A DNA stretch of 64,000 nucleotides from an uncultured Actinomycetota bacterium (GTDB taxonomy: Bacteria > Actinomycetota > UBA4738 > HRBIN12): assembly GCA_963842295.1 (NCBI GenBank), contig CAWJFY010000007.1:180136-244135 (forward strand), in the 5' to 3' direction. Made by a program: the position numbers and the translations under genes. The stretch's first letter is position 1. Every line of letters starts with the position of its first letter. The notes under the pieces were generated by a model. That model saw only the letters and a list, made by a program, of their open reading frames with translations. It was not told the DNA's origin and did not search any database. Shown here piece after piece: positions 1-64,000 of this stretch.

Positions 1-59
1 GTCTAGGGCGCGCGACCGGCCGGTAAAGATCTACGATCGAGGTGATTCTGTGCTCGATC

Positions 60-240
60 TAGTGATTGGGCAAATTATACAACACGATGAGATGGGTGAT
101 ATGTTAATGGGTGATCACGTTATGCGGGTTCTTGTGTTTGTTTATAATTTGTTTATAATGGGATGATATATGTGGGTATAAGATGATATAGGATGATATG
201 GTTAGATATGTATGAGTGGGTATTGTGTGTGGTGTGAGTA
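60..240. repeat. AT-rich tract with short direct repeats (GATGATAT x3, GGGTGAT x2, TTTATAATxxGTTTATAAT), in a ~70% GC background
   Basis: Direct reading: the composition drops sharply to AT-rich and motifs recur at 10-20 nt spacing. The 63- and 106-aa ORFs here have no credible coding signal. Confidence 0.5.
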
Positions 241-247
241 ATTTTAG

Positions 248-294
248 GATCCGGTGCCCGAAAGGGCGTGGGGGTTCAAATCCCCCCTCTCGCA
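248..294 (+). other. Orphan tRNA 3'-half: small hairpin, T-arm GGGGG-TTCAAAT-CCCCC, acceptor 3' strand CTCTCGC and discriminator A, with no 5' half. Likely an att-site copy.
   Basis: A canonical T-loop (TTCAAAT) is flanked by a 5-bp GC stem, followed by 7 nt and a discriminator. No complementary GCGAGAG acceptor 5' strand exists upstream. Confidence 0.5.
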
Positions 295-450
295 CTCTCC
301 TGCTCGATGAGAGCAGCTGTCGCCGACCGGGAACCTACCTACTCATCTCGAAACCGCGATGTCTCGCTCGCGAGCGGGTCGTGATCTCCCTGCGGCGACA
401 GCTCCTCTCCCTGTACCGTCGTTGCGCGACTGATCGGGACGGAGTCGGTC

Positions 451-1176
451 ATGGACGGAGAGACGCAGTGCGGCGGCGCGGTAGCGGTCATCGCCCTTCT
501 TGGGGTGGTGGCGGGCGGTTGCGGACTACTCGGTGAAGCGGGGTCGGGCGTCCTCGTCACGCGCCCGATCCAGGTTCCGGCCGGGATCGAGCGTGTCGAG
601 ATCGGCGACGCATTCCGCTCGACGATCCGTGTCGGGAAGGCGGCTCCCTCGGGAGAGATCACGATCGACGACAACCTGCTCGACCGTCTCCGCGTCGAGG
701 TCGACGGCGACACGATCAGGATCGACCTGGACGGGCGGGTTCGCGATGCGACGCTCCGCGCGGACATCGGCCTCGTCGGCCTCCGGAGTCTCGATGTCTC
801 GGGAGCGAGCCAGGTACGCGTGGAGGGCCAAGTGACAGACGATCTGACGATCAACGCCTCCGGTGCGAGTGAGATCGAGATCGGCTCCGTCGAGCTCGAT
901 GAGCTTTTCCTCGATGCGAGCGGCGCGTCCCAGGTGTCGATCGAAGGGACGGCCGGGCACCTCCGCGCCGACGCCAGCGGCGCCAGCAACATCGCGTTGT
1001 TCGGGGTCGAGGCCGACGAGGCGGAGGTGGATGTCTCCGGCGCGAGCGAGGCGGAGCTCACCGTGCTCGGGCGGCTGGAGGCCCGTGCGTCAGGCGCATC
1101 GTCGGTCCGCTACCGCGGGGATCCCGACCGTGTCATCAGCGACGAGTCCGGCGCGAGCTCCGTGGAGCCAGCGTAG
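451..1176 (+). CDS. Putative lipoprotein with repeated 'SGAS' beta-solenoid units (DUF2807/GIN-domain-like)
   Basis: N-terminal signal with lipobox-like LLGVVAGGCG, and about 10 repeats of the D/E-x-SGAS-x-V/I motif. Confidence 0.5.
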   Translation: MDGETQCGGAVAVIALLGVVAGGCGLLGEAGSGVLVTRPIQVPAGIERVEIGDAFRSTIRVGKAAPSGEITIDDNLLDRLRVEVDGDTIRIDLDGRVRDATLRADIGLVGLRSLDVSGASQVRVEGQVTDDLTINASGASEIEIGSVELDELFLDASGASQVSIEGTAGHLRADASGASNIALFGVEADEAEVDVSGASEAELTVLGRLEARASGASSVRYRGDPDRVISDESGASSVEPA

Positions 1177-1208
1177 AGGCCAACGCTCCATCCTCGATCA
1201 CTCTGCGG

Positions 1209-2042
1209 TCAGCCCATCTCGCGGAGCGTGCGGAGCACGGCGGGGAGAACGGGATCGGATGAAGCCGTGTCCATCCCCAGGTGGTCCGTTCCCTCGATCG
1301 TGATGAACTCCGCGTTGGGGATCTCGGCGGCCGCACGCCGGGCCTGGTCGTGGAAGTCGACGTCCTCCTCGGCCGCACAGATGAGACATCGCACATCCCA
1401 CGCGCCGAGGTTCTCGCTGACCGGCCCCTCAGCCATCGCAGAGCGCCACGCGGCGCGCATCGCTGCCGGATCACACGCGAGGTACTCGACCCGGATGGCC
1501 TCCGGGTAGCGCCCAACGATCGCCTCGAACGCCTCGACGAGCGCTCCCATCCCCCGCTCCTTCGAAGCGGCCAACGCCTCTCCCACGACGCGGGTCAGCG
1601 GGCCGTTCGGCTCGATCGCATAGGGCTGCTGCCCGATGATTACGAGCGAGCGGATCCGTGTGGGTGCGTGTTCGCCGATCCCGAAACAGAGCCTCCCGCC
1701 CCAGGAGATGCCGATGAAGTGCGAGCGGTCGATGCCCCGGTCATCGAGCACCGCCACGACATCCCCGACACGCAGCGACATCGCGTACGCACTCGCGTCG
1801 TGTGGCTTGTCGCTGCGACCGTGGCCTCGATGATCGACGAAGACGATCCGAAACTCATCGGCGGCGTCCTGCATCGCTCTTGCGATCGGAGCGTTCCGTA
1901 CCTGGCCGATCGGATCGAGGAATCCTCCGAGGATCACAACCGGGATGCCATCACCGCCATCGTCCTCGAAGTACACCTGCATTCCGTCTAGGCCGTTCGT
2001 GACGTACGGCACGGAGACCCCCATCGGCTCGTCGCCCATCAT
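1209..2042 (-). CDS. Alpha/beta-hydrolase fold protein
   Basis: HRGHGRSD and GISWGG (nucleophile elbow) motifs. The start is taken at the internal MMGDEP; the long Arg-rich extension of the ORF is unlikely to be real. Confidence 0.6.
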   Translation of the reverse strand: MMGDEPMGVSVPYVTNGLDGMQVYFEDDGGDGIPVVILGGFLDPIGQVRNAPIARAMQDAADEFRIVFVDHRGHGRSDKPHDASAYAMSLRVGDVVAVLDDRGIDRSHFIGISWGGRLCFGIGEHAPTRIRSLVIIGQQPYAIEPNGPLTRVVGEALAASKERGMGALVEAFEAIVGRYPEAIRVEYLACDPAAMRAAWRSAMAEGPVSENLGAWDVRCLICAAEEDVDFHDQARRAAAEIPNAEFITIEGTDHLGMDTASSDPVLPAVLRTLREMG

Positions 2043-2287
2043 GGCACCCGGCGAAAGGGCCAGTGTCCGACGCCCACGGGACGATCCGGCGAGGCTGTAG
2101 GGTGGAGTCGAACAGGCGACCGCCTGTGGTTCGCGAAGACGTCCGAGTCTGCGGCTGCACTCCCGCAACTCCATGCTCTCTCGCCTCACGGATCGACCGC
2201 GACAGCTGATCCGCTACCAGGTGCACTGGCACTGCCAGGCAACGCATGGAGCGGTGCGCGCATTGCGCGCGGAGGGGAGACACGATC

Positions 2288-3178
2288 ATGGCGGACATAA
2301 GGAACATGAACGGCCTCACCGGACCGGGGCGGGACCCGGCTCCGGGCGGGCCTGATCCGACCCGACCGGACACGATCATCTTGATCCACGGACTCTGGAT
2401 GACACCGCGGAGCTGGGAGAACTGGATCACGCACTACACGGCCCGCGGCTACAAGGTCCTCGCCCCGGCATATCCCGGACTCGGGGTCGAGGTCGAGGCC
2501 CTGCGCGAGGATCCGTCCCCGATCGAGGCGCTGTCCGTGCCTGCAACCGTCGAGAGCCTCGAGACCCTGATCGGGGAGCTCGACCAGCAGCCGATCATCA
2601 TGGGTCACTCGTTCGGCGGCGCGCTCACCCAGATCCTTCTGGACCGTGGTTTCGGCGCAGCGGGAGTGGCGATCGACTCGGTGCCTGCCGAGGGCATCAA
2701 GGTCGTCCCGCCTTCGCAGATCAGGGCAAGCTTCCCGGTGCTGAAGAACCCCGCCAACCGCCACCGTGCCGTCGGGTTCACCCCGGAGCAGTTCCACTAC
2801 GCCTTCACCAACACGTTGAGCGAGGAAGAGTCCTTGGCGGCCTACGAGCGGTATCACGTTCCCGCACCTGGCAGCTGGGTGTGGGGTGGAGTGCTCGCCA
2901 ACTTCACACCGGGCCACCAGGACACCTACGTGGACTTCAAGAACGACGATCGCGCTCCGCTGCTGTTCATCGCAGGCGGAGAGGACAACATCATGCCTCC
3001 GTCGGTCAACGAGTCCAACGTGCATCACTACCGCAAGTCCCAAGCGGTCACCGACTACAAGGAGTTCCCGGGTCGCTCCCATTTCACGGTGGGACAGCAA
3101 GGCTGGGAGGAAGTCGCGGACTACGCCTTGGATTGGGCCAGGGAGCACGCCGCGCTCGCGCCGAGGCGGGCTGACTAG
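2288..3178 (+). CDS. Alpha/beta-hydrolase fold protein
   Basis: IILIHGLW and GHSFGG motifs, with ATG at 2288 (MADIRN). It is divergent from the neighbouring hydrolase. Confidence 0.6.
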   Translation: MADIRNMNGLTGPGRDPAPGGPDPTRPDTIILIHGLWMTPRSWENWITHYTARGYKVLAPAYPGLGVEVEALREDPSPIEALSVPATVESLETLIGELDQQPIIMGHSFGGALTQILLDRGFGAAGVAIDSVPAEGIKVVPPSQIRASFPVLKNPANRHRAVGFTPEQFHYAFTNTLSEEESLAAYERYHVPAPGSWVWGGVLANFTPGHQDTYVDFKNDDRAPLLFIAGGEDNIMPPSVNESNVHHYRKSQAVTDYKEFPGRSHFTVGQQGWEEVADYALDWAREHAALAPRRAD

Positions 3179-3386
3179 AGGATACGTTCGGCCGCGGATG
3201 CACTTTGGGCGGTGGGGCGGCGTGGGCGCCTCACCGCCCCCTCTGTCCTCAACCCGCTTGCGCTGCGACGAGACGGAGAGACTGCTCGAACGCTGCCCGC
3301 TACAGAGTTGCCCGTATCGCCGTAGGAACCCGCCGCGCATGGGCCTGAGCTAGGCTCTCGCCCACCGTCGAGGAAGGAACGGGCGC

Positions 3387-5018
3387 GTGGCCAAGGGCAC
3401 CGCCGACATCGAACGAGCCCGCGACGCTGCGCACCGGGAATCTTGGGCGGAGGCGTACGAGGTGCTCAGCCTGCTCGACCTCTCCGACCTGGAGCCTCTG
3501 GACCTCGAAGCGTTCGCCGACGCCGCCTGGTGGCTCTCGAAGATCGAGGAGTCGATCGCCGTCCGCCAGCGCTCGTATGCCGGGTACTCGGCGAAGGGGA
3601 ACGATGCCCAGGCGGCCGCCATGGCGGCGCGTCTCAGCGTCGAGCACTTCGTTCGCGGTGAGCCGGCGGTGGGAGCCGGCTGGCTGAGGAAGGCGCAGCG
3701 GCATGCTGCGGACGTGGCCGAGAGCCCCTTGCACGGATTCCTGCTCTTGGTGGATGCGACGGTCGCGCGGTTCAGCGGAGACAGCGGACGGGCGACGACG
3801 CTCGCGGATCGAGCCGCCGACATCGGACGACGATTCGGGGATCCAGACCTCTCGGCCATGGCGATCCATACCCAGGGACTTCTCCTCATCTCAGCAGGGG
3901 ACGTGACCAGCGGCGTGGCCCTCCTCGACGAGGCCATGACATCCGTCGTCTCCGGGGAGCTGAGCTCGTACTTCACCGGCATCGTGTACTGCAACGTCAT
4001 CGGAGCCTGCCTGGAGCTGGCGGACGTCCGGCGCGCCGGTCAATGGAGCGAAGCGGCGCGGAACTGGTGCGAATCCCTGCCCCCCGAGTCGCCGTTCCCA
4101 GGGATGTGCCGCATCAACCGTGCGGAGGTGGAGAGGCTACGGGGTGCCTGGACGGAGGCCGAGGCCGAGGCGACCCGAGCCTCCGAGGAGCTGATGAGCT
4201 TCGATCCCATGGCGGCCGCTCAGGCCATCTACGAGACGGGTGAGATCCGTCGCCGGATCGGCAACGACGCGGGAGCGGAGGAGTGCTTCACGCGTGCGCG
4301 TGAGATCGGGTTCGAACCGCAGCCCGGCCTGGCCCTCCTTCGCTTCGGGCAGGGGAAGCCCGACGCGGCGATGAAAGCCCTGCGGCTCGCGGCCGGCACC
4401 GGCACGCACAGCCGGCTCCAGCGCGCACGCCTCCTCACTGCGCAGGTGGATGTCGCGCTCGCGGTGTCGGATCTCGACACCGCGAGCGCCGCCACCGACC
4501 AGCTCAGAGCACTCGCGGACGAGACGGGAACGCCCGTGCTCGAGGCCACGGCAACGACCGCGCGCGGGTCGGTCGAACTGGCCCGTGAGGACATCACCGT
4601 TGCTGTCGAGAGCTTGCGTCGCGCCTGCGTGGCGTGGCGCGAGCTCCGGCTTCCCTACGAGGGGGCGCGCGCCCGGACGCTCTACGGCCTGGCCTTGCGC
4701 GCCGCCGGCGACGAAGACGACGCTCTCCTCGAGCTCCGCGCCGCCCTTTCCGCGTTCGAGCGCCTCGGCGCCGTCCCCGACGCTCGTAGCGTCGCCGGCA
4801 TGGTGTCCCATGGAACGCCATTGCCCGGAGGGCTCACGGCGCGAGAGGCCGAGGTCCTGCGCCTCGTCGCCGCGGGCAAGACGAATCGGGATATCGCCGC
4901 CGAGCTCGTGATCAGCGAGCACACCGTCGCCCGGCACCTGCAGAACATGTTCGTGAAACTGGGGGTTTCGTCGCGTTCCGCAGCGACGGCCTTCGCGTTC
5001 GAACACAGCCTCGTCTGA
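3387..5018 (+). CDS. LuxR-family transcriptional regulator (large TPR-like N-terminal domain plus C-terminal LuxR HTH)
   Basis: The C-terminus reads LTAREAEVLRLVAAGKTNRDIAAELVISEHTVARHLQNMFVKLGV. GTG start at 3387 with GAAGGAAC upstream. Confidence 0.7.
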   Translation: MAKGTADIERARDAAHRESWAEAYEVLSLLDLSDLEPLDLEAFADAAWWLSKIEESIAVRQRSYAGYSAKGNDAQAAAMAARLSVEHFVRGEPAVGAGWLRKAQRHAADVAESPLHGFLLLVDATVARFSGDSGRATTLADRAADIGRRFGDPDLSAMAIHTQGLLLISAGDVTSGVALLDEAMTSVVSGELSSYFTGIVYCNVIGACLELADVRRAGQWSEAARNWCESLPPESPFPGMCRINRAEVERLRGAWTEAEAEATRASEELMSFDPMAAAQAIYETGEIRRRIGNDAGAEECFTRAREIGFEPQPGLALLRFGQGKPDAAMKALRLAAGTGTHSRLQRARLLTAQVDVALAVSDLDTASAATDQLRALADETGTPVLEATATTARGSVELAREDITVAVESLRRACVAWRELRLPYEGARARTLYGLALRAAGDEDDALLELRAALSAFERLGAVPDARSVAGMVSHGTPLPGGLTAREAEVLRLVAAGKTNRDIAAELVISEHTVARHLQNMFVKLGVSSRSAATAFAFEHSLV

Positions 5019-5137
5019 GCACGGCTCGATGGTCATTCTTCACCACGAGGCTCCTGAACCATCTTGGCTGGTTTCGGCGATGAGCTCACGCGATCCATTG
5101 CCTACCGTCCTCCCCGACCCGATCGAAGGAGGCAGAG

Positions 5138-6259
5138 ATGGACGGAACGGGCACTGAGCGGTTCGACACCGTGATCATCGGCGGCGGCCAGGCAGGTCTC
5201 GCGACCGGCTACCACCTGAAGCGACGGAGCCTGCCGTTCATCATCCTGGATGCGCAGGAGCGCGTCGGCGACGCCTGGCGCACACGATGGGATTCGCTCC
5301 GCCTGTTCACGCCGGCCCGGTTCGACAAGCTCCCAGGCCTGCCGTTCCCAGCCCCGGCGTGGTCCTTCCCCACCAAGGATGAGATGGGCGACTATCTCGA
5401 GACGTACGCCCAGCTGTTCGACCTGCCCGTGCAAACCGGGGTCTCCGTGGATCGCCTCACGAGGGAGGGAGACCGCTACATCATCTCGGTCGGCGATCGC
5501 CGATTCGAAGCCGATCGGGTGGTCGTGTCGACCGGGGCGAACCGCGTCCCCAAGGTGCCAGGCTTCGCGTCCCAACTCGCTCCCCGTATCGTGCAGATGC
5601 ACTCGAGCGATTACCGAAATCCAACGCAGCTACGGGACGGCGGCGTGCTCCTCGTAGGTGTGGGGAACTCGGGAGCCGAGATCGCATTCGAGCTGTCGCG
5701 GACCCGCCGGACCTGGCTGGCGGGCAAGGAGTCGGGGCAGATCCCCGTGCGTCATGGGACCATCCGGGCGCGGCTCGGGTTCCACGTCTTCCGCTTCGTC
5801 GGGCACCACGTTCTGACGCTCCGCACGCCGATCGGGCGAAGGGCGCTGCCAAAGCTCGACACGAAGGCGGCGCCGCTCATCCGCGTGAGGTCGAAGGAAC
5901 TCGCCCGAGCAGGGGTCGAGCGAGTCCCCAGAGTGAGGGGCGTCCGAGATGGGCTGCCCGTCCTCGAGGATGGGCAGGTGCTCGAGGTGGAGAACGTGAT
6001 CTGGTGCACAGGCTTCCGTCAGGACTTCCCCTGGATCGACATCCCCGGCTTCCCTGAGGACGGGCGGCCCGTGCACGTCCGCGGAGTGGTGCCGTCCGAG
6101 CCCGGTCTCTATTTCGTCGGACTCGTCGGTCAGTATTCGTTCTCGTCGGACGTGATTCCTGGCGCGGGAAGGGATGCTGCCTACATCGCAAGGCAGATCG
6201 CCACACGGGCGCCCAAAGGTCCGTTGGCGGCCGACATGCCGGCCGCGGCGTCATCCTGA
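5138..6259 (+). CDS. FAD/NAD(P)-binding oxidoreductase (flavin monooxygenase-like)
   Basis: VIIGGGQAGL is followed by a second dinucleotide motif, VGVGNSGAEIA. Confidence 0.65.
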   Translation: MDGTGTERFDTVIIGGGQAGLATGYHLKRRSLPFIILDAQERVGDAWRTRWDSLRLFTPARFDKLPGLPFPAPAWSFPTKDEMGDYLETYAQLFDLPVQTGVSVDRLTREGDRYIISVGDRRFEADRVVVSTGANRVPKVPGFASQLAPRIVQMHSSDYRNPTQLRDGGVLLVGVGNSGAEIAFELSRTRRTWLAGKESGQIPVRHGTIRARLGFHVFRFVGHHVLTLRTPIGRRALPKLDTKAAPLIRVRSKELARAGVERVPRVRGVRDGLPVLEDGQVLEVENVIWCTGFRQDFPWIDIPGFPEDGRPVHVRGVVPSEPGLYFVGLVGQYSFSSDVIPGAGRDAAYIARQIATRAPKGPLAADMPAAASS

Positions 6260-6293
6260 CCCGCGACGCGGCGATGTCCCTGGAGAGACGGCC

Positions 6294-6989
6294 GTGATCA
6301 GCACGCTGCCCATACCGCCGTGGAGGCACGAGGTCGTGGCGCATGAACGATGGACCGTGAGCGCTCCGCCTGCAGCGGAGATGGACGACCTGCTTGACGA
6401 CACGAACGTCCGTCCCGGCGAGCGGATCCTGGAGGTCGATCTCGGCCCCCGCGCCACCGAAGGGTGGCGGCTACCGTTCACCGACGCCTCGTTCGACGAG
6501 GCCGTCTCCCGGCATGGGCTACAGCTCGTCGGGGATCGACGACGGGTCCTGTCCGAGATGCGGCGCGTGCTCGTCCCCGGTGGCCGGGTTGCCGTCTCCG
6601 TCTGGGGCAGGATCGACCGGAGCCCGGCGTTCGATGCGCTCGCCCATTCGCTCCAGCGGCGCATGGGCCCACGATCTTCGGACGCCGTCCATTGGCTCTT
6701 CTCGCTCTGCGACCCGGCAGACCTCCGCGCGATCCTCGCGGATGCGGATCTCGAACGCATCTGCGTACGAACCGCTTCTCGGACGAGCCGTCACGGATCG
6801 GTCGGCGAGTTCGTCCGATCGTTCGTTCCGACCTTTCCGGCGGCCTGGACACCGCCTGGGGCCTCCGACCCACGAGGGATCGTCGCCGATCTCGAGGAAA
6901 CGCTCGGCCCGTGGATCGACGGAGACGGGCGGCTCTGGGTGACGAACGAGGTGGTCGTCGGCGTTGCGAGGCGCCAGTCGGATGACTAG
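6294..6989 (+). CDS. SAM-methyltransferase-like protein, apparently lacking motif I (degenerate?)
   Basis: The LPFTDASFDEAV...MRRVLVPGGRVAVSVWG region resembles the Methyltransf_11 post-I/II region, but no GxGxG is present. The start is ambiguous (GTG 6294 or ATG 6381). Confidence 0.35.
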   Translation: MISTLPIPPWRHEVVAHERWTVSAPPAAEMDDLLDDTNVRPGERILEVDLGPRATEGWRLPFTDASFDEAVSRHGLQLVGDRRRVLSEMRRVLVPGGRVAVSVWGRIDRSPAFDALAHSLQRRMGPRSSDAVHWLFSLCDPADLRAILADADLERICVRTASRTSRHGSVGEFVRSFVPTFPAAWTPPGASDPRGIVADLEETLGPWIDGDGRLWVTNEVVVGVARRQSDD

Positions 6990-8116
6990 ACGGCTTGGAG
7001 GCGCCGGGCATCGGCCGGCAGTTCGGTCACGTCGCCCGGGAGGGTGATCACGAATCGAGCTCCCCCATGCTCGCCGTCCTCCACGTGTGCCGTGCCGCCG
7101 TGCAGTTCGGAGAACTTCTTGACGAGCGAGAGCCCGATGCCGACACCCCGGCCGCCGGCGCCTGCGCCCTGATGGAACGGTTCGAAGAGCGATTCCTTGA
7201 GCTCGTCCGGGATCCCCGGACCCTCGTCCTCGATCACGAGGACCACGCCGTTGGATCGGCCTTCGACTCGGATGTGCACGGCGGTGCCCGCGGGAGTGTG
7301 CCGTCGAGCGTTCACGAGGAGGTTCTCGATCACCCGCTCCACCTTGCCGGCGTCGACGTCGACGAGGACCTGCGAGGCCTCGACCCGGATCGGGTGGGAT
7401 TCCATGCCCGGAAGCTCGCGGGCGATCCGACGCGCGAGCTCGCTCACGTCGGTCGGAGCGCGCTCGGGCTGGATGTGCCCGCGGTCGAGACGGTCGAGGT
7501 CCAAGAGGTCGTCGACCAGACGGTTCATCTTCTTCCCGCCCTGCTCGATCATGTCGAGCATCGTCGAGCGCTCGTCCTCCGTCAGTCCGATCTGCTCGGC
7601 TCGGTGCAGCGTCTGCACCGAGCCGAGGATCCCGGCGAGTGGGCCCTTCAGGTCGTGGGAAACGGCGTGCAGGAGCGTGTCTTTGACTTCGTTCAACTCA
7701 CGGAGCCCCGACGTGACGGCGGCCTCCCGTTCGAGATGTGTCCACTGCGCGTCGATGATGCGGCGGAGGGTTCCGAGAAGCACCGCGATCGATAGGAACG
7801 CGGCGAAGCGGAAGATCGCGTTCCACCAGGGAAGCAGGTCGAACTGCGGATAGAGAAGATCGCTCCACAGCGCGGCGACGGTCGACAGCGCGACCGTGAT
7901 CGCTCCCCATCGGAGGCCGAGGTTCCACGTCACCAAGCCGATCGGCATCAGATAGAAGAGCGCAACCGATAGCCGAGGCCCGAGCAGGTAGTCCATCACT
8001 GCCACGACCGCCAGGAAGGCGGCGCCGAGCAGGAGCGTGAGCCCCGGGGACTTGCCGTCGAAGAAGCCCTCGGTCTGCCTCAGGACACGGCGCTCTGCCA
8101 GGAAGTTGTCCGCCAC
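6986..8116 (-). CDS. Sensor histidine kinase with N-terminal 4-TM domain (HisKA + HATPase_c), with no adjacent response regulator
   Basis: H-box AVSHDLKGPLAGI, N-box LLVNARRHT, and G-boxes DEGPGIP and GIGLSLV. Confidence 0.7.
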   Translation of the reverse strand: MADNFLAERRVLRQTEGFFDGKSPGLTLLLGAAFLAVVAVMDYLLGPRLSVALFYLMPIGLVTWNLGLRWGAITVALSTVAALWSDLLYPQFDLLPWWNAIFRFAAFLSIAVLLGTLRRIIDAQWTHLEREAAVTSGLRELNEVKDTLLHAVSHDLKGPLAGILGSVQTLHRAEQIGLTEDERSTMLDMIEQGGKKMNRLVDDLLDLDRLDRGHIQPERAPTDVSELARRIARELPGMESHPIRVEASQVLVDVDAGKVERVIENLLVNARRHTPAGTAVHIRVEGRSNGVVLVIEDEGPGIPDELKESLFEPFHQGAGAGGRGVGIGLSLVKKFSELHGGTAHVEDGEHGGARFVITLPGDVTELPADARRLQAV

Positions 8117-8188
8117 GATGAAAGCTTCGGCGGCCCGTCCCGCTACCTTGAGTCGGGTACCCGAGGCCGCCCAGGTCGCCCTGGGCGC

Positions 8189-8791
8189 TCAGCCGGCCCT
8201 CACCGCGTGCCCGAGGGCGCGGAAGGCCCGTCCTCGGTGGCTGAGCCTGTCCTTCTCCTGGTCGGTGAGCTCTGCCATCGTCCGCTCCCAGCCCGCGGGG
8301 ACGAAGATCGGGTCGTAGCCGAAGCCGCGTGTTCCGCGCGGTTTCGTCACGAGCGTCCCCTCGCAGATGCCCTGAGCATGTGTCTCATGCCCGTCGGGCA
8401 GCGCGAGCACGACGACGCATCGATACCGCGCGGTTCGGCCCGAACCCGGTACCCCCTTCAGGGCTCGGATGAGCTCCTCGAGGTTGCGCTCGTCGGTCGC
8501 GTCCTCGCCCGCGAACCGGGCGGACCGGGGGCCGGGGCGGCCGCCGAGCGCGTCGACCTCGATCCCGGAGTCGTCCGCGAGCGCCGGCTCGCCCAGGGCG
8601 GCGGCCCCGGCCCGCGCCTTCAGCAGCGCGTTCTCGAGGTAGGTGCTGCCGGTCTCTTCCACGTCTGGCCAAGGGCCCTCGTGGTTCTCGACCGTCAGCC
8701 ATTCGACGGACCAGTCCGCGCAGATCCGCTCGATCTCTCGGAGCTTGTGACTGTTGCGGGACGCGATCGCGATCCGGGCCGGGAACGCCAC
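8189..8791 (-). CDS. rdgB: Non-canonical purine NTP pyrophosphatase (RdgB/HAM1 family)
   Basis: IASRNSHKLREI and FGYDPIF motifs. GTG start at 8791, 1 nt after the rph stop. Confidence 0.8.
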   Translation of the reverse strand: MAFPARIAIASRNSHKLREIERICADWSVEWLTVENHEGPWPDVEETGSTYLENALLKARAGAAALGEPALADDSGIEVDALGGRPGPRSARFAGEDATDERNLEELIRALKGVPGSGRTARYRCVVVLALPDGHETHAQGICEGTLVTKPRGTRGFGYDPIFVPAGWERTMAELTDQEKDRLSHRGRAFRALGHAVRAG

Positions 8792-8792
8792 C

Positions 8793-9515
8793 TCAGCCGT
8801 CGAGGGCGTCCCGCTGGATCTTCGTGAGCTCGACGACGCCCGCCGACGCCAGGTCGAGCAGCTCATCGAGCTGGGCCCGGTCGAAAGGAGCGCCCTCCGC
8901 GGTCCCCTGGACCTCGACGAGCGCACCCGAACCGGTCATGACGACGTTGCAGTCGACGCCGGCGGCGGCGTCTTCTTCATAGGACAGATCCAGCCGAGCC
9001 TCCCCGTCGACGATCCCGACCGAGACGGCCGCGACGGTATCGAGCAGGAGGTCATCGGGCACGAGACCTCCGCTCGACAGCCCCCGGAGGGCGAGCGCGA
9101 GGGCGATGTATCCGCCCGTGATCGCCGCGGTCCGGGTGCCGGCGTCGGCTTGCAGCACGTCGCAGTCGACCGTGATGGTGCGATCCCCCAGCCTGCCGAG
9201 ATCGGTCACGGCTCGGAGCGAGCGACCGATCAGGCGTTGGATCTCCTGGGTGCGGCCGCCGGGACGGCCGCGGTTCACCTCACGCGGCGAACGTTCGGCG
9301 GTCGAAGCGGGCAGCATCGAGTACTCCCCCGTCACCCATCCCTTCCCCGTCCCGCGCAGCCAGCGAGGAGCTTCGGTCGACACCGAGGCGGAGCACAGCA
9401 CCCGGGTCTTGCCCATCGAGAACAGCACGGATCCGGCGGCCCATTCCTGATATCCGAGCTCGTACGCGACCGGCCGCAGTTGACCGGGGGCGCGACCGTC
9501 GGGACGGGGGCTCAT
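8793..9515 (-). CDS. rph: Ribonuclease PH
   Basis: [16 protein letters not shown] and [10 protein letters not shown] are strongly RNase PH-like. The ATG overlaps the upstream stop (ATGA). Confidence 0.85.
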
Positions 9516-10264
9516 CGACCCACCTCCAGGACCATCCCCGGCACCGCGATGTCGATCGGCCCCGTGAAGGTCTCGGCGGCCTCGCGGATCGAGATCCGGT
9601 GATCGAGCTCGGGCGTCAGATGCGTGAGCACCAGGTGATCGGCGCCCGCGGCGGTCGCGACCTCGCCTGCCTGCGCCGCCGACAGATGGAACGGATAGAG
9701 CTTCGAAGCGTTCTGATACGTCGCCTCGCACAGGAACAGGTCGGCGTCGCGCCCCAGGGCGATCGCTGCCTCGCATGGTCCCGTGTCGCCGGTGTAGGAG
9801 AACACGACCCCACCAGCCTCGATCCGGTAGCCGAGCGAGAAGACGCCGATGTGCTGCATCTCGAACGGCGTGATCCTGAACGGTCCCAGCTCGAAGACGT
9901 CGCCTGGGGCCGCGGTGCGGAATTCGAAGGCCTCCGCCATCACGTTGCGCCCGTTCTCCGAAACGAGCGCTGCCGCGATGTCGGTGAATCCCCCCGGGGA
10001 CCAGAAGGGAAGACCTGGATGCCCCAGTCTCCCGTAGTGCCGCGCGTAGAACGTCGGGATGATGTCGACGTAGTGATCGGGATGACCGTGGGTGATGAGC
10101 ATCGCCCCGACGTCGTCGACGCCGACCACCTGCTGAAGGCGAGCGAACGTGCCGGTGCCGGCATCGACCTGCAGGTGATAGCCGTCCTGCGTGACCAGGT
10201 AGCCGCAGTTCTCGCCGCCGGCGCCGGGCCACGTGCCTTGCGCGCCCAGGACCGTCAGCTCCAC
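9512..10264 (-). CDS. MBL-fold metallo-hydrolase
   Basis: HGHPDHY motif. Conserved actinobacterial position between murI and rph. Confidence 0.7.
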
Positions 10265-11073
10265 GCGCCCTCCACCGTCACCTGTTGCACGCCGAGATCT
10301 CGAACCTCGGGACCGAGGAACACTTCCGCGAGACGCTGGAACCGTTCGGGATCGCCCGTCGTGACGAACTCATGCACGGGCCTTCCGTCGGCGGGCGCCA
10401 GGAGCTCTCGGGACACGAGGTCACCGTACACGTCCTTCGCGGTCTCCTCTGCCGACGAGACCAGTACGACGTCGGGACCGAGCTCGAGCTGGAGGAGTCC
10501 GGAGAGAAGCGGATAGTGGGTGCATCCCAATACGAGGGTGTCGATCCCGGCCTCCATGAGTGGCTCAAGATACCCGCGCGCCGCGGCCCGGAGCTCCGAG
10601 GAGCTGGTGTCCCCTCGTTCGACATGATCGACGAAGGCAGGGCACGCGGCCGTGTGCAACGCGACGGACGAGCCGATCGCCCGCTGGTAGGCGCCCGTGG
10701 CTATCGTCGCCTCGGTCCCGATCACGCCGACGACCCCGTTGCGCGTCGCTCGGATCGCCGCGCGAGACCCGGGGTTCACCACGCCCACGACGGGGATGTC
10801 GGCGCTCACCGCGATGTCGCCGATCGCCGAGACCTCGATCGAGTTGCAGGCGATGACGAGCAGCTTCACGTCTCGTCGAACGAGGTACTCCGCGATCTCG
10901 AGGGCGTAGCGGCGGATCCGCTCGACCGGCTGCGATCCGTAGGGGAACCGAGCCGAGTCGCCCACGTAGATCAGCGGCTCGTGGGGTAGGAGGTCGATGA
11001 TCGCGCGCGCGACCGTCAGCCCGCCGACGCCGGAGTCGAACACGCCGATCGGCCGCGGGTCGCTCACCACCAC
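10255..11073 (-). CDS. murI: Glutamate racemase
   Basis: [24 protein letters not shown] and LGCTHYP motifs. Three consecutive GTG candidates overlap the cysM stop. Confidence 0.8.
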
Positions 11074-11999
11074 AGGGACTCGGAGACCTTCTTCTCCGCG
11101 GTCGCGAGATCGTCGGCCCATGCTTCGGTGGAGAGGTACTTCCAGCCGCCGTCCGCGAGGAGGCAGACGATGTGCCCCTCACGCGACTCGGCCGCGATCC
11201 GCTGCGCCACGTGGACGACCGCCCCCGACGAGATCCCCGAGAAGATGCCCTCCCTCGAGGTCAGCTCCCGCGTCGCTCGGAGGGCGTCGTCGGAGCTGAC
11301 GAGGAACTTCCGGTTCACCTCGGCGGGATCGAAGATCGGCGGGACGAACCCCTCGTCGAGCGAACGGAGGCCGTAGACGAGATCGCCCAGCTCCGGCTCG
11401 GCGGCTACGACTCGGATCGAGGGGTCGTGCGCGTGCAGGGCGCGGCCCGCGCCGGTGAGCGTGCCGCCCGTGCCCATCCCGGCGACGAAGTGCGTCACTT
11501 CAGGGAGGTCGGCGACGATCTCCCGCCCCGTCCCTTCCTCATGGGCTCGCGGGTTGGCCGGGTTCCCGTACTGGAACGGCATGTAGTACGTGGGATCCTC
11601 CGCGAGAGCCCGGGCCACCTCGATAGAGCCGTTCGTGCCCTTGTCGCCGTCGGAGAAGACGATCTCGGCCCCGAACAGCCGAAGGAGACCGAGCCGCTCC
11701 TGACTCGCGTTGTCGGGCAGGACGACCGTGAGGCGGTAGCCCTTCCGCTTGGCGACCATCGCGAGGGAGATGCCGGTGTTGCCGGAAGTCGGCTCGAGGA
11801 TCGTCTTGTCGGGCGTCAGCTCACCGGACGCCTCGGCGGACTCGACCATCGCGAGCGCGATCCGATCCTTCGTCGACCCCGTGGGGTTGTTCCCTTCGAG
11901 CTTCGCCCAGAGGTGCACGCCAGGCTTCGAGGACATCGAGGGCAAGCCGACGAGGGGTGTGTTCCCGATCGCCTGAAGGATGTCGTCGTGGCGCGTCAC
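11064..11999 (-). CDS. cysM: Cysteine synthase (PLP-dependent; CysM/CysK family)
   Basis: NPTGSTKDRIA (PLP lysine) and GTGGT motifs. It lies in a cluster with cysO, moeZ and mec. Confidence 0.8.
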   Translation of the reverse strand: MTRHDDILQAIGNTPLVGLPSMSSKPGVHLWAKLEGNNPTGSTKDRIALAMVESAEASGELTPDKTILEPTSGNTGISLAMVAKRKGYRLTVVLPDNASQERLGLLRLFGAEIVFSDGDKGTNGSIEVARALAEDPTYYMPFQYGNPANPRAHEEGTGREIVADLPEVTHFVAGMGTGGTLTGAGRALHAHDPSIRVVAAEPELGDLVYGLRSLDEGFVPPIFDPAEVNRKFLVSSDDALRATRELTSREGIFSGISSGAVVHVAQRIAAESREGHIVCLLADGGWKYLSTEAWADDLATAEKKVSESLWW

Positions 12000-12066
12000 G
12001 CACCGAGTATCCCAGCGGGTGATGCGCTCCCTGGGGTGAGGCCGAGGTCGAACCCGAGTCTCGCGC

Positions 12067-12933
12067 CTACGGGTCGAAGGCCGGAGGCAACGGCGAGACC
12101 AGCCAGCCGTCTCCTTGGGGACGAGCGCCGCGGGACTCGACGATCCCGGACTCGAGAACCATCCAACTCACGGGTCCCCCCTTGTAGGTGAACGACCACG
12201 CGATCAACTGATGCGTCCGAGGATCGAAGTGCATGGTCCATCTTCCCCCATCGATCGAGAACTCCACAGCCACGGCACTCCGGCCGAGCCGGTCTTCCGT
12301 GTGCTCGATCGTCGTGACGCCACGGAGGTCGCTCACGATCTCGAAGAGCGCGGCACGGACGTCGGGTGGAACTTCGGGTGCCATCTTCAACAGGTGGGTC
12401 GCGACATCCCAGAGCCCCTCGGGCTGCTCGGCTGCCTGGCCAGCCCACGGGTCACGCCGCAACTCCGCCAAGAGCTCCTCCGGATCGGGCGAAAGCCGAT
12501 CCGAGACGGTTGCCTCCACTGGAAACTCGCCCGGCCCGAAGGTCCCACTGGGAGGTGACGGATATTTGTCCTGGCGCGTACTCCGGTTGCGTACCTCGCC
12601 CGAGCCATCGGTGGCCCACCACGTCTCCAGATCTCCGATATGGCCGTCGACCGCTTCGGAGCTCCGGATCCGCAGATAGAAGTACTCACCCGGACGCAAC
12701 GACAGGCCACCGACCCCCGGCACCCTCGGCTCCTTCTCCAGACCGGAGAGGATCACCAGGCTTCCGCCCACCGCAGCCGCAGCGACCCCTAGGGCGATTG
12801 CTCCCGACGCCAGACGTTGCCTCCGTCGTCTTCGATCTCGCCTCTCGATCAATCGGTCGAACGGCTGGACGGGCAGGGTCAACTCCCTACTCGCGCGCTG
12901 CAGTCGCTCCCGCACGTCACTCATCTCGCTCAA
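12067..12933 (-). CDS. Single-pass membrane protein co-transcribed with the ECF sigma factor (putative anti-sigma factor)
   Basis: Cytoplasmic N-terminus, one TM (ASGAIALGVAAAAVGGSLVIL) and an extracytoplasmic domain. Its start overlaps the sigma-factor stop. Confidence 0.45.
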   Translation of the reverse strand: MSEMSDVRERLQRASRELTLPVQPFDRLIERRDRRRRRQRLASGAIALGVAAAAVGGSLVILSGLEKEPRVPGVGGLSLRPGEYFYLRIRSSEAVDGHIGDLETWWATDGSGEVRNRSTRQDKYPSPPSGTFGPGEFPVEATVSDRLSPDPEELLAELRRDPWAGQAAEQPEGLWDVATHLLKMAPEVPPDVRAALFEIVSDLRGVTTIEHTEDRLGRSAVAVEFSIDGGRWTMHFDPRTHQLIAWSFTYKGGPVSWMVLESGIVESRGARPQGDGWLVSPLPPAFDP

Positions 12934-13453
12934 CCATCTCCTTCGCGAGGGTCGCGCGACCGCGGGCCGCGAGGACCCGCACCGTCACCGGAGCGATCCC
13001 GAGGACATCACCCGCTCGCTCCGAGGTGAGGTCGAGGACGTCCAACAACACCACCGCAGCTCGCTGTCGCGGAGGCAACGGCGCCAGCGCGCGCACGACG
13101 GCGTCGCGCTCCTCAACGGCGGCCAGTTCGTCGTCGACGTGGAGCTGGTGGAAGGCCTTCCGCAGAGCCACCCCGGCACGTCGGAGCCGACTTCTCCATC
13201 CGTTCATCGCGGTTCGGTAGAGGTAGGCGACGGGGTCCGGTCCGGGCGCCACCCGGTCCCATCGTTGCCACACGCTCAGGAACGCATCCTGCATGATCTC
13301 CTCCGCCTCGTGGCGGTTCCTCGTCACCAACCAGAGCGCGCGGAACAAGCGCTCGTGGTGCTGTTCGAAGAACATCGCGAAATCGAGTGGTCGCTCGGGC
13401 GCTCGCTCCCGTCGCGATCCTGCCGCCACCACGACCTCGTCCATGCGCGTCAT
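12917..13453 (-). CDS. ECF (sigma-70 family) RNA polymerase sigma factor
   Basis: Region 2 (FEQHHERLFRALWLVTRNRHEAEEIMQDAFLSVW) and region 4 (LPPRQRAAVVLLDVLDLTSERAGDVLGIAPVTV). Confidence 0.75.
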   Translation of the reverse strand: MTRMDEVVVAAGSRRERAPERPLDFAMFFEQHHERLFRALWLVTRNRHEAEEIMQDAFLSVWQRWDRVAPGPDPVAYLYRTAMNGWRSRLRRAGVALRKAFHQLHVDDELAAVEERDAVVRALAPLPPRQRAAVVLLDVLDLTSERAGDVLGIAPVTVRVLAARGRATLAKEMVERDE

Positions 13454-13505
13454 GTACGCACAGCCTGCCTGGTTTCGTTTACGCGGGTGATCCGTCCCGG
13501 CAGGG

Positions 13506-13781
13506 CTAGCCGCCAGCGACGGCGGGCAGGATCGAGATGGTGTCGCCGTCGCCCACCTCGGTCTCGAGCGACCCGAGGTAGCGCACGTCCTCGTCGTTCA
13601 GGTAGACGTTGATGAACCGGTGGAGCCCGCCGTCCTCGGCCACGACGTTCTTCGTGATCCCCGGATAGCTCGCCTCGAGGTCGCCGAGGACATCACGGAG
13701 CGTGCCTCCTTCGGCGCTCACCCTGGGCTCTCCGCCCGCGTGCTTGCGGAGGATCGTGGGCAGCTTCACCTGGACGGACAT
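13506..13781 (-). CDS. cysO: Sulfur-carrier protein (MoaD/ThiS/CysO family) ending in Gly-Gly
   Basis: A 91-aa ubiquitin-like fold ending ...ILPAVAGG*, lying between moeZ and the cysM block. Confidence 0.7.
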   Translation of the reverse strand: MSVQVKLPTILRKHAGGEPRVSAEGGTLRDVLGDLEASYPGITKNVVAEDGGLHRFINVYLNDEDVRYLGSLETEVGDGDTISILPAVAGG

Positions 13782-13796
13782 GTCGTGGTTGCTCCT

Positions 13797-14621
13797 CTAC
13801 TCGGGTCGGGCGGGAACGCCGCAGAACTGCTCGTAGTCGATCAGCTCGGTGATCGTCGGCTCCTTGCCGCACACCGGGCAATCGGCGTCCCAGCGGATCC
13901 TCACTTCCTGGAAGCTCAGATCGAGCGCGTCGTAGAGGAGCAACCGCCCTTCGAGCGTTTCGCCCTCGCCCGTGATCAGCTTGATCGCCTCGGTCGCCTG
14001 GATCGAGCCGATCACACCGGGCAGGACGCCGAACACGCCGCCTTCGGCACACGACGGGACCGTGCCGGGTGGCGGCGGCGTCGGGAACAGGCACCGGTAG
14101 CACGGCGTCTCCTGTCCCGGCATGAACACCGTCGCCTGTCCTTCGAATTGGTAGATCGAGCCGTAGACGAGCGGCTTGCCGAGGAACTGGGTGGCGTCGT
14201 TCACGAGGTAGCGGACCGGGAAGTTGTCGGTGCCGTCCACGATCACGTCGTAGGGCTCCATCACGTCGAACACGTTGGTCGAGAACAGCAGCGTGTCGTG
14301 GCCCACGATCTCGACCGTCGGATTGATCCCGCGCAAGTGCTCGAGGGCCGAATCGACCTTGGAGCGACCGACGTCGGCGTTCGTGTGCAGGATCTGGCGC
14401 TGGAGATTGGAGACGTCGACCGCGTCGAAGTCGACGATGCCGAGCTTCCCGACGCCGGCGGCGGCCAGGTACATCGCGATCGGCGACCCGAGTCCACCCG
14501 CACCGATCACGAGGACGCTCGAGTCGAGCAGCTTCCTCTGTCCGGCCCCCCCGACGTTGGGCAGGATGATGTGGCGCGCGTAGCGCTGCACGTCGTCCTC
14601 GGTGAACTTCCGGTCGCTCAC
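13797..14621 (-). CDS. moeZ: MoeB/ThiF-family E1-like adenylyltransferase (MoeZ-like, no rhodanese domain)
   Basis: VIGAGGLGSP nucleotide motif and CxxC...CPVCG zinc site. GTG start in a GTGA overlap with the mec stop. Confidence 0.75.
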   Translation of the reverse strand: MSDRKFTEDDVQRYARHIILPNVGGAGQRKLLDSSVLVIGAGGLGSPIAMYLAAAGVGKLGIVDFDAVDVSNLQRQILHTNADVGRSKVDSALEHLRGINPTVEIVGHDTLLFSTNVFDVMEPYDVIVDGTDNFPVRYLVNDATQFLGKPLVYGSIYQFEGQATVFMPGQETPCYRCLFPTPPPPGTVPSCAEGGVFGVLPGVIGSIQATEAIKLITGEGETLEGRLLLYDALDLSFQEVRIRWDADCPVCGKEPTITELIDYEQFCGVPARPE

Positions 14622-15016
14622 GTGACCGTCATCTCCTCTTCCTCGACCTTGCCCTCGCGGATGAAGAACGACCGGAGCACCGGCTGCTCGCGGTCGGCGA
14701 CCGAAAGCAGCAGGTACCGAGAGTCCGGGTAGAAGGCGAGCTTGATGTCCGTTTCCGATGGATAGGCCTCCGAGTGCGTGTGGGAGTGGTAGATCGCCCA
14801 GATGTCCCACCCTCGTTCCTCGACCTCGTCGAAGACCTTGAACTGCTCCCGTCCGTCGAACCGGTACGTGTCCGAGCTCGCGTTCGCGTTCGTCATGGGA
14901 TACACGCGCACCGGGACCTCGCCTTCGCCCGCGATCAGGCCGCAGGCCTCGTTGGGGAACTCGCGGAGCGCTTGCTCCACGATCTCCTTGTAGAAGACGC
15001 CGTCCAGTTCAGCCAT
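14618..15016 (-). CDS. mec: JAMM/MPN+ metalloprotease (Mec+-like CysO-cysteine hydrolase)
   Basis: The JAMM motif E...HSH.H.....PS.D is present as EACGLIAGEG...YHSHTHSEAYPSETD. The start is the internal ATG at 15016; the long upstream extension is a GC artefact. Confidence 0.7.
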   Translation of the reverse strand: MAELDGVFYKEIVEQALREFPNEACGLIAGEGEVPVRVYPMTNANASSDTYRFDGREQFKVFDEVEERGWDIWAIYHSHTHSEAYPSETDIKLAFYPDSRYLLLSVADREQPVLRSFFIREGKVEEEEMTVT

Positions 15017-15140
15017 GTCCTCATGGATGCCGGCGGGATCCGCGGGAGGCGCATCCCTCTTGCACCTGCAAATCCTACCAACGAGGTCGGATATTCCCGT
15101 CGTGCGGGGTCGGACTCCGCCTGGGACGATGACCTCGGGG

Positions 15141-15977
15141 ATGACTCGCGTCGCCGTCATCGGCCACGTCGAATGGATCACGTTCGCCCGGGTGGAACAG
15201 GTGCCGACCGCGGGCGGGATCGCACATGCCAGCGAGACATGGTCCGGCGCGGGCGGCGGCGGTGGGGTGGCCGCGCGGCAACTCGCCAAGCTCGCGGGAT
15301 GGTGCGACTTCTTCCTCGCGCTCGGGGACGATGACGTTGCGGAGCGGGCGCGGGAGGAGCTCGTCGCAGACGGGGTGCACGTCCACGCCGCGACGAGGGC
15401 GACATCGACCAGGGAAGCGATCTGTCTTATCGATCCGAGCGGGGAGCGCACGATCCTGACTCTCGGTCCACGCCTCGAGGCTCGAGGTTCGGACGCCCTC
15501 CCTTGGGATCGCGTCGCCGACGCCGACGCCGTGTACGTGACCGCCGGAGACGAGGAGGCGCTCCGTCGCGCGCGCACAGCCCGGATCGTCGTCGTGTCGT
15601 CGCGGCACCTCTCGACGCTCGCTGCGTCCGGGATCCAGGCCGACGCGGTGGTGGGAAGCGGCAAGGATCCTGCAGAGCGCTACGACCCTGAGCGGCTGGC
15701 GCTCGCTCCGCCGGGTCTGGTCGTTCAGACGGAGGGGGCGGCCGGCGGCCGCTACCGGCGAGCGGACGGTCGGGAAGGCCGATACGCCCCGGTCCCGCCG
15801 CCCGGTCCTATCTCCGACACGTACGGCAGCGGGGATTCCTTCCAGGCAGCGCTCACGTTCGCGCTCGGCGCCGGATACGACCTGACCCGCGCGCTCGAGC
15901 TCGCCGCCCGGTGCGGGTCCGCGGCCTTGACCGGCCGTGGACCCGCCGAGGGGCAGCTCACCGCTGCGGCGCTCTGA
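15141..15977 (+). CDS. PfkB-family carbohydrate/nucleoside kinase
   Basis: C-terminal DTYGSGDSFQAALTFAL (ribokinase anion-hole/GD motif). ATG at 15141. Confidence 0.6.
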   Translation: MTRVAVIGHVEWITFARVEQVPTAGGIAHASETWSGAGGGGGVAARQLAKLAGWCDFFLALGDDDVAERAREELVADGVHVHAATRATSTREAICLIDPSGERTILTLGPRLEARGSDALPWDRVADADAVYVTAGDEEALRRARTARIVVVSSRHLSTLAASGIQADAVVGSGKDPAERYDPERLALAPPGLVVQTEGAAGGRYRRADGREGRYAPVPPPGPISDTYGSGDSFQAALTFALGAGYDLTRALELAARCGSAALTGRGPAEGQLTAAAL

Positions 15978-15979
15978 GT

Positions 15980-17530
15980 TCAGGCGAGGAGCTCCGCGGA
16001 CTTCGCCCAGAGCTCGCGGTCGTCGTCGCGGAACGCCTGGACCGCGGCCATCGTCGTGGGCCCGAGCGCAAGGTTCGTTCCCGGGAGGTTCCGCCGGATC
16101 TGCTCCAGCTCTTTCCGCGTGAACTCGCAGGTCGAGGTGTTGGGCTCGACCCGGTACAGGGCGGCGCCGTTCAGCCCCAGGATCTTGGCCTTGAGCTCCT
16201 TGGTCAGCTTGGGATAGCCGTAGCGCTCTCGGAACTCCTCGGAGATCTGGAACGTGCGCATCGCCTGGATGAGCGGCTGCGGCGAGCCGTAGAACAGACA
16301 GTCGGTCCCCCAGAGGACGTTGTCCTGTCCCACGTGCTTCAGCAGCTTGCCGAGGACGTGCGCCGCCTGCTCGGGATACCGCATGACGTACCACCACGTC
16401 GAGCCGATCTCGGCATACACGTTCTCGTTGGGGCCTATGCCCTCGCGCTTCATCGACGCGATCAGCCGGTTCACGCCCAGATGGGTCGTCCCGCGCGTGT
16501 ACGGGCCCTCGGTCACGCCCGACTCGAAGCCGGAGTGGTAGGCGACGAAGTTCACATCGGGGTGCCGCCTCGCGGCCGGGCCGATGTCGTCGGGCGAGGC
16601 GTTCGCGTTCCCGAGCGACAGCCCCTTGTGGGTGCAGATGGTCGGGATGCCGAGAGCCACCGCCTGTCGGATGAACCGTTCCCCCAGGTCGCCGCCGTCC
16701 CGGTCGTCGAGCCACCAGACGTTCCCGTCGCCCTCGAACGCGCCGGGGAAGTGGGTGAACGTCTTCCACGCCGCGACCGGGTAGCGGCCGGCCGTGTGCT
16801 CCATCGCGTCGAGGGCGGCCCGCTGCGTGCCTACGTTGGGCAGGGCCTGCGCGTGGAGCAGGATCCGCTCGTCGCGGCAGAGGCCCTCGACGGTGCGGCG
16901 GGTGATGTCCATGATCTCGGGCGAGAGCGGGCTGCCCTCGGGGAAGATCGGGAGCGACGACAGCACCAGCATGTTGGTGTCCGAGCGCAGGAACATCAGC
17001 TCGAGGAAGTGCTCGATCGAGTAGCACACGCGAGGGTCGTCTTCGCCGCAGCCCTTCTGCGGGAAAGCCTGCCAGAAGTTCTGTCCGTTCAGGACCGGGT
17101 TCAGGTGGTACTCGAGCAGATGCCCTTGGATGTCGAAGACGAACTCCTCTCCCCCGAGCGCCTCGTACGCGCTCGGCGGCTCGACCGAGGCGCTCGGCGG
17201 GATCTCGTACGAGCCGCCCGGCTCGCTGGTGGCCGCCGACGGATCCGAGCGGTGCTCCTCCCGCGTACAGGCGTTCAGGGCGAGGAACGTGGTGGCCGCG
17301 CCGCAGGCCGAGAGCAGGAACTCTCGGCGGCTCATGCCGAGGCGACGCGCGTTGCGCTCGGCGTCGTCCCGGGCACGGCGGATCGTTTCTTGCAGGACGG
17401 GGGGGAGGACCGGTTCCGGGTCGTACTCCGCGTTCGACGCCGGCCCGAACTCGATGGGGAGCCCGGGATCTCCCTCGGCCCAGTCGCCCGGCGGTTTCTT
17501 CGGCGTCTCCACACGACCCCCTTCGCGCAA
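15980..17530 (-). CDS. Tat-secreted amidohydrolase-family (TIM-barrel metal hydrolase) protein
   Basis: Twin-arginine signal SRREFLLSACGAATTFLALNAC, and YHSGFE and WGTDC motifs. An alternative start lies at ATG 17335. Confidence 0.6.
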   Translation of the reverse strand: MREGGRVETPKKPPGDWAEGDPGLPIEFGPASNAEYDPEPVLPPVLQETIRRARDDAERNARRLGMSRREFLLSACGAATTFLALNACTREEHRSDPSAATSEPGGSYEIPPSASVEPPSAYEALGGEEFVFDIQGHLLEYHLNPVLNGQNFWQAFPQKGCGEDDPRVCYSIEHFLELMFLRSDTNMLVLSSLPIFPEGSPLSPEIMDITRRTVEGLCRDERILLHAQALPNVGTQRAALDAMEHTAGRYPVAAWKTFTHFPGAFEGDGNVWWLDDRDGGDLGERFIRQAVALGIPTICTHKGLSLGNANASPDDIGPAARRHPDVNFVAYHSGFESGVTEGPYTRGTTHLGVNRLIASMKREGIGPNENVYAEIGSTWWYVMRYPEQAAHVLGKLLKHVGQDNVLWGTDCLFYGSPQPLIQAMRTFQISEEFRERYGYPKLTKELKAKILGLNGAALYRVEPNTSTCEFTRKELEQIRRNLPGTNLALGPTTMAAVQAFRDDDRELWAKSAELLA

Positions 17531-17563
17531 GATAACGGGCGCGCCGCGGGTGCGGTTCCCGAA

Positions 17564-18637
17564 CTAGGCGCCGAGCGAACCGGAGACCGTGATCCTGCCG
17601 GGCTCTCCGGCCACGATGGTGCCGATCTTCGCGAACGTCACGTCGTGGTCGAGCAGGGCGGACTCCATCGAGGGCTTGTGTTTGGCCGCGATCAGCAGGC
17701 CGCCGGACGTCTGGGCATCCGCCAGGATCAGCCGCTGGGGTTCCGGAAGATCGCCGAAGTCCGCATGTGGGCGGACGTAGGCGAGGTTCCGCTTCGTGCC
17801 GCCGGGTACCACGTCACGGTGAGCGAGGTCGAGGATCCGTGGATCCATCAACGGGATCGCGCCGGCGTCGAGGTCGGCGGCCACACCCGATGCCTCGAGC
17901 ATGCGGTGGAGGTGGCCGAGCAACCCGAACCCGGTGACGTCGGTGCCCGCCTCGGCGTCTGCGTCTCGCATCGCCTCGGCGGCCGACCTGTTCGTCGTCG
18001 TCATCAGCTCGATCGCGCTGGTGATGAGGTCATCGTCCGCGATCCCCCGCTTGATCGCGGTCGAGATGATCCCGAGACCGAGCGGCTTCGTGAGGTAGAG
18101 CGCGGCGCCGACAGGCGCGGTCGAGTTGCGCACGACCTCGTCGGGCGGCACCAAGCCGATCGCGACCATGCCGTACTTCGGCTCCGGATCGGTGATCGAG
18201 TGTCCACCGGCGACGACCACTCCCTCGGCCGCCGCGACGTCCACCCCACCCTGCAGAACCCGGGCGAGTATGTCGAGGGGAAGGTCGTCCACGGGCCAGT
18301 TCACGATGTTGAGCGCGAGGAGCGGACGTCCTCCCATCGCGTACACGTCCGAGAGCGCGTTCGTCGCCGCGATCCGCCCCCAGTCGTAGGGGTCGTCCAC
18401 GATCGGCGTGAAGAAGTCGAGCGTCGCGATCAGCCCCTCCCCCGACGGGAGGCGGTGCACCGCGGCGTCGTCTCCCGTGTCGGTTGAGACGAGGACGTCC
18501 GCGGACACCGGAGGCAACCTCACGCCCTCGAGGACCGTCAGGAGATCGTCGGGCCCGAGCTTGCAGCCGCAGCCGGCGCCATGGCTGAAGCTGGTCAGTC
18601 GCCGGATCTCGGTGGCCTCCCGCACGACCGGAAGCAT
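17564..18637 (-). CDS. selD: Selenide, water dikinase (selenophosphate synthetase), Cys-type
   Basis: N-terminal RLTSFSHGAGCGCK matches the SelD active-site loop (Cys rather than Sec). Internal ATG at 18637. Confidence 0.8.
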   Translation of the reverse strand: MLPVVREATEIRRLTSFSHGAGCGCKLGPDDLLTVLEGVRLPPVSADVLVSTDTGDDAAVHRLPSGEGLIATLDFFTPIVDDPYDWGRIAATNALSDVYAMGGRPLLALNIVNWPVDDLPLDILARVLQGGVDVAAAEGVVVAGGHSITDPEPKYGMVAIGLVPPDEVVRNSTAPVGAALYLTKPLGLGIISTAIKRGIADDDLITSAIELMTTTNRSAAEAMRDADAEAGTDVTGFGLLGHLHRMLEASGVAADLDAGAIPLMDPRILDLAHRDVVPGGTKRNLAYVRPHADFGDLPEPQRLILADAQTSGGLLIAAKHKPSMESALLDHDVTFAKIGTIVAGEPGRITVSGSLGA

Positions 18638-18651
18638 ACGAAGCGGTTGCG

Positions 18652-19470
18652 TCAGGACGGTGGCGCGGCTTGAGTTTCCGCGTTGCCGGGCGGGGGGCCG
18701 GGCTCTGTCCCCATCGCGTGGAACCCCCCGTCGACGTGGACGAGCTCCCCCGTGATGCCCGCTGACAGGTCGGAGAGAAGGAACGCGATCGCGCCGGCAA
18801 CCGGACGGCCGTCCGCCGTGTCCCATCCGAGCGGTGCGCGGTCGGCCCAGCTCCCGGCGATGCGGTCGAAACCGGGGATCCCCTTACCCGCCATCGTCTT
18901 CATGGGTCCCGCGGACACCGTGTTGACCCGGATCTTCTTGGGCCCAAGGTCCCGCGCCAGGTATCTCGTGACCGACTCAAGGCCAGCTTTCGCGACGCCC
19001 ATCCAGTCGTAGATCGGCCAGGCGACCCTCGCGTCGAAGTCGAGGGAGACGATCGCGCCGCCATTCGACTCCATCAGCGGCAGCATCCCGACGGCGAGGG
19101 AGCTGAGCGAGAACGTGCTCGTCTTGAATGCGGTCGCGACGCTCTCCCACGGCGTGTGCAGGAAGTTGCCGCCGAGGGCGTCCTGCGGCGCGAACGCGAT
19201 CGCGTGCAGGAACCCGTCGAGGCGGCCCCATCGGCCTTCGAGCTCTCGGCGCACGGCGTCGATCTGCTCCGGTTCGTTCACGTCCATCTCGAGGACGTCG
19301 GGAGGATCCGGGAGCCGCTTCGCGGTCTTCTCCGAGAGGCTCACCGTCCGACCGAAGTTCGTGAGGACGATCTCCGCGCCCTGCTCCTGCGCGACCTGCG
19401 CCGCCGAGAAGGCGATCGACTGCGGCGTGAGGACGCCGGTGATGAGGAGCTTCTTGCCCTCGAGCAGCAT
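18652..19470 (-). CDS. fabI: Enoyl-[acyl-carrier-protein] reductase (NADH), FabI/InhA type
   Basis: LLEGKKLLITGV..., Y..AK.. and the TVSAGPMKT region match FabI. Confidence 0.8.
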   Translation of the reverse strand: MLLEGKKLLITGVLTPQSIAFSAAQVAQEQGAEIVLTNFGRTVSLSEKTAKRLPDPPDVLEMDVNEPEQIDAVRRELEGRWGRLDGFLHAIAFAPQDALGGNFLHTPWESVATAFKTSTFSLSSLAVGMLPLMESNGGAIVSLDFDARVAWPIYDWMGVAKAGLESVTRYLARDLGPKKIRVNTVSAGPMKTMAGKGIPGFDRIAGSWADRAPLGWDTADGRPVAGAIAFLLSDLSAGITGELVHVDGGFHAMGTEPGPPPGNAETQAAPPS

Positions 19471-19479
19471 CGGCCAACC

Positions 19480-19806
19480 TTACCCGGCGGCGCCCGCGAT
19501 CTCCCAGGTCACGTTCCCGTCGTCATCGAGCTGGGTGACGTCGATCCGCAGCCCATCGGTTTCGCCGGGGGCGCGCGCGGTGCACTCGAACGTCCCTCCT
19601 CGGCGGACCTCGACGTCCTCCGGGCACTCGGCCACGATGCTGGCCACCCCGAGCGAGTCCGTGAGCTGGCGCCCCAGCCGTCGTTCGAGCTGATCGGAGT
19701 TGAGGGTCCGAGAGGCGCAACTTGCCGCCGCCACCGACAGGATCAGGAGGAGGGCGAGCGTCGGGCGTGGGGGGGTTCCCGATGACACCGGTCGGGAGCG
19801 TAGCAT
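19480..19806 (-). CDS. Small secreted/lipoprotein (DUF4333-like)
   Basis: Signal with lipobox-like LSVAAASCAS, and two Cys in the mature part (CPEDVE...TFEC). Confidence 0.4.
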   Translation of the reverse strand: MLRSRPVSSGTPPRPTLALLLILSVAAASCASRTLNSDQLERRLGRQLTDSLGVASIVAECPEDVEVRRGGTFECTARAPGETDGLRIDVTQLDDDGNVTWEIAGAAG

Positions 19807-19814
19807 CGGGCGCC

Positions 19815-20528
19815 ATGGACCTCGGACTCACGGGCAAGGTGGCGCTCGTCACGGCGTCGTCGAAGGGGCTCGGCCGCGCGTCGGCACAGGCGTTGGTGGA
19901 CGAGGGGTTGTCGGTCGCGATCAACGCCCGGGAGCCAGACAGGCTGCGGGCCACCGCCGCGGAGCTCGGCGACGACGTGCTCGCGCTCCCGGCGGATGTC
20001 ACCGAGGCGGACACGCCCCGCCGGCTCGTCGAAGCGACCGTGGAACGGTTCGGCGCGCTTCACGTCCTGGTCGCGAACGCGGGCGGACCTCCCAAGGGAC
20101 GAGCCATCGACGTGGACGACACCACGCTCGAAGCAGCGATCAACGCGAACCTGCTGACGTCCGTCCGACTCGTCCGCGCGGCCCTGCCGCACATGAGGGC
20201 GGCAGGCTGGGGCCGTATCTGCCTCATCACGTCGAGCTCGGTGAAACAGCCGATCCCCGACCTCGCCACGTCGAACACGGCGCGAGCCGGCCTCTGGGGA
20301 TGGGCGAAGACCGCAGCGCAGGATCTGATCGATGAGGGCATCACGCTGAACCTGGCCTGCCCGGGACTGCACGCGACGGATCGAGTGAAGGATCTCGGTT
20401 TCGCCGGCCGGCTCGGCGACCCGGCCGACTTCGGTCGCGTGGTCGCATTCCTCTGCTCGCAGCACGCCGGCTTCATCTCAGGTGCGGCGTTGCAGGTGGA
20501 CGGCGCGAGTACGCTTGGCCTCCTGTGA
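19815..20528 (+). CDS. Short-chain dehydrogenase/reductase (SDR)
   Basis: TGKVALVTASSKGLG (TGxxxGxG), NAG, and S/Y...K catalytic spacing. Confidence 0.7.
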   Translation: MDLGLTGKVALVTASSKGLGRASAQALVDEGLSVAINAREPDRLRATAAELGDDVLALPADVTEADTPRRLVEATVERFGALHVLVANAGGPPKGRAIDVDDTTLEAAINANLLTSVRLVRAALPHMRAAGWGRICLITSSSVKQPIPDLATSNTARAGLWGWAKTAAQDLIDEGITLNLACPGLHATDRVKDLGFAGRLGDPADFGRVVAFLCSQHAGFISGAALQVDGASTLGLL

Positions 20529-20553
20529 ACTCCGACCGAGAGGGTTGAACGAC

Positions 20554-22200
20554 GTGAACGATGCCGACCGTGCCCAAGCACTCGCCGACCGATTCTGGGA
20601 AGAGCTCCTCGAGCGGGAACCGACCTTCGCCACGGCGATCGGCGACGACCGCTACGACGACCGTCTTCCCGACATCGGTGAGGAAGGGCGCGCCCTGTCG
20701 GAGACCCGCAACCGCGCCGCTCTCGACGAGCTCGCGACGATCGATCGTGAGGGACTCGATGTCACGCTCCGAACGACGTTGGACGTGCTCGAGGCGATCG
20801 CGACCCAAACCCTCGCCGCTCTCGAACATCGGACGGACCGGCTCTACGTGGCCAACCATTTCGTCGGGCCGGGCGTGGCGCTCGGAGACATCGCATCGAT
20901 CCAGCGGACCGACACGCCCGAGCACCTGGAGCGCTACGAGCAGCGTCTCCGTGCGTTCCCGGTCTACCTGGAGGCATGCGCCGAGATCGCCCGAGAGGGG
21001 ATCGCGACCGGCGTCGTGTCCCCCCGGACCGTCGTCGAGCGCGCCGTCGCGCAGGTGGAGCGCATCGTGGCGATGCCGGCAGAGGAGGCGCCACCCTTGG
21101 CCGCGGCGGCCGAAGACGACGCGACGGCGCGCGACCGGATCGTCGCCGCATGGAACGAGGCCGTGGCGCCTGCGTTCACGCGATTCCTCGACCTGCTGCG
21201 CGAATACCTCCCCCACGCCACGGAGAGCAACGCCGTCACCGACCTCCCCGGCGGCGATGCGATCTACGCGACGGAGATCCGGTCCTGGACCACGCTCCCC
21301 CTCGATCCACGAGAGGTGCACGAGTTGGGCAACGAGCGGTGGGACGCGATCCAGGCGGAACGGTTCGAGGTCGCCGCGAGGCTCGGCTACGGGGACCCTG
21401 CGGAAGCGACGGCGGCTCGGAAGGCGTCGGGGGAAGACACCCCCGCCTCAGCGGAGGCGCTGGTCGAGCTCGTCGAGGACCAGGTGCAGCGGAGCTGGGA
21501 CATCGCTCCCCGATGGTTCGGCCGGCTCCCCAAAGCCAACTGCCGCGTCCGCGAGATCGAGGCGTACAGGGCGGCGGACATGGCCGGCGCCTTCTACATG
21601 CCGCCAACGGCGGACGGCGAACGCCCCGGGACCTACTACATCAACACCCACGACCTGCCGGGGAAGGCGCTTCACCAGATCGCGGCCGTCACCTACCACG
21701 AGGCCAACCCCGGACATCATTTCCAGATCGCCCTCGAGATGGAGTTCGACGAGCGCCCCTCGCTCCGTCGGTTCGGCGGACTCCTGGCCGGCTCGTCGTT
21801 CGCCGAGGGATGGGGTCTCTACAGCGAACGGCTCGCGGACGAGATGGGCCTGTACCTCGACGATTGGGAGCGGCTCGGGATGCTCGCGGGCCAGGCGCAT
21901 CGCGCCGCGCGGCTCGTGACCGACACCGGCCTCCACGCCTTCGGATGGTCGCGGGACGACGCGATCGCGAAGCTCGAGGCCGGCGGGTCGCCCCACGGCG
22001 AGTCGGTGACCGAGGTCGACCGGTACATCGCGCTGCCCGCCCAGGCGCTCGCGTACATGGTCGGCATGGTCGAGATCGAGGACGCACGGCGTCGGACCGA
22101 GGAGAAAGAGGGAGCCGACTTCGACCTGAAGGGCTTCCACGACCGGCTCCTCGCGCTCGGACAGCTCCCGCTCCCCGCCCTGCGGCGCGAGCTCGGATGA
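20554..22200 (+). CDS. DUF885-family protein (HExxH-like zinc-binding motif)
   Basis: Long helical protein with YHEANPGHHFQ. The GTG start at 20554 is uncertain. Confidence 0.55.
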   Translation: MNDADRAQALADRFWEELLEREPTFATAIGDDRYDDRLPDIGEEGRALSETRNRAALDELATIDREGLDVTLRTTLDVLEAIATQTLAALEHRTDRLYVANHFVGPGVALGDIASIQRTDTPEHLERYEQRLRAFPVYLEACAEIAREGIATGVVSPRTVVERAVAQVERIVAMPAEEAPPLAAAAEDDATARDRIVAAWNEAVAPAFTRFLDLLREYLPHATESNAVTDLPGGDAIYATEIRSWTTLPLDPREVHELGNERWDAIQAERFEVAARLGYGDPAEATAARKASGEDTPASAEALVELVEDQVQRSWDIAPRWFGRLPKANCRVREIEAYRAADMAGAFYMPPTADGERPGTYYINTHDLPGKALHQIAAVTYHEANPGHHFQIALEMEFDERPSLRRFGGLLAGSSFAEGWGLYSERLADEMGLYLDDWERLGMLAGQAHRAARLVTDTGLHAFGWSRDDAIAKLEAGGSPHGESVTEVDRYIALPAQALAYMVGMVEIEDARRRTEEKEGADFDLKGFHDRLLALGQLPLPALRRELG

Positions 22201-22201
22201 C

Positions 22202-23074
22202 TCAAGCCGGCTTGCGGGCCCGAAGCAGGAGGTAGTCGAGCAACCCTCGCTCCCACAGGACGTCGGCCTGGCCGAGCATCACGCGGGCGGCGAGCGCGAG
22301 GGACCTTCCCTCGCCCTCGCCTCGCCCGTCGAGGCGGTCGCGGACGAAGCGCAGGGCGGGCGCGATCACTCGGGCGCCGATGAGGTCGGACCGCACGTCC
22401 TCGAAGCCGGCGGCCGTGGCCGTGGCGGCGATCCGGCCGGGCGAGGCGGCGGCGGCCGAGCGAAGGCCCCAGACGCGCAGCATCGCCACGGCTGCGGCCG
22501 CCTCCCGGAGGCCCTCCGGGCGACGGAGCGTCGGAACGTCGGACATCGTGAGGACGCCACCGGGACGCAGGACGCGGAACGCCTCGCGGAGGAACCGATC
22601 GCGCGAGGAGAAATGGAAGGCGGCCTCCACGCTGATCACCCCGTCGAAGGAGCGGTCGGCGAACGGGAGCCTGCACGCGTCCGCGCACACGGCGCGGGCG
22701 CCTGCGTCCCGCAGGCGCCCGCGCCCCGCTTCCAGCTGGGACCACGTGATGTTCACCGCCGTCAGCGACCGCGGACGTGCGACCTCCGCGATCACCGGAT
22801 CCTGGGCGGCGAGGCCGTTCCCGACGTCGAGGGCATCGCCGCCGACCGGAAGGTCGGCCGCGAGCTCCTCGATCAACCTGCGAACCGCGACCGGCGCCTC
22901 AGTCGGATCGCTGCCATCCCCTTCCCAGAGCCCGAGGTTCAGCCAGCCGGGCGCCAGCGCGAGGAAGAAGTCGGGGCCGATCGAGTCGTACACGGTGGCG
23001 GCCGGGTTCCCGCCGTAGCGCAGCATCGCGATCGCGTGCCGGAGGTTCTCTCGGCTCCAGTCGACCGACATCAC
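22202..23074 (-). CDS. Class I SAM-dependent methyltransferase
   Basis: ALDVGNGLA (motif I-like), CRLPFADRSFDGVIS and LRPGGVL motifs. Confidence 0.65.
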   Translation of the reverse strand: MMSVDWSRENLRHAIAMLRYGGNPAATVYDSIGPDFFLALAPGWLNLGLWEGDGSDPTEAPVAVRRLIEELAADLPVGGDALDVGNGLAAQDPVIAEVARPRSLTAVNITWSQLEAGRGRLRDAGARAVCADACRLPFADRSFDGVISVEAAFHFSSRDRFLREAFRVLRPGGVLTMSDVPTLRRPEGLREAAAAVAMLRVWGLRSAAAASPGRIAATATAAGFEDVRSDLIGARVIAPALRFVRDRLDGRGEGEGRSLALAARVMLGQADVLWERGLLDYLLLRARKPA

Positions 23075-23558
23075 CCACGCCGACCCAGGCTCGCGTCGTC
23101 CAGCCTCACGTGGCTCGGGTTCGGCGGCGAGGTGCTGTCGCCATGTGTGCGGAGCAGGTCATCTGCATGCGCATCCTACGTGCGCATCGGAGGACTCCAA
23201 GCCGCGATCCGAGGATGTGAGACCGGCCGTTCGCCTTAGGCCAAACGCCTGTATCGCGCGGTGCTTCGGCGGCGTAGCCTTCGCCTGAGACTCCCCCAGA
23301 TGGGCTACGCAGGGAGAGGGATAGGGAAAGAGAGCCCCCGAAGAGCGACCTTGCGTCTGTCGACGATCGAGGATCCCAGAGAGCAGCACGCATGACCCCA
23401 GCCGGACCTCACGACCGCAGCGTGACGGTCCCTGGGAAGTGGCTCCCCCGGCCAGAAGGGCCGGGGGGGCCACTCCATCTTCGGCCGGTCGCTCGAGCGG
23501 AGTACCACGATCGGCGCTCGATCCGAACGCGCCGCGCGGAGGGACATGGAGCCCGATC

Positions 23559-24566
23559 TCACTCGGGGACCGCGACCTTGAGGAGCTCGGCCGCGTCGAG
23601 GAGTGGAAACCAGAACGCCCCATCAGCCTGGACGAAGAGCTGGTTGGCGTTGATGGCTCCTTGGTCGGAGACGGCCCACGTGCCGGTCACCTCACCGGAG
23701 GCAGGATCCACCCGTTGGAGGATCGGGCCCATGTCGGTCGCGATCCATAGCGATCCATCGTGGAAGAGGAGTCCGTCGGGGAGCGGTTCCGTCGAAATCG
23801 GCGGACCGGGCTCGTTCGTCTCGGGGTCGATCCGTTGGACCGAGTCGCTGTCCACCGACGAGACCCATAGCCCTCCATCCGCCTCGGCCATCACCTGCGG
23901 TCCGAACTCGGTCGGGACCTCCGCCTGGACCTTGCCGGTCGGATCGATCCGGGTGATCGTCGAGTCGAGGTAGTTGGAGACCCACACGCTCCCGAAGGCA
24001 ACGGTCACGAACCGCGGCTCGAGCCCGACCTCGATCGGCGGTCCCGCCCGGTTCGTCCCCGGGTCGATGACCACCACCGCACCGCTCTCTTCGCACACCA
24101 CCCATAGCCCGCGGTCGTCCGCGGCCATACCCTCAGGCGCCTTGCACACGTCGATGGTGGCGGCGACCTCGTTCCCCGAAGGATCGATCCGCGACACGGT
24201 GTCGTCCCCCGAGTTCGAGACCCACACGGAGCCGAATCCCGTCGTGGCTTCGAGAGGCACCGCACCGACCGGGATCGTCGCGACAACGGAGTCAGTCGCC
24301 GGGTCGATCCTCGACACGCTGGGCGTGCCGCCGCTCTCGAACTCGGAGTTCACGATCCATACGCTGCCGAAACCCTCGGCGATGCCGATCGGCTCGCCAC
24401 CTACCGGCACACGCGCAAGCTCTTCGAGCGCCAACGGATCGCTCGATGTGACGGACGGCGAAGGGGACGACGCCGCGATCTCTTCCGCCGCGCCGCACCC
24501 GGAGGCCACCCAGGAGACCGTCACGACGACAGCGAGTAGCCGTGCGCCAGCGATCCCCATGACCAC
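23559..24566 (-). CDS. Secreted lipoprotein with about 7 beta-propeller-type repeats (YVTN/NHL-like)
   Basis: Lipobox VSWVASGCG, and recurrent 'SVW(V)SN...T(V)SRIDP' units about 40 aa apart. Confidence 0.55.
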   Translation of the reverse strand: MVMGIAGARLLAVVVTVSWVASGCGAAEEIAASSPSPSVTSSDPLALEELARVPVGGEPIGIAEGFGSVWIVNSEFESGGTPSVSRIDPATDSVVATIPVGAVPLEATTGFGSVWVSNSGDDTVSRIDPSGNEVAATIDVCKAPEGMAADDRGLWVVCEESGAVVVIDPGTNRAGPPIEVGLEPRFVTVAFGSVWVSNYLDSTITRIDPTGKVQAEVPTEFGPQVMAEADGGLWVSSVDSDSVQRIDPETNEPGPPISTEPLPDGLLFHDGSLWIATDMGPILQRVDPASGEVTGTWAVSDQGAINANQLFVQADGAFWFPLLDAAELLKVAVPE

Positions 24567-24646
24567 GCGACGCTACGCGAGCCGCCCCGACGGGACCAGC
24601 GTGTCGCAAGACACCGCAAGGTCGCTGGGCAATATCTCGAAAGAGA

Positions 24647-26974
24647 TCAGGCGGTGACGAGCGCTCGCTCGAGCGCGATCTCCAATACCTCGGAGACCGC
24701 CTCGGCCCGGTGGAACGTCATCTCCTCCCGCACCTGCTCGGGCACGTCGTCCAGATCGCCTTCGTTCCGCGCCGGCAGGATGACCTCCTTCAGGCCCGCC
24801 CGGTGGGCAGCCAGGACCTTCTGCTTCACCCCTCCGATCGGGAGGACCCGTCCTTGAAGCGTCACCTCGCCCGTCATCGCCACCTCGGATCGGACGGGAC
24901 GCCCGGTGAGGAGCGACGCCAGAGCGGTGGTCATCGCGATGCCCGCGCTGGGGCCGTCCTTGGGCACGGCACCGGCGGGCACGTGAACATGGAACCGGCC
25001 TCGGAGTCGCTCCGCGGGGATGTCGAGCTCCGCCGAGTGAGAGCGGACGTACGAGAGCGCGATCCGGGCCGACTCCTTCATCACGTCGCCGAGCTGTCCG
25101 GTGAGCGTGAGGCCGTCTTCGGCCACGTCCTCGCGTGTGGCTTCGATGAAGAGCACGTCGCCGCCCGTGCCGGTGACCGCCAGGCCCGTCGCCACGCCGG
25201 GCACCGCCGTGCGATCCGCCGCCTCGAAGAAGAACTTCTGACGCCCGAGGTAGGCGCGGAGATCGGACGAGTCGACGCGCACGGGCGGGGCGACTTCACC
25301 GGCGGTGAGCTTCGTGGTCACCTTGCGGAGGATCTTCCCGAGCTCACGCTCGAGGTTCCGGACGCCGGCCTCGCGCGTGTAGTCGCCGACGACGCCTCGG
25401 AGGGCGTCGTCGGCGACGTCGACCTCCTCTGGACGCAGGCCGTTCCGCTCGACCTGGCGCGGCAGCAGGTGCCGCCTGGCGATCGCGACCTTCTCATCCT
25501 CCGTGTACCCGTCGATGCGGATCACTTCCATCCGGTCGAGCAAGGGCCCCGCGATCGTCTCCGCGACGTTCGCGGTCGCGATGAACAACACCTCGGACAG
25601 ATCCAGGTCCACGTCGAGGTAGTGGTCGCGGAACGTGTGGTTCTGTGCGGGGTCGAGGACCTCGAGCAGTGCGCTCGAGGGGTCCCCTCGCCAGTCGGCA
25701 CCGACCTTGTCGACCTCGTCCAGCATCATCACCGGGTTCTTCGTGCCCGCGTCCTTCAACGCACGCACGATCCGGCCCGGCAAGGCACCGACGTAGGTCC
25801 GACGGTGACCCCGGATCTCGGACTCGTCATGGACGCCGCCGAGCGAGACCCGCACGAACTTCCTCCCGAGCGCGCGTGCGACGGACTCCCCCAGCGATGT
25901 CTTTCCGACACCGGGAGGTCCCACCAGCGTGAGGATCGCGCCGGAGCCGCGGCCGCCCGTCTCCACCAGACCGCGCTCGGCCCGGAGCTTCCGGACGGCG
26001 AGGTACTCGAGGATCCGATCCTTGACGTCGCCCAAGCCCTCATGGTCCGCATCGAGCACGGCTCGAGCTTCCGAGATGTCGAGGTTGTCTTCCGTCTTGG
26101 CGGACCACGGAACGTCCAGGAGCCAGTCGAGGTAGGTGCGGATCCATCCGTATTCGGGCGATTGCTCCGACGTGCGCTCGAGCCGGCCGAGCTCCCGCTC
26201 GGCCTGCGTGCGCACGTCGTCTGGCATCCCCGCGTCCGTGATCCTGGTCCGATACTCCTCGACGACATCCTCTGTCCCGTCCTCGCCGAGCTCCTTCCGG
26301 ATCGCGGCCATCTGCTCTCGCAGCAGCATCTCCCGCTGGCGCTCCTCGAGGCTGCCCGCGACCTCGTCGCGGATCCGTTCCTTGACCTGGACCTCCGCGA
26401 GGGTCTCCTTCGCCCACTTGAGGACCTTCTCGAGCCGAGCCTCGACGTCGAGGGTCTCGAGGACCTCCACCTTCTGCTCGAAGGAAAGGTCGGGCGAGTA
26501 CCCAGAGGTATCCGCCAGCTGCCCCGGATCGGTCACGCCGCGTAGGAACTCGGCGACCGCGGGGATCCCGCGAGCGTCGGTGATGGCCTCGACCGCCCCG
26601 CGGTACTCCTTGCCGAGCTCCCGGGCTCGATCGCTCACGGGCTCTTCGGCCGGCTCGATCTGGACCCACGTCGCCTCTCCGGTGCCGGGGACCCCGAGGC
26701 CGACGGTCGCCCGCCGGAGCCCGCGGATGACGACGGCTTCCACGCCGTTCCGCATCCGCCCGACGTCCTCGATCTTGGCCACGACCCCGACGCGTGCGTA
26801 CCGGCCCTCTACCCGGGGGACGGTCAGCAGTTCCGCATCATCGCCCTCGGCCGTGGCGCCGATCGCCGCCCGAGCCTCATCTGACTCGATGGTGAGCGTC
26901 ACCACCATGCCGGGCAACACGACTCCCGTCGTCAGTGGCAACAGAGGTAGGGCTTGGGTGTCGAGCTCGTTCAT
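24647..26974 (-). CDS. lon: ATP-dependent Lon protease
   Basis: Lon N-domain, Walker A GPPGVGKTSLG, and the protease serine in PKDGPSAGIAMTTAL. Confidence 0.9.
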   Translation of the reverse strand: MNELDTQALPLLPLTTGVVLPGMVVTLTIESDEARAAIGATAEGDDAELLTVPRVEGRYARVGVVAKIEDVGRMRNGVEAVVIRGLRRATVGLGVPGTGEATWVQIEPAEEPVSDRARELGKEYRGAVEAITDARGIPAVAEFLRGVTDPGQLADTSGYSPDLSFEQKVEVLETLDVEARLEKVLKWAKETLAEVQVKERIRDEVAGSLEERQREMLLREQMAAIRKELGEDGTEDVVEEYRTRITDAGMPDDVRTQAERELGRLERTSEQSPEYGWIRTYLDWLLDVPWSAKTEDNLDISEARAVLDADHEGLGDVKDRILEYLAVRKLRAERGLVETGGRGSGAILTLVGPPGVGKTSLGESVARALGRKFVRVSLGGVHDESEIRGHRRTYVGALPGRIVRALKDAGTKNPVMMLDEVDKVGADWRGDPSSALLEVLDPAQNHTFRDHYLDVDLDLSEVLFIATANVAETIAGPLLDRMEVIRIDGYTEDEKVAIARRHLLPRQVERNGLRPEEVDVADDALRGVVGDYTREAGVRNLERELGKILRKVTTKLTAGEVAPPVRVDSSDLRAYLGRQKFFFEAADRTAVPGVATGLAVTGTGGDVLFIEATREDVAEDGLTLTGQLGDVMKESARIALSYVRSHSAELDIPAERLRGRFHVHVPAGAVPKDGPSAGIAMTTALASLLTGRPVRSEVAMTGEVTLQGRVLPIGGVKQKVLAAHRAGLKEVILPARNEGDLDDVPEQVREEMTFHRAEAVSEVLEIALERALVTA

Positions 26975-27132
26975 CTCTCAGTCCTTTCCACGCCCAGCAA
27001 AGAACGGGTTTTCCAACGCGGATATTCCAGCTCGTAATGAAGATTACGCCCTACCCACTTCTTGCCTTCCCTTCCGTCCACTCCCACCTGCTCGGATGGC
27101 GATGTCCCGGTCCGCCGGTAGTCTCTGCCGCC

Positions 27133-28146
27133 ATGGAAGAAGCGATCATCCGCACCGAGGGCCTCAAGAAATCCTTCGGCGAGGTGCAGGCCATCAAGGG
27201 CGTAGATCTCGCGGTCGAGCAGGGAACGGTGTTCGGCCTGCTCGGGCCCAACGGGGCGGGGAAGACCACCACCATCCGGGTCCTCACCACCCTGCTCGAA
27301 CCCGACGAGGGCACTGCAGTGGTCGCGGGATTCGACGTGGTCCGCGACGCGGTGCTCTTGCGGCCCGTGGTCGGCCTCGCCGGCCAGTTCGCCGCCGTGG
27401 ACGAGAACCTCACGGGCCTCGAGAACCTCGAGATGGTGGGTCGCCTCTACCACCTCCCCCGATCCGAAGCTCGCCGCCGGGCCGAAGAGGTGCTCGAGCG
27501 CTTCGAGCTCAGCGAGGCCGCCCATCGAACCGCGAAGACGTACTCGGGCGGCATGCGTCGTCGTCTCGACGTCGGCGCGAGCCTCGTCGGGCGCCCGAAG
27601 GTGCTGTTCATGGACGAGCCCACGACGGGACTGGACCCTCGGAGCCGACTCGTCCTCTGGGAGCTGATCCGAGACCTCCAGAAGGAGGGAACGACGCTGC
27701 TGCTCTGCACCCAGTACCTGGAGGAGGCCGATCACCTCTGCGATCGGATCGCCGTGATCGACCTCGGGATGGTGATCGCCGAGGGAACCTCGGAGGAGCT
27801 CAAGAACAAGATCGGCGGCGAAGTGCTCGAGCTGCATGTCGCTCAGGAACACCTTCCCCGCGCAGCCGAGACCCTCAACGGACTCGGCGCCGGCGAACCC
27901 AATGTGGTCGAGGAGATCCGGCTGATCAGGATCCCTGTGGGCGCCGAGGGCCCGACCGTGCTGCTCGAAACGGTGCGGCGACTCGACGACGCGAACATCT
28001 CGATCGAAGACATCGCCCTGCACCGCCCCACCCTCGACGATGTGTTCCTCTCGCTCACCGGCCACACAGCCGAGATCGCCCTCGAGGAGGACGAGGAGCC
28101 GCCGCCGGAACCCGAGAAGAAGCGCCGAGGGAGGAAAGACCGATGA
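27133..28146 (+). CDS. ABC transporter ATP-binding protein (DrrA-like, ABC-2 subfamily)
   Basis: Walker A GPNGAGKTT, signature YSGGMRRRL and Walker B LFMDEPTTGLD. Confidence 0.8.
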   Translation: MEEAIIRTEGLKKSFGEVQAIKGVDLAVEQGTVFGLLGPNGAGKTTTIRVLTTLLEPDEGTAVVAGFDVVRDAVLLRPVVGLAGQFAAVDENLTGLENLEMVGRLYHLPRSEARRRAEEVLERFELSEAAHRTAKTYSGGMRRRLDVGASLVGRPKVLFMDEPTTGLDPRSRLVLWELIRDLQKEGTTLLLCTQYLEEADHLCDRIAVIDLGMVIAEGTSEELKNKIGGEVLELHVAQEHLPRAAETLNGLGAGEPNVVEEIRLIRIPVGAEGPTVLLETVRRLDDANISIEDIALHRPTLDDVFLSLTGHTAEIALEEDEEPPPEPEKKRRGRKDR

Positions 28147-28967
28147 GCGCCGTTGCCCTGACCCACCCTTCGATCGCGACTCGCGCGATGCTGTCCTTCT
28201 TCGACAGCCTCGTCGTCGCCAGGCGGAACCTGACGCAGATCGTCCGGATCCCGGCGGTCCTCGTGTTCGAGCTGGTTCAGCCGGTGATGTTCGTCCTGCT
28301 GTTCGTCTATGTGTTCGGTGGCAACATCATCGTTCCCGCGGGGTTCTCGTCGTACACGATGTACCTGATGCCCGGGATCATCATCCAGAACGCGATCTTC
28401 GGATCGACCACGACGGCGATCGGGATCGCCGAGGATCTGAAGTCCGGCCTGGTGGATCGGTTCCGTTCGCTCCCGATGGCACGCTCGGCGATGCTCGCCG
28501 GGCGGGCGACCTCCGACCTGGTCAAGAACTTCCTCCTGCTGTTGGTCGTGATCGGGATCGGCTACCTCGTTGGCTTCTCGTTCGAAGAAGGGTTGATCAA
28601 CGCGCTCGCGATGATCGTGCTCGTGATGGCCGTCAGCTTCGCGTTCTCCTGGGTGATGGCCGCGATCGCCTTGTGGGTCAAGAAGTTGGAGGCGGTCCAG
28701 GCGGCCGCATTCACCGGGATCTTCCCCATCGTGTTCATGAGCTCGGCGCTCGTGCCCGTGCAAGGAATGGACGCGTGGGTCCAGGCGATCGCTCGCAACA
28801 ACCCGATCACGCACTGGGCCAACCTGGCACGGGTCTTCACGGTCGGCCAGTACCCGACGAGCGGCGGCTCCACCGAGGAGCTCATCCTGATCTCCCTCGC
28901 GTGGATCATCGGTCTCCTGGCCGTCTTCATGCCTCTCTCGATCCGGCTCTACTCGAAGCTCACGTAG
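28143..28967 (+). CDS. ABC-2-type transporter permease (DrrB-like)
   Basis: Six predicted TM segments. ATGA overlap with the ATPase stop. Confidence 0.75.
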   Translation: MSAVALTHPSIATRAMLSFFDSLVVARRNLTQIVRIPAVLVFELVQPVMFVLLFVYVFGGNIIVPAGFSSYTMYLMPGIIIQNAIFGSTTTAIGIAEDLKSGLVDRFRSLPMARSAMLAGRATSDLVKNFLLLLVVIGIGYLVGFSFEEGLINALAMIVLVMAVSFAFSWVMAAIALWVKKLEAVQAAAFTGIFPIVFMSSALVPVQGMDAWVQAIARNNPITHWANLARVFTVGQYPTSGGSTEELILISLAWIIGLLAVFMPLSIRLYSKLT

Positions 28968-29025
28968 GGAACAGACCCGGCCCACCAGGGCGTTGGAATT
29001 TGGGTTGACCAGAGAGGACCGAGGG

Positions 29026-30630
29026 ATGCCGCTGCTGGGGTTCAAGGGGGACAACGCCCGCGAGAAGGTCGCCGTCCTGCTCACGATGTGTTTCGCGCTC
29101 GCGATGGCGATGCTCGACAACACCGTCGTCAATATCGCCCTCCCCACGATCCAGCGAGAGCTTGGGGCGACCGTGTCCGACCTGCAGTGGATCATCGACG
29201 GCTACGTCCTGGTGTTCGCTTCATTGCTCCTCACGGGCGGCATCCTCGGCGACCGCTACGGGCGGAAGAAGATGTTCCTCACCGGTCTGGCGATCTTCAC
29301 CCTCGCCTCGCTCGGGTGCGGTCTCTCCGGGTCGGGCGGCCAGCTGATCGCGTTCCGGGCGCTCCAGGGCGTCGGCGCGGCCCTGCTGATGCCCGGCACG
29401 CTCTCGATCCTCACGGTGACCTTCCCGCCGGAGGAGCGCTCGAAGGCGATCGGGCTCTGGGCGGGCGTCAGCGGCCTGGCCCTCGCGCTGGGACCGACCC
29501 TGGGCGGTTGGATCGTCGAGCAAGGTGGTTGGGAGGCCGTCTTCTTCATCAACGTTCCGATCGGCGTGATCGCGTTCGCGGTCGCCTGGAGGACGGTGCG
29601 CGAGTCGGTCTCCGAGGAGACGCGGCACCTCGACCTGCCCGGCCTCGCGCTCGGCACCGCCGGACTCTTCTCACTCACCTACGGCCTGATCGAGGCGAAC
29701 CAGCGCGGATGGGGCGACAGCCTGATCGTGGGCTCGCTCGTGACCGCCGCGGTCCTGCTCGTCGGATTCGTCGCCTGGGAGCGCCGGAGCCCGAAGGCGA
29801 TGATGCCCCTGTCGTTCTTCCGGATCCCCGCGTTCAGCGCGGGCAATACCGTCGCGTTCTCGGTGTCGCTGGGGATGTTCTCGATCTTCTTGTTCGTCAC
29901 GCTGTACATGCAGGCGATCCGTGGCTACACGCCGTTCCAGGCCGGCCTCCGATTCCTCCCGATGACGCTCATGATCATCGTGACGGCGCCCATCGCCGGC
30001 CAGGTCGCACAACGGATCGGCCCCAGGATCCCGATGACGTACGGCCTCGTGCTCGCGTCGGCCGGCCTGCTGGGGCTGACGTTGGTGGAGCCCGACACGC
30101 CGTTCTGGGTACTGGCGATCCTGTTCGTGATGATGGGTCACGGGCTGGGCTCGACCTTCGCACCGATGACCGCCGCCGTGATGGGCGCGGTCGGACCGCA
30201 ACGCGCGGGGCTCGGCTCCGCGATGACCAACACGAGCCGCGAGGTCGGCGGCGTCCTCGGGATCGCCTTGTTGGGAACCGTCCTGTTCGACCGGCTCGGT
30301 GCCGTGCTCGTGCCCAAGCTCGCGGAGCTTGGACTCTCGGCGCCGCAGGCGAGCGCCATCGCGCAATCGGCGTCCCACGGATTCGTCTCGCCCGATGAGC
30401 TCGCTGAGCTGGGCCTCTCGCCCGAACAGGTGCAGGGGTTCGCGGCAGCGTTCCGCGAGGCGTATATGAGCGGGTTCCACCTCGCGCTGTTGATCGCGGG
30501 ACTGATCCTGCTGACGGCTGCCGTCGTCGCGAACCGGTTCATCCCGGGTCGGGCACACGCCGACGAGATCCACGCCGCCGCGGCCGCGGCCGCGGCCGCG
30601 AGAGAGCGCGTACCGGCCACGGCCGAGTAG
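29026..30630 (+). CDS. MFS transporter, 14-TMS drug:H+ antiporter (DHA2-like)
   Basis: MLDNTVVNIALPTIQ and GGILGDRYGRKKMF motifs, about 14 hydrophobic segments. Confidence 0.75.
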   Translation: MPLLGFKGDNAREKVAVLLTMCFALAMAMLDNTVVNIALPTIQRELGATVSDLQWIIDGYVLVFASLLLTGGILGDRYGRKKMFLTGLAIFTLASLGCGLSGSGGQLIAFRALQGVGAALLMPGTLSILTVTFPPEERSKAIGLWAGVSGLALALGPTLGGWIVEQGGWEAVFFINVPIGVIAFAVAWRTVRESVSEETRHLDLPGLALGTAGLFSLTYGLIEANQRGWGDSLIVGSLVTAAVLLVGFVAWERRSPKAMMPLSFFRIPAFSAGNTVAFSVSLGMFSIFLFVTLYMQAIRGYTPFQAGLRFLPMTLMIIVTAPIAGQVAQRIGPRIPMTYGLVLASAGLLGLTLVEPDTPFWVLAILFVMMGHGLGSTFAPMTAAVMGAVGPQRAGLGSAMTNTSREVGGVLGIALLGTVLFDRLGAVLVPKLAELGLSAPQASAIAQSASHGFVSPDELAELGLSPEQVQGFAAAFREAYMSGFHLALLIAGLILLTAAVVANRFIPGRAHADEIHAAAAAAAAARERVPATAE

Positions 30631-30654
30631 CGGCCCTGCGCCTACCATCTGCAC

Positions 30655-31737
30655 GTGCTCGCGCTCCGGATCCTCGCCGTGATCGCCGGTGGTGCGTTGG
30701 TGGTCGCCGCGATCGGTTCGGCGGTCAAGACGGTCGTGCTACCGCGCGCCAACGCGTCGAGGATCACACGCTCGGTCTTCCTGATCCTCCGATGGGTGTT
30801 CCGGATCGTGGCCAGGCCGTCGATGACCTTCGATCGAAGAGATCGCATCCTCGGGGCCTACGCCCCGCTCGGGCTGATGGCGACGCTGGCCGCGTGGCTC
30901 GCCCTGGTCCTCACGGGTTTCACGCTCATCTTCTGGGGGACGGAACATACCGGCTGGCGGACCGCGTTCGAGCTCTCCGGATCCTCGCTCTTCACGCTCG
31001 GCTTCGCACATTCCGAACACCTCGCCGTCATGGCGCTCGACTTCCTGGAGGCGGCGATCGGTCTGTTCCTCCTCGCCCTGCTGATCACCTATCTGCCCAG
31101 CATCTACTCCGCGTACTCCCGCCGCGAAGTCGGCATCACGGCGCTGGAAGTTCGCGCGGGATCGCCTCCTTCGGCGAGGGAGATGATTGTGCGGTACTGG
31201 CGGCTGGAACGCATGCCCCAGATCCACGAGGTCTGGGTCGAATGGCAGCGCTGGTTCGTGGACGTCGAGGAGACGCATACGTCTCACCCGGCGGTCATCT
31301 TCTTCCGTTCGTCGCACCCAGAGCACTCGTGGGTGACATCAGCGGGCGCGGTGCTCGACGGCGCGGCGCTGGTGCTCTCCTCGGTCGACATCCCGCGCGA
31401 TGTCGAAGCCGAGTTCTGCATCCGTGCCGGGTACCTGAGCCTGCGCGGGATCGCCGATTACTTCCAGATCCCCTACGACCCCGACCCGCGTCCCGACGAC
31501 CCGATCTCGATCGAGCGGGAAGAATGGGAGGCCGTGCTCTCGGAGCTCGAGACGCTGGGGGTCTCCCTCAAGTCGGATCGCGACCAGGCGTGGCGCGATT
31601 TCGCAGGATGGCGAGTGAACTACGACACCGTCCTGCTCGCGTTGGCGCGTCTCACCGAAGCGCCGCCGGCGGTCTGGTCCTCCGACCGGGCGGGAGCCGA
31701 GCGGATCCGCCCGCCGGTCTTCCGGAAGATGCGCTGA
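30655..31737 (+). CDS. Membrane protein with TM–pore-loop-like–TM N-terminal module and large cytoplasmic C-terminal domain
   Basis: Three hydrophobic helices plus a re-entrant-looking WGTEHTGWRTAFELSGSSLFTLGFAHSE. No recognisable family. Confidence 0.45.
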   Translation: MLALRILAVIAGGALVVAAIGSAVKTVVLPRANASRITRSVFLILRWVFRIVARPSMTFDRRDRILGAYAPLGLMATLAAWLALVLTGFTLIFWGTEHTGWRTAFELSGSSLFTLGFAHSEHLAVMALDFLEAAIGLFLLALLITYLPSIYSAYSRREVGITALEVRAGSPPSAREMIVRYWRLERMPQIHEVWVEWQRWFVDVEETHTSHPAVIFFRSSHPEHSWVTSAGAVLDGAALVLSSVDIPRDVEAEFCIRAGYLSLRGIADYFQIPYDPDPRPDDPISIEREEWEAVLSELETLGVSLKSDRDQAWRDFAGWRVNYDTVLLALARLTEAPPAVWSSDRAGAERIRPPVFRKMR

Positions 31738-31740
31738 GTC

Positions 31741-33069
31741 CTATCGGGAGTGGTTCGCCGCGTCGTAACGCCGGTAGCGAGGGAGCACGATGGCGAGGAG
31801 TCCCGCCCCGAGGATGCAGAGAGCCCCTCCCGACACGATTGAGAATCGGATGCTCGTCACCGACGCGAGCAGTCCCGCCTCCGCGTTGCCGATCGAGGGA
31901 CCGGTGCCCACGACGGCGAGGCTGATCCCCTCGAGTCGCCCACGCATCTCGTCCGGCGTCACCGTCTTCAGGATCGCGTCGCGATATAGCCCGCTCACCA
32001 TGTCGGCTGCACTCGCGAGCATCAGGAACACGATCGCCGTCCACAGGGTCCTCGAGAGTCCGAAACCGATCACGCCGGCACCCCAACACATGCACATGAC
32101 GATCGTGACGAGCCCCTGCCGCCGGACGTGCTTGGCCCGGCCGCTGAACAGCGCGACGAGGAGGGCCCCGAGCGCCTCTGCCGAGTAGAGGAGTCCCAGC
32201 GCGGCCGGGGAGACATGGAGCACGTCGCGCGCGAACGCCGGATACAGCGCGACCGGGATCCCGAAGATCATTGCGATGAGGTCGACCCAGAACGTCCCCT
32301 GCAGCACCTGCTTGCCCCTAAGGAACCGCAGCCCGTCCAGCACCATGGACAAGCCGATCGAGATCCGTTCCGCAGTCGGCGGCGACGGCCTCATCCTGGC
32401 GAGCGCGCCGGTCACGGCCACGTAGCTCGCCGCGTCGACGACGTAGGCCCACTCGACGCCGAAGGTCGCGATCAGCACGCCGGCCAGCGCGGGCCCGGTG
32501 AGCGCTGCCGACTGGTAGTACACGACCTCGAGCGCCAGCGCCGACGTGAAGAGGTCGGGCGTGAGCAGTCGCGCCGGCCACGCTCGGAATGCCGGGGAGT
32601 ACAGGGAGTAGGCCGATGCCCACAGGAACGAGAACGCGAAGAGGATCCAGACTTGGGGGTCTGGGAGGAACGCGTTGACGGCCAGCGAGGCCGTGAGGAG
32701 TGCCGCGGCACCCTGGGCGATCATCAGGAACCGGCGTCGCTCGACGGCATCTGCGATTGCGCCGCCGACGATCGGGAGGAAGACGAGCGGGACCGCCTCG
32801 CACAGCGCGAGCAGCCCGAGCATCGCGGTCGAGTTCGTGATGTCGTAGACCTGGAACGGGACAGCGACGAACGTGATCTGGGTCCCGAACTCGGAGATCG
32901 CCTGTCCCACGAACATCAGCCGGAAATCGGCTGACGTCCTGAGCGGCGTGAGATCGATCCCGTGCCCTCGGACGCGGCCCAGGAAGCCCGGATGGCGCGC
33001 CTCGGGCGGCACTGGCGGAGGGAGCTCGTCTTCCGGTCCGCCGGGAAAGTCGATGTCGTCGTCGGTCAC
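31741..33069 (-). CDS. MFS transporter
   Basis: Twelve predicted TM segments. The start (GTG 33069) is uncertain; the Arg-rich ORF extension is not credible. Confidence 0.7.
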   Translation of the reverse strand: MTDDDIDFPGGPEDELPPPVPPEARHPGFLGRVRGHGIDLTPLRTSADFRLMFVGQAISEFGTQITFVAVPFQVYDITNSTAMLGLLALCEAVPLVFLPIVGGAIADAVERRRFLMIAQGAAALLTASLAVNAFLPDPQVWILFAFSFLWASAYSLYSPAFRAWPARLLTPDLFTSALALEVVYYQSAALTGPALAGVLIATFGVEWAYVVDAASYVAVTGALARMRPSPPTAERISIGLSMVLDGLRFLRGKQVLQGTFWVDLIAMIFGIPVALYPAFARDVLHVSPAALGLLYSAEALGALLVALFSGRAKHVRRQGLVTIVMCMCWGAGVIGFGLSRTLWTAIVFLMLASAADMVSGLYRDAILKTVTPDEMRGRLEGISLAVVGTGPSIGNAEAGLLASVTSIRFSIVSGGALCILGAGLLAIVLPRYRRYDAANHSR

Positions 33070-33080
33070 GCCGCCGGACG

Positions 33081-33917
33081 CTAGCGGATGAGGCGGGACA
33101 GACGCCGGTCGGCGAGGATCTTTCCCCCCGTCTGGCAGTCGGGGCAGTACGTCACCTCGTGCGACTCGTAGGAGACGCGGCGGAGGTCGGCGCCGCAGCG
33201 GGGGCATGGTTCGCCCCAGCGCCCGTGAACGCTGAAGTGGTCCCCGAGCTTGGTGGGGAGGCCCCCGCGGCGGCGCCGCTCCACCTCGAGGGCGTCGGTG
33301 AGGATCGCCCGCAGCGCTTCCACGAGCCCGTCGCGTTCGCCGGCGTCGAGCTTGCCGAGCACCGCGTACGGCGAGAGCTTCGCGAGGTGCAGCGCGTCGT
33401 CCGAGTAGCCTCGACCGACGCCGGCCACGGTCCGCTGGTCCCGCAGGATGGTGTGCACACGCCGGGCGTCGGCGCTCTCCCGGAAGAACGTGGTGGCTTC
33501 GTCCGAGAGCACCTCGGGCCCGAGCGCGCCCAACGGCCCGTCGTCTCCGGCTGCGAGCGACCACACGCCCGCCTTCCGCTCCTTCCCGAACTCCTTCACG
33601 AGGAACGATGTCCCGCGCGAGAAGCGGAACCGAGCGACCGAACCCCTCGGCCTGGTCGACTTCGGCGGGGTCTCGACGTCCAACCGGCCGCCCTGGGAGA
33701 GATGGACCAGCATCCGGTCACCTCGGTCGAAGCCGAGGACCAGATACTTCCCACGCCGCCCGACGCCCTCCAGCGTGCCGCCGACGAGCTCCGCCGGTCT
33801 CGGAGTCACCGTCTTCAGCGAGGAGAACTGAAGGAGATCGAAGCCCTCGAGTGTCGACCCTCCGACGGCGCGCTCCAGCCGCTCCGCGAGCGCCTGGACC
33901 TCGGGCATCTCGGGCAC
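33081..33917 (-). CDS. Fpg/Nei-family DNA glycosylase (formamidopyrimidine-DNA glycosylase / endonuclease VIII)
   Basis: N-terminal MPEMPEV (catalytic Pro2-Glu3), and a C-terminal zinc finger CPRCG...CPDCQ. Confidence 0.75.
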
Positions 33918-33923
33918 GCGCGC

Positions 33924-35342
33924 TCAGCCACTCCGTGGCCGGGCCGTGGCGCCATCGACGCTCGCCGCGGCACGGATGATCTCGATCGCCTCGTCGATAC
34001 GGTCGCGATGCGTGCGGTGACTCACGATGCACGCCCGGATGATGTGGCGCCCGTCGATCGTGGTGCTGGAGAGGTACACGCGCTTCGGCTCGTTGATCCT
34101 CGCCAGGAACGCACGGTTCTCGTCGTCGCTGGCTCCGGCCAACCGGAACGGCACGACGGAGAGCTGGGGCGACCACGGGAGCTCGATCTCAGGCATCTCG
34201 GAGAGCGCGGCGTAGAGGCGCTCGGCGAGGTCGAGCTTCTCGTCCAGCGCCTCCCGGAACGTCTGCACGCCGTGGAGCACGAGGGGTAGCCACACACGGA
34301 ACCCACGATGGTCCCTCGACAGCTCCGGCGAGTACTCGTTCCAGTTGGGCAGCTCCGCCTCGGGCGCTCGATCCTGGAGGTACTCCGCACCCACGTAGTG
34401 CGCATCGCGCAAGGCCGCGCCGTCGCGGACGACGAGGGACCCCGTTCCGTACGGCAGGAACATCCCCTTGTGCGGATCCAAGGTGATCGAGTCCGCTCGC
34501 TCGATCCCTCGGAAACGCTCGTTGCCGCGCTCGGTCAGCTGGAAGAACCCGCCGTAGGCGGCATCCACGTGCATCCAGAGCTCCTCGGCCTCGGCGACGT
34601 CGGCGACCGCGTCCATCGGGTCGATCGCGCCGGTGTTGGTGGTCCCCGCCGCCGGCACGACGAGGAACGGGCGCCTGCCCGCCGCACGATCTTCCGCCAC
34701 CATCGACTTCAGGGCCTCCGCGTCCATGCGTAACTCCGCGTCGACGGGGACCAGGCGCATCGCGCGGCGGGGCATCCCGGCGATCGCGGCGGCCTTCGGC
34801 ACCGACGCGTGCGCCTGCTCGCTCACGTAGTAGGTGCCGTCGGCGAACTCCTCCCCCAGCTTCAAGTGGCGGGCGGTCACGACGGCTGACAGGTTCGCGA
34901 TGGAACCGCCGGTCGTGAGGATCCCCCGGGCTTCCTCCGGGAACGCGAAGAGGTCGCAGAGCCACCGGATCACGTTCTGCTCGATCTGTGCCAGCCCCGG
35001 CGCGACCTCCCAGAGGTTGGGGAATCGGTTGACCGACATCGCGAGGAACTGACCGAGCGCGGAAGCGTAGAGGCCTCCGCCCGGGATGTACGGCAGGTAG
35101 CCGGGACCGCAGGTCTCGTACGCCCGCGCGGCCGCGTCGCGGAACTGCGCGAAGACGTCCTCGAAGGTCCCACCCTCCTCCGGCGGTGCTCCTTTCAGCT
35201 TCAGCGCGGCTTCGAGCGCTCCCTCGACGTTCTGCGCGGGCGCATCGGAAAGGCCATGGATGAATCCGATCACGTAGTCGATGGCGGCCTCGCCCATCGC
35301 CCGCATCTCCTCGGGCGACGGGTCGAGGGCGTATCCCGTCAC
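33924..35342 (-). CDS. Group II PLP-dependent decarboxylase
   Basis: TLDPHKGMFLPYG (PLP lysine motif) and the overall Pyridoxal_deC layout. Confidence 0.75.
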   Translation of the reverse strand: MTGYALDPSPEEMRAMGEAAIDYVIGFIHGLSDAPAQNVEGALEAALKLKGAPPEEGGTFEDVFAQFRDAAARAYETCGPGYLPYIPGGGLYASALGQFLAMSVNRFPNLWEVAPGLAQIEQNVIRWLCDLFAFPEEARGILTTGGSIANLSAVVTARHLKLGEEFADGTYYVSEQAHASVPKAAAIAGMPRRAMRLVPVDAELRMDAEALKSMVAEDRAAGRRPFLVVPAAGTTNTGAIDPMDAVADVAEAEELWMHVDAAYGGFFQLTERGNERFRGIERADSITLDPHKGMFLPYGTGSLVVRDGAALRDAHYVGAEYLQDRAPEAELPNWNEYSPELSRDHRGFRVWLPLVLHGVQTFREALDEKLDLAERLYAALSEMPEIELPWSPQLSVVPFRLAGASDDENRAFLARINEPKRVYLSSTTIDGRHIIRACIVSHRTHRDRIDEAIEIIRAAASVDGATARPRSG

Positions 35343-35560
35343 GCCCGGCTCCGCAGGGTGGTCTCGATCGCGTCCAGGAGCCGTTTGGACGAATCCGCCA
35401 CCTCGTCCACCGCGGCTCCGAACGCCTCCTCGTGACGACCGGAAGGGGACTGGAAGCCGCTCACCTTCCGGACGAACTGGAGGGCGGCGTCCCGGATCTC
35501 CTCGTCGGTCGCATGACCCTGCCCGTGTGGTTCACGTAGTCGCTTGATGTTTCGGCACAT
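35339..35560 (-). CDS. Small conserved protein starting MCRNIKRLR (DUF2277-like)
   Basis: 73-aa ORF with start/stop overlap to the decarboxylase. The N-terminal motif is recalled as the DUF2277 family. Confidence 0.45.
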   Translation of the reverse strand: MCRNIKRLREPHGQGHATDEEIRDAALQFVRKVSGFQSPSGRHEEAFGAAVDEVADSSKRLLDAIETTLRSRA

Positions 35561-35587
35561 GAGCGGAGGGTACCGCGCGGCGCGGGT

Positions 35588-36628
35588 TCAGCCCTTCTTC
35601 GCGGCGAGGGCGCTGATCGCCTCCATCACGCATCGGAGGGCGAGCATCGAGGTGACTTCCGCGTGGTCGTAGGGCGGCGCCACTTCCACCACGTCCATGC
35701 CCACGAGGTCGACCGCGCCGACGATCCGGCGGATCGATCGGAGGAGCTCCCGCGCGAGCATCCCGCCGGACTCCGGGGTACCCGTTCCCGGCGCCAGACC
35801 CGGATCAACGACGTCGATGTCGATCGAGAGGTAGATGCGATCCGGGCCGTCGAGCGCCTCGGCGATCGCGTCATCGATCACGGCGTCGACCCCTCGTTCC
35901 TCCAGCTCGACCTGGGTGTGCCACCGGAATCCTTGCTCCCGCATCCAGGTGAACGTCTCCTTGTCCGGCCAGTACCCGCGGAGCCCTACCTGAACGAAGT
36001 TCGACCCGGCCACCCAGCCTTCGTCGACGAGGCGACGCATGGGCTGCCCGTGGCCGATCAACGAGCCCCACTGGTCGGCGCCGGCGTCTGCGTGCGCATC
36101 GAAGTGGACGATGCCGATCGAGCGAGGATCCTGCACCCGCGCGACCGCCGCCGCCGACGGGAACGTGATCGAGTGGTCACCTCCGAGGACCACGGGGATC
36201 GCGCCGCCGCGGGCGACGCGCCGGACCTTCTCGTGGATCACCCGGAGACTGCGATCGGGCCGGCCGGGCACGACCGGCGCGTCGCCCGCGTCGACGACGG
36301 TGATCACCTCGAACGGCTCGACCTCGGTCTGGATCGACCAGGCGTCGCGGTTCCCCCAGTGGTACGGAGCGCTCCGGATCGCCTTCGGGCCCATCCTGGC
36401 GCCCGGCCGTGCCGAGACGCTCTCGTCGTAGGGAGCTCCCACGATCGCGACGTCCGCGCCGGCCGCTCGCACCGCGTCTCCGTCGAGCGCCCACGGGAAC
36501 TTGTGGAACGACCCGCGGAAGTCAGCGTAGTAGGGAAGATCCGTCCAGTCGTACTCGTCGAACTCGTCTGCTTCCGCGGCGTAGAGGGTGCTCTCGGGGA
36601 TCCGGAACGGCCGGTCGGTCTCAGACAT
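35588..36628 (-). CDS. Ureohydrolase (agmatinase/arginase family)
   Basis: Mn-binding motifs GGDHSIT, DAHAD and SIDIDVVDP. Confidence 0.8.
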   Translation of the reverse strand: MSETDRPFRIPESTLYAAEADEFDEYDWTDLPYYADFRGSFHKFPWALDGDAVRAAGADVAIVGAPYDESVSARPGARMGPKAIRSAPYHWGNRDAWSIQTEVEPFEVITVVDAGDAPVVPGRPDRSLRVIHEKVRRVARGGAIPVVLGGDHSITFPSAAAVARVQDPRSIGIVHFDAHADAGADQWGSLIGHGQPMRRLVDEGWVAGSNFVQVGLRGYWPDKETFTWMREQGFRWHTQVELEERGVDAVIDDAIAEALDGPDRIYLSIDIDVVDPGLAPGTGTPESGGMLARELLRSIRRIVGAVDLVGMDVVEVAPPYDHAEVTSMLALRCVMEAISALAAKKG

Positions 36629-36706
36629 CGCGCGCAGTGTGCCATAGAGGTGAGAAGCGGGCCGGGCGCTCCGCGCCCGGCCCGCCTCGATGGTGCTTTC
36701 GCTTCG

Positions 36707-38438
36707 CTAGGACACCGCGGCGAGGGCGTTCACGATCCCGTCGCCGTACCAGCTGTTGTAGTTGGCGGTTCCCACGCACACCTGATCCTCGAACGGCACG
36801 TTCGGATCCAGTCCGACCAGATCCGGATAGAGCTCGGCCGAGCTCACCGAGGGGCAGGCATGGTTGGTCGCCGTGCGACGCAGGATCCGTTCCACCTGCC
36901 GAGGCGCGAGTCCGAAGCCGGCCCCGGCGCCCGAGCCGTATTCGCTCACGATCAGCGCTGCGACCCCGGTTGCGTGCGGCGACGCCATCGACGTTCCCTG
37001 CAGGTACACGTACACGCCGCAATTCCTCTCGTTCCTGGGCCGGCGGATGCAGTCCACGACCGCAAGCGGGTCCAACGAGCGGAACCTGGGGGTGATGAGC
37101 CCCTCCGCCATCGCCAGGTCGGCCGGGTAGGAGGAGAGGATCCTGGTGCCGGGCGTGTCGTATCGGGGAGTCCCGAAGAAGTCACGCCGATCCCCACCGG
37201 GCGCGGAGACGGTCGAGGCTCGGACCCCGTAATTGGAGTAGTACGCCTTCCGCCCGCTCGGGCCGACGGCGTTGATCGTCATCACGTGCGCTCCCTCGGT
37301 CGGGATGTCGAGGCAGGCGTCCGTGATGTTGTCCCGGACGTACTCGGTCCCCGGGGGGAAGTCGGGACTGAACGCATCGTAGGTGGGGTTGTCGAGGTCG
37401 GTGTGCGAGTTCCCCGAGGCAGCGAGCAACGAGACACCGTGGCGCCACGCGTACCGGAGCGCGCGGTTCGAGGCGTCGATGATGGTCGCTTGCTGCCGCT
37501 GGGCCGCGGGCGAGTCCAACGGGTTGTTGCGGCAGTTGAACTCCCAGGGGTCCGTGAAGAAGCTCATGTTCACGACGTCGATCCCGTGGTTCGCCGCGTA
37601 CGTGTAGGCGGACAGCGTCTCGAAGAGGAAGAAGAATCCCGAGTCCTGGCCCGCCCGCAGGTTCACGAGCGTGACGTCGGGCGCCACGCCGGCGACCCCC
37701 AGACCGTTCAGCTCGGCCGCCACGATGCCCGCCACGTGCGTGCCGTGGCCGCCCTCATCGACCGTCGCCGGGTCGGAGCAGGAGCGGTCGGGCTCGTCCT
37801 CGCACGGCCCGTCGATCAACGGGATGTCGGTCGTGAAGTTCCGGCTGAGAGACCTGTTGACGTTGTCGTCGAGGTCGGGGTGGCTCGCGTCGATGCCCGT
37901 GTCGATGATGCCGACGCGCACCTTCGGGCTTCCCTGCTGCACGGCGTACGAGCCCTGTGCGGTCGCATCGATCATCTCCATGCCCCACTGGAGGTCGGCC
38001 AACGGATCGGCTCCCGACTCTGGTGCTCACCGTCGGGCGCCGCCCCGCGCTGGCAGACCCGAGCGCCTCGACCTCGTCTACCTTCTCGCGCAACGCGGGA
38101 TCCGAGTACCCGATCACGCTATTCCGAGAGGCGCCCGCGATGGCCTGCTCCGCCGTTGCCTCCAGGACGAACCCGGCGCTCCTCGTGGTCACCCTGGCCA
38201 CGCCGATCGAGGCGATCTCCTCGACGACCTGACCGCCCGCGGCCTCGACGGCCGCCCGCCCTTCGGCGAAGGAGGCCCCCGCTTCATACAGGACGACGAA
38301 CTCGCGAAGTGGTCCGTTGTTCCGCGCCGACGCCGACGGCAGGAACCCTACGAGGGCAACCGTGAACGCGGCGATCAGCGCGGTGACGATGGAGCGTCTG
38401 CGCATGGGACGACCTCCCCTTCGATCCGTCACCCCCAC
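36707..38438 (-). pseudogene. Secreted S8 subtilisin-family peptidase with I9 propeptide, split by a frameshift near 38027-38045
   Basis: The signal and propeptide (…DEVEALGSASAG) are in one frame. The catalytic domain (DTG, HGTHVAG, GTSMASPH), in another frame, begins APESGADPLADLQWG right after an in-frame TGA. Confidence 0.6.
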
Positions 38439-38493
38439 GAGACCCCGGAACCCTACGAGATATCGAACCGGGTTGTCCTACCCGGATTCGAGG

Positions 38494-40074
38494 TCATCGT
38501 GAGCGCCCCGTGTCCTTGCGGATCTGGCGCGCGGCGTTCGCCCCGGGGCCGCCCGTGATCCCTCCACCCGGATGGGCCCCGGAGCCCGCCAGGTAGAGCC
38601 CGTCCAGCACGAAGCGGTAGCGGGCCTCGCCGTTCAACGGTCGCCACGCGAAGTACTGATCGAGGCCCGGCTCGGCGTGCTGGACGTGCCCGCCCGTGAG
38701 CCCGTAGCCGGTCTCCAGGTCTTCCGGCGTGATGACCTGCCGAGCTTCGACCAGCTCCCCCAGGCCGGGTGCGAACCGCTCGAGGGTCTTCACGGTCACG
38801 TCGCCCAGGCGTTCACGCTCCGTGGACCAGTCACCGCCCCGGAGCTCACGGGGCGCGGCTTGGACGAGTGCGCTCATCACGTGCCTGCCCTCGGGAGCGA
38901 GCGACGGATCCGTGAGCGAAGGGATCGTCGCCTCGATCCACGGCTCATCGGCGAAGTGACCGTACTTCCGCGCGTCCGACGCCTTCTCGACGTAGTCGAT
39001 CGAGGGACCGATCACGATCCTCCCTCGCAGCCGCTCCGGGTCGTCGTGGAAGGCTGGGAGGCCGGAGAGCGCCAGGTTCACCTTCGCCGTCGCTCCCGGT
39101 TGCCGGATGTTGCTCGCCCGCCAGATCATCGTCGGTCCGAGCTCGACCGGGTCGCAGAGCGCGAGCGTCCTCTTCGGGTCCGCCGCCGAGACGACGAGTC
39201 CGGCGTCGATCTCTGTGCCGTCGGCGAGGGTCACGCCTCGCACGAGCCCGTCCCTCGACCGGATCCCGGTCACCTCAGCGCCCGTCCGTATCTCGGCTCC
39301 GGCCGCGCTCGCGGCCGACGCGAGGGCGGTCGCGAGCGCCTGCGTGCCGCCGCGAGCGAACACCGCGGTGCCTGCCGCTCCCCCGTCGTTGCCGGCGGAA
39401 TCGTTCAGGAACACCGCTGCCGTGCCGGCCGACCACGGACCGCACGCCGTGAAGAGGATCCCGCGGGTGCAGAGCGGTCCACGGATGGCTTCGTCTTCGA
39501 ACACCTCCTGGACCAGGTCGGCAACCGCCATCGGCATCGCCCGGATCGCTTCGCGCCCGTACTTCGCGCCGAGATCCCTGAACGCCCAACCCACCTTGAG
39601 CCCGGAGATCGCATCCCCGATCGTGGGGGCGCTGATGTCCGGCGGCGTGGCCACGTTGACGTAGGCGAGGAAGGAGGCCACGGCACGGACCTTCCGGTCG
39701 AAGGAGACGAACGCCTCCGCGTCTCCCCGGTTCCGCTCCCGGAGCTCCTCAGCCGTTCGGGCGACGTCGCCCCAGAAGGTGACGGACGATCCGTCGGGTT
39801 GAGGCGCGAACAGCCGCACCGAGGGCGTCAGCAGCTCGAGGCCATGTTTCGCGAGATGGAGGTCGTCGACGATCGAGCTGCGGAGGCGCCCGACGGTGTG
39901 CGCGACCCCGGGTGCGATGAACGCGGGAGCGATCTCGGCGCCACGCAGGATGCCACCGACCTCGTCGGCACGCTCCAGGACCGTCACTCGCCTGCCGTCC
40001 TTGGCGAGATAGGCGGCTGCGATCAGCCCGTTGTGGCCGGCGCCGATCACCGCGACCTCGGATCGCGAGGCCAT
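38494..40074 (-). CDS. FAD-dependent oxidoreductase, phytoene-desaturase (CrtI) family
   Basis: VAVIGAGHNGL, followed by AYLAKDGRRVTVLER. Confidence 0.7.
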   Translation of the reverse strand: MASRSEVAVIGAGHNGLIAAAYLAKDGRRVTVLERADEVGGILRGAEIAPAFIAPGVAHTVGRLRSSIVDDLHLAKHGLELLTPSVRLFAPQPDGSSVTFWGDVARTAEELRERNRGDAEAFVSFDRKVRAVASFLAYVNVATPPDISAPTIGDAISGLKVGWAFRDLGAKYGREAIRAMPMAVADLVQEVFEDEAIRGPLCTRGILFTACGPWSAGTAAVFLNDSAGNDGGAAGTAVFARGGTQALATALASAASAAGAEIRTGAEVTGIRSRDGLVRGVTLADGTEIDAGLVVSAADPKRTLALCDPVELGPTMIWRASNIRQPGATAKVNLALSGLPAFHDDPERLRGRIVIGPSIDYVEKASDARKYGHFADEPWIEATIPSLTDPSLAPEGRHVMSALVQAAPRELRGGDWSTERERLGDVTVKTLERFAPGLGELVEARQVITPEDLETGYGLTGGHVQHAEPGLDQYFAWRPLNGEARYRFVLDGLYLAGSGAHPGGGITGGPGANAARQIRKDTGRSR

Positions 40075-40076
40075 GC

Positions 40077-41690
40077 CTACGCCACCCGCTCGCCGCGTCC
40101 GTGGCCGCGCTTCCGGCTCTTCAACACCTCGAGAGCGGCGATCCGGCCAGGAGCGCCCATGATGCCGCCGCCCGGATGCGTCGCCGACCCGCACATCCAC
40201 AGGTCACGTATCGGTGTGCGGTAGCGGGCCCATCCGGGCACGGGCCGATTGAAGAACAGCTGCTCGAGCGAGAGCTCACCCTGGAAGATGTTCCCTTCGG
40301 TCAGGCCCGTGATGTCCTCGATGTCTTTCGGCGTGATGAACTGCGACCCGACGATGTGCTTGCGGATGGTCGGGAACCGCTCCGAGATCGTCTCGATCAC
40401 GTTCTGCCCGAACGCCTCGCGAGCGGCGTCGTCCCAGACGTCGTTCCCCGCCAGCCGGTAGGGCGCGTACTGCACGAAGCAGCTCATCACGTGCCCGCCG
40501 GGGGGCGCCATCGTAGGGTCCACGAGCGTGGGGATGATCATGTCGATGTAGGGGCGCCGCGAGGGACGGCCGTATTTCGCGTCGTCGTAGGCCCGCTCCA
40601 TGTAATCGAGCGACGGGGAGAACGAGACCGCGCCCCGGAGCCACTCCCCTTTGCCCGGCTTGCACGCGAGCTCTGGGAGGCCGTCGAGCGCGAGGTTCAC
40701 CTTGCCGCTCGAGCCCCGGTACTTGTAGCGGAGCACCTCCTCCTTGAACGCCGGATCGAGGACCCCATCCTCGAGCAGCTTGATGAAGGTCCAGCGGGAG
40801 TCCAGCGAGGAGAGCACGAGGCCTGCCTCGATCTGCTCGCCGGAATCGAGGGTCACGCCGGTCGCGCGGTCGCCGTGAACATCGATCCGCGCCACCGGCG
40901 CCTCGACCCTGATCTCGGCCCCGTTCGCGAGCGCTGCGCTCCCGATCGCGTCGGAGATGCTCCCGGTGCCTCCACGCGGCACCCCCCATGCGCGGAACGC
41001 ACCGTCGATCTCGCCCATGTAGTGGTGGAGCAGGACATACGCGGTGCCGGGCGAGCGCGGACCCTGGAAGGTCCCGATGATCCCGGAGGCGCTCATCGTC
41101 GCCTTCAGCGGCTCCGTCTCGAACCACTGGTCGAGGAAATCCGCCGCGGACATCGTCATAAGCTGGATGAACGTGGTCTGCAGGCGCCTCGGCAGGTCCC
41201 TGAAGGTCTTCGCGAGCGGCGTGAGCGGTAGCCAGTCCCGGATCGACACCTTCCCGGGGTCGGGCGGCACGATCGACAGGATCGGCTTGATGAATCTGGC
41301 CATCTCGGCCATCAGCGGGCCGTACTCCTCGTAGGCCTCGGCGTCGTTCAGCGACCAGCGCCGGAGCTCCCGGACCGTGCGGCCATGATCGTTCACCCGC
41401 CAGAGGTAGTCATCGTCGAGTGGGGTGATCGTCCCGTCCAGGGGCAGGATCTCGAGACCGTGCTTGGGGAGCTCGAGCTCGCGGATGATCTCCGGACGGA
41501 GCAGCGAGACCACATAGGAGAAGACGCTGAAGCGGTACCCGGGCACGATCTCCTCGGACACCGCCGCGCCACCCAACACGTGCCGACGCTCGAGGACGAC
41601 CACCTTCTTGCCGGCCTTCGCGAGGTACGCAGCGGACACGAGACCGTTGTGGCCTCCGCCGATCACGACCGCGTCGTAGCGCTGCGGCAT
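40077..41690 (-). CDS. FAD-dependent oxidoreductase, phytoene-desaturase (CrtI) family (tandem paralogue)
   Basis: AVVIGGGHNGL, followed by AYLAKAGKKVVVLER. 2-nt spacing to the downstream paralogue. Confidence 0.7.
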   Translation of the reverse strand: MPQRYDAVVIGGGHNGLVSAAYLAKAGKKVVVLERRHVLGGAAVSEEIVPGYRFSVFSYVVSLLRPEIIRELELPKHGLEILPLDGTITPLDDDYLWRVNDHGRTVRELRRWSLNDAEAYEEYGPLMAEMARFIKPILSIVPPDPGKVSIRDWLPLTPLAKTFRDLPRRLQTTFIQLMTMSAADFLDQWFETEPLKATMSASGIIGTFQGPRSPGTAYVLLHHYMGEIDGAFRAWGVPRGGTGSISDAIGSAALANGAEIRVEAPVARIDVHGDRATGVTLDSGEQIEAGLVLSSLDSRWTFIKLLEDGVLDPAFKEEVLRYKYRGSSGKVNLALDGLPELACKPGKGEWLRGAVSFSPSLDYMERAYDDAKYGRPSRRPYIDMIIPTLVDPTMAPPGGHVMSCFVQYAPYRLAGNDVWDDAAREAFGQNVIETISERFPTIRKHIVGSQFITPKDIEDITGLTEGNIFQGELSLEQLFFNRPVPGWARYRTPIRDLWMCGSATHPGGGIMGAPGRIAALEVLKSRKRGHGRGERVA

Positions 41691-41836
41691 CGCTCTCTTC
41701 CTCTTTGCGCTGGTCCTTGGGCTCGTCGAAGGAGGCTATCCGAACGCCCGCGGGCGCACGGTCGCCGATGCTAGCCCCGGGCATCTGAACGCACCAACGG
41801 GCGTCTGACCAGTAGTCAGATCCTCGGAGCACTCCG

Positions 41837-43060
41837 GTGAGGTCGCCGACGATACCCTTGGCGTTGATGAGTGTGGGTACCGCGTTCTTCGAGCGCCAGC
41901 GGGCATTGAACACGAAGCTCTCCTGGGGCGAGTGGTCCGGGTACCACGCCGCGGCGGTGTTCGCCGATCTCGTCGACATCGAGTACAACGCGATCCGCGA
42001 GGCCGCGGCCGTGATCGACGTGACGCCGCTCTACAAGTACGAGGTGAGAGGCACCGACGCCGGAACCCTCCTCGACCGCGTGGTCACGCGTGACATCTCG
42101 AAGGTCGCGATCGACCAGGTGATCTACACGCCCTGGTGCGACGAGGAAGGCAAGGTCATCGACGACGGGACGGTGACCCGTCTCGACGAAGACCGCTTCC
42201 GCGTCACCGCCGCCGATCCGTCGTACCGCTGGTTCTCCCAGAACGCGACCGGGCTGGACGTCGGGATCGATGACATCTCAGAGCAGACGGCAGGACTTGC
42301 CCTGCAGGGGCGCCTGTCCCGGCACGTGCTGGAACGGGCGACCGGTGAGGACTGGTTCGACCTCCGCTACTTCCGTCGCCGACCGACCACGATCGAGGGC
42401 GTCGAGGTGGACGTGACCCGGACCGGCTACACCGGGGATCTCGGCTACGAGCTCTGGATCCCGGTGGAGGGAGCCCTCGCGGTCTGGGACCGTCTCTTCG
42501 ACGTCGGCGCCGACTACGGCATCCGGCCGGCAGGGATCCAGGCCTTGGACATCTGCCGTCTCGAAGCCAGCTTGATCCTGATCGAGGCGGAGTACACCAG
42601 CGCCCGTCACGCGTTCGCCCCTGAGCTCAAGTACTCGCCCTTCGAGATCGGACTGGGGCGTCTCGTGAAGTTCGACAAGGCGGCCGAGTTCACCGGCGAG
42701 CGAGCGCTGCTCTCCGAGCGCGAAGCCGGCGGACCCGATCGGCGGCTCGTGGGCCTTGAGCTGGATTGGGTCGCGATCGAGGCGATGTACGCACGCCACG
42801 GCCTGGCCCCGCAGATCTCGCCGCTCGTGCACCGCGCGCCGGTTCCGGTGTACCGGGAGGGTGCCAAGGTGGGGCGGGCAACCTCCGTGGGGTGGGGGCC
42901 GACGATCAAGAAGATGGTCGGCTTCGGCTCGGTGGACAAGGGGCTCACGAAGCTCGGCACGCGACTCTCCGTCGAATGGACCGTTGAGGGCGAGCGCGGG
43001 AAGGTCGGCGCCAGCGTCGTGCCCATGCCCTTCCTCGACCTCGATCGGAAACGCTCCTAG
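41837..43060 (+). CDS. Aminomethyltransferase-family (GcvT-like) folate-binding protein
   Basis: GCV_T-like layout, with TRTGYTGDLGYELW and the C-terminal barrel region. Confidence 0.6.
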   Translation: MRSPTIPLALMSVGTAFFERQRALNTKLSWGEWSGYHAAAVFADLVDIEYNAIREAAAVIDVTPLYKYEVRGTDAGTLLDRVVTRDISKVAIDQVIYTPWCDEEGKVIDDGTVTRLDEDRFRVTAADPSYRWFSQNATGLDVGIDDISEQTAGLALQGRLSRHVLERATGEDWFDLRYFRRRPTTIEGVEVDVTRTGYTGDLGYELWIPVEGALAVWDRLFDVGADYGIRPAGIQALDICRLEASLILIEAEYTSARHAFAPELKYSPFEIGLGRLVKFDKAAEFTGERALLSEREAGGPDRRLVGLELDWVAIEAMYARHGLAPQISPLVHRAPVPVYREGAKVGRATSVGWGPTIKKMVGFGSVDKGLTKLGTRLSVEWTVEGERGKVGASVVPMPFLDLDRKRS

Positions 43061-43093
43061 CTCCGCTCGCCATTCGTACGAGAAACTGGTGTC

Positions 43094-44998
43094 GTGATGT
43101 CAGGTCGAGCCACGATCGTGCTGGCGCTTGTGCTGCTCGCAGCACTGGTAGGGCTCGCGGTGGGGTTGGCCGGCAGCGCCCTTCTCGGCGTCGTCACGGG
43201 CCTCGTGTGCCTGGTGATCGGCCTCGCCGCCACCTGGTCGGTGCAGCGGATGTCAGCGCCCACGGACCCGTCGCGGCGGCGGCTCCTGGCGCTCGCAGCG
43301 GTGCTCGGGACCGCCGCCGCGACGGGAGGCGCCGCCCTCGGGAGGACGATCAGGCGGGTCACGCGGCCCGACCCCCGACCGATCCAGGAAGCGATGGCCC
43401 GAGACCTCGGCGCGGAGTACATGGAGTTGGTCGCACGCGCGTACCACCCAGCCAGGAGCGGCGACCTGCAGCTCCTGGTCGCTCCGTACAACAGCGCGAA
43501 CTATCCGCAGGAGTCGCGGTCGCTGGTCCCGCGCGATCCCAGGACGAGCCACGCGAGCGTCTGGATGTACCTCGAACGGATCCCGCTCGTCGTCTATGGG
43601 GCCGGGGTCTCGCCCTTCGACTCCGAAGATCGGGTCTCCCTCGCCGACGTCGCCCCGACGATCGCCGAGCTGATCGGGTTCGAGGACTTCCAGGACCTGG
43701 GGCGTGACGGTCGCCCCCTGCCGGGGATCACACGACCGGCGGACCAGCCGGAGATCGTCGTCACGTTCGTGATCGACGGCGGCGGATGGAACGTTCTCCA
43801 AGAGTTCCCCGACACGTGGCCCAACCTCAAGCGCCTGATGCGGGAAGGCGCCACCTTCCGCGACGCGATCCACGGTTCGTTCCCGGCCGTCACGGCCTCG
43901 GCTCACGCCACGATCGGCACCGGCGCGTTCCCTCGGACGCACGGCATCACCGGCCACAACCTCCGCGACGGGACGAAGGTCCGGAAGGCGTATGGCGAGC
44001 CGGGGCGGGCGGAGCCCGGCGACATCCTCGTGCCTACGCTCGCGGACCTGTGGAGCGACGCCACCGACAACGGGGCGTGGGTAGGCGAGCTCGGCTACCA
44101 GATCTGGCATCTCGGGATGTTGGGACGCGGAGGGTCACGTCGAGGTGACGTGCGTCCGGTCGCCATCTATTGGGACGAAACCGGTGACCCGCAGGACTGG
44201 CGGACCCTCAACGAGGAGCTCTTCCGCCTGCCGACCGGGATGCCGTCTCTCGAAACGTTCGCGGGGTATCGCGACGCCTACACGCCGAATCCCGACCGCA
44301 ACCCGGACTTCGATCCCGTCAAGCCGAAGAACCTCCACTGCTGCAGCACGCCCGTGATCCGCTATCAGGGCGACGTGATCGAGACGACGCTCGCGAACGA
44401 GCCGGTCGGTTCGTCGGAGACGCCCGGACTCCTGTTCATCAACTTCAAGTCGCCCGACTACACCGGCCACGTCTACGGGATGTTCGACCCGATGACCGGC
44501 GACGCCCTCCGCGACGTCGACGAGCAGCTCGGGCGACTCGTGAAACAGCTGGACGCTCTCTACCCCGGTCGGTACGCGCTGATCGTGACGGCCGATCACG
44601 GTCAGTGCCCGCTCCCCGATGCCGCCGGCGGCGTGCGACTCGACCCGATCCAGCTCTGGGACGACCTCGAGCGCGAGTTCGGCGGAGGTCTTTTCAGCCT
44701 CGTCCAGAACGTCGTGCCGTCGGAGGTCTACGTGCACAGGGACGTGCTGTGGGACACCGGCGCGACGCGCGAGGACATGGCCTCGTTCCTCCGCGACTAT
44801 CCCTACCGGCGGAACATCGGCCCGTACGTACCGCGGGACGTGATCGAGCAGGAACTGCTGGATAGACAACAGTTCGCGGCGGTGTTCGCGACCTCGTTCC
44901 TCGACACGCTCGCCGGCCGCGACCTCGGCGCCGATTTCGGGCCTGGCATCTATCCGGACGCCGATCCGTCCGGCATCCCTCCACCCGTCGCCGGATGA
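43094..44998 (+). CDS. Membrane-anchored alkaline-phosphatase-superfamily phosphoesterase (NPP/type I phosphodiesterase-like)
   Basis: Two N-terminal TM helices, then TFVIDGGGWNV and TADHGQ (metal-ligand motifs of the AP superfamily). Confidence 0.6.
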   Translation: MMSGRATIVLALVLLAALVGLAVGLAGSALLGVVTGLVCLVIGLAATWSVQRMSAPTDPSRRRLLALAAVLGTAAATGGAALGRTIRRVTRPDPRPIQEAMARDLGAEYMELVARAYHPARSGDLQLLVAPYNSANYPQESRSLVPRDPRTSHASVWMYLERIPLVVYGAGVSPFDSEDRVSLADVAPTIAELIGFEDFQDLGRDGRPLPGITRPADQPEIVVTFVIDGGGWNVLQEFPDTWPNLKRLMREGATFRDAIHGSFPAVTASAHATIGTGAFPRTHGITGHNLRDGTKVRKAYGEPGRAEPGDILVPTLADLWSDATDNGAWVGELGYQIWHLGMLGRGGSRRGDVRPVAIYWDETGDPQDWRTLNEELFRLPTGMPSLETFAGYRDAYTPNPDRNPDFDPVKPKNLHCCSTPVIRYQGDVIETTLANEPVGSSETPGLLFINFKSPDYTGHVYGMFDPMTGDALRDVDEQLGRLVKQLDALYPGRYALIVTADHGQCPLPDAAGGVRLDPIQLWDDLEREFGGGLFSLVQNVVPSEVYVHRDVLWDTGATREDMASFLRDYPYRRNIGPYVPRDVIEQELLDRQQFAAVFATSFLDTLAGRDLGADFGPGIYPDADPSGIPPPVAG

Positions 44999-46245
44999 AG
45001 CTGGAGCTCGAGCCGGGCGACCGCGCGGTCCTAGGCGGCGAACGTGGAGAGGGCGCGGCGCTCGCCATGAGGCTCATCGTGAAGATGGCCGAGGTAGCGC
45101 GAGCGCCGCGCTTGCGGGACGTGACCCGAGCGCACATCGACTCCTGCCTGTACCACGGGCAGGCCGGGCTGGACTTCGCCGAGCGGCTCCTCGCGGGCGG
45201 GGCGACCGTCGCGATCCCCGCGACCCTGAACGTGAGCTCGCTGGACCTGCTCCATCCGGAGCTCGTGCGCCTCGACGACGAGACCCGAGACCGAGCGAAA
45301 CGTCTGATGGACGTGTACGTGCGGATGGGATGCAGGCCCACCTGGACCTGCGCGCCTTACCAGCTCCCGGATCGGCCCTTCTTCGGGGAACACGTCGCGT
45401 GGGCCGAGTCGAATGCGATCGTGTTCGCCAACTCGGTCCTGGGCGCGAGGACGAACCGCTACGGCGACTTCTTCGATATCTGCGCGGCGATCACCGGCCG
45501 GGTGCCGAACTCCGGCCTGCATACCGACGAAGGCCGTCGCGCCGGCGTGCTGTTCCGCTTGCACGGCGTCCGAGAAGGGCTGCTCGACCACGATCTTCTA
45601 TATCCGGTGCTCGGACATCTCCTCGGACTGCGGGGTGGCCGCGAGGTGATCGCCGTCGAGGGCCTCCCGCAGGACACCTCGGAAGATCGACTCAAGGCGG
45701 TGGGTGCGGCAGCGGCGAGCTCCGGAGCGGTCGCCCTGTTCCACGCGATCGGGGTGACACCCGAAGCGAAGAACGGAACCGACGTGTGCTCAGCGGATGT
45801 CCGCGAGGAAGCGATCGGCTCGGCTGATCTCCGCGCCGCGCGGGACGAGCTTTCACCGGTCGGAGAGGGCGCGGAGATCGGCGCCGTCAGCGTGGGGACG
45901 CCGCACGCCTCGGAGGCGGAGCTGCGACGGTTGGCCAACCTGGTGCGGGGCGACCGCCCGCGCATCCCGTTCTACGTGAACACGGGCCGCGCACAGCTCG
46001 CCGGCGTCGGCTCGGTCGCGGACGACCTCGCCGACGCCGGCGTCACGATCGTCACCGACACCTGCACGTACATCACGCCCGTGATCGACGATCTGTCCGG
46101 TCCCGTGATGACCGACTCAGGGAAGTGGGCGTGGTACGCACCGAGCAACCTCGCCTTCGAGGTGGCGCTCGGAAGCGTCGAGGAGTGCGTCCGGTCGGCC
46201 GCCGCCGGCCGCGTGGTCCGCGATGAGACGATCTGGGGCCCCTGA
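44995..46245 (+). CDS. Aconitase X catalytic subunit (AcnX / DUF521 family dehydratase)
   Basis: The architecture matches AcnX-type hydroxy-acid dehydratases. ATGA overlap with the upstream gene. Confidence 0.7.
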   Translation: MKLELEPGDRAVLGGERGEGAALAMRLIVKMAEVARAPRLRDVTRAHIDSCLYHGQAGLDFAERLLAGGATVAIPATLNVSSLDLLHPELVRLDDETRDRAKRLMDVYVRMGCRPTWTCAPYQLPDRPFFGEHVAWAESNAIVFANSVLGARTNRYGDFFDICAAITGRVPNSGLHTDEGRRAGVLFRLHGVREGLLDHDLLYPVLGHLLGLRGGREVIAVEGLPQDTSEDRLKAVGAAAASSGAVALFHAIGVTPEAKNGTDVCSADVREEAIGSADLRAARDELSPVGEGAEIGAVSVGTPHASEAELRRLANLVRGDRPRIPFYVNTGRAQLAGVGSVADDLADAGVTIVTDTCTYITPVIDDLSGPVMTDSGKWAWYAPSNLAFEVALGSVEECVRSAAAGRVVRDETIWGP

Positions 46246-46628
46246 TGGAAGGTCGGATCCTCGTCGAGGGTCAAGCAACGGGCCCCGCACTCGTGCTCGC
46301 CGAGCCGATCAGCTTCTGGGGCGGGCTCGACCCGGCGACCGGCGAGATCGTCGAGGCGAACCATCCTCAACGGGGCTCGGTCGTGACGGGGACGATCCTC
46401 GTCATGCCGTCCGGACGCGGCTCCTCCTCCAGCGCGACCGTGCTCGCCGAAGCGATCCGCACCGGGAAAGGCCCGGCCGGGATCGTCCTCGGCGAGCCCG
46501 ACGACATCATCGTGATCGGCGCCCTCGTCGCGACGGAGCTCTACGGCGTCGCCATCCCGGTGATCGTCGCTTCCGCCGCCGCCTTCCACGCGATCCGGAA
46601 CGGCGAAGCGCTCTCGCTCATCCCCTAG
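46245..46628 (+). CDS. Aconitase X swivel-domain subunit (DUF126)
   Basis: 127 aa with VMPSGRGSSS...IVLGEPDDIIV. Its start overlaps the large-subunit stop by 1 nt. Confidence 0.65.
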   Translation: MEGRILVEGQATGPALVLAEPISFWGGLDPATGEIVEANHPQRGSVVTGTILVMPSGRGSSSSATVLAEAIRTGKGPAGIVLGEPDDIIVIGALVATELYGVAIPVIVASAAAFHAIRNGEALSLIP

Positions 46629-47797
46629 CGCCAGACGGACGGAAGATCGGGCAGCACGATGTCCTCGGCACCGAGCCACGCCGCGAGCTCGCTGATCTGC
46701 TTCCCGATGGCCGGCCAGGCGTCCGCGGGCGCATCAGGTTCGGCGTAGACCCCGTCGATCCTGAGGACGTTCGCCGCCCGGTCGAAGTGGGGGTCGAGCC
46801 GTCCCACGACCCGATCGCCGTGCAGGATCGGCATCACGAAGTATCCGAACTCACGTTTGTCCTTCGGGACGTAGATCTCGAGTCGGAACCGGAAGTCGAA
46901 GAGCTCCTCCGTCCGGATCCGGTCATGGATCAACCGATCGAACGGTGACAGGAGCACGGTCCGCGGCCGGAACGACCGCTCCAGCACGTCTGCGTGGGCC
47001 CATCGCTCGCCGGGGATCCCTTCCACCCGCACCCGTACCGCGCGCCCGCCGCGCTCGAGTCCTGCCAGCGCCCGTTCCCATCCCGGCGGCCGGCTGCCTT
47101 CGAACGTCTTCCCGAACGCAGTGAGCTTGGCGATGCCGAGGGCTCGGAGCTGCGTTTCGAGCAGGCGTCGAGCCTCTTCGCCCGGAGTCAGGCGCGATTC
47201 GTCGAGAGGTAGACGCCGCGCGGCGAGATCCCACACGCGCTCCTGCCCGGCGCGTCCTGCGATCATCACCTCGCCCTTGGCCCACAACACCTCGAGCATC
47301 ATCGAGGTGTTCCTCCCGTCGTCATTCCATCCGCCCGTGCGCCAACCGACGGCGGAGCGATCCTCGAACGCCCGGGTCTGAAGCGGTCCCTCGGCGCGCA
47401 ACCTGGCCAGGATGTACCGGCGGAACGCCTGGTTCTCTCGGAGGTAGCGCCGCACGTACTCGCGCCGGCCGCCCGTCCCGCTCGGGTACCGCCGCATCGT
47501 CTGTCGGTGGACCGGATACTGCGACGTCGGCAAGATGAACGCCCGGTACTCGAACAGCGACCGGTCCCGCCAGAGGAGACGCTCCAGCTCGGCGACGCGG
47601 AACCTCCGCCCCAACCGGGACCACAGGACGAGGTGCTCCGTCCGCGCGACCCTCCGGGTGGGATCCATCTGCACGCTGCCGAGCCCTTCGACGACCTCGA
47701 GGATCGATCGGGGTCGAGGTGAGGAGAGCATCTGGGCTGCGACCGCGACTTGCCGCGCCCGCCGAAGCGAGATCGACCGAGGTTCCGCTGAGTTCAC
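46625..47797 (-). CDS. Winged-helix DNA glycosylase, AlkZ/YcaQ-like (DUF1006)
   Basis: About 390 aa with the conserved DUF1006 architecture. GTG start in a GTGA overlap with the cupin stop. Confidence 0.6.
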   Translation of the reverse strand: MNSAEPRSISLRRARQVAVAAQMLSSPRPRSILEVVEGLGSVQMDPTRRVARTEHLVLWSRLGRRFRVAELERLLWRDRSLFEYRAFILPTSQYPVHRQTMRRYPSGTGGRREYVRRYLRENQAFRRYILARLRAEGPLQTRAFEDRSAVGWRTGGWNDDGRNTSMMLEVLWAKGEVMIAGRAGQERVWDLAARRLPLDESRLTPGEEARRLLETQLRALGIAKLTAFGKTFEGSRPPGWERALAGLERGGRAVRVRVEGIPGERWAHADVLERSFRPRTVLLSPFDRLIHDRIRTEELFDFRFRLEIYVPKDKREFGYFVMPILHGDRVVGRLDPHFDRAANVLRIDGVYAEPDAPADAWPAIGKQISELAAWLGAEDIVLPDLPSVWR

Positions 47798-48190
47798 TCG
47801 GCGTGCTCGGCCGCCTCGGCGTCCGCTTTCGTGTGATGGACGATGCCGTCGGGGTGTTCCGGGGGAGCGTAGAGCGAGTAGAGCTTGAGCTCACCCGATC
47901 CCGTGTTGATCACGTTGTGCCAGATGCCGGCCGGGATCACGACGGCCCAGTCATCGGAGAGGTCGTGCGCCTCATCGACCCCGTCTTCGTCCCGCCCGAA
48001 CTCGACGCGGGCCTGTCCCTCCTCGATCCGGATGAACTGGTCTCGGTCGGGATGGACCTCCTTGCCGATGTCCTCGCCGGGTGCGAGAGCGCATCACGGT
48101 GAGCTGGGAATGTGCGCCGGTGAAGAGCACGGTGCGGAACGTCTCATTCTCGAGCGTCAGGTGTTCGATGTCTCCGACCCAACCGATCAT
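47794..48190 (-). pseudogene. Cupin-domain protein, frameshifted near 48088-48092
   Basis: N-terminal MIGWVGDIEHLTLENETFRTVLFTGAHSQLTVM is in one frame. The rest (APGEDIGKEVHPDRDQFIRIEEGQARVEF...VIPAGIWHNVINTG...LYAPPEH) is in the +1 frame. Confidence 0.55.
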
Positions 48191-48286
48191 CGACGACTCC
48201 TCGCAGGAGGATGTCCCGCGAGCCTCGCGAACGAGGGCCCTCCCGAGGGGAGGGCCTTCGCGCGACTTGCGGCAGGACGCGGATCG

Positions 48287-48634
48287 TGGAGGTGGCGGGA
48301 ATCGAACCCGCGTGACAGGGCGACCGTCTGGATCTTCTCCGGGCGCATCCGGTGGGTAGATCTCGCCTCGGGCCTCCCACCGGCGGAGGGGCCCTCGGCC
48401 AGCCCGGGTGAGATGTCCCTCGGAGGCCCCCGGACGGAACCTCCTCGGTGAGGCCTGCTTGCGATGCCCTGTCCGGGCCGCAGGCCCTCCCGGACGGACA
48501 GCTACCTATCTGCTAGGCAGCGAGCGCGTACTCTTCGTTGGCGCTTGTGTTGTTCCGGCGTTTTACGAGACTCCGGAGATCTCGGCCCGCTTCTCCCAGG
48601 CGATAACCGCCCTGCTCGAAGCCAGTACACCCCC
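48287..48634 (-). ncRNA. ssrA: tmRNA (ssrA), 348 nt, tag reading frame ending ...GCC AAC GAA GAG TAC GCG CTC GCT GCC TAG (ANEEYALAA*)
   Basis: 5' GGGGGUGUACUGGCUUCGAGCAGGG parallels E. coli GGGGCUGAUUCUGGAUUCGACGGG. 3' GCGGGUUCGAUUCCCGC-CACCUCC-A has a G3·U70 acceptor. YALAA-type tag with TAG stop at 48513-48515. smpB lies about 1.5 kb away, beyond the decarboxylase gene. Confidence 0.85.
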
Positions 48635-48672
48635 GTATGTAGTTGTCATCCGAGTATACGGCCCGACCATCG

Positions 48673-50094
48673 TCATCGATACGTGTCCCCGAGCTCCCGG
48701 ACCACGTCCACGATCAGATCCACGTCTTCGGGACGGTTGCGCCAGTTGACCGCCGCCGGCCGGAACGCGACCTTCCCGTCGTACTCGGTCATGCCGAAGA
48801 AGACCCGCCCGTCGAGGATCGCCTCCTCCCCGATCTTGCGATTCAGCTCGTCCAGGCGATCCTCCGTGTAGCCGCTCGGGTGGTAGCGGAAACACACGAT
48901 GTTCAGACGCACGTCCGCCAGCCGCTCGAGATCCGGCTCCTCGTCGACCCGCCGAGCGAGGTGCCGCGCTAGGTCGAGATGCTTCTCGACGATCGCCTCG
49001 TAGCCACTCCGCCCGTACGCGCGAAGGGTCGCCCACACGGTGAACGCCCGTGCCCGTCGCGACATCTCGGGCCCAAGGAACCCCCAGGTCGGCTTCGGCC
49101 CCAATGGGTCGGGGAGGTACGCAGCGCCGGACGTGAAGACGGGCGCCTGCAGCGCCGGGTCCCTCACGAATGCGAAACCGCAGTCATAGGGAACGTTCAG
49201 CCACTTGTGGCCGTCGGCGATCACCGAGTCCGCGCGTTCCACGCCCTCGACGAGATGGAGCGACCGATCCGAGAGGGCGGCGAAGAGTCCGAACGCGCCG
49301 TCCACGTGGAGCCAGGCGCCGTGACGCTCCGCGAGGTCGGCCATCGCGGCCAGCGGGTCGAAGTCGCCGGCGTTCACCTCTCCGGCGCTCGCGATCACGA
49401 CGGCGGGCGCGTCGCCGAGGGCCTTGAGCTCGCGTTCCAGAGCCGCGAGGTCCAGCCGCCCGATCCCGTCCGCCGCGAGCTTCCGAACGGCATCCCGCCC
49501 CAGTCCCAGCATCGCGAGCGCCTTCGTGTCGCTCGGATGCACGTAGCCCGAGCCGAAGACGGGCATCCGCGGTAGTCCGCCGAGGCCCTCCACATCGACG
49601 TCCACGCCCTGTCGAAGCCCCCACCATCGCCGGGCGCAGGCCAGCGCGGTGAAGTTCGCCATGGTTGCGCCGGTGGTGAGGACTCCACCCCACGACTGCG
49701 GCAGCCCGAACAGCTCCTTCAACCAGCCGAGCGCGATCGACTCGAGATGCCCGCCGAGCGGCGTGGCTACCCAGGCGCCCGGGTTCTGGTCCCATGTCGA
49801 GGTGAGCCAGTCCGCGCCGAGGGCCGCCGGCGTCGTCCCACCGTTGACGAAGTGGAAGAACTTCGGCCCGGCAGAGTGCACCAGCCCGCCGCCGCCCTCG
49901 ATCAACTCCTGCAAGGCCGCGATCGCTCCGACGCCGTCCTCGGGGAGCGATCCCACGAAGGATGCCGCGGCGTCCTCCGCCTGGGGATCGCGGACGGGAC
50001 GATCTTCCACGCCGTCGAGGTACTTCCGAGCCTCATCCGCCACGAAGGCGAGGACCGTATCCAGCTCGTCCGCGTCCGGTGGCGTGGGTGACAT
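48673..50094 (-). CDS. Group II PLP-dependent decarboxylase (second paralogue)
   Basis: SVIADGHKWLNVPYDCG (PLP lysine) and the Pyridoxal_deC layout. Confidence 0.75.
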   Translation of the reverse strand: MSPTPPDADELDTVLAFVADEARKYLDGVEDRPVRDPQAEDAAASFVGSLPEDGVGAIAALQELIEGGGGLVHSAGPKFFHFVNGGTTPAALGADWLTSTWDQNPGAWVATPLGGHLESIALGWLKELFGLPQSWGGVLTTGATMANFTALACARRWWGLRQGVDVDVEGLGGLPRMPVFGSGYVHPSDTKALAMLGLGRDAVRKLAADGIGRLDLAALERELKALGDAPAVVIASAGEVNAGDFDPLAAMADLAERHGAWLHVDGAFGLFAALSDRSLHLVEGVERADSVIADGHKWLNVPYDCGFAFVRDPALQAPVFTSGAAYLPDPLGPKPTWGFLGPEMSRRARAFTVWATLRAYGRSGYEAIVEKHLDLARHLARRVDEEPDLERLADVRLNIVCFRYHPSGYTEDRLDELNRKIGEEAILDGRVFFGMTEYDGKVAFRPAAVNWRNRPEDVDLIVDVVRELGDTYR

Positions 50095-50111
50095 CGCCCG
50101 ACGTTACGACA

Positions 50112-50582
50112 TCAGCGGCGACGTCCGAGCTCTCGTCGCATCTCGCGCTCATGCTCCCGCTCGGCGATGGCCTGACGTTTCTCATGGCTCCGTCTGCCTC
50201 GCGCGAGCGCGAGCTCCACCTTCGCGAGCCCGTGGGTGAAATACACACGCAGCGGCACGAGCGCGAGCCGGTCCTGCTGCTGCGCGTCCGTGAGCTTCGA
50301 GATCTCCTGGCGGTGCAGGAGGAGCTTCCGCGGCCGCACGGGCAGGTGCGACTTCTTGTCTCCCTGCTCATACGGCGGGATGTGCATCCCTTCCAGCCAG
50401 GCCTCGCCGTCCCGCACGCGAGCGAACGCCTCCGCGAGCGACGCCCGTCCCCCGCGGAGGGACTTCACCTCATCGCCCGTCAGTGCGATGCCGGCCTCGA
50501 ACGTCTCGAGGATCGAGTAGTCGTGACGCGCTTTGCGGTTGGAGGCGACCGTCTTCTCGCCCTCGCGATCCTTGCGGCCCAT
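50112..50582 (-). CDS. smpB: SsrA-binding protein
   Basis: NRKARHDYSILETFEAGIALTGDEVKSLR is typical of SmpB. It lies in the ssrA neighbourhood, separated from it by the decarboxylase gene. Confidence 0.85.
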   Translation of the reverse strand: MGRKDREGEKTVASNRKARHDYSILETFEAGIALTGDEVKSLRGGRASLAEAFARVRDGEAWLEGMHIPPYEQGDKKSHLPVRPRKLLLHRQEISKLTDAQQQDRLALVPLRVYFTHGLAKVELALARGRRSHEKRQAIAEREHEREMRRELGRRR

Positions 50583-50591
50583 CGGGTGACC

Positions 50592-51514
50592 TCAGACGTC
50601 GAGGAAGCGCCGCATGCCGATCGTGCCCGCCACGATGGCGACGAGTGCGGACGCGATGAGGATCCACGGCATCACCGCGACGACATCGCTGTTCTTGATG
50701 AGCGGCAGCCATGGTGCGGTTCCTCGGAGGTTGTCCACGACGAAGACCTTCACGAGGAAGAGTCCGGCGATCGCGGCGATCGCCCCGAGCATCGCTTCGA
50801 CGAGACCCTCGATCAAGAACGGCACACGGATGCGCCAGTTCGTCGCTCCGACCAATCGCATGATGCCGATCTCTTTGCGCCGGGCGAACATCCCCATCCG
50901 AAGGGTATTGGCCACCAACCCGATCGCGGACGCCAGCATGATCACCGCGATGCCGAACACGCTCAGCGACAGGACCCGCGTGAGCGCGTCGAGGCGGTCG
51001 AGCAGCTCCTGATAGTCGGCCACGTAGCGGATACCGGGCTCGGCACACTGTTGATGCGAGTCGCCATCCGGTTCGACGACGAACTCGCATCCGAGCGTCG
51101 CGGTGATCTCCGCGAAGCGAGCCACTTCCGAGAGTCGCACCCGGAGCGACGTCGGGATCACCGAGCACGGGGTGTTCTCCGTGAAGATCGGCTGGTTCTC
51201 GAAGAGATCCCCGAAATGCTGGCACGACCGTTCCTTGTTCCAGTACTCGACTTGAGCGACGCCTTCGATCTCCTGCAATCTGTTGGTCAGCCTGCTCACG
51301 GTCCCTGTGTTCACTGGATCCGTGAGGTACACCTGCACCTCGACGTTGCCCGTCAGTCGGGTGGTCACGAGCTGGAACTCCCGCGCGATCAACAGCGAGA
51401 GACCGAACAGGAAGAGCGCGATGAATGCGGTCGACATCGCCGCGAACGCCACGACGCCGTTCCGTCGGAGCCCGGCCGCGGTCTCACGGAAGAAGTACTC
51501 GACCCGAGGCGCCA

Positions 51515-51515
<1 letters not shown>
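50592..51515 (-). CDS. ftsX: Cell-division ABC transporter permease FtsX
   Basis: FtsX topology (TM, large periplasmic loop, 3 TM). Start overlaps the ftsE stop (TGATG). Confidence 0.8.
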
Positions 51516-52192
<677 letters not shown>

Positions 52193-52277
52193 GACATTGA
52201 GAATCGACCTAGAAAGGGGTCGGCCCACCGTACCAGGGTCTTCCGCGAGAGCGGGGAAGGTGCTCTAGGCTGATCCC

Positions 52278-54719
52278 GTGGACGCCGCGGACGCGAGCAG
52301 GCTCGCGACGCGCGCGGCACCGCGGATCGCCGTCTGGCTGGGGCCCGCCCTGATCGCCGGCTCCGTCCTGTTCGCCCTCCGCGGGTTCGCCTTCGGAAGC
52401 GGACTGACCAACCAGCACCCTGACCTCCTGACATTCTGGCTGCCGCGCTGGTCCTTCCTCGGCGATTCGGTCGTTGCGGGTCAGATCCCGTTGTGGAACC
52501 CCTTCGAGATGGCCGGGTATCGCTTCGCCGCAGACCCGCAGAGCGGGTGGCTGTACGCCCCCCCGATGCTCTTCTTCTCGCTGTTCTCGCCGGGGTCGGC
52601 CTTGCGCCTGTTCATCGTCTTCAACCCGCTGCTCGCCGGTCTCGGGCTGTACGTGTTCCTTCGGAGGGAAGCTTTGGGGAGAGCGGCGGCATCGGCCGGG
52701 GGCCTGGTCCTCGCCATGATGATGTCGACGTCGACGATCGCGATCTCACTGCCGTTCGCCGGAGCGCTGGCCTGGACGACCCTCCTCCTCGTGGCCGCTT
52801 CGGGCTACCGAAGGGCCGAGCGATGGTCTGGCCGGCTCGCTTGGCTCGCGCTCGGTGCGTTCTCGTGGCTGCAGGTGGCAGCGGCGCACATGAGCCACGG
52901 GCTCGTGATCGCGACTGCGTTCGCGACCGCCTATCTGGCGGCCGCCGCGATCGCCGACGCACGGACGGGGACGGTCAGCGCAAGATCCGCAGCGGGCCGG
53001 GCGGCGCTGTTCGCCCTGGTCCTGCCGCTCGCCGCCCTCCCGATCCTCGTGCCCCACATCGACTTCCTCGGCGAGTCGAGCCTTCGAGGCGGCTACGGCG
53101 CGCTCGGAGACACGGGGCAGTCGGAGGTGGGCGATCCGCTCGGCTCGAACGGTATCTGGGCGGCCTGGCCCCTGGGCTTCGGCGCCGCGCCGGGCGCCTA
53201 CGCGGGTGCGGCGGCGCTCGCGTGCGCCCTCCTCGCGGCTCGCGCTCGCCGGCTGCGGACGCTCGTCGTCGCGACGGGGGGGCTCGCGCTCACAGCCTAC
53301 GTGCTCACCTCCCCGTTGCTCGTGAGCGCAGCCTGGTTCCGAACCCTCGTGCTCGAGATCCCCTTCGGTGACGTCTATCTCCACAACCCGGGGCGCCTGC
53401 GCTACGTCGCCGTGCTGGCTTTGCCGATCCTGGCTGCGGCGGGCCTCCACGGACTCGTGGATCGCCCGCTCTCCGCTCGTGCGGCGATCACCTGGCTCGG
53501 CGCGGCGGCCTTCATCTTCGTCGTCTGGCCACTCCTCGCCGGAGGGGATCTCGTCCGGTTCGCGATGATCGCGGCGATGCTCCTCGTCGCCGGACCGCTC
53601 CTCTACGGGTTGGGCACGCGACGATGGCGATGGGCCTCGTCATCCGCCGTCGTCGGCGTGCTCACCGTCGAGTTGCTGGTGAGCGCCGTCTACGCGCAGT
53701 CCTACGAGGGCGGCACGATCTTCACGGGGTTGGAAACGGGCGACCATCCCAGCCTCGTGCCACAGGTGCTCCGGTATCCAACGCTGGATGAGGCCACCTT
53801 CCTCGCACCCACGCCGATCGTGAAGCACATCAGGGCGGAGCCCGGACGCTACGCCACCTGGGCTCCCCCGGCGGCATACTTCGAAAAGGGCTACCTCTGG
53901 ATGAAGTCTCCGGCCGACTGGCCGGCTCTCGCACCCACCCGAGGCACGCTGTTCGGCATCCCGGACGCCCTGGGCTACAACCCCGTGCAGCTTCCTCGCT
54001 ATTGGCGCTTCATCCGCGCCACCAACGAGCTCTCGGTGTTCTACAACGCGTCGGTACTCAACCTGCCGTCCGCCGAGGACGTCCGTCTGCTCGGTCTGCG
54101 GTACCTGATCGTCCCGACGGGATTGGAACCCCCCGTCGATGGCCGCGTGGTCGAGGAGGCCGACCTCTATTCGCTCTGGGAACTCGACGACGCGCAGCCC
54201 CCGGCGACCGTTTCTCCCGTGATCGAGTTCGTGGATGACCAGCGTTCGGCGATGAGCGCGATCACGACGGGAGGCTTCGATCCATCGGAGCAGGCGGTGA
54301 TCGAGTTGCCCTCCGATGTGTTCGCGTGCGTCGGCGATTGCTCGCCCCCCGCCGATGCCTCCACCAGGACGATCTCCGGTTCCGAGCTGGTGATCCAGAT
54401 CCCGGCGACGGATGGAGGCATCCTCACGATCCGGAACGCGTACGACGCGGGATGGGGGGCCGAGATCGACGGCCGTCCGGCCCGCACCCTTCCGGTCGAT
54501 GGATTCCTACAAGGGGTCGTCCTCGGACCGAGCGCGAGGGAGGTCGTACTCACCTATCACGACGACGCGGTCATGCTCGGCCTCGCGCTCGGCGCCGCGA
54601 TCTGGGCGACGCTCCTCGCCGCGCCCTTCCTCGTGCTCATGCTCGAGCGTCGCGCTGCTGCCGGGAACATCGCTCCACGTCGCTCTACGCCGTCTCGCCC
54701 ACGGCCGCCCGTCGCCTGA
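52278..54719 (+). CDS. Large polytopic membrane protein (YfhO-like; about 12+ TM with C-terminal extracytoplasmic domain)
   Basis: 813 aa with many hydrophobic helices through about residue 520, then a soluble domain and a final TM. Confidence 0.45.
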   Translation: MDAADASRLATRAAPRIAVWLGPALIAGSVLFALRGFAFGSGLTNQHPDLLTFWLPRWSFLGDSVVAGQIPLWNPFEMAGYRFAADPQSGWLYAPPMLFFSLFSPGSALRLFIVFNPLLAGLGLYVFLRREALGRAAASAGGLVLAMMMSTSTIAISLPFAGALAWTTLLLVAASGYRRAERWSGRLAWLALGAFSWLQVAAAHMSHGLVIATAFATAYLAAAAIADARTGTVSARSAAGRAALFALVLPLAALPILVPHIDFLGESSLRGGYGALGDTGQSEVGDPLGSNGIWAAWPLGFGAAPGAYAGAAALACALLAARARRLRTLVVATGGLALTAYVLTSPLLVSAAWFRTLVLEIPFGDVYLHNPGRLRYVAVLALPILAAAGLHGLVDRPLSARAAITWLGAAAFIFVVWPLLAGGDLVRFAMIAAMLLVAGPLLYGLGTRRWRWASSSAVVGVLTVELLVSAVYAQSYEGGTIFTGLETGDHPSLVPQVLRYPTLDEATFLAPTPIVKHIRAEPGRYATWAPPAAYFEKGYLWMKSPADWPALAPTRGTLFGIPDALGYNPVQLPRYWRFIRATNELSVFYNASVLNLPSAEDVRLLGLRYLIVPTGLEPPVDGRVVEEADLYSLWELDDAQPPATVSPVIEFVDDQRSAMSAITTGGFDPSEQAVIELPSDVFACVGDCSPPADASTRTISGSELVIQIPATDGGILTIRNAYDAGWGAEIDGRPARTLPVDGFLQGVVLGPSAREVVLTYHDDAVMLGLALGAAIWATLLAAPFLVLMLERRAAAGNIAPRRSTPSRPRPPVA

Positions 54720-55801
54720 GCTCGCCCTCGATGAACCGATCGATCTCGCCGCCGAGGACGCGAGACGGGTCGCCCACCTCGACGTCCGTCCGATGGTCCT
54801 TCACCATCTGGTACGGGGCGAGCACGTAGGAGCGGATCTGCGATCCGAAGTCCACGGCCTTCCGCTCTCCCCGGAGCTCGTTCATCTCCTCTTCTCGCCT
54901 GCGGCGCTCGAGCTCGGCCAGGCGAGCTTTCAAGATCCGCATCGCGACCGCACGGTTCTGGAGCTGCGAGCGTTCGTTCTGACACGCCACGACGATCCCC
55001 GACGGGATGTGCGTGATCCGCACGGCCGAGTCCGTCGTGTTGACCGACTGCCCGCCAGGCCCGGACGAGCGGAAGACGTCGATCCGAAGGTCCTCCTCGG
55101 GGATCTCGACCTCCTCCTCCTCGGACCGCTCGAGCAGCGGGATCACGTCGAGAGCGGCGAAGGAGGTATGTCGCCGCTTCTGCGCGTCGAAAGGACTGAT
55201 CCGGACCAGACGATGGACGCCCCGCTCGGCCGACAGGAGCCCGTAGGCGTTCGCCCCGTGGAGCATGAACGTCGCGGACTTGATCCCAGCTTCCTCGCCG
55301 TGGTGGATCTCATCCACTTCCATCCGGAAACCGCGCTTCTCCGCCCACCTCGCGTACATCCGGAGCAGCATGTCCGCCCAGTCCTGCGACTCGGTGCCCC
55401 CGGCGCCGGCCTGCAAGGTTGCGATCGCATCGTGGTCGTCGTACGGACCCGAGAACAGCGCCGCGAGCTCGACCGTCTCGAGCTCCTGCTCGAGACGGTC
55501 GAGCCCTGATTCCAGCTCTTTCGTCAGCTCCGGATCGGCTTCGTCCGCGAGCAGCTCATCTATCGCCTCGAGGTTCTGGAGGGTGCTCTCGAGGCGGTCG
55601 TGGCGGTCGACCTGCTCGTGCAAGCGGGAGAGGCGCCGGGTCAGCTCCTCCGCGCGGGACTGGTCGTCCCACAGCCCGGGGTCCGAGGTCTGTCGCTCCA
55701 GGTCACCCAGCTGGGCACGCTTGCCGTCGACGTCAAAGGAACTCCTTGGCTGCCACGATGCGGTCCCGGAGCTTGCGGAGCCGTTCGGTGTGATCGCTCA
55801 T
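54685..55801 (-). CDS. prfB: Peptide chain release factor 2, expressed via programmed +1 frameshift
   Basis: The 22-codon frame-0 segment MSDHTERLRKLRDRIVAAKEFL ends CUU UGA C. The +1 frame continues DVDGKRAQLGDLE... to the SGPGGQ-containing body. Confidence 0.85.
55732..55747 (-). promoter_or_regulatory. prfB +1 frameshift cassette: internal SD-like AAGGAG, 3-nt spacer, CUU UGA C
   Basis: The minus strand reads ...GCC AAG GAG UUC CUU UGA CGU... This is the classical RF2 autoregulatory frameshift site. Confidence 0.8.
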
Positions 55802-55950
55802 GCCGTCGATTCTAGTGGTCGTCCCTCGAGTTCCCGCTGGTCGCGGGGTCGGGAGTGATGAACGTCACCCTCGTGAGGTGCCGTGGACCACCGCCCGCCG
55901 CGGGCCGGCTCCCTATCCTCGGGGGTCAGTCACCACGAAAGGACGACCCG

Positions 55951-56175
55951 GTGAGCACAAGCATCGAGACCATCAGCCCGGGGTTCGCATGGAACGCGAC
56001 GCGGGTGGCGAGTGTACTGATGATCGTGATCGTCGCCGTCATCGCGCTGGTCTTCTGGCCGGCGTTCGAGACGTCGGAACCAGGAGCGCCGAAGGGCCGG
56101 CAGACCAACGGACTCGCGGCGCCGCACGAACAAGTCGTGGTCAACGGAGAAGCCTGTCCGCAGTGCCTCCCGTGA
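55951..56175 (+). CDS. Small single-pass membrane protein ending VVNGEACPQCLP
   Basis: GTG at 55951 after AAGGACGA, one TM (VASVLMIVIVAVIALVFWP), and a C-terminal motif shared with the next gene. Confidence 0.4.
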   Translation: MSTSIETISPGFAWNATRVASVLMIVIVAVIALVFWPAFETSEPGAPKGRQTNGLAAPHEQVVVNGEACPQCLP

Positions 56176-56468
56176 CCTGAGAGCGAGAGGTACCCCCCTC
56201 TCATCGGCGGCCGGCCGGGCCGAAGGAGCCCGGCCGGCCGCCTCCTTTTCATAGGTCCGGCGCCGGATCCATGGGTCCCGGGCCGGAGGCCCGATCTCCC
56301 ACGCTGGCGCCCGCTCGCCACGCGCCCGAGGCCGAGCGGCGGCACCGGATCGGTGTGGCGAACGTCACCACCGGCCGGTGCGTGTCGGCACCGACTTCAC
56401 GACGACCCGTCCGTAGGGTCGCCTCATCAGGCAAAGGTCCCCAGGGGACCGGAGAGGAAGGGGGAGCC

Positions 56469-57017
56469 ATGAGCGCGCAGGGAGGAACCCTCCAGAGGCG
56501 AGGGACCATCGAGCTGCCGATGTGGCCCGTGGCCGTCCTCGTGGTCGTCGCGGTCGCTGCGGCGGTCGGGATGACGTTGCTGAGGGACGCGGGGCAGACG
56601 ACGTTCGTGACATCGGTCACGGACAGCGAACGGCTCGCCAACTCCACCGCCGCGGTCCGTGAGCAGGGGGCAGTCGCACCGGCGATCCCCGCGATCCGGC
56701 CGATCGATCTCACGGTGCTGGAGAACTCGAGCGCAGCGGTGCGTGAGCAGGGAGCGATGCTCCCCGCGACCGTGGGCGTCTCCCACGTGGCGCCGTCGCT
56801 GCACTCGCGGGGCTTCGCCGGCTTCGAGAACCCCGGTGCCTACATCACCCAGGCACCGGCGTACGCGCCCGGCCTGGAGTACGCCGGCGCCTACATCACC
56901 GAGGCTCCGGCCTTCGCACCCGGCCTCGAGAACCCGGGTGCCTACCCGGCCGAGGTCGTTGCACCGGCAGAGGGCCCGATCATCGTGAACGGCGAGGCCT
57001 GCATGCAGTGCAGGTGA
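56469..57017 (+). CDS. Single-pass membrane protein with internal tandem repeats, ending IIVNGEACMQCR
   Basis: ATG after GGAGAGGAAGGGGGAG, TM WPVAVLVVVAVAAAVGMTLL, and repeats xNS(T/S)AAVREQGA x2 and (E)NPGAY(I)T(Q/E)APA(Y/F)APGLE x2-3. Confidence 0.45.
   Translation: MSAQGGTLQRRGTIELPMWPVAVLVVVAVAAAVGMTLLRDAGQTTFVTSVTDSERLANSTAAVREQGAVAPAIPAIRPIDLTVLENSSAAVREQGAMLPATVGVSHVAPSLHSRGFAGFENPGAYITQAPAYAPGLEYAGAYITEAPAFAPGLENPGAYPAEVVAPAEGPIIVNGEACMQCR
56830..56960 (+). repeat. About 48-nt imperfect tandem repeats inside the 56469-57017 CDS
   Basis: ...cccggtgcctacatcacccaggcaccggcgtacgcgcccggcctggag / gccggcgcctacatcaccgaggctccggccttcgcacccggcctcgag... Confidence 0.5.
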
Positions 57018-57041
57018 TGCCTCCCGTCACGGACACACGAA

Positions 57042-57068
57042 GGGGCCGGCGCGACGCGCCGGCCCTTT
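57042..57068. terminator. GC-rich hairpin (about 10-bp stem) between convergent genes, followed by TTT
   Basis: GGGGCCGGCGCG-a-CGCGCCGGCCC then TTTCAG, in the 64-nt gap between the small-protein stop and the secA stop. Confidence 0.4.
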
Positions 57069-57081
57069 CAGCGTGCCGCGA

Positions 57082-59787
57082 CTACGCCACGGCGCCGTGG
57101 CACTTCTTGTACTTCCGCCCGCTGCCGCACGGGCAGGGCGCGTTCCGCGGCACCTTGTCGCTGATGACCTGGTTGGGATTCGCTTCCTGCACGGTCCCGG
57201 ATGCCGCCGCCTCTTCCTCGTCCCCATGGCTCTCGCGGACCCGGTTCACCTTGGGCGCGGATGCCCGTCGCTGCTGCTGCTCCGGCCGAACCAACTCCAC
57301 CCGGTAGATGTAGCGCACGAACTCCGTTTGGATCGTGGACGTGAGCTCCTCGAACATGTCGAACGCTTCGCGCCGGTACTCCGTGATCGGGTCCTTCTGG
57401 GCGTAGCTCCGCAGGTAGATGCCTTCCTGCAGGTAATCCATCTCGTACAGGTGTTCGCGCCAGCGTGTGTCGATGATGTTCAGCAGGACGACCCGCTCGA
57501 GCTCTCGCATCATCGTCTCGCCGAGCGCCTCTTCCCTCGCCGCGTAGGCGGCCAGCGCGTCCTCGACGAACGCCGCTTGCAGCGCCTCCGAGTCGGCGAT
57601 CTCCCCTACCTGCTCCTTCGTCAAGGAGACGGGATAGATCTCCGACATGGCGGTGAGAAGCCCTTCTCGGTCCCACTCCTCCGCGAAGACATCCGGCGGG
57701 CAGTAGGTCGCGACGGTTGCCTCCACGACATCACGCACGAACCCGATCGCCTCCTCGTTCAGATCCCCACCCTCGAGGATCTTCCGGCGCTCGCCGTAGA
57801 TCACCGTGCGCTGCCCGTTCATGACCTCGTCGTACTTGAGGACGTTCTTCCGGCGCTCGTAGTTGAGCTCCTCGATCTGCCCCTGTGCGTTCTGGACCGC
57901 GCGCGTGACCATCTTCGCCTCGATCGGCTCGTCCTCCGGCCACTTCAGCCGTTCCATGATCGAGGCGACCCGATCGGACGCGAACATCCGCATCAGGTCG
58001 TCCTCGAGAGACAGGTAGAACGCCGACGCGCCCGGGTCGCCCTGGCGCCCGGACCGTCCGCGGAGCTGGTTGTCGATCCGCCGTGACTCGTGCCGTTCGG
58101 TGCCCAGCACGTAGAGTCCGCCCAGCTCGACGACCTCCTCGTGCTCCGCGTCCGTCTGCGTCCTGAACTTCGCGAAGATCGGCTCGTACTCGGCCTCGTA
58201 GGCGGCTCGCTCCTCCTCGTCCATCTCGAACAGCAGGTAGCGGTCGTTGTCGAAGTCTCGCGCGGCCATCTCCTGACGCGCGAGGTACTCGGGGTTGCCG
58301 CCGAGGAGGATGTCGACGCCGCGCCCCGCCATGTTCGTGGCGACGGTGACCGCGCCCTTGCGGCCGGCCTGGGCGACGATCATCGCCTCCTTCTCGTGGT
58401 TCTTGGCGTTCAGGACGTGATGCTTCACGCCACGGCGATCGAGCATCGTGGACAGCTTCTCGGACTTCTCGATCGAGACGGTCCCCACCAGGATCGGCTG
58501 GCCCGTCTCATTGCGCTCGATGATGTCCTCGATGAGAGAGTTCCACTTGGCCTCTTCGTTCTTGAAGATCGCGTCCTGCAGGTCCTCACGGATCATCGGT
58601 CGGTTCGTCGTGATCTCGGTGACGCCGAGGGTGTAGGTCTCCTCGAACTCGGTCAGCTGCGTCTTGGCGGTCCCCGTCATCCCCGCGAGCTTGTCGTACA
58701 TCTTGAAGTAGTTCTGGATCGTGATGGTCGCGAGGGTCTGGTTCTCCTCCTTGATCCGCACGCCTTCTTTCGCCTCGATCGCCTGGTGCAGCCCCTCGGA
58801 ATACCGGCGGCCCTCCAGCACCCGGCCCGTGAACTCGTCGACGATCTTCACCTCGCCGCTCTGGACCACGTACTCGACATCGCGCTTGTACAGCTCCTTC
58901 GCACGCAGCGAGTTGTGAAGGTGGTGGACCAGCATCGTGTTCTCGTGGTCGTAGAGGTTGTCGATGTTCAGCAGGGACTCCACCTTGGCGACCCCCGCCT
59001 CCATCACCGCGACCTGGAACTTCGCCTCCTCGACCTCGTAGTGCTCGTCGCGGGTGAGCTGCGGGGCGATCCGGGCGAACGTCTGGTACCACTTGGCGCT
59101 GTCCTGGACCATGCCGCTGATGATCAGCGGAGTCCTCGCCTCGTCGATGAGGATCGAATCGACCTCGTCCACGATCGCGAAGTGGTGGCCGCGCTGCACG
59201 GTGTGCTCCAACCGCATCGCCATGTTGTCGCGGAGATAGTCGAACCCGAACTCGTTGTTGGTGCCGTACGTGATGTCGGCCGCATAGGCGGGACGGCGCT
59301 GCTCGGGGCTCATCTGAGACTGGATCAGGCCCACCTCGAGCCCGAGGAACCGATAGATCCCACCCATCCACTCCGAGTCGCGCTTGGCCAGATAGTCGTT
59401 GACCGTGACGAGATGGACCCCTTTGCCCTCGAGCGCGTTCAGGTAGCCGGGCAGTGTCGAGACGAGGGTCTTGCCCTCGCCGGTACGCATCTCCGCGATG
59501 CTGCCTCGATGCAACGCGGCGCCCCCCATCAGCTGGACGTCGAAGTGGCGCTGTCCGATCGTGCGGCGGGCGGCTTCACGGGTGGTGGCGAACGCCTCCG
59601 GGAGGAGGTCGTCGAGGGGTTCGCCGTTCTCCAGACGCTGCCGGAACTCGACGGTCTTGTGGGCCAGCTCGTCGTCCGGGAGGTCCTCGATCTCGAGCTC
59701 CCAGGTGTTCACGAGCTTGGCGAGCTGCTCGAGCTCCTTGCGCCGACGGCCCTCGCCGATGTTGCTGAACTTGTCGATCAGGGGCAA
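57082..59787 (-). CDS. secA: Preprotein translocase subunit SecA
   Basis: [12 protein letters not shown]-terminus, DEAD-like motor motifs (TGEGKTL), and C-terminal zinc finger [14 protein letters not shown]. Confidence 0.9.
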
Positions 59788-59835
59788 CGTGGATCCTTTT
59801 CGTAGGTGGGGACTTCGATTCTACCGGCGCCCGCG

Positions 59836-61086
59836 TCAGACCCGGATGGGAGTCGGCTCCCGCAGGCGCGCCACCAGGATCAACGCCGCGGCGACCAGCA
59901 CGGCGAGTCCCACCCCGAGAGGGCCGTAGCCGGCTGCTTCGAGGACGACCCCTCCCGTCAGACCTGCCGCCGCAGAAGTGAGGCTGACCAGGAGATCCGT
60001 GAACCCGAGGGCTCCGGCTCGCTCGTTCGGCGCCGTGATGTCACTGATCACGGCGGTGGCCCCGAGGAAGGTCGCCGACCAACCGAGTCCGATCGCGAGC
60101 AGGCCGACGCCGATCACGAAGGCGTTCGCCTCGGTCGCGGACAAGAGAGCGCCCGCGATGCTGGTGATGCATCCGGCGATCAGTGCGGCTCGCCGCCCGA
60201 CGCGGTCCATCCAGCGGCCGATCAGGGGCGCGAACGCGAACATCCCGGCGATGTGTGAGCTGATCACGAGTGAGATCGTCGTACCGCCGTGGTGCGCATG
60301 ATCGAGCGCCGTCGGCGTCACGCCCATCACCCCCACCATCGCCATCTGACCGACGGCGCCGGCGAGCACCGCGGTTCGGAAAGTGGGCACGCGGAGTAGG
60401 TCGCGGGGGCTGCGCCCTCGCGTACGCTCGACGGACGGCTCGACGGACGGCTCGACGACCGCGAGGTCGCGCGGGTCGGGGCTCACCGCGAGCGCGCAGA
60501 GGAGGGCGCCGAACGCCCCCGCGATCGGCACGACCCAGGGAAGGACGGATCCTTCTCCCGCCGCCTCCTCGATCACCGCGGCCAGCAGCGGGCTCCCCAC
60601 CGCGCCGATCGTGCCGGCCGCGAGGAGGATGCCGACCGCGCGGCCCCGCCGCTCGGCCGGGTACATGTCGGCCACCGCGCCACGCGCGAGGTTCGCGCCG
60701 CCGAGCGCCACGCCGAAGGGGATGGTGCTCGCCATGAGTCCTGCGAACGAACCCGCGCGGATCGAGACGGCGGCGGCGGCCGCGGCGGCGCCCACGAGGA
60801 GGTAGGAAAGGATCAGACCCGGCCGGCGTCCGACGCGATCCATCCATCGTCCGATCAGCACTGCGCCCGCGGCCGCCGCCAGGAAATAGAGGCCCCACAG
60901 CAAGCCGGCCGCCCCGTCCCGTCCCGTGAGGCGAGATGCGGCAGGCCCGCCGATCACGAGCATCACGGGGAAGGTGGTCTGCACGAAGCCCTGCGCGAAG
61001 GCGAGCAGGATCGTGTTGCGACGAACCAGCCGATCGCGCTCCGCCGGCGGATCGTCGAGCCGCCATCCGCGTGCGCCGGTGGTCAC
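59836..61086 (-). CDS. MFS transporter
   Basis: Twelve predicted TM segments. GRWMDRVGRR is duplicated in the two halves (the MFS motif A position). Confidence 0.75.
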   Translation of the reverse strand: MTTGARGWRLDDPPAERDRLVRRNTILLAFAQGFVQTTFPVMLVIGGPAASRLTGRDGAAGLLWGLYFLAAAAGAVLIGRWMDRVGRRPGLILSYLLVGAAAAAAAVSIRAGSFAGLMASTIPFGVALGGANLARGAVADMYPAERRGRAVGILLAAGTIGAVGSPLLAAVIEEAAGEGSVLPWVVPIAGAFGALLCALAVSPDPRDLAVVEPSVEPSVERTRGRSPRDLLRVPTFRTAVLAGAVGQMAMVGVMGVTPTALDHAHHGGTTISLVISSHIAGMFAFAPLIGRWMDRVGRRAALIAGCITSIAGALLSATEANAFVIGVGLLAIGLGWSATFLGATAVISDITAPNERAGALGFTDLLVSLTSAAAGLTGGVVLEAAGYGPLGVGLAVLVAAALILVARLREPTPIRV

Positions 61087-62738
61087 AGGGGCTCCGTCAG
61101 CGCCCCGAGTCGCTCGACCAATCGGGCATTCTCACCGTAGTCCACGGGTACGGCGATGACCGATACGGCGTCGTCGTCGAGGGCCTTCCTGAGCGTGGGC
61201 AACAGCTCCGACGCTTCGCCGATCGCGTAGCCCTTCGCTCCGAAGCTCTCGGCGAACCGCACGAAGTCCGGATTCCCGAACGAGACGGCGGCCCTGCGGC
61301 CGAAGTGGATGTCCTGCTTCCACCCGATCAGACCGTACCCCCCGTCCACCCAAACGAGGATGACGAAATGCACCTTCTCGCGCACCGCGGTCTCGATCTC
61401 GGCGGCACTCATCAGGAAGGCGCCGTCGCCCATCGCCGCGAGCACCTTCCGCTCTGGGTGGACGAGCTTCGCGGCGAATGCGCCGGGAAGCGCGAACGCC
61501 ATCGTCGCCAAGCCGTTCGAGATCAGGCACGTGTTCGGCGCGTACGTCGGGAACAGCCGCGCCATCCAGATCTTCACGGCGCCGGTGTCGCAGAGCACGA
61601 TGTCCTCACGGTCGAGCGCCTCCCGCACGTCGTGGACGATCCTTTGGGGCCGGACGGGGAGCGCGTCGTCGTCCGCGCCTGAGTGGAGTTCCTCCCGAAC
61701 GAGTCGCTCGCCCGGAGGCTCTCGGTCCCGACGAGGGTTCCCGGGCGCCGCGTCGGCGATCGCATCCAGAGAGGCTCCGATGCCTCCCTGGACGCCGACC
61801 TCGAGCGTGTAGGCCTCATCGACCTCGGCGACCGTCCGGTGGATGTGGATGATCGCCTTGTCTCGCTCGGGGTTCCAGCGCTCCGGCGCATACTCGACGA
61901 GGTCGTAGCCGACCGCCACCACGACGTCGGCCTTGTCGAAGCCGAAGTTGGCGTAGTCGCGCACCATGAAGCCGATCGTGCCGAGGGCGTTCGGGTGGTC
62001 GTCGGGGAAGACGCCTTTGCCGAGGAACGTGGTGGCGACCGGGAGGTTCAAGCGCTCCGAGAAGCGGACGAGCGCGTTCATCGCGTCGTCGCGAGCGACA
62101 CCCGGTCCCGCGAGGACCACGGGCGCCGTCGCAGCCCCCAGGAGCTCCGCCGCCCGTCGGACCTGCGCTTCCGCAGGCGCGGGATCGACGGGCACGTTGA
62201 CGCGGAGCGGTACACCCTCCGTCTCCTGCTCGGCAACGTCCTCCGGCAGGATCAGGAACGCGGCACCGGGACGTTCGGTCCGCGCCTGCTTGAAGGCCTT
62301 GCGGACCATCTCGGGAACGGCTTCGTCGACGGTGATCATGCCGCCCCACTTCGTGATCGGACGGAACAGCTCGACGAGGTCCACCGCTTGGTGGGATTCC
62401 TTGTAGAGACGGTGCAGGCCGGCCTGTGCGGTGATCGCCACGAGCGGGTGCGAGTCGAGGTGCGCGTTCGCGATCCCGAGCATCAGGTTGATCGCACCCG
62501 GGCCGAGGGTGGCGAGGCACACGCCCGCTCGGCCGGTGAGCGCCCCGTACGTGTCGGCCATGAACGCAGCGCCACGCTCGTCGCGCGTCGTGATGAACCG
62601 GATCGACGAGTCCGCCAACGCATCGATCACGTGGAGGTTCTCCTCGCCCGGCAGACCGAAGACGTACTCGACCTCCTCGTTCTCGAGGCACGCCACGAGC
62701 AAGCGGGCCACGGTCCGTGCGCCGTGCGCGGCTTCCAT
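61083..62738 (-). CDS. Thiamine-diphosphate-dependent enzyme, acetolactate-synthase-like
   Basis: TPP_enzyme N, M and C layout, with GDGAFLMSAAEIETAV (TPP-binding GDG...N motif). Confidence 0.75.
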   Translation of the reverse strand: MEAAHGARTVARLLVACLENEEVEYVFGLPGEENLHVIDALADSSIRFITTRDERGAAFMADTYGALTGRAGVCLATLGPGAINLMLGIANAHLDSHPLVAITAQAGLHRLYKESHQAVDLVELFRPITKWGGMITVDEAVPEMVRKAFKQARTERPGAAFLILPEDVAEQETEGVPLRVNVPVDPAPAEAQVRRAAELLGAATAPVVLAGPGVARDDAMNALVRFSERLNLPVATTFLGKGVFPDDHPNALGTIGFMVRDYANFGFDKADVVVAVGYDLVEYAPERWNPERDKAIIHIHRTVAEVDEAYTLEVGVQGGIGASLDAIADAAPGNPRRDREPPGERLVREELHSGADDDALPVRPQRIVHDVREALDREDIVLCDTGAVKIWMARLFPTYAPNTCLISNGLATMAFALPGAFAAKLVHPERKVLAAMGDGAFLMSAAEIETAVREKVHFVILVWVDGGYGLIGWKQDIHFGRRAAVSFGNPDFVRFAESFGAKGYAIGEASELLPTLRKALDDDAVSVIAVPVDYGENARLVERLGALTEPL

Positions 62739-62782
62739 CTCCGTCAGGCTACCCGTGCGGCCCGGCCGTTACGCTCGGGCTC

Positions 62783-63382
62783 GTGGAATTCCGGGATGTG
62801 GTGCGGCGTCGGCGGATGGTGCGCCGATTCGACCAACGGCCGGTCTCCCGGGACGTCGTCGACCGCATCATCGACGTGGGGAGGCGCGCGCCATCGGCAG
62901 GCTTCTCGCAGGGGCTCGAGCTCCTCGTGTTCGACACGCCGGAAACGATCTCCGCGTTCTGGCAGACGACTCGCGATCCGGAGTTCGGCTGGGAGGCCGA
63001 GACCGTCGCGCACGGGCCAACGGTCCTGATCCTGCCGCTTCCGGATCCCCACCGGTACACCGAGCGCTACTCGCAGCCGGACAAGATCGAGTTCGGCATG
63101 AACGAGGAGACGAACTGGCCCGTGCGGTTCTGGGAGATCGACGCCGCGATGGCTTCGATGCTGATGCTGCTGGCAGCCGTCGAGGAGGGCCTCGGTGGAT
63201 GGTTCTTCGGCATCACCCACGGGGAACGCGTGCTCCTGGACCGCTTCCGCGTGCCGGCACATCTCCGCCCGATCGGGATCATCGGCCTCGGGTATCGCGC
63301 CGAGAACGAGGAGCCGACGGGATCGTGGATGAAGCACGGGCGTCGTCCGCTCGAGGAACAGATCCACCGCAACGGCTGGTGA
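62783..63382 (+). CDS. Nitroreductase-family protein
   Basis: MVRRFDQRPVS (the RRS/F motif of nitroreductases) and the C-terminal GLGGWFFG region. The start is uncertain (GTG 62783 or ATG 62816). Confidence 0.6.
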   Translation: MEFRDVVRRRRMVRRFDQRPVSRDVVDRIIDVGRRAPSAGFSQGLELLVFDTPETISAFWQTTRDPEFGWEAETVAHGPTVLILPLPDPHRYTERYSQPDKIEFGMNEETNWPVRFWEIDAAMASMLMLLAAVEEGLGGWFFGITHGERVLLDRFRVPAHLRPIGIIGLGYRAENEEPTGSWMKHGRRPLEEQIHRNGW

Positions 63383-63398
63383 GCGGGCCTCGCGCCGG

Positions 63399-63857
63399 TT
63401 ACGTCGACTGTGGTGACAACTGGCGCGTGAGCTGCGCCTGTGCGACGTGCTCACGGAAATGCTCGAGGGCGTGGAGCAGGGCCCAGGCTGCCGATACGGA
63501 CTCCCCCTCGGGGAGCGAGCGGATCGCGGTGGGGTCGAAGGCCTCGGAGGCATCGAGCCGCGCGCGACAGTCGGCGGCCATCTCGTCCACGAACGACAGC
63601 AGCTCCGCGTCACTCGCCGACTCCGCCTCGAACTCGGACGGTCGGTCGCGCTCTGGCAGCGGGAGGCCCCGCGCGATCGTGAGCCACCACCTCGAGCTGT
63701 GCATCCCGTGGACCGCCAGCACCGTGATCGGGTTGCTCTCCTCGCCCGCGGGCCGCCAGGCCAGCGCTTCCTGCGAGAGCCCTTCGATCGCCTCGCGGAG
63801 GTGATCCACCGATTCGTCGAAGATGTCGCGGGCCGCCTCGATCGTCGGGTCGGGCAT
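63399..63857 (-). CDS. DinB/YfiT-like four-helix-bundle protein
   Basis: His-rich spacing (HLREA...HGMHSSRWW...HALEHFREH) typical of DinB_2-like metal-binding bundles. Confidence 0.5.
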   Translation of the reverse strand: MPDPTIEAARDIFDESVDHLREAIEGLSQEALAWRPAGEESNPITVLAVHGMHSSRWWLTIARGLPLPERDRPSEFEAESASDAELLSFVDEMAADCRARLDASEAFDPTAIRSLPEGESVSAAWALLHALEHFREHVAQAQLTRQLSPQST

Positions 63858-63876
63858 CAGGCGGGCTCGCGGCCGG

Positions 63877-64000
63877 TCACGTGATCTCGATCATCTTCTC
63901 GCGCACCGCGTAGACGACGGCCTCCATACGCGAGTGCAGATGGAGCTTCTCCAGGATGTTGCGGATGTGGTTCTTCACCGTGTTCTCCGAGATGAACAGC
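63877..64000 (-). CDS. LuxR/NarL-family response regulator, C-terminal HTH only (partial, runs off the window)
   Basis: The minus strand translates ...LFISENTVKNHIRNILEKLHLHSRMEAVVYAVREKMIEIT*. Confidence 0.6.
   Translation of the reverse strand, partial: LFISENTVKNHIRNILEKLHLHSRMEAVVYAVREKMIEIT

Follow-up and report, generated by a model that had tools for sequence, protein, structure and literature searches.

Genomic islands that integrate into tRNA genes carry a fragment of the tDNA with which they restore the gene that they split, and the fragment that they displace shows where the island ends on the far side (PMC4383910). A 3' fragment is left by 3760 of 3919 such islands, and 2083 use attachment (att) sites centred on the anticodon, which form one canonical class of sublocation alongside the T loop and the 3' end (PMC4383910). 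The locus described here is closest to the anticodon-loop ('A') class of tRNA-gene islands, prophages and integrative elements with a tyrosine integrase (Islander, PMC4383910; Williams 2002 cited there): a 3' tDNA fragment starting in the anticodon loop has likewise been displaced, and the shared features extend to an intact tDNA in relatives, foreign ORFan DNA and a direct-repeat arm of ~240 bp at the core. Unlike in those islands the arm has here lost top-strand cytosines, and neither an integrase nor a regenerated tRNA nor a second junction was seen. In the attP site of phage lambda the P' arm holds three tandem arm-type Int sites about 10 bp apart and some 50-85 bp from the core. Base-specific rewriting of DNA is known from diversity-generating retroelements, which are adenine-specific, act on a coding target and need a template repeat and a nearby reverse transcriptase. 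Showers of C-specific mutations on the same strand (kataegis) that arise beside breaks via resected single-stranded DNA have been documented in yeast and in cancer genomes (PMC3628087). At the present locus the att junction itself is ordinary and routine; the strange part is the arm, which is stripped of cytosines on one strand in a graded manner and ends at the crossover.

The window, that is the whole 64-kb stretch of DNA that was analysed, has the following features on the tRNA and chromosome side of the junction.

243..294, plus strand: displaced 3' part of tRNA-Leu(UAG), 52 nt; presumed att core (identity block)
243..249, no strand assigned: anticodon-loop heptamer TTTAGGA; left limit of empty-site homology and presumed strand-exchange (overlap) region
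295..450, plus strand: native chromosomal spacer 3' of the tRNA, on the chromosome side (B') of the junction; zero differences from contig L001 across window 243-1244
451-1176: DUF2807 gene (DUF2807/PF10988 assignment)

The sequence-only reading of this DNA had recognised a T arm and 3' acceptor strand without the rest of a tRNA (GGGGG-TTCAAAT-CCCCC-CTCTCGC-A at 270-294). This piece is indeed present and ARAGORN called no tRNA gene in the 64-kb window, although its extent had been drawn too short: the real span is 243-294 and comprises the anticodon loop TTTAGGA, the 3' strand of the anticodon stem, a long variable arm (GCCC-GAAA-GGGC), the T arm, the 3' acceptor strand and the discriminator A. 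The only call that ARAGORN made in the window was a tmRNA at 48286-48634. All 52 bases of 243-294 match positions 9793-9845 of L001, a 505-kb ENA contig that encodes a DUF2807 protein identical to the product of 451-1176, and they are also identical in L002 and L004; in each of these three contigs ARAGORN called a complete tRNA-Leu(tag) at the matching bases (9760-9845 in L001). Homology between the window and L001 begins at window position 243 (L001 9793) with a leftward extension of 0, and from 243 onward the two are 99.3-99.8% identical. Hand-mapping of the L001 tRNA sequence placed window position 243 at nucleotide 1 of the 7-nt anticodon loop.

The gene order YkuD, intact tRNA-Leu(tag), DUF2807 is common to L001, L002 (a GTDB Actinomycetota MAG with 84% protein identity), L004 and L009. 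Because an intact tRNA-Leu lies at the locus in these four relatives, the empty site is the ancestral state. Window 1-242 had no match within the 20.7 kb read from L001, the relative used for this comparison. Alignment to relatives free of the insertion, which had been proposed as a check, showed an intact tRNA-Leu(UAG) at the exact locus in all four, and the left-hand DNA was absent from the L001 flanks. Three of the signs by which Islander recognises an island are found here: a tRNA 3' fragment beside non-syntenic DNA, an unoccupied site in relatives and a crossover at a canonical sublocation. CUA codons make up 6 of 3387 codons, and since they are in use an intact copy of tRNA-Leu(UAG) should exist elsewhere in the genome. 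Two independent short-read contigs (L007 and L008) end before the junction.

The DNA on the other side of position 243 was characterised with the help of two further contigs.

1..242, plus strand: element-side att arm; aligned with L003 2049-2290 without gaps but for one 1-nt indel, and present as two arm halves in L006

L003 is a 9-kb contig from a different sample and was reached via a truncated DUF2807 homologue (P0062). It aligns to window 2-6964 at 97.7%, carries the same junction and reaches 2049 nt further left. The extra 2 kb hold small minus-strand genes for ORFan membrane proteins that are non-syntenic with the empty-site relatives. These genes had no Pfam or PHROG match, and a collection of 5.8 billion proteins contained a single relative (P0129). 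In L003 the 2 kb left of the arm contain no recombinase or integrase, no tRNA and no rep or tra genes. A P0129-type gene (divergent, 243 aa, ORFan) starts ~15 nt left of window position 1, so that window 1-242 is the intergenic region upstream of this gene. A 54-aa ORF in frame +2 that runs into the tract was set aside, having no homologue.

The second contig, L006 from JGI, was reached via P0129. In window orientation it shows a Meth_synt_2 gene, CCTGCTCACACC, the right half of the arm (corresponding to window 148-242), a variant tRNA-Leu 3' half and 132 nt, followed by genes of 219 and 243 aa, the left half of the arm (window 1-147), CTGCCCACAC and a truncated Meth_synt_2 gene. The arm is split at a tandem 11-mer, one copy of which stands at either end of a 1866-nt segment, and the flanks look chromosomal. 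The tRNA 3' half in L006 is variant yet still tRNA-like Leu(UAG) and is followed by the element's own genes, among which no integrase gene was found anywhere in the contig. Homology between L003 and L006 stops one base past the 3' end of the tRNA, as expected for an attP core. The two contigs are 92% identical across the right part of the arm and the tRNA core and 87% across the coding part; for the right part of the arm alone our own count gave about 5 differences in 96 columns. The 1-nt indel in the alignment of L003 with the window is an error of L003, because L006 agrees with the window there. Judged from these alignments the arm and the tRNA half appear to form a conserved and portable unit, which lies internally in L006 as an attP core should look. 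A simple attP picture does not account for the splitting of the L006 arm inside seemingly chromosomal DNA.

The proposal that the tRNA piece is the edge of inserted DNA is borne out by the empty sites in four relatives, the start at the anticodon loop, the junction in L003 and the arm in L006. Comparison of these sequences makes it very probable that the junction is an attR; the integrase, attL and regenerated tRNA that this reading entails would lie beyond the DNA seen. We consider it improbable that the tRNA was instead broken in its anticodon loop by a rearrangement, a deletion or a transposon, with no site-specific integration and no regenerated tRNA. Such a breakage would be in accordance with neither attL nor integrase having been seen, with upstream genes that are membrane-protein ORFans rather than typical island hallmarks, and with the earlier rearrangement of element DNA that L006 shows. 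It would however have had to strike exactly at base 1 of the anticodon loop, CUA codons are in use, and the L006 arm abuts a different Leu(UAG) 3' half with homology up to the end of the tRNA, which is hard to obtain from two random breaks. We also considered an 8-bp repeat, TGCTCGAT (51-58 and 301-308), as a target duplication and rejected it, as the match is at chance level and the arm continues leftwards in L003.

It is very unlikely that the arm and the tRNA half encode a tRNA-like RNA with a function or represent half of a split tRNA gene. Pairing of GGCGCGAG (GGTGTGAG in the window) with the 3' acceptor strand leaves a single mismatch and the Rfam tRNA model aligns end to end with L003 2279-2341, but the Rfam match reaches 18.7 bits against a gathering score of 29 (E 0.34), and by a hand estimate 245 nt should contain about 3 such 7-mer matches through chance alone. 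The folding energy is no better than that of shuffles (z 0.25 and -0.64), and there is neither a D arm nor a 5' strand of the anticodon stem. No Rfam family scored above threshold, and no consensus promoter or terminator was found. Phage and plasmid records match the window junction by its tRNA part alone; the unconverted arm, the upstream 2.3 kb and protein P0129 had no phage or plasmid match, nor was the unconverted arm found in viral contigs.

At the very probable attR the base composition changes abruptly. The window has 35% GC at 60-245 against 68% for the remainder, which confirms the AT-rich tract in a high-GC genome that had been reported from the sequence. No other stretch of the 64 kb is as poor in GC; the 200-nt segment that comes next has 57.5%. 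What the sequence-only reading had missed is that the deficit concerns one base: the top strand of 60-245 has 8 C in 186 nt and that of 120-245 has 2 C in 126 nt, and the G content of the tract is at the genomic level of 30%. A search of the window and L001 with a reduced alphabet (C=T) for a parent of the tract returned noise only, and the parent was found via L003.

5..242, plus strand: tract of top-strand C>T (50) and C>A (13) conversion, from the L003 alignment with L006 as outgroup

Window 1-242 differs from L003 by 64 substitutions, of which 50 are C>T, 13 C>A and one C>G (position 1); no change falls on a G, A or T of L003 within this interval. Under uniform targeting the probability that at least 63 of 64 changes fall on C is 4e-27. 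The window state is the derived one, because the outgroup L006 has C where L003 has C. These alignments indicate that the AT-rich tract is a normal GC-rich arm with T or A in place of original top-strand cytosines. Outside the tract the window shows ordinary mixed substitutions against L003 and L001, with only 7 C>T or C>A changes in 6.7 kb.

The AT-richness had been taken for a native trait of iteron or arm sites. This part of the claim fell, as the homologous arm in L003 and L006 has ~65% GC, and the low GC expected of horizontally acquired AT-rich DNA is accordingly missing there. Foreign DNA that was AT-rich from the outset, with integrase arm or iteron sites as its AT-rich repeats, is hence a most improbable reading of the tract: the window does show the low GC and the repeats, but all differences from L003 are at C and the repeats occur in a GC-rich form in both relatives.

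The conversion is graded along the arm. In successive 30-nt bins the converted share of cytosines is 3/11, 3/10, 6/10, 8/10, 12/14, 11/11, 11/11, 9/9, 1/7 (only position 242), 0/14 and 0/5, which amounts to a density of ~30% at 1-60, 60-85% at 61-150 and 100% at 132-242 (trend with position, rho 0.59, p 2e-9). The last retained C lies at 131, the last converted C at 242 and the first unconverted C beyond the boundary at 251. Across position 243 the contrast is 43/43 converted against 0/25 (p 4e-19), and conversion stops within the C-free heptamer TTTAGGA of the anticodon loop. Converted cytosines have no preference for a 5' or 3' neighbouring base, and C>A is commoner in runs of C (10/23 against 3/40, p 0.001). 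The strand-coordinated clustering by which deaminase-type hypermutation is recognised is therefore present, and the signature of C>T alone with a dinucleotide preference is not (13/63 C>A, no context).

The explanation that we regard as the best, and to which we give an even chance, combines an attR-type junction whose crossover lay in the anticodon loop with an attachment arm stripped of its top-strand cytosines through exposure as a single strand. A nick or break at the core would be followed by resection or displacement of the bottom strand leftwards (5'>3'), so that the top strand would stay single-stranded longest beside the core. Exposed top-strand cytosines would then be deaminated or otherwise damaged (excised), and the changes would be fixed when gap filling copied uracil (yielding C>T) or abasic sites (yielding both C>T and C>A). 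In a variant of this scheme the arm would have been converted while the element was extrachromosomal, and the boundary would be the crossover point. The pattern, which is C-specific, confined to one strand, saturating at the core and decaying away from it over more than 240 nt, is what would be expected of a process with its origin at the core and a leftward course. Among the observations that count against this explanation, the 20% share of C>A is unlike simple deamination, and the sequence-context preference of a deaminase is missing.

By analogy, break-associated showers of same-strand C mutations appear to be the closest documented analogue of the conversion. As in kataegis by AID/APOBEC (PMC3628087) the changes are at C of one strand, cluster at a discontinuity of the DNA and fall in density with distance from it. 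Kataegis differs in being eukaryotic, in having mutations tens to hundreds of nt apart and in its TC or WRC context, whereas the tract here is saturating and without context, has 20% C>A and goes with no deaminase found in the 64 kb, where no zinc-deaminase motif occurs in any frame. A full-text search of the literature returned no bacterial precedent for such hypermutation. We also asked how the tract compares with the work of a diversity-generating retroelement, with which it shares the base-specific rewriting of a short tract (~100-200 bp) and one sharp boundary. That a cytosine-specific mutagenic homing process of this kind rewrote the arm from an unconverted template is scarcely credible. 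The sharp boundary, the hairpin-forming GC-rich sequence that follows it and the polarity gradient resemble such homing; against it the mutated base is C and not A and the products are only T or A. The tract is moreover non-coding upstream DNA, with the P0129-type gene starting to its left, window 300-64000 contains no second copy of the arm that could serve as template, and a nearby reverse transcriptase was not found either.

Whether the cytosine loss is a real allele we judge to be evenly balanced. A more specific form of the proposed exposure of the top strand, heritable strand-specific hypermutation from the recombination core, for example by a ssDNA deaminase or glycosylase on a mobile element, is somewhat less likely than not. 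The main alternative, from which we lean away slightly, keeps the attR-type junction and traces the cytosine loss to chemical damage (uracil or other cytosine lesions) in one or a few of the sequenced molecules, or to a faulty consensus where the tip of a contig had poor coverage. Co-occurring strains with an empty site would then have contributed reads that corrected the consensus right of the junction alone, leaving a boundary at 243. In keeping with this the tract sits in the first 242 nt of the window, and the window could begin at the end of a contig, the place with the least read support. Other assemblies also break here, with L005 starting at window 295, L007 at 301 and L003 being only 9 kb long, and empty and occupied haplotypes seem to occur together in sample ERZ25039591 (L003 and L005). 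The converted form is known from the window alone and from no other dataset: it is not replicated in L003 or L006, and an exact 31-mer and a 20-mer of the tract as well as gapped or degenerate junction patterns were unmatched in genome, metagenome and viral contig collections; four proteins specific to the window likewise had no entry. The quality of the tract speaks the other way. Its 242 nt hold no window-side indel and no error at a base other than C, unlike the noise of a single read, and conversion increases from the end of the window inwards, whereas quality decay at a contig end would run the other way. The window furthermore contains, with intact ORFs, a 3.7-kb segment tied by L003 to the occupied haplotype, from which it follows that this haplotype is probably well covered.

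A real conversion would give bacteria a counterpart to the break-associated mutation showers and would be an in vivo mark of where, and on which strand, an attachment site opens, as well as a sign of cytosine-directed activity on the DNA of mobile elements. An artefact would serve as a warning that a compositional "island edge" and "iterons" can stem from base-specific damage or consensus errors at a strain-variable junction.

Beneath the conversion the arm has a repeat structure of its own.

92..115, plus strand: direct repeat ATGGGTGAT, two copies starting at 92 and 107, spacing 15 nt
137..158, plus strand: tandem 11-mer, TTTGTTTATAA twice in the window and CTGCTCACACC twice natively; the point at which the L006 arm is split
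162..209, plus strand: direct repeats in 10-bp phase, GATGATAT in the window and natively GACGACAC/T, three to four copies, 34-81 bp from the core
203..233, plus strand: 13-nt inverted repeat in converted form (L003 2251-2281), natively CGACACGCACGAG / CTCGTGCGTGGCG with a 5-nt spacer, 10 nt from the core

All of the closely spaced direct repeats that had been listed from the sequence are present in the tract. The whole window should have 0.32 copies of GATGATAT by chance; it has three (at 162, 182 and 192), a number that none of 100 shuffles reached. Dinucleotide-preserving shuffles of the tract are a stricter null, and against them the excess of repeats is only modest: an 8-mer occurred three times in 72 of 2000 tract shuffles (3.6%), and at least 7 repeated 9-mers were seen in 5 of 2000 (0.25%). 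The self-similarity of the tract peaks at a lag of 10 (0.47 against ~0.32). The view of these repeats as arm or iteron sites stands in so far as they are real, phased and conserved; the AT-rich form in which they had been described is not the native one, which reads GACGACAC, CTGCTCACACC and GGGTGAT. Their geometry is like that of the lambda P' arm: three to four direct repeats keep a 10-bp phase and are 34-81 bp away from the presumed crossover. In sequence they bear no relation to the lambda sites, and by analogy of layout we regard the repeats at 162..209 as candidate arm-type sites for binding of a recombinase. On the same analogy the native arm repeats together with the 13-nt inverted repeat are likely binding sites for the recombinase and accessory proteins. 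The GATGATAT repeats are kept as GACGACAC in both L003 and L006, and the GGGTGAT within the ATGGGTGAT repeat is the same in these two contigs.

The arm on the element side of the junction is split in L006, a JGI contig (3300086365 Ga0683585_0048561) with a variant tRNA-Leu 3′ half. Between imperfect direct repeats of CTGCYCACAC(C), L006 carries a 1866-nt segment (764-2629) that contains the right part of the arm (window 148-242), the tRNA-Leu 3′ half, genes of 219 aa and 243 aa and the left part of the arm (window 1-147), and that is flanked by a truncated Meth_synt_2 gene on one side and a complete Meth_synt_2 gene on the other. The two copies of the repeat are in tandem in the window (137-158) and in L003, an independent contig with the same junction, whereas in L006 there is one at each end of the 1866-nt segment. 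The pair at 137-158 may mark a place within the arm that serves as a second site of recombination or of cargo insertion. The two neighbouring genes were found at:

L003 644-2034, minus strand: 243-aa and 219-aa genes
L006 922-2312, plus strand: 243-aa and 219-aa genes

Judged by eye, both sequences have apparently hydrophobic N- and C-terminal segments. Neither gene matched Pfam, PHROG or NCBIfam, and a search with one member of the pair among 5.8 billion proteins returned only one relative. The L003 copies are broken by frameshifts, which is compatible with the frequency of indel errors in this contig, roughly 1%.

The converted tract (window 5-242), where top-strand C reads as T or A relative to the GC-rich L003 and L006, has four GATC sites (28-31, 35-38, 56-59 and 113-116), and the cytosine is unconverted in all of them (C31, C38, C59 and C116). 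At local conversion rates the chance of this is roughly estimated at about 0.07, which could hint at shielding by methylation or protein binding. Through conversion, CACACC also became TATAAT, a perfect hexamer, at two places (143-148 and 154-159), one of them 16 nt downstream of TTGTGT. A consensus scan requiring at least 4/6 matches per hexamer reported no promoter. If the allele is real, conversion may have created an outward-facing promoter.

Two contigs, L005 and L007, belong to separate assemblies (an ENA long-read-style one and a Logan one) and have their first base just past the tRNA 3′ end, at window 295 and 301 respectively. These starts fit a branching of the assembly graph where the 52-bp att core ends on the right, or they may simply reflect strain variation. 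A 17-nt inverted repeat (309-325 / 393-409; 94% complementary, 67 nt between arms) lies in the spacer that separates the tRNA fragment from the DUF2807 gene, and L001, a relative with an intact tRNA-Leu, has it too.

Further into the window is a tmRNA gene:

48286-48634, minus strand: tmRNA, tag peptide ANEEYALAA

Its 3′ end is not duplicated within the window and there is therefore no sign of an island at this site.

A 3.7-kb segment (3281-6962) is common to the window and L003 and is missing from L001, which is 99% identical. It carries:

3387-5018: LuxR/GerE-type regulator, within the segment
5138-6259: FMO-like flavin monooxygenase, within the segment
6174-6989: ORF

The right edge of the segment is the end of L003 and the left edge that of L005; L002, a second empty-site relative, has other DNA at this position.

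What the first reader, a model, noticed from the sequence alone, without database searches (positions are those of the whole stretch)
55951..57017. Two adjacent small single-pass membrane proteins sharing an identical C-terminal (V/I)VNGEAC-x-QC motif; the longer one is built from tandem repeats
Gene 1 (about 75 aa) ends …EQVVVNGEACPQCLP* and gene 2 (182 aa) ends …GPIIVNGEACMQCR*. Both have a short cytoplasmic N-terminus, one TM helix and an extracytoplasmic tail, so the shared Cys-x-x-Cys C-terminus is presented outside the cell. Gene 2 additionally contains two repeat families (ANSTAAVREQGA…/ENSSAAVREQGA… and ENPGAYITQAPAYAPGLE/YAGAYITEAPAFAPGLE/NPGAYPAE), encoded by about 48-nt DNA repeats. 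This looks like a small paralogous family with a conserved C-terminal CxxC 'head' on a variable repeat stalk, possibly a metal- or thiol-redox-binding surface module or a substrate for C-terminal processing. I do not recognise it as a described family. It sits between prfB and secA, outside the conserved ssrA–smpB–ftsXE–prfB block.
Basis: seen in the sequence. Interest (0 to 1): 0.6.

Follow-up and report, generated by a model that had tools for sequence, protein, structure and literature searches.

The report
Paired small membrane proteins, shared Cys-pair tip
Two neighbouring genes in an uncultured soil actinobacterial lineage encode small membrane-anchored proteins that end in the same short hairpin carrying two cysteines; they are real, conserved and belong to no described family, but their function remains a reasoned guess.

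Summary
g1 (55951-56175, 74 aa) and g2 (56469-57017, 182 aa) are genuine coding genes. Each has one N-terminal transmembrane helix and the C-terminal motif hydrophobic-V-N-G-E-A-C-x-Q-C.

Both are conserved, always as a pair between prfB and secA, in 19 species-level genomes of uncultured Actinomycetota and in many metagenome contigs. No match was found in Pfam, NCBIfam, PHROGs, PADLOC or the PDB. A g1 profile finds about six clusters among 1.84 billion representative proteins.

Profile comparison aligns only the last 14 residues of g1 and g2 (E 7e-7). Nearly all members have exactly two cysteines, both in this tip. The g2 stalk is predicted disordered and is built from repeat modules that change in number and kind between relatives.

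Each gene has its own homologous promoter with a CRP-type palindrome (GTGA-N6-TCAC). g1 is followed by an invariant C-rich hairpin plus a terminator.

Best reading: tandem paralogues, probably N-in/C-out, displaying a thiol-based (disulfide or metal) docking tip at different distances from the membrane. The anatomy is well supported; the mechanism is inferred only. It is an undescribed, lineage-restricted family of moderate interest.

The parts
55855..55868 (+). CRP-type palindrome GTGA-TGAACG-TCAC upstream of g1
   Evidence: Strict GTGA-N6-TCAC in 30 of 37 g1 loci and the relaxed form in 37 of 37. The composite pattern (palindrome plus TANNNT at fixed distance) hits only upstream of g1 and g2 in the window, 2 hits against 0.07 expected.
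55888..55919 (+). Inferred g1 core promoter: -35-like CCACCGC (55888-55894) and -10-like TATCCT (55914-55919)
   Evidence: A TANNNT hexamer lies 59-60 nt after the start of the palindrome in 28 of 37 g1 loci. The layout matches that upstream of g2. Inferred, no transcription start data.
55951..56175 (+). g1 coding sequence, 74 aa (GTG start, TGA stop), with AAGGA ribosome-binding site at 55939-55943
   Evidence: GC3 0.81; 73 homologues, almost all 74 aa; dN/dS 0.40.
56005..56067 (+). g1 transmembrane helix (residues 19-39), with invariant I-A-L-x-F-W-P-x-F
   Evidence: AlphaFold2 helix 10-38, pLDDT up to 93; invariant columns; uncharged span 18-39.
56134..56172 (+). g1 tip VVVNGEACPQCLP: short hairpin around the N-G turn, then C-x-Q-C-L-P at the C-terminus. 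Nearly invariant His59 lies 10 residues before the first Cys.
   Evidence: V64, C69, Q71 and C72 invariant; G66, H59, L73 and P74 at 90% or more. Position logo. Weak hairpin in the model. Aligned to the g2 tip.
56185..56202 (+). Invariant C-rich hairpin in the g1 3' UTR: GAGAGG-UACCCC-CCUCUC
   Evidence: Identical in all loci aligned, although g1 protein identity falls to 57%. Fold z-score -4.6 together with the terminator. In 28 metagenome contigs it lies directly after a recognisable g1 3' end wherever upstream sequence was available and intact (25 of 28). No Rfam family at E up to 1.
56206..56249 (+). g1 intrinsic terminator: perfect 15-bp G+C stem followed by a T tract
   Evidence: Compensatory changes in L008 keep the stem paired.
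56355..56368 (+). CRP-type palindrome upstream of g2 (GTGG-CGAACG-TCAC, one half-site degenerate)
   Evidence: Relaxed form present in 23 of 31 g2 loci. Each of the two g2 copies in L016 has its own.
56387..56419 (+). Inferred g2 core promoter: -35-like GGCACCGAC (56387-56395) and -10-like TAGGGT (56414-56419)
   Evidence: TANNNT lies exactly 59 nt after the start of the palindrome in 23 of 23 loci with the site. Both blocks are strongly conserved in the alignment. Inferred.
56436..56466 (+). g2 leader: small hairpin GGTCCC-CAG-GGGACC (56436-56450) and G-rich ribosome-binding site GGAAGGGGGAG (56456-56466)
   Evidence: Alignments show ATCCC/GGGAT in most loci against GTCCC/GGGAC here. RNAalifold support is weak.
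56469..57017 (+). g2 coding sequence, 182 aa (ATG start, TGA stop)
   Evidence: GC3 0.88; 427 database relatives of 117-232 aa.
56520..56588 (+). g2 transmembrane helix (residues 18-40), preceded by the conserved N-terminal peptide MSAQGGTLQRRGTIELP
   Evidence: AlphaFold2 helix 18-40. M1, Q4, G5, P17 and P20 invariant; R10 and R11 at 90% or more.
56633..56755 (+). Stalk module A, two copies (ANSTAAVREQGA / ENSSAAVREQGA): 39-nt repeats 84 nt apart
   Evidence: Copy number is 0, 1 or 2 among 120 relatives.
56772..56795 (+). Conserved VG(I/V)SHVAP block in the g2 stalk
   Evidence: G103, S105, H106, V107 and P109 at 90% or more. His is replaced by Gln or missing in divergent members.
56818..56970 (+). 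Stalk module B: three tandem 51-nt (17-aa) copies of GFENPGAYITQAPAYAP, the third degenerate
   Evidence: There are 0-4 NPGAY-like units among 120 relatives. pLDDT is below 50.
56976..57014 (+). g2 tip PIIVNGEACMQCR: hairpin at residues 171-173 and 176-178, then C-x-Q-C-R at the C-terminus
   Evidence: Block mean pLDDT 73 for residues 171-180. G175, C178, Q180, C181 and R182 at 90% or more. Aligned to the g1 tip.
57039..57069 (.). G+C-rich inverted repeat between the convergent g2 and secA, probably a two-way terminator
   Evidence: Inverted repeat I4, 15-nt arms, 93% complementary.

Best explanation
g1 and g2 are tandem paralogues of a lineage-restricted, undescribed family of small single-pass membrane proteins.

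Shown:
- Each has a short conserved N-terminal peptide, one transmembrane helix, and a C-terminal tip. The tip is a short hairpin around an Asn/Asp-Gly turn, followed at once by the only two cysteines of the protein (C-x-Q-C, then one or two residues and the stop).
- g1 carries the tip on an 18-residue linker.
- g2 carries it on a stalk of about 130 residues that is acidic, almost Lys-free, rich in Ala/Gly/Pro and predicted disordered. The stalk is made of repeat modules that are gained, lost and swapped between relatives.
- Each gene has its own copy of one promoter architecture.

Inferred:
- The proteins sit N-in/C-out, so the tips lie in the oxidising cell envelope.
- The cysteine pair acts as a thiol-based docking site. 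The reading I commit to is that it is oxidised to a disulfide, within the chain or between two tips. This locks the tip into the conserved surface that binds a partner, while the stalk sets how far from the membrane the tip reaches.
- The promoter is a CRP-type operator centred roughly 60-65 bp upstream of the inferred transcription start, so both genes would be switched together by one dimeric CRP/FNR-family regulator.
For: Real genes under selection.

Family-wide conservation and fixed synteny: 19 species plus metagenome contigs.

Paralogy:
- The tips align at profile level.
- Both genes share an upstream architecture: palindrome, -35-like block, then TANNNT 59-60 nt after the palindrome start.
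- Different codons encode the shared residues.

Tip as the functional core:
- Exactly two Cys in 118 of 120 g2 and 68 of 73 g1 members, at a fixed distance from the C-terminus.
- The Cys pair survives in divergent g2 members whose stalk is entirely different.
- The hairpin is the only part of the g2 ectodomain with appreciable confidence, block mean pLDDT 73.

Disordered, modular stalk.

Topology: the net charge of the N flank exceeds that of the C flank in 51 of 63 g1 and 98 of 114 g2 members. An even number of Cys in exported proteins fits oxidative folding in Actinobacteria (my own knowledge: Daniels et al. 2010, J Biol Chem).

CRP consensus TGTGA-N6-TCACA and class I activation from upstream of -35: PMC10187061.
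Against: - No experiment or homology ties the tip to any chemistry.
- The charge bias is small: about +0.7 to +1 on the N flank against -0.6 on the C flank, and the K+R counts are equal in many members.
- Both AlphaFold2 models are of low overall confidence, mean pLDDT 64 and 55.
- A subfamily ends NPCPEACQLARRG, with C-x3-C spacing and no hairpin motif, so the exact geometry is not universal.
- A bare C-x-x-C could equally bind a metal.
- Promoter elements and the transcription start are inferred from sequence only. No CRP gene was seen in the 64 kb window.
- No partner protein is identified. The genes are not in an operon with anything informative.
Confidence: 0.35

Rival explanations
1. The tip is a metal site. 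The C-x-x-C pair binds Cu(I) or Zn(II), with the nearby conserved His as a third ligand or with a second tip supplying two more thiolates in trans. That would resemble the Rad50 zinc hook or the CD4-Lck zinc clasp. g1 and g2 would then act as membrane-tethered metal buffers or chaperones, or dimerise through the metal.
For: - One isolated Cys pair per chain is a half-site.
- There is a nearly invariant His in g1, 10 residues before the first Cys (69 of 73), and a conserved His in the g2 GISHVAP block.
- Some g2 members have C-x3-C, the spacing used by Sco copper proteins (the Sco motif is from my own knowledge).
- Two co-regulated paralogues carrying the same half-site would fit trans coordination.
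Against: - The g2 His is replaced by Gln or absent in divergent members.
- The invariant Gln between the cysteines is not typical of zinc knuckles (usually C-P-x-C-G) or HMA sites (M-x-C-x-x-C).
- No metal transporter, chaperone or metal-sensing regulator is nearby. The flanks are prfB, secA, an MFS transporter and a thiamine-pyrophosphate enzyme.
- The operator resembles a CRP site, not a known metal-regulator box.
Confidence: 0.2
2. The topology is the reverse (N-out/C-in). The Cys pair would then be a cytoplasmic zinc-knuckle half-site or an Fe-S ligand pair, and the proteins would be membrane tethers for a cytoplasmic partner.
For: - The positive-inside signal is weak, and K+R counts in the two flanks are equal in 62 of 114 g2 members.
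- C-x-x-C preceded by a hairpin is the shape of a zinc knuckle.
- The N-terminal peptides are highly conserved, which shows that both ends matter.
Against: - Net flank charge favours N-in in 81% of g1 and 86% of g2 members.
- The g2 C-terminal portion is acidic, almost free of Lys (0.4%) and rich in Ala/Gly/Pro/Ser/Thr. That composition is typical of exported actinobacterial linkers, and a long disordered hypervariable segment is unusual in the cytoplasm.
- There are only two Cys per chain, not four.
Confidence: 0.1
3. The proteins are precursors. The conserved C-terminus is a recognition or processing signal for cleavage, a RiPP-like modification, or covalent attachment through the cysteines, rather than a binding tip.
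For: The motif sits at a fixed distance from the stop codon, with family-specific last residues: L-P in g1 and R in g2. The tip is the most conserved extramembrane element.
Against: No maturase, protease, sortase-like or radical-SAM gene accompanies the pair in any of the 19 loci; the neighbours are always the 813-aa membrane protein, prfB and secA. The N-terminal TM helix is too long and too conserved for a leader peptide. There is no match to RiPP or sorting-signal models in Pfam or NCBIfam.
Confidence: 0.07
4. The ORFs are not translated. The conservation would then reflect RNA or regulatory DNA, for example the conserved 3' hairpin and the leader regions.
For: The most strongly conserved stretch of the whole locus is non-coding: the hairpin after g1. 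No expression data are available.
Against: - Codon-position GC pattern.
- dN/dS well below 1, and region-specific.
- Third positions are the most variable: majority fraction 0.79 against 0.91 at second positions.
- The reading frame is preserved across 73 and 427 relatives despite in-frame repeat gain and loss.
- Ribosome-binding sites sit at the right distance from both start codons.
Confidence: 0.03

Closest known systems
Membrane-anchored thiol:disulfide oxidoreductases of Gram-positive envelopes (DsbA-like MdbA, ResA/CcmG, CcmH)
   Same: One N-terminal membrane anchor, and a C-x-x-C presumed to face the envelope.
   Different: Those proteins carry the C-x-x-C at the start of a helix inside a thioredoxin fold of about 100 residues or more (a helical bundle in CcmH). 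Here there is no fold at all, only a hairpin at the extreme C-terminus, and no Pfam hit.
Sco/SenC and other envelope copper chaperones
   Same: N-terminal TM anchor; a Cys pair (C-x3-C in Sco, as in one g2 subfamily) plus a distal His as candidate ligands.
   Different: Sco has a thioredoxin-like domain, which is absent here. The His is not universal in g2. There are no cytochrome oxidase or copper genes nearby.
Rad50 zinc hook and CD4/CD8-Lck zinc clasp (half-site C-x-x-C joined in trans by one Zn)
   Same: A single C-x-x-C per chain on a turn, with no second ligand pair in the same chain. Two different chains carry the same half-site.
   Different: Those are cytoplasmic or nuclear systems with no sequence relationship to this family. 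Trans coordination is untested here. This is a functional analogy only.
Immunoglobulin hinge C-P-P-C (paired inter-chain disulfides)
   Same: C-P-x-C, as in g1 (C-P-Q-C), could join two parallel chains covalently.
   Different: A eukaryotic secreted protein. Analogy only.
Zinc ribbon / zinc knuckle modules
   Same: A hairpin followed by C-x-x-C.
   Different: A zinc ribbon needs two knuckles (four ligands) in one chain. These proteins have exactly two Cys.
6C RNA and other C-rich-loop small RNAs of Actinobacteria (relevant to the g1 3' hairpin only)
   Same: A stable hairpin exposing a run of six C, followed by a terminator. The loop could pair with G-rich ribosome-binding sites such as that of g2 (duplex -16.9 kcal/mol, top 0.45% of window positions).
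   Different: No match to Rfam 6C or any other family at E up to 1. There is only one C-rich loop. It is part of an mRNA 3' end.

Membership tests
Thioredoxin-fold thiol:disulfide oxidoreductases (DsbA/MdbA, ResA, CcmG) | Thioredoxin-fold domain detectable by profile or fold | tested here: not met
   No Pfam or NCBIfam match at E up to 1. The AlphaFold2 models show a TM helix plus a hairpin only.
Thioredoxin-fold thiol:disulfide oxidoreductases (DsbA/MdbA, ResA, CcmG) | C-x-x-C at the N-terminus of an alpha-helix, with a cis-Pro loop opposite | tested here: not met
   The Cys pair lies in the last 5-6 residues, directly after a hairpin.
Sco/SenC copper chaperones | C-x3-C plus a distal His within a thioredoxin-like domain | tested here: not met
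   No such domain. Spacing is C-x2-C in nearly all members. His is not universal in g2.
Heavy-metal-associated (HMA) domain | M-x-C-x-x-C loop in a beta-alpha-beta-beta-alpha-beta fold | tested here: not met
   No Pfam hit. The motif is (E/Q)-(A/P)-C-x-Q-C at the C-terminus.
Zinc ribbon | Two C-x-x-C (or C/H) knuckles in one chain | tested here: not met
   Exactly two Cys per chain in 118 of 120 g2 and 68 of 73 g1 members.
Trans half-site metal clasp (Rad50 hook type): works-like only | Two chains each donate C-x-x-C to one metal ion | not testable with these tools
   Complex prediction and metal-binding assays were not available.
c-type haem attachment site | C-x-x-C-H | tested here: not met
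   The residue after the second Cys is Leu in g1 (66 of 73) and Arg in g2 (106 of 120).
Twin-arginine (Tat) signal peptide | S/T-R-R-x-F-L-K motif, a mildly hydrophobic h-region and an A-x-A cleavage site | tested here: inconclusive
   g2 has a nearly invariant R10-R11, but it is followed by G-T-I-E-L. The pair is reduced to G-R or a single R in some members, and the hydrophobic span is about 23 residues. g1 has no R-R. No Tat predictor was available.
RiPP precursor peptide | A modifying enzyme or transporter gene conserved next to the precursor | tested here: not met
   The neighbours in all 19 loci are the 813-aa membrane protein, prfB and secA.
CRP/FNR-family operator (for the upstream palindromes) | Palindrome TGTGA-N6-TCACA | tested here: met
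   GTGA-N6-TCAC in 30 of 37 g1 upstream regions. Relaxed form GTG(A/G)-N6-(T/A)CAC in 37 of 37 g1 and 23 of 31 g2 regions. Consensus taken from PMC10187061.
CRP/FNR-family operator (for the upstream palindromes) | Bound by a CRP-family protein, with an effect on transcription | not testable with these tools
   No binding or expression data. No CRP gene found in the window by an F-helix motif scan.
Rfam 6C RNA (for the g1 3' hairpin) | Match to the covariance model (two C-rich loops) | tested here: not met
   No match at E up to 1 in 55500-57400, nor at gathering score in the whole window.

The most novel reading that the evidence does not exclude
The pair is a new kind of envelope device. The two membrane-tethered chains, one short and one long with an adjustable disordered stalk, would join or exchange through identical C-terminal Cys-pair hooks, by a metal bridge or by disulfide exchange, and act as a ruler or latch across the cell wall. 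In addition, the g1 mRNA would be dual-function: its invariant C-rich 3' hairpin would pair with the G-rich ribosome-binding site of g2 and so couple the output of the two paralogues.
Probability: 0.1. Interest if true: 0.6.

Novelty: new variant of a known kind. Interest (0 to 1): 0.4.

Why it matters
If the reading is right, this is an undescribed family of envelope proteins from an uncultured soil actinobacterial lineage. It reduces a thiol or metal docking site to about a dozen residues at the very C-terminus and presents it on a stalk that evolves by module shuffling.

It would add to the catalogue of small membrane proteins, which annotation pipelines tend to miss or leave unnamed. It also offers a compact, testable model for how a bare C-x-x-C works outside a thioredoxin fold.

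The conserved cis-elements make the locus a tidy case of a tandem duplication that copied its regulation along with the gene. These are the CRP-type operator duplicated with each gene and the invariant C-rich 3' hairpin.

It does not bear on a long-standing open question. The organisms are uncultured, so direct tests need heterologous expression.

Tried and rejected
Searches that found nothing:
- Pfam, NCBIfam, PADLOC and PHROGs scans gave no credible hit. The only matches were a 12-bit TM-region hit to NF042931 and a 14-bit hit to an unnamed PHROG.
- PDB profile searches returned only TM-helix noise at E above 0.2.
- The g1 profile against 1.84 billion representative proteins found only its own narrow family plus repetitive or hydrophobic false positives (P0194, P0200-P0203). 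It did not reach g2, because the shared part is too short.
- Rfam gave no family for the g1 3' hairpin or the g2 leader. The only hits, on the g2/secA terminator, had E values of 0.3-0.5.

Ideas considered and dropped:
- ECF-sigma promoter reading of GAAC...CGT. The spacing to a CGT element is not conserved between loci, whereas a CRP-type palindrome plus TANNNT at fixed distance is.
- A 9-nt stop-bearing insertion explaining the TGCCTCCCGTCAC after the g2 stop. The match is present in only a few loci.
- Tat signal: poor fit.
- Haem site: no His after the second Cys.
- N-glycosylation sequons (WNATR in g1, NST/NSS in g2). They would lie on opposite sides of the membrane, and the sequon is lost in divergent g2 members.
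- RNA structure in the g2 leader. RNAalifold gave only weak support: -7 kcal/mol and one compensatory pair.
- The g1 3' loop pairing with the g2 ribosome-binding site. The energy is favourable (-16.9 kcal/mol) but not unique, top 0.45% of window positions.
- A search of the window for CRP, thioredoxin-like, HMA or CxxCH motifs found nothing relevant.

Not attempted:
- Fold searches with the two models, because their confidence is too low to give meaningful matches.
Full report
**1. What is in the sequence**

The region holds two same-strand ORFs between the divergently transcribed prfB and the convergently transcribed secA.
- g1 runs 55951-56175 (GTG start, 74 aa).
- g2 runs 56469-57017 (ATG start, 182 aa).

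Third-position GC is 0.81 for g1 and 0.88 for g2, against 0.52-0.69 at positions 1 and 2. The longer upstream ORF extensions and the intergenic DNA show no such pattern, 0.71-0.76 at all three positions. Ribosome-binding sites sit at suitable distances from both starts: AAGGA before g1 and GGAAGGGGGAG before g2.

The C-terminal motif (V/I)VNGEAC-x-QC occurs at exactly these two places in the six-frame translation of the 64 kb window.

The g2 repeats are real.
- Three tandem 51-nt (17-aa) units lie at 56818-56970.
- A 39-nt repeat with 84-nt spacing lies at 56633-56671 and 56717-56755.

The flanking genes are confirmed as RF2, SecA and SmpB by Pfam and tmRNA by Rfam.

**2. Both genes are conserved, and only in a narrow lineage**

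g1 has 73 relatives in the 5.8-billion-protein collection, nearly all exactly 74 aa and 62-96% identical. g2 has 427 relatives of 117-232 aa. None carries an informative name or a Pfam domain. The four g1 relatives with non-generic JGI labels (P0145, P0157, P0159, P0184) have labels that disagree with one another, and one g2 hit (P0070, 232 aa) carries PF00591 over only 76% query coverage.

A g1 profile searched against 1.84 billion representative proteins found about six genuine clusters and nothing more distant.

A scan of one genome per GTDB species returned 19 loci, all uncultured Actinomycetota. In every locus long enough to see it, the order is the same: an 813-aa membrane protein (+), prfB (-), g1 (+), g2 (+), secA (-).

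Across these genomes the proteins differ in how far they have diverged from the window copy:

| Protein | Identity to window copy |
|---|---|
| SecA | 89-98% |
| RF2 | 84-97% |
| g1 | 57-92% |
| g2 | 40-95% |

(These exclude L017, where frameshifts break the matches into segments.) The pair therefore evolves much faster than its housekeeping neighbours. It is still under purifying selection: g1 dN/dS is 0.40 overall, 0.27-0.33 in the N-terminus, TM helix and tip, and 0.58 in the linker.

**3. Anatomy of the proteins**

The g1 consensus is MSTSxETIRPGFAWNATRVASVLMVVIIAVIALVFWPAFETSDA..P..RQANGLAAPHxPIVVNGEACxQCLP.
- Invariant residues include W14, A16, T17, R18, I31, A32, L33, F35, W36, P37, F39, V64, C69, Q71 and C72.
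- AlphaFold2 gives a confident helix at 10-38 and a weak hairpin around N65-G66.

g2 has four conserved elements.
- A strongly conserved N-terminal peptide, MSAQGGTLQRRGT.ELP.WP.
- A TM helix at residues 18-40.
- A VG(I/V)SHVAP block in the stalk.
- The tip P(I/V)(I/M)VNGE(P/A)CMQCR.

Between these lie modules whose number varies among 120 relatives: 0-2 copies of NSxAAVREQ and 0-4 NPGAY-like units. In 71 of them a WDSIGGPNEALHRQY block replaces the last NPGAY unit.

More divergent members have wholly different modules, such as DYVPATDFPGPYGVPVA, LVERFANSGAIPAAS and WT..QA.AYV.SLV. They keep the N-terminus, the TM helix and a C-terminal Cys pair. A few end NPCPEACQLARRG (C-x3-C) or CGQCTTD.

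The g2 ectodomain is predicted disordered (pLDDT below 50), except for the terminal hairpin at 171-173/176-178, where the block mean pLDDT is 73. It is acidic, with 0.4% Lys and rich in Ala/Gly/Pro/Val/Ser/Thr.

**4. The shared tip**

Profile-profile comparison of the two families aligns only the last 14 columns (probability 92%, E 7e-7).

Nearly every member has exactly two cysteines, both in the tip and at a fixed distance from the stop codon: 118 of 120 for g2 and 68 of 73 for g1.

Within one genome the two tips share 3-9 of 11 residues. Many shared residues use different codons, 4 of 8 in the window, so gene conversion does not explain the similarity. The near-universal core is hydrophobic-x-G-x-x-C-x-Q-C.

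**5. Regulation was duplicated with the gene**

Upstream of both genes, in essentially all loci, the same layout recurs.
- A palindrome GTG(A/G)-N6-(T/A)CAC. It is strict GTGA-N6-TCAC in 30 of 37 g1 loci.
- A GTGC block.
- A CACCG(A/C)C block in the -35 position.
- A TANNNT hexamer 59-60 nt after the palindrome start. This is found in 28 of 37 g1 loci and in 23 of 23 g2 loci that have the site.

The composite pattern hits only these two places in the window, against 0.07 expected. In the 19 loci it hits only upstream of g1 or g2, including both g2 copies of L016.

The palindrome matches the CAP/CRP consensus TGTGA-N6-TCACA. Its inferred centre, about 60-65 bp upstream of the presumed start site, is in the range of class I activation (PMC10187061). 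That a CRP-family protein binds there is an inference.

g1 ends with its own strong terminator at 56206-56242. The two genes are therefore separate transcription units, probably co-regulated.

**6. An unexpected RNA element**

The 19 nt GAGAGGTACCCCCCTCTCA (hairpin 56185-56202), just after the g1 stop codon, are identical in all loci aligned. That makes them more conserved than the coding sequence.
- They form a 6-bp hairpin with a C-rich loop next to the terminator.
- In 28 metagenome contigs that carry the 19-mer, it lies directly after a recognisable g1 3' end in 25. In the other three, upstream sequence was missing (L030) or no g1 was recognised (L022, L047).
- It matches no Rfam family.
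- Its loop can pair with the G-rich ribosome-binding site of g2 at -16.9 kcal/mol, in the top 0.45% of window positions. This is suggestive, not specific.

**7. Mechanism**

Shown:
- Single-pass membrane proteins.
- Paralogy.
- A conserved Cys-pair hairpin at the extreme C-terminus.
- A disordered, modular stalk in g2.
- Separate but homologous promoters.

Inferred:
- N-in/C-out topology. The N flank is net positive and the C flank net negative in 81% of g1 and 86% of g2 members, but the margin is small.
- A thiol-based role for the tip.

I commit to a disulfide-locked or disulfide-linked docking tip in the oxidising envelope, with the stalk setting its reach (confidence 0.35).

The main rival is metal binding, possibly in trans between two tips (0.2). 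It is weakened by loss of the candidate His ligand in divergent g2 members. Lesser rivals are a cytoplasmic zinc-knuckle half-site (0.1), a processing or modification signal (0.07) and untranslated ORFs (0.03).

**8. Comparison with known systems**

The pair fails the defining features of thioredoxin-fold oxidoreductases, Sco, HMA domains, zinc ribbons, haem c sites and RiPP precursors (see the membership table).

The nearest functional analogies are half-site C-x-x-C clasps (Rad50 hook, CD4-Lck) and inter-chain C-P-P-C hinges. These are analogies, not memberships.

**9. Verdict**

This is an undescribed, lineage-restricted small-protein family with tidy cis-regulatory features. Interest is moderate (0.4). 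It is clearly real and unannotated, but the function is unknown, the organisms are uncultured, and there is no link to a major open question.

Noticed in passing
window 55732-55747 (- strand): prfB carries the classic programmed +1 frameshift site: AAGGAG, then CTT TGA C. The short first frame starts at ATG 55801 and the main frame continues into the 312-aa ORF listed at 54685-55623.
   Followed up: partly
window 56185-56249: An invariant C-rich hairpin plus terminator follows g1. It is more conserved than the gene itself, was found only in this context, and has no Rfam family. It may be a 3'-UTR-derived regulatory RNA or a stability element.
   Followed up: partly
window 55855-55868 and 56355-56368: CRP-type palindromes sit at the same distance from a TANNNT hexamer upstream of both genes. 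The g1 copy lies 54-67 nt upstream of the divergent prfB start codon and might also affect prfB.
   Followed up: partly
L016 6250-8800 and 8830-9970: In one genome, an RHS-repeat/Ntox21 toxin fragment (508 aa) and a 160-aa ORF, possibly its immunity protein, are inserted between g1 and g2. In the same genome g2 is duplicated in tandem, and each copy has its own palindrome.
   Followed up: partly
window 52278-54719: An 813-aa multi-pass membrane protein with no Pfam match at E up to 0.001 lies next to prfB. It is conserved in the same position in all 19 genomes at 69-95% identity.
   Followed up: no
window 55993-56001 (g1 N15-T17); 56640-56648 and 56724-56732 (g2): N-x-S/T sequons are conserved: WNATR is near-invariant in g1 (N15 in at least 90% of members), and NST/NSS occurs in each copy of g2 module A. 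This is probably coincidental. They would lie on opposite sides of the membrane, and the sequon is lost in divergent g2 members.
   Followed up: partly
window 48673-50094 (- strand): A pyridoxal-dependent decarboxylase gene (Pfam E 3e-51) lies between smpB (50112-50582) and the tmRNA gene (48284-48634). The ssrA-smpB pair is therefore not contiguous here.
   Followed up: no
window 57082-57140 (- strand): SecA ends with the zinc-binding SEC-C motif ([14 protein letters not shown]). Its stop codon faces the g2 stop across a shared G+C-rich inverted repeat at 57039-57069.
   Followed up: no
window 56436-56450: A small hairpin lies just upstream of the g2 ribosome-binding site, with an apparent compensatory change between loci (ATCCC/GGGAT against GTCCC/GGGAC). 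RNAalifold support is weak.
   Followed up: partly
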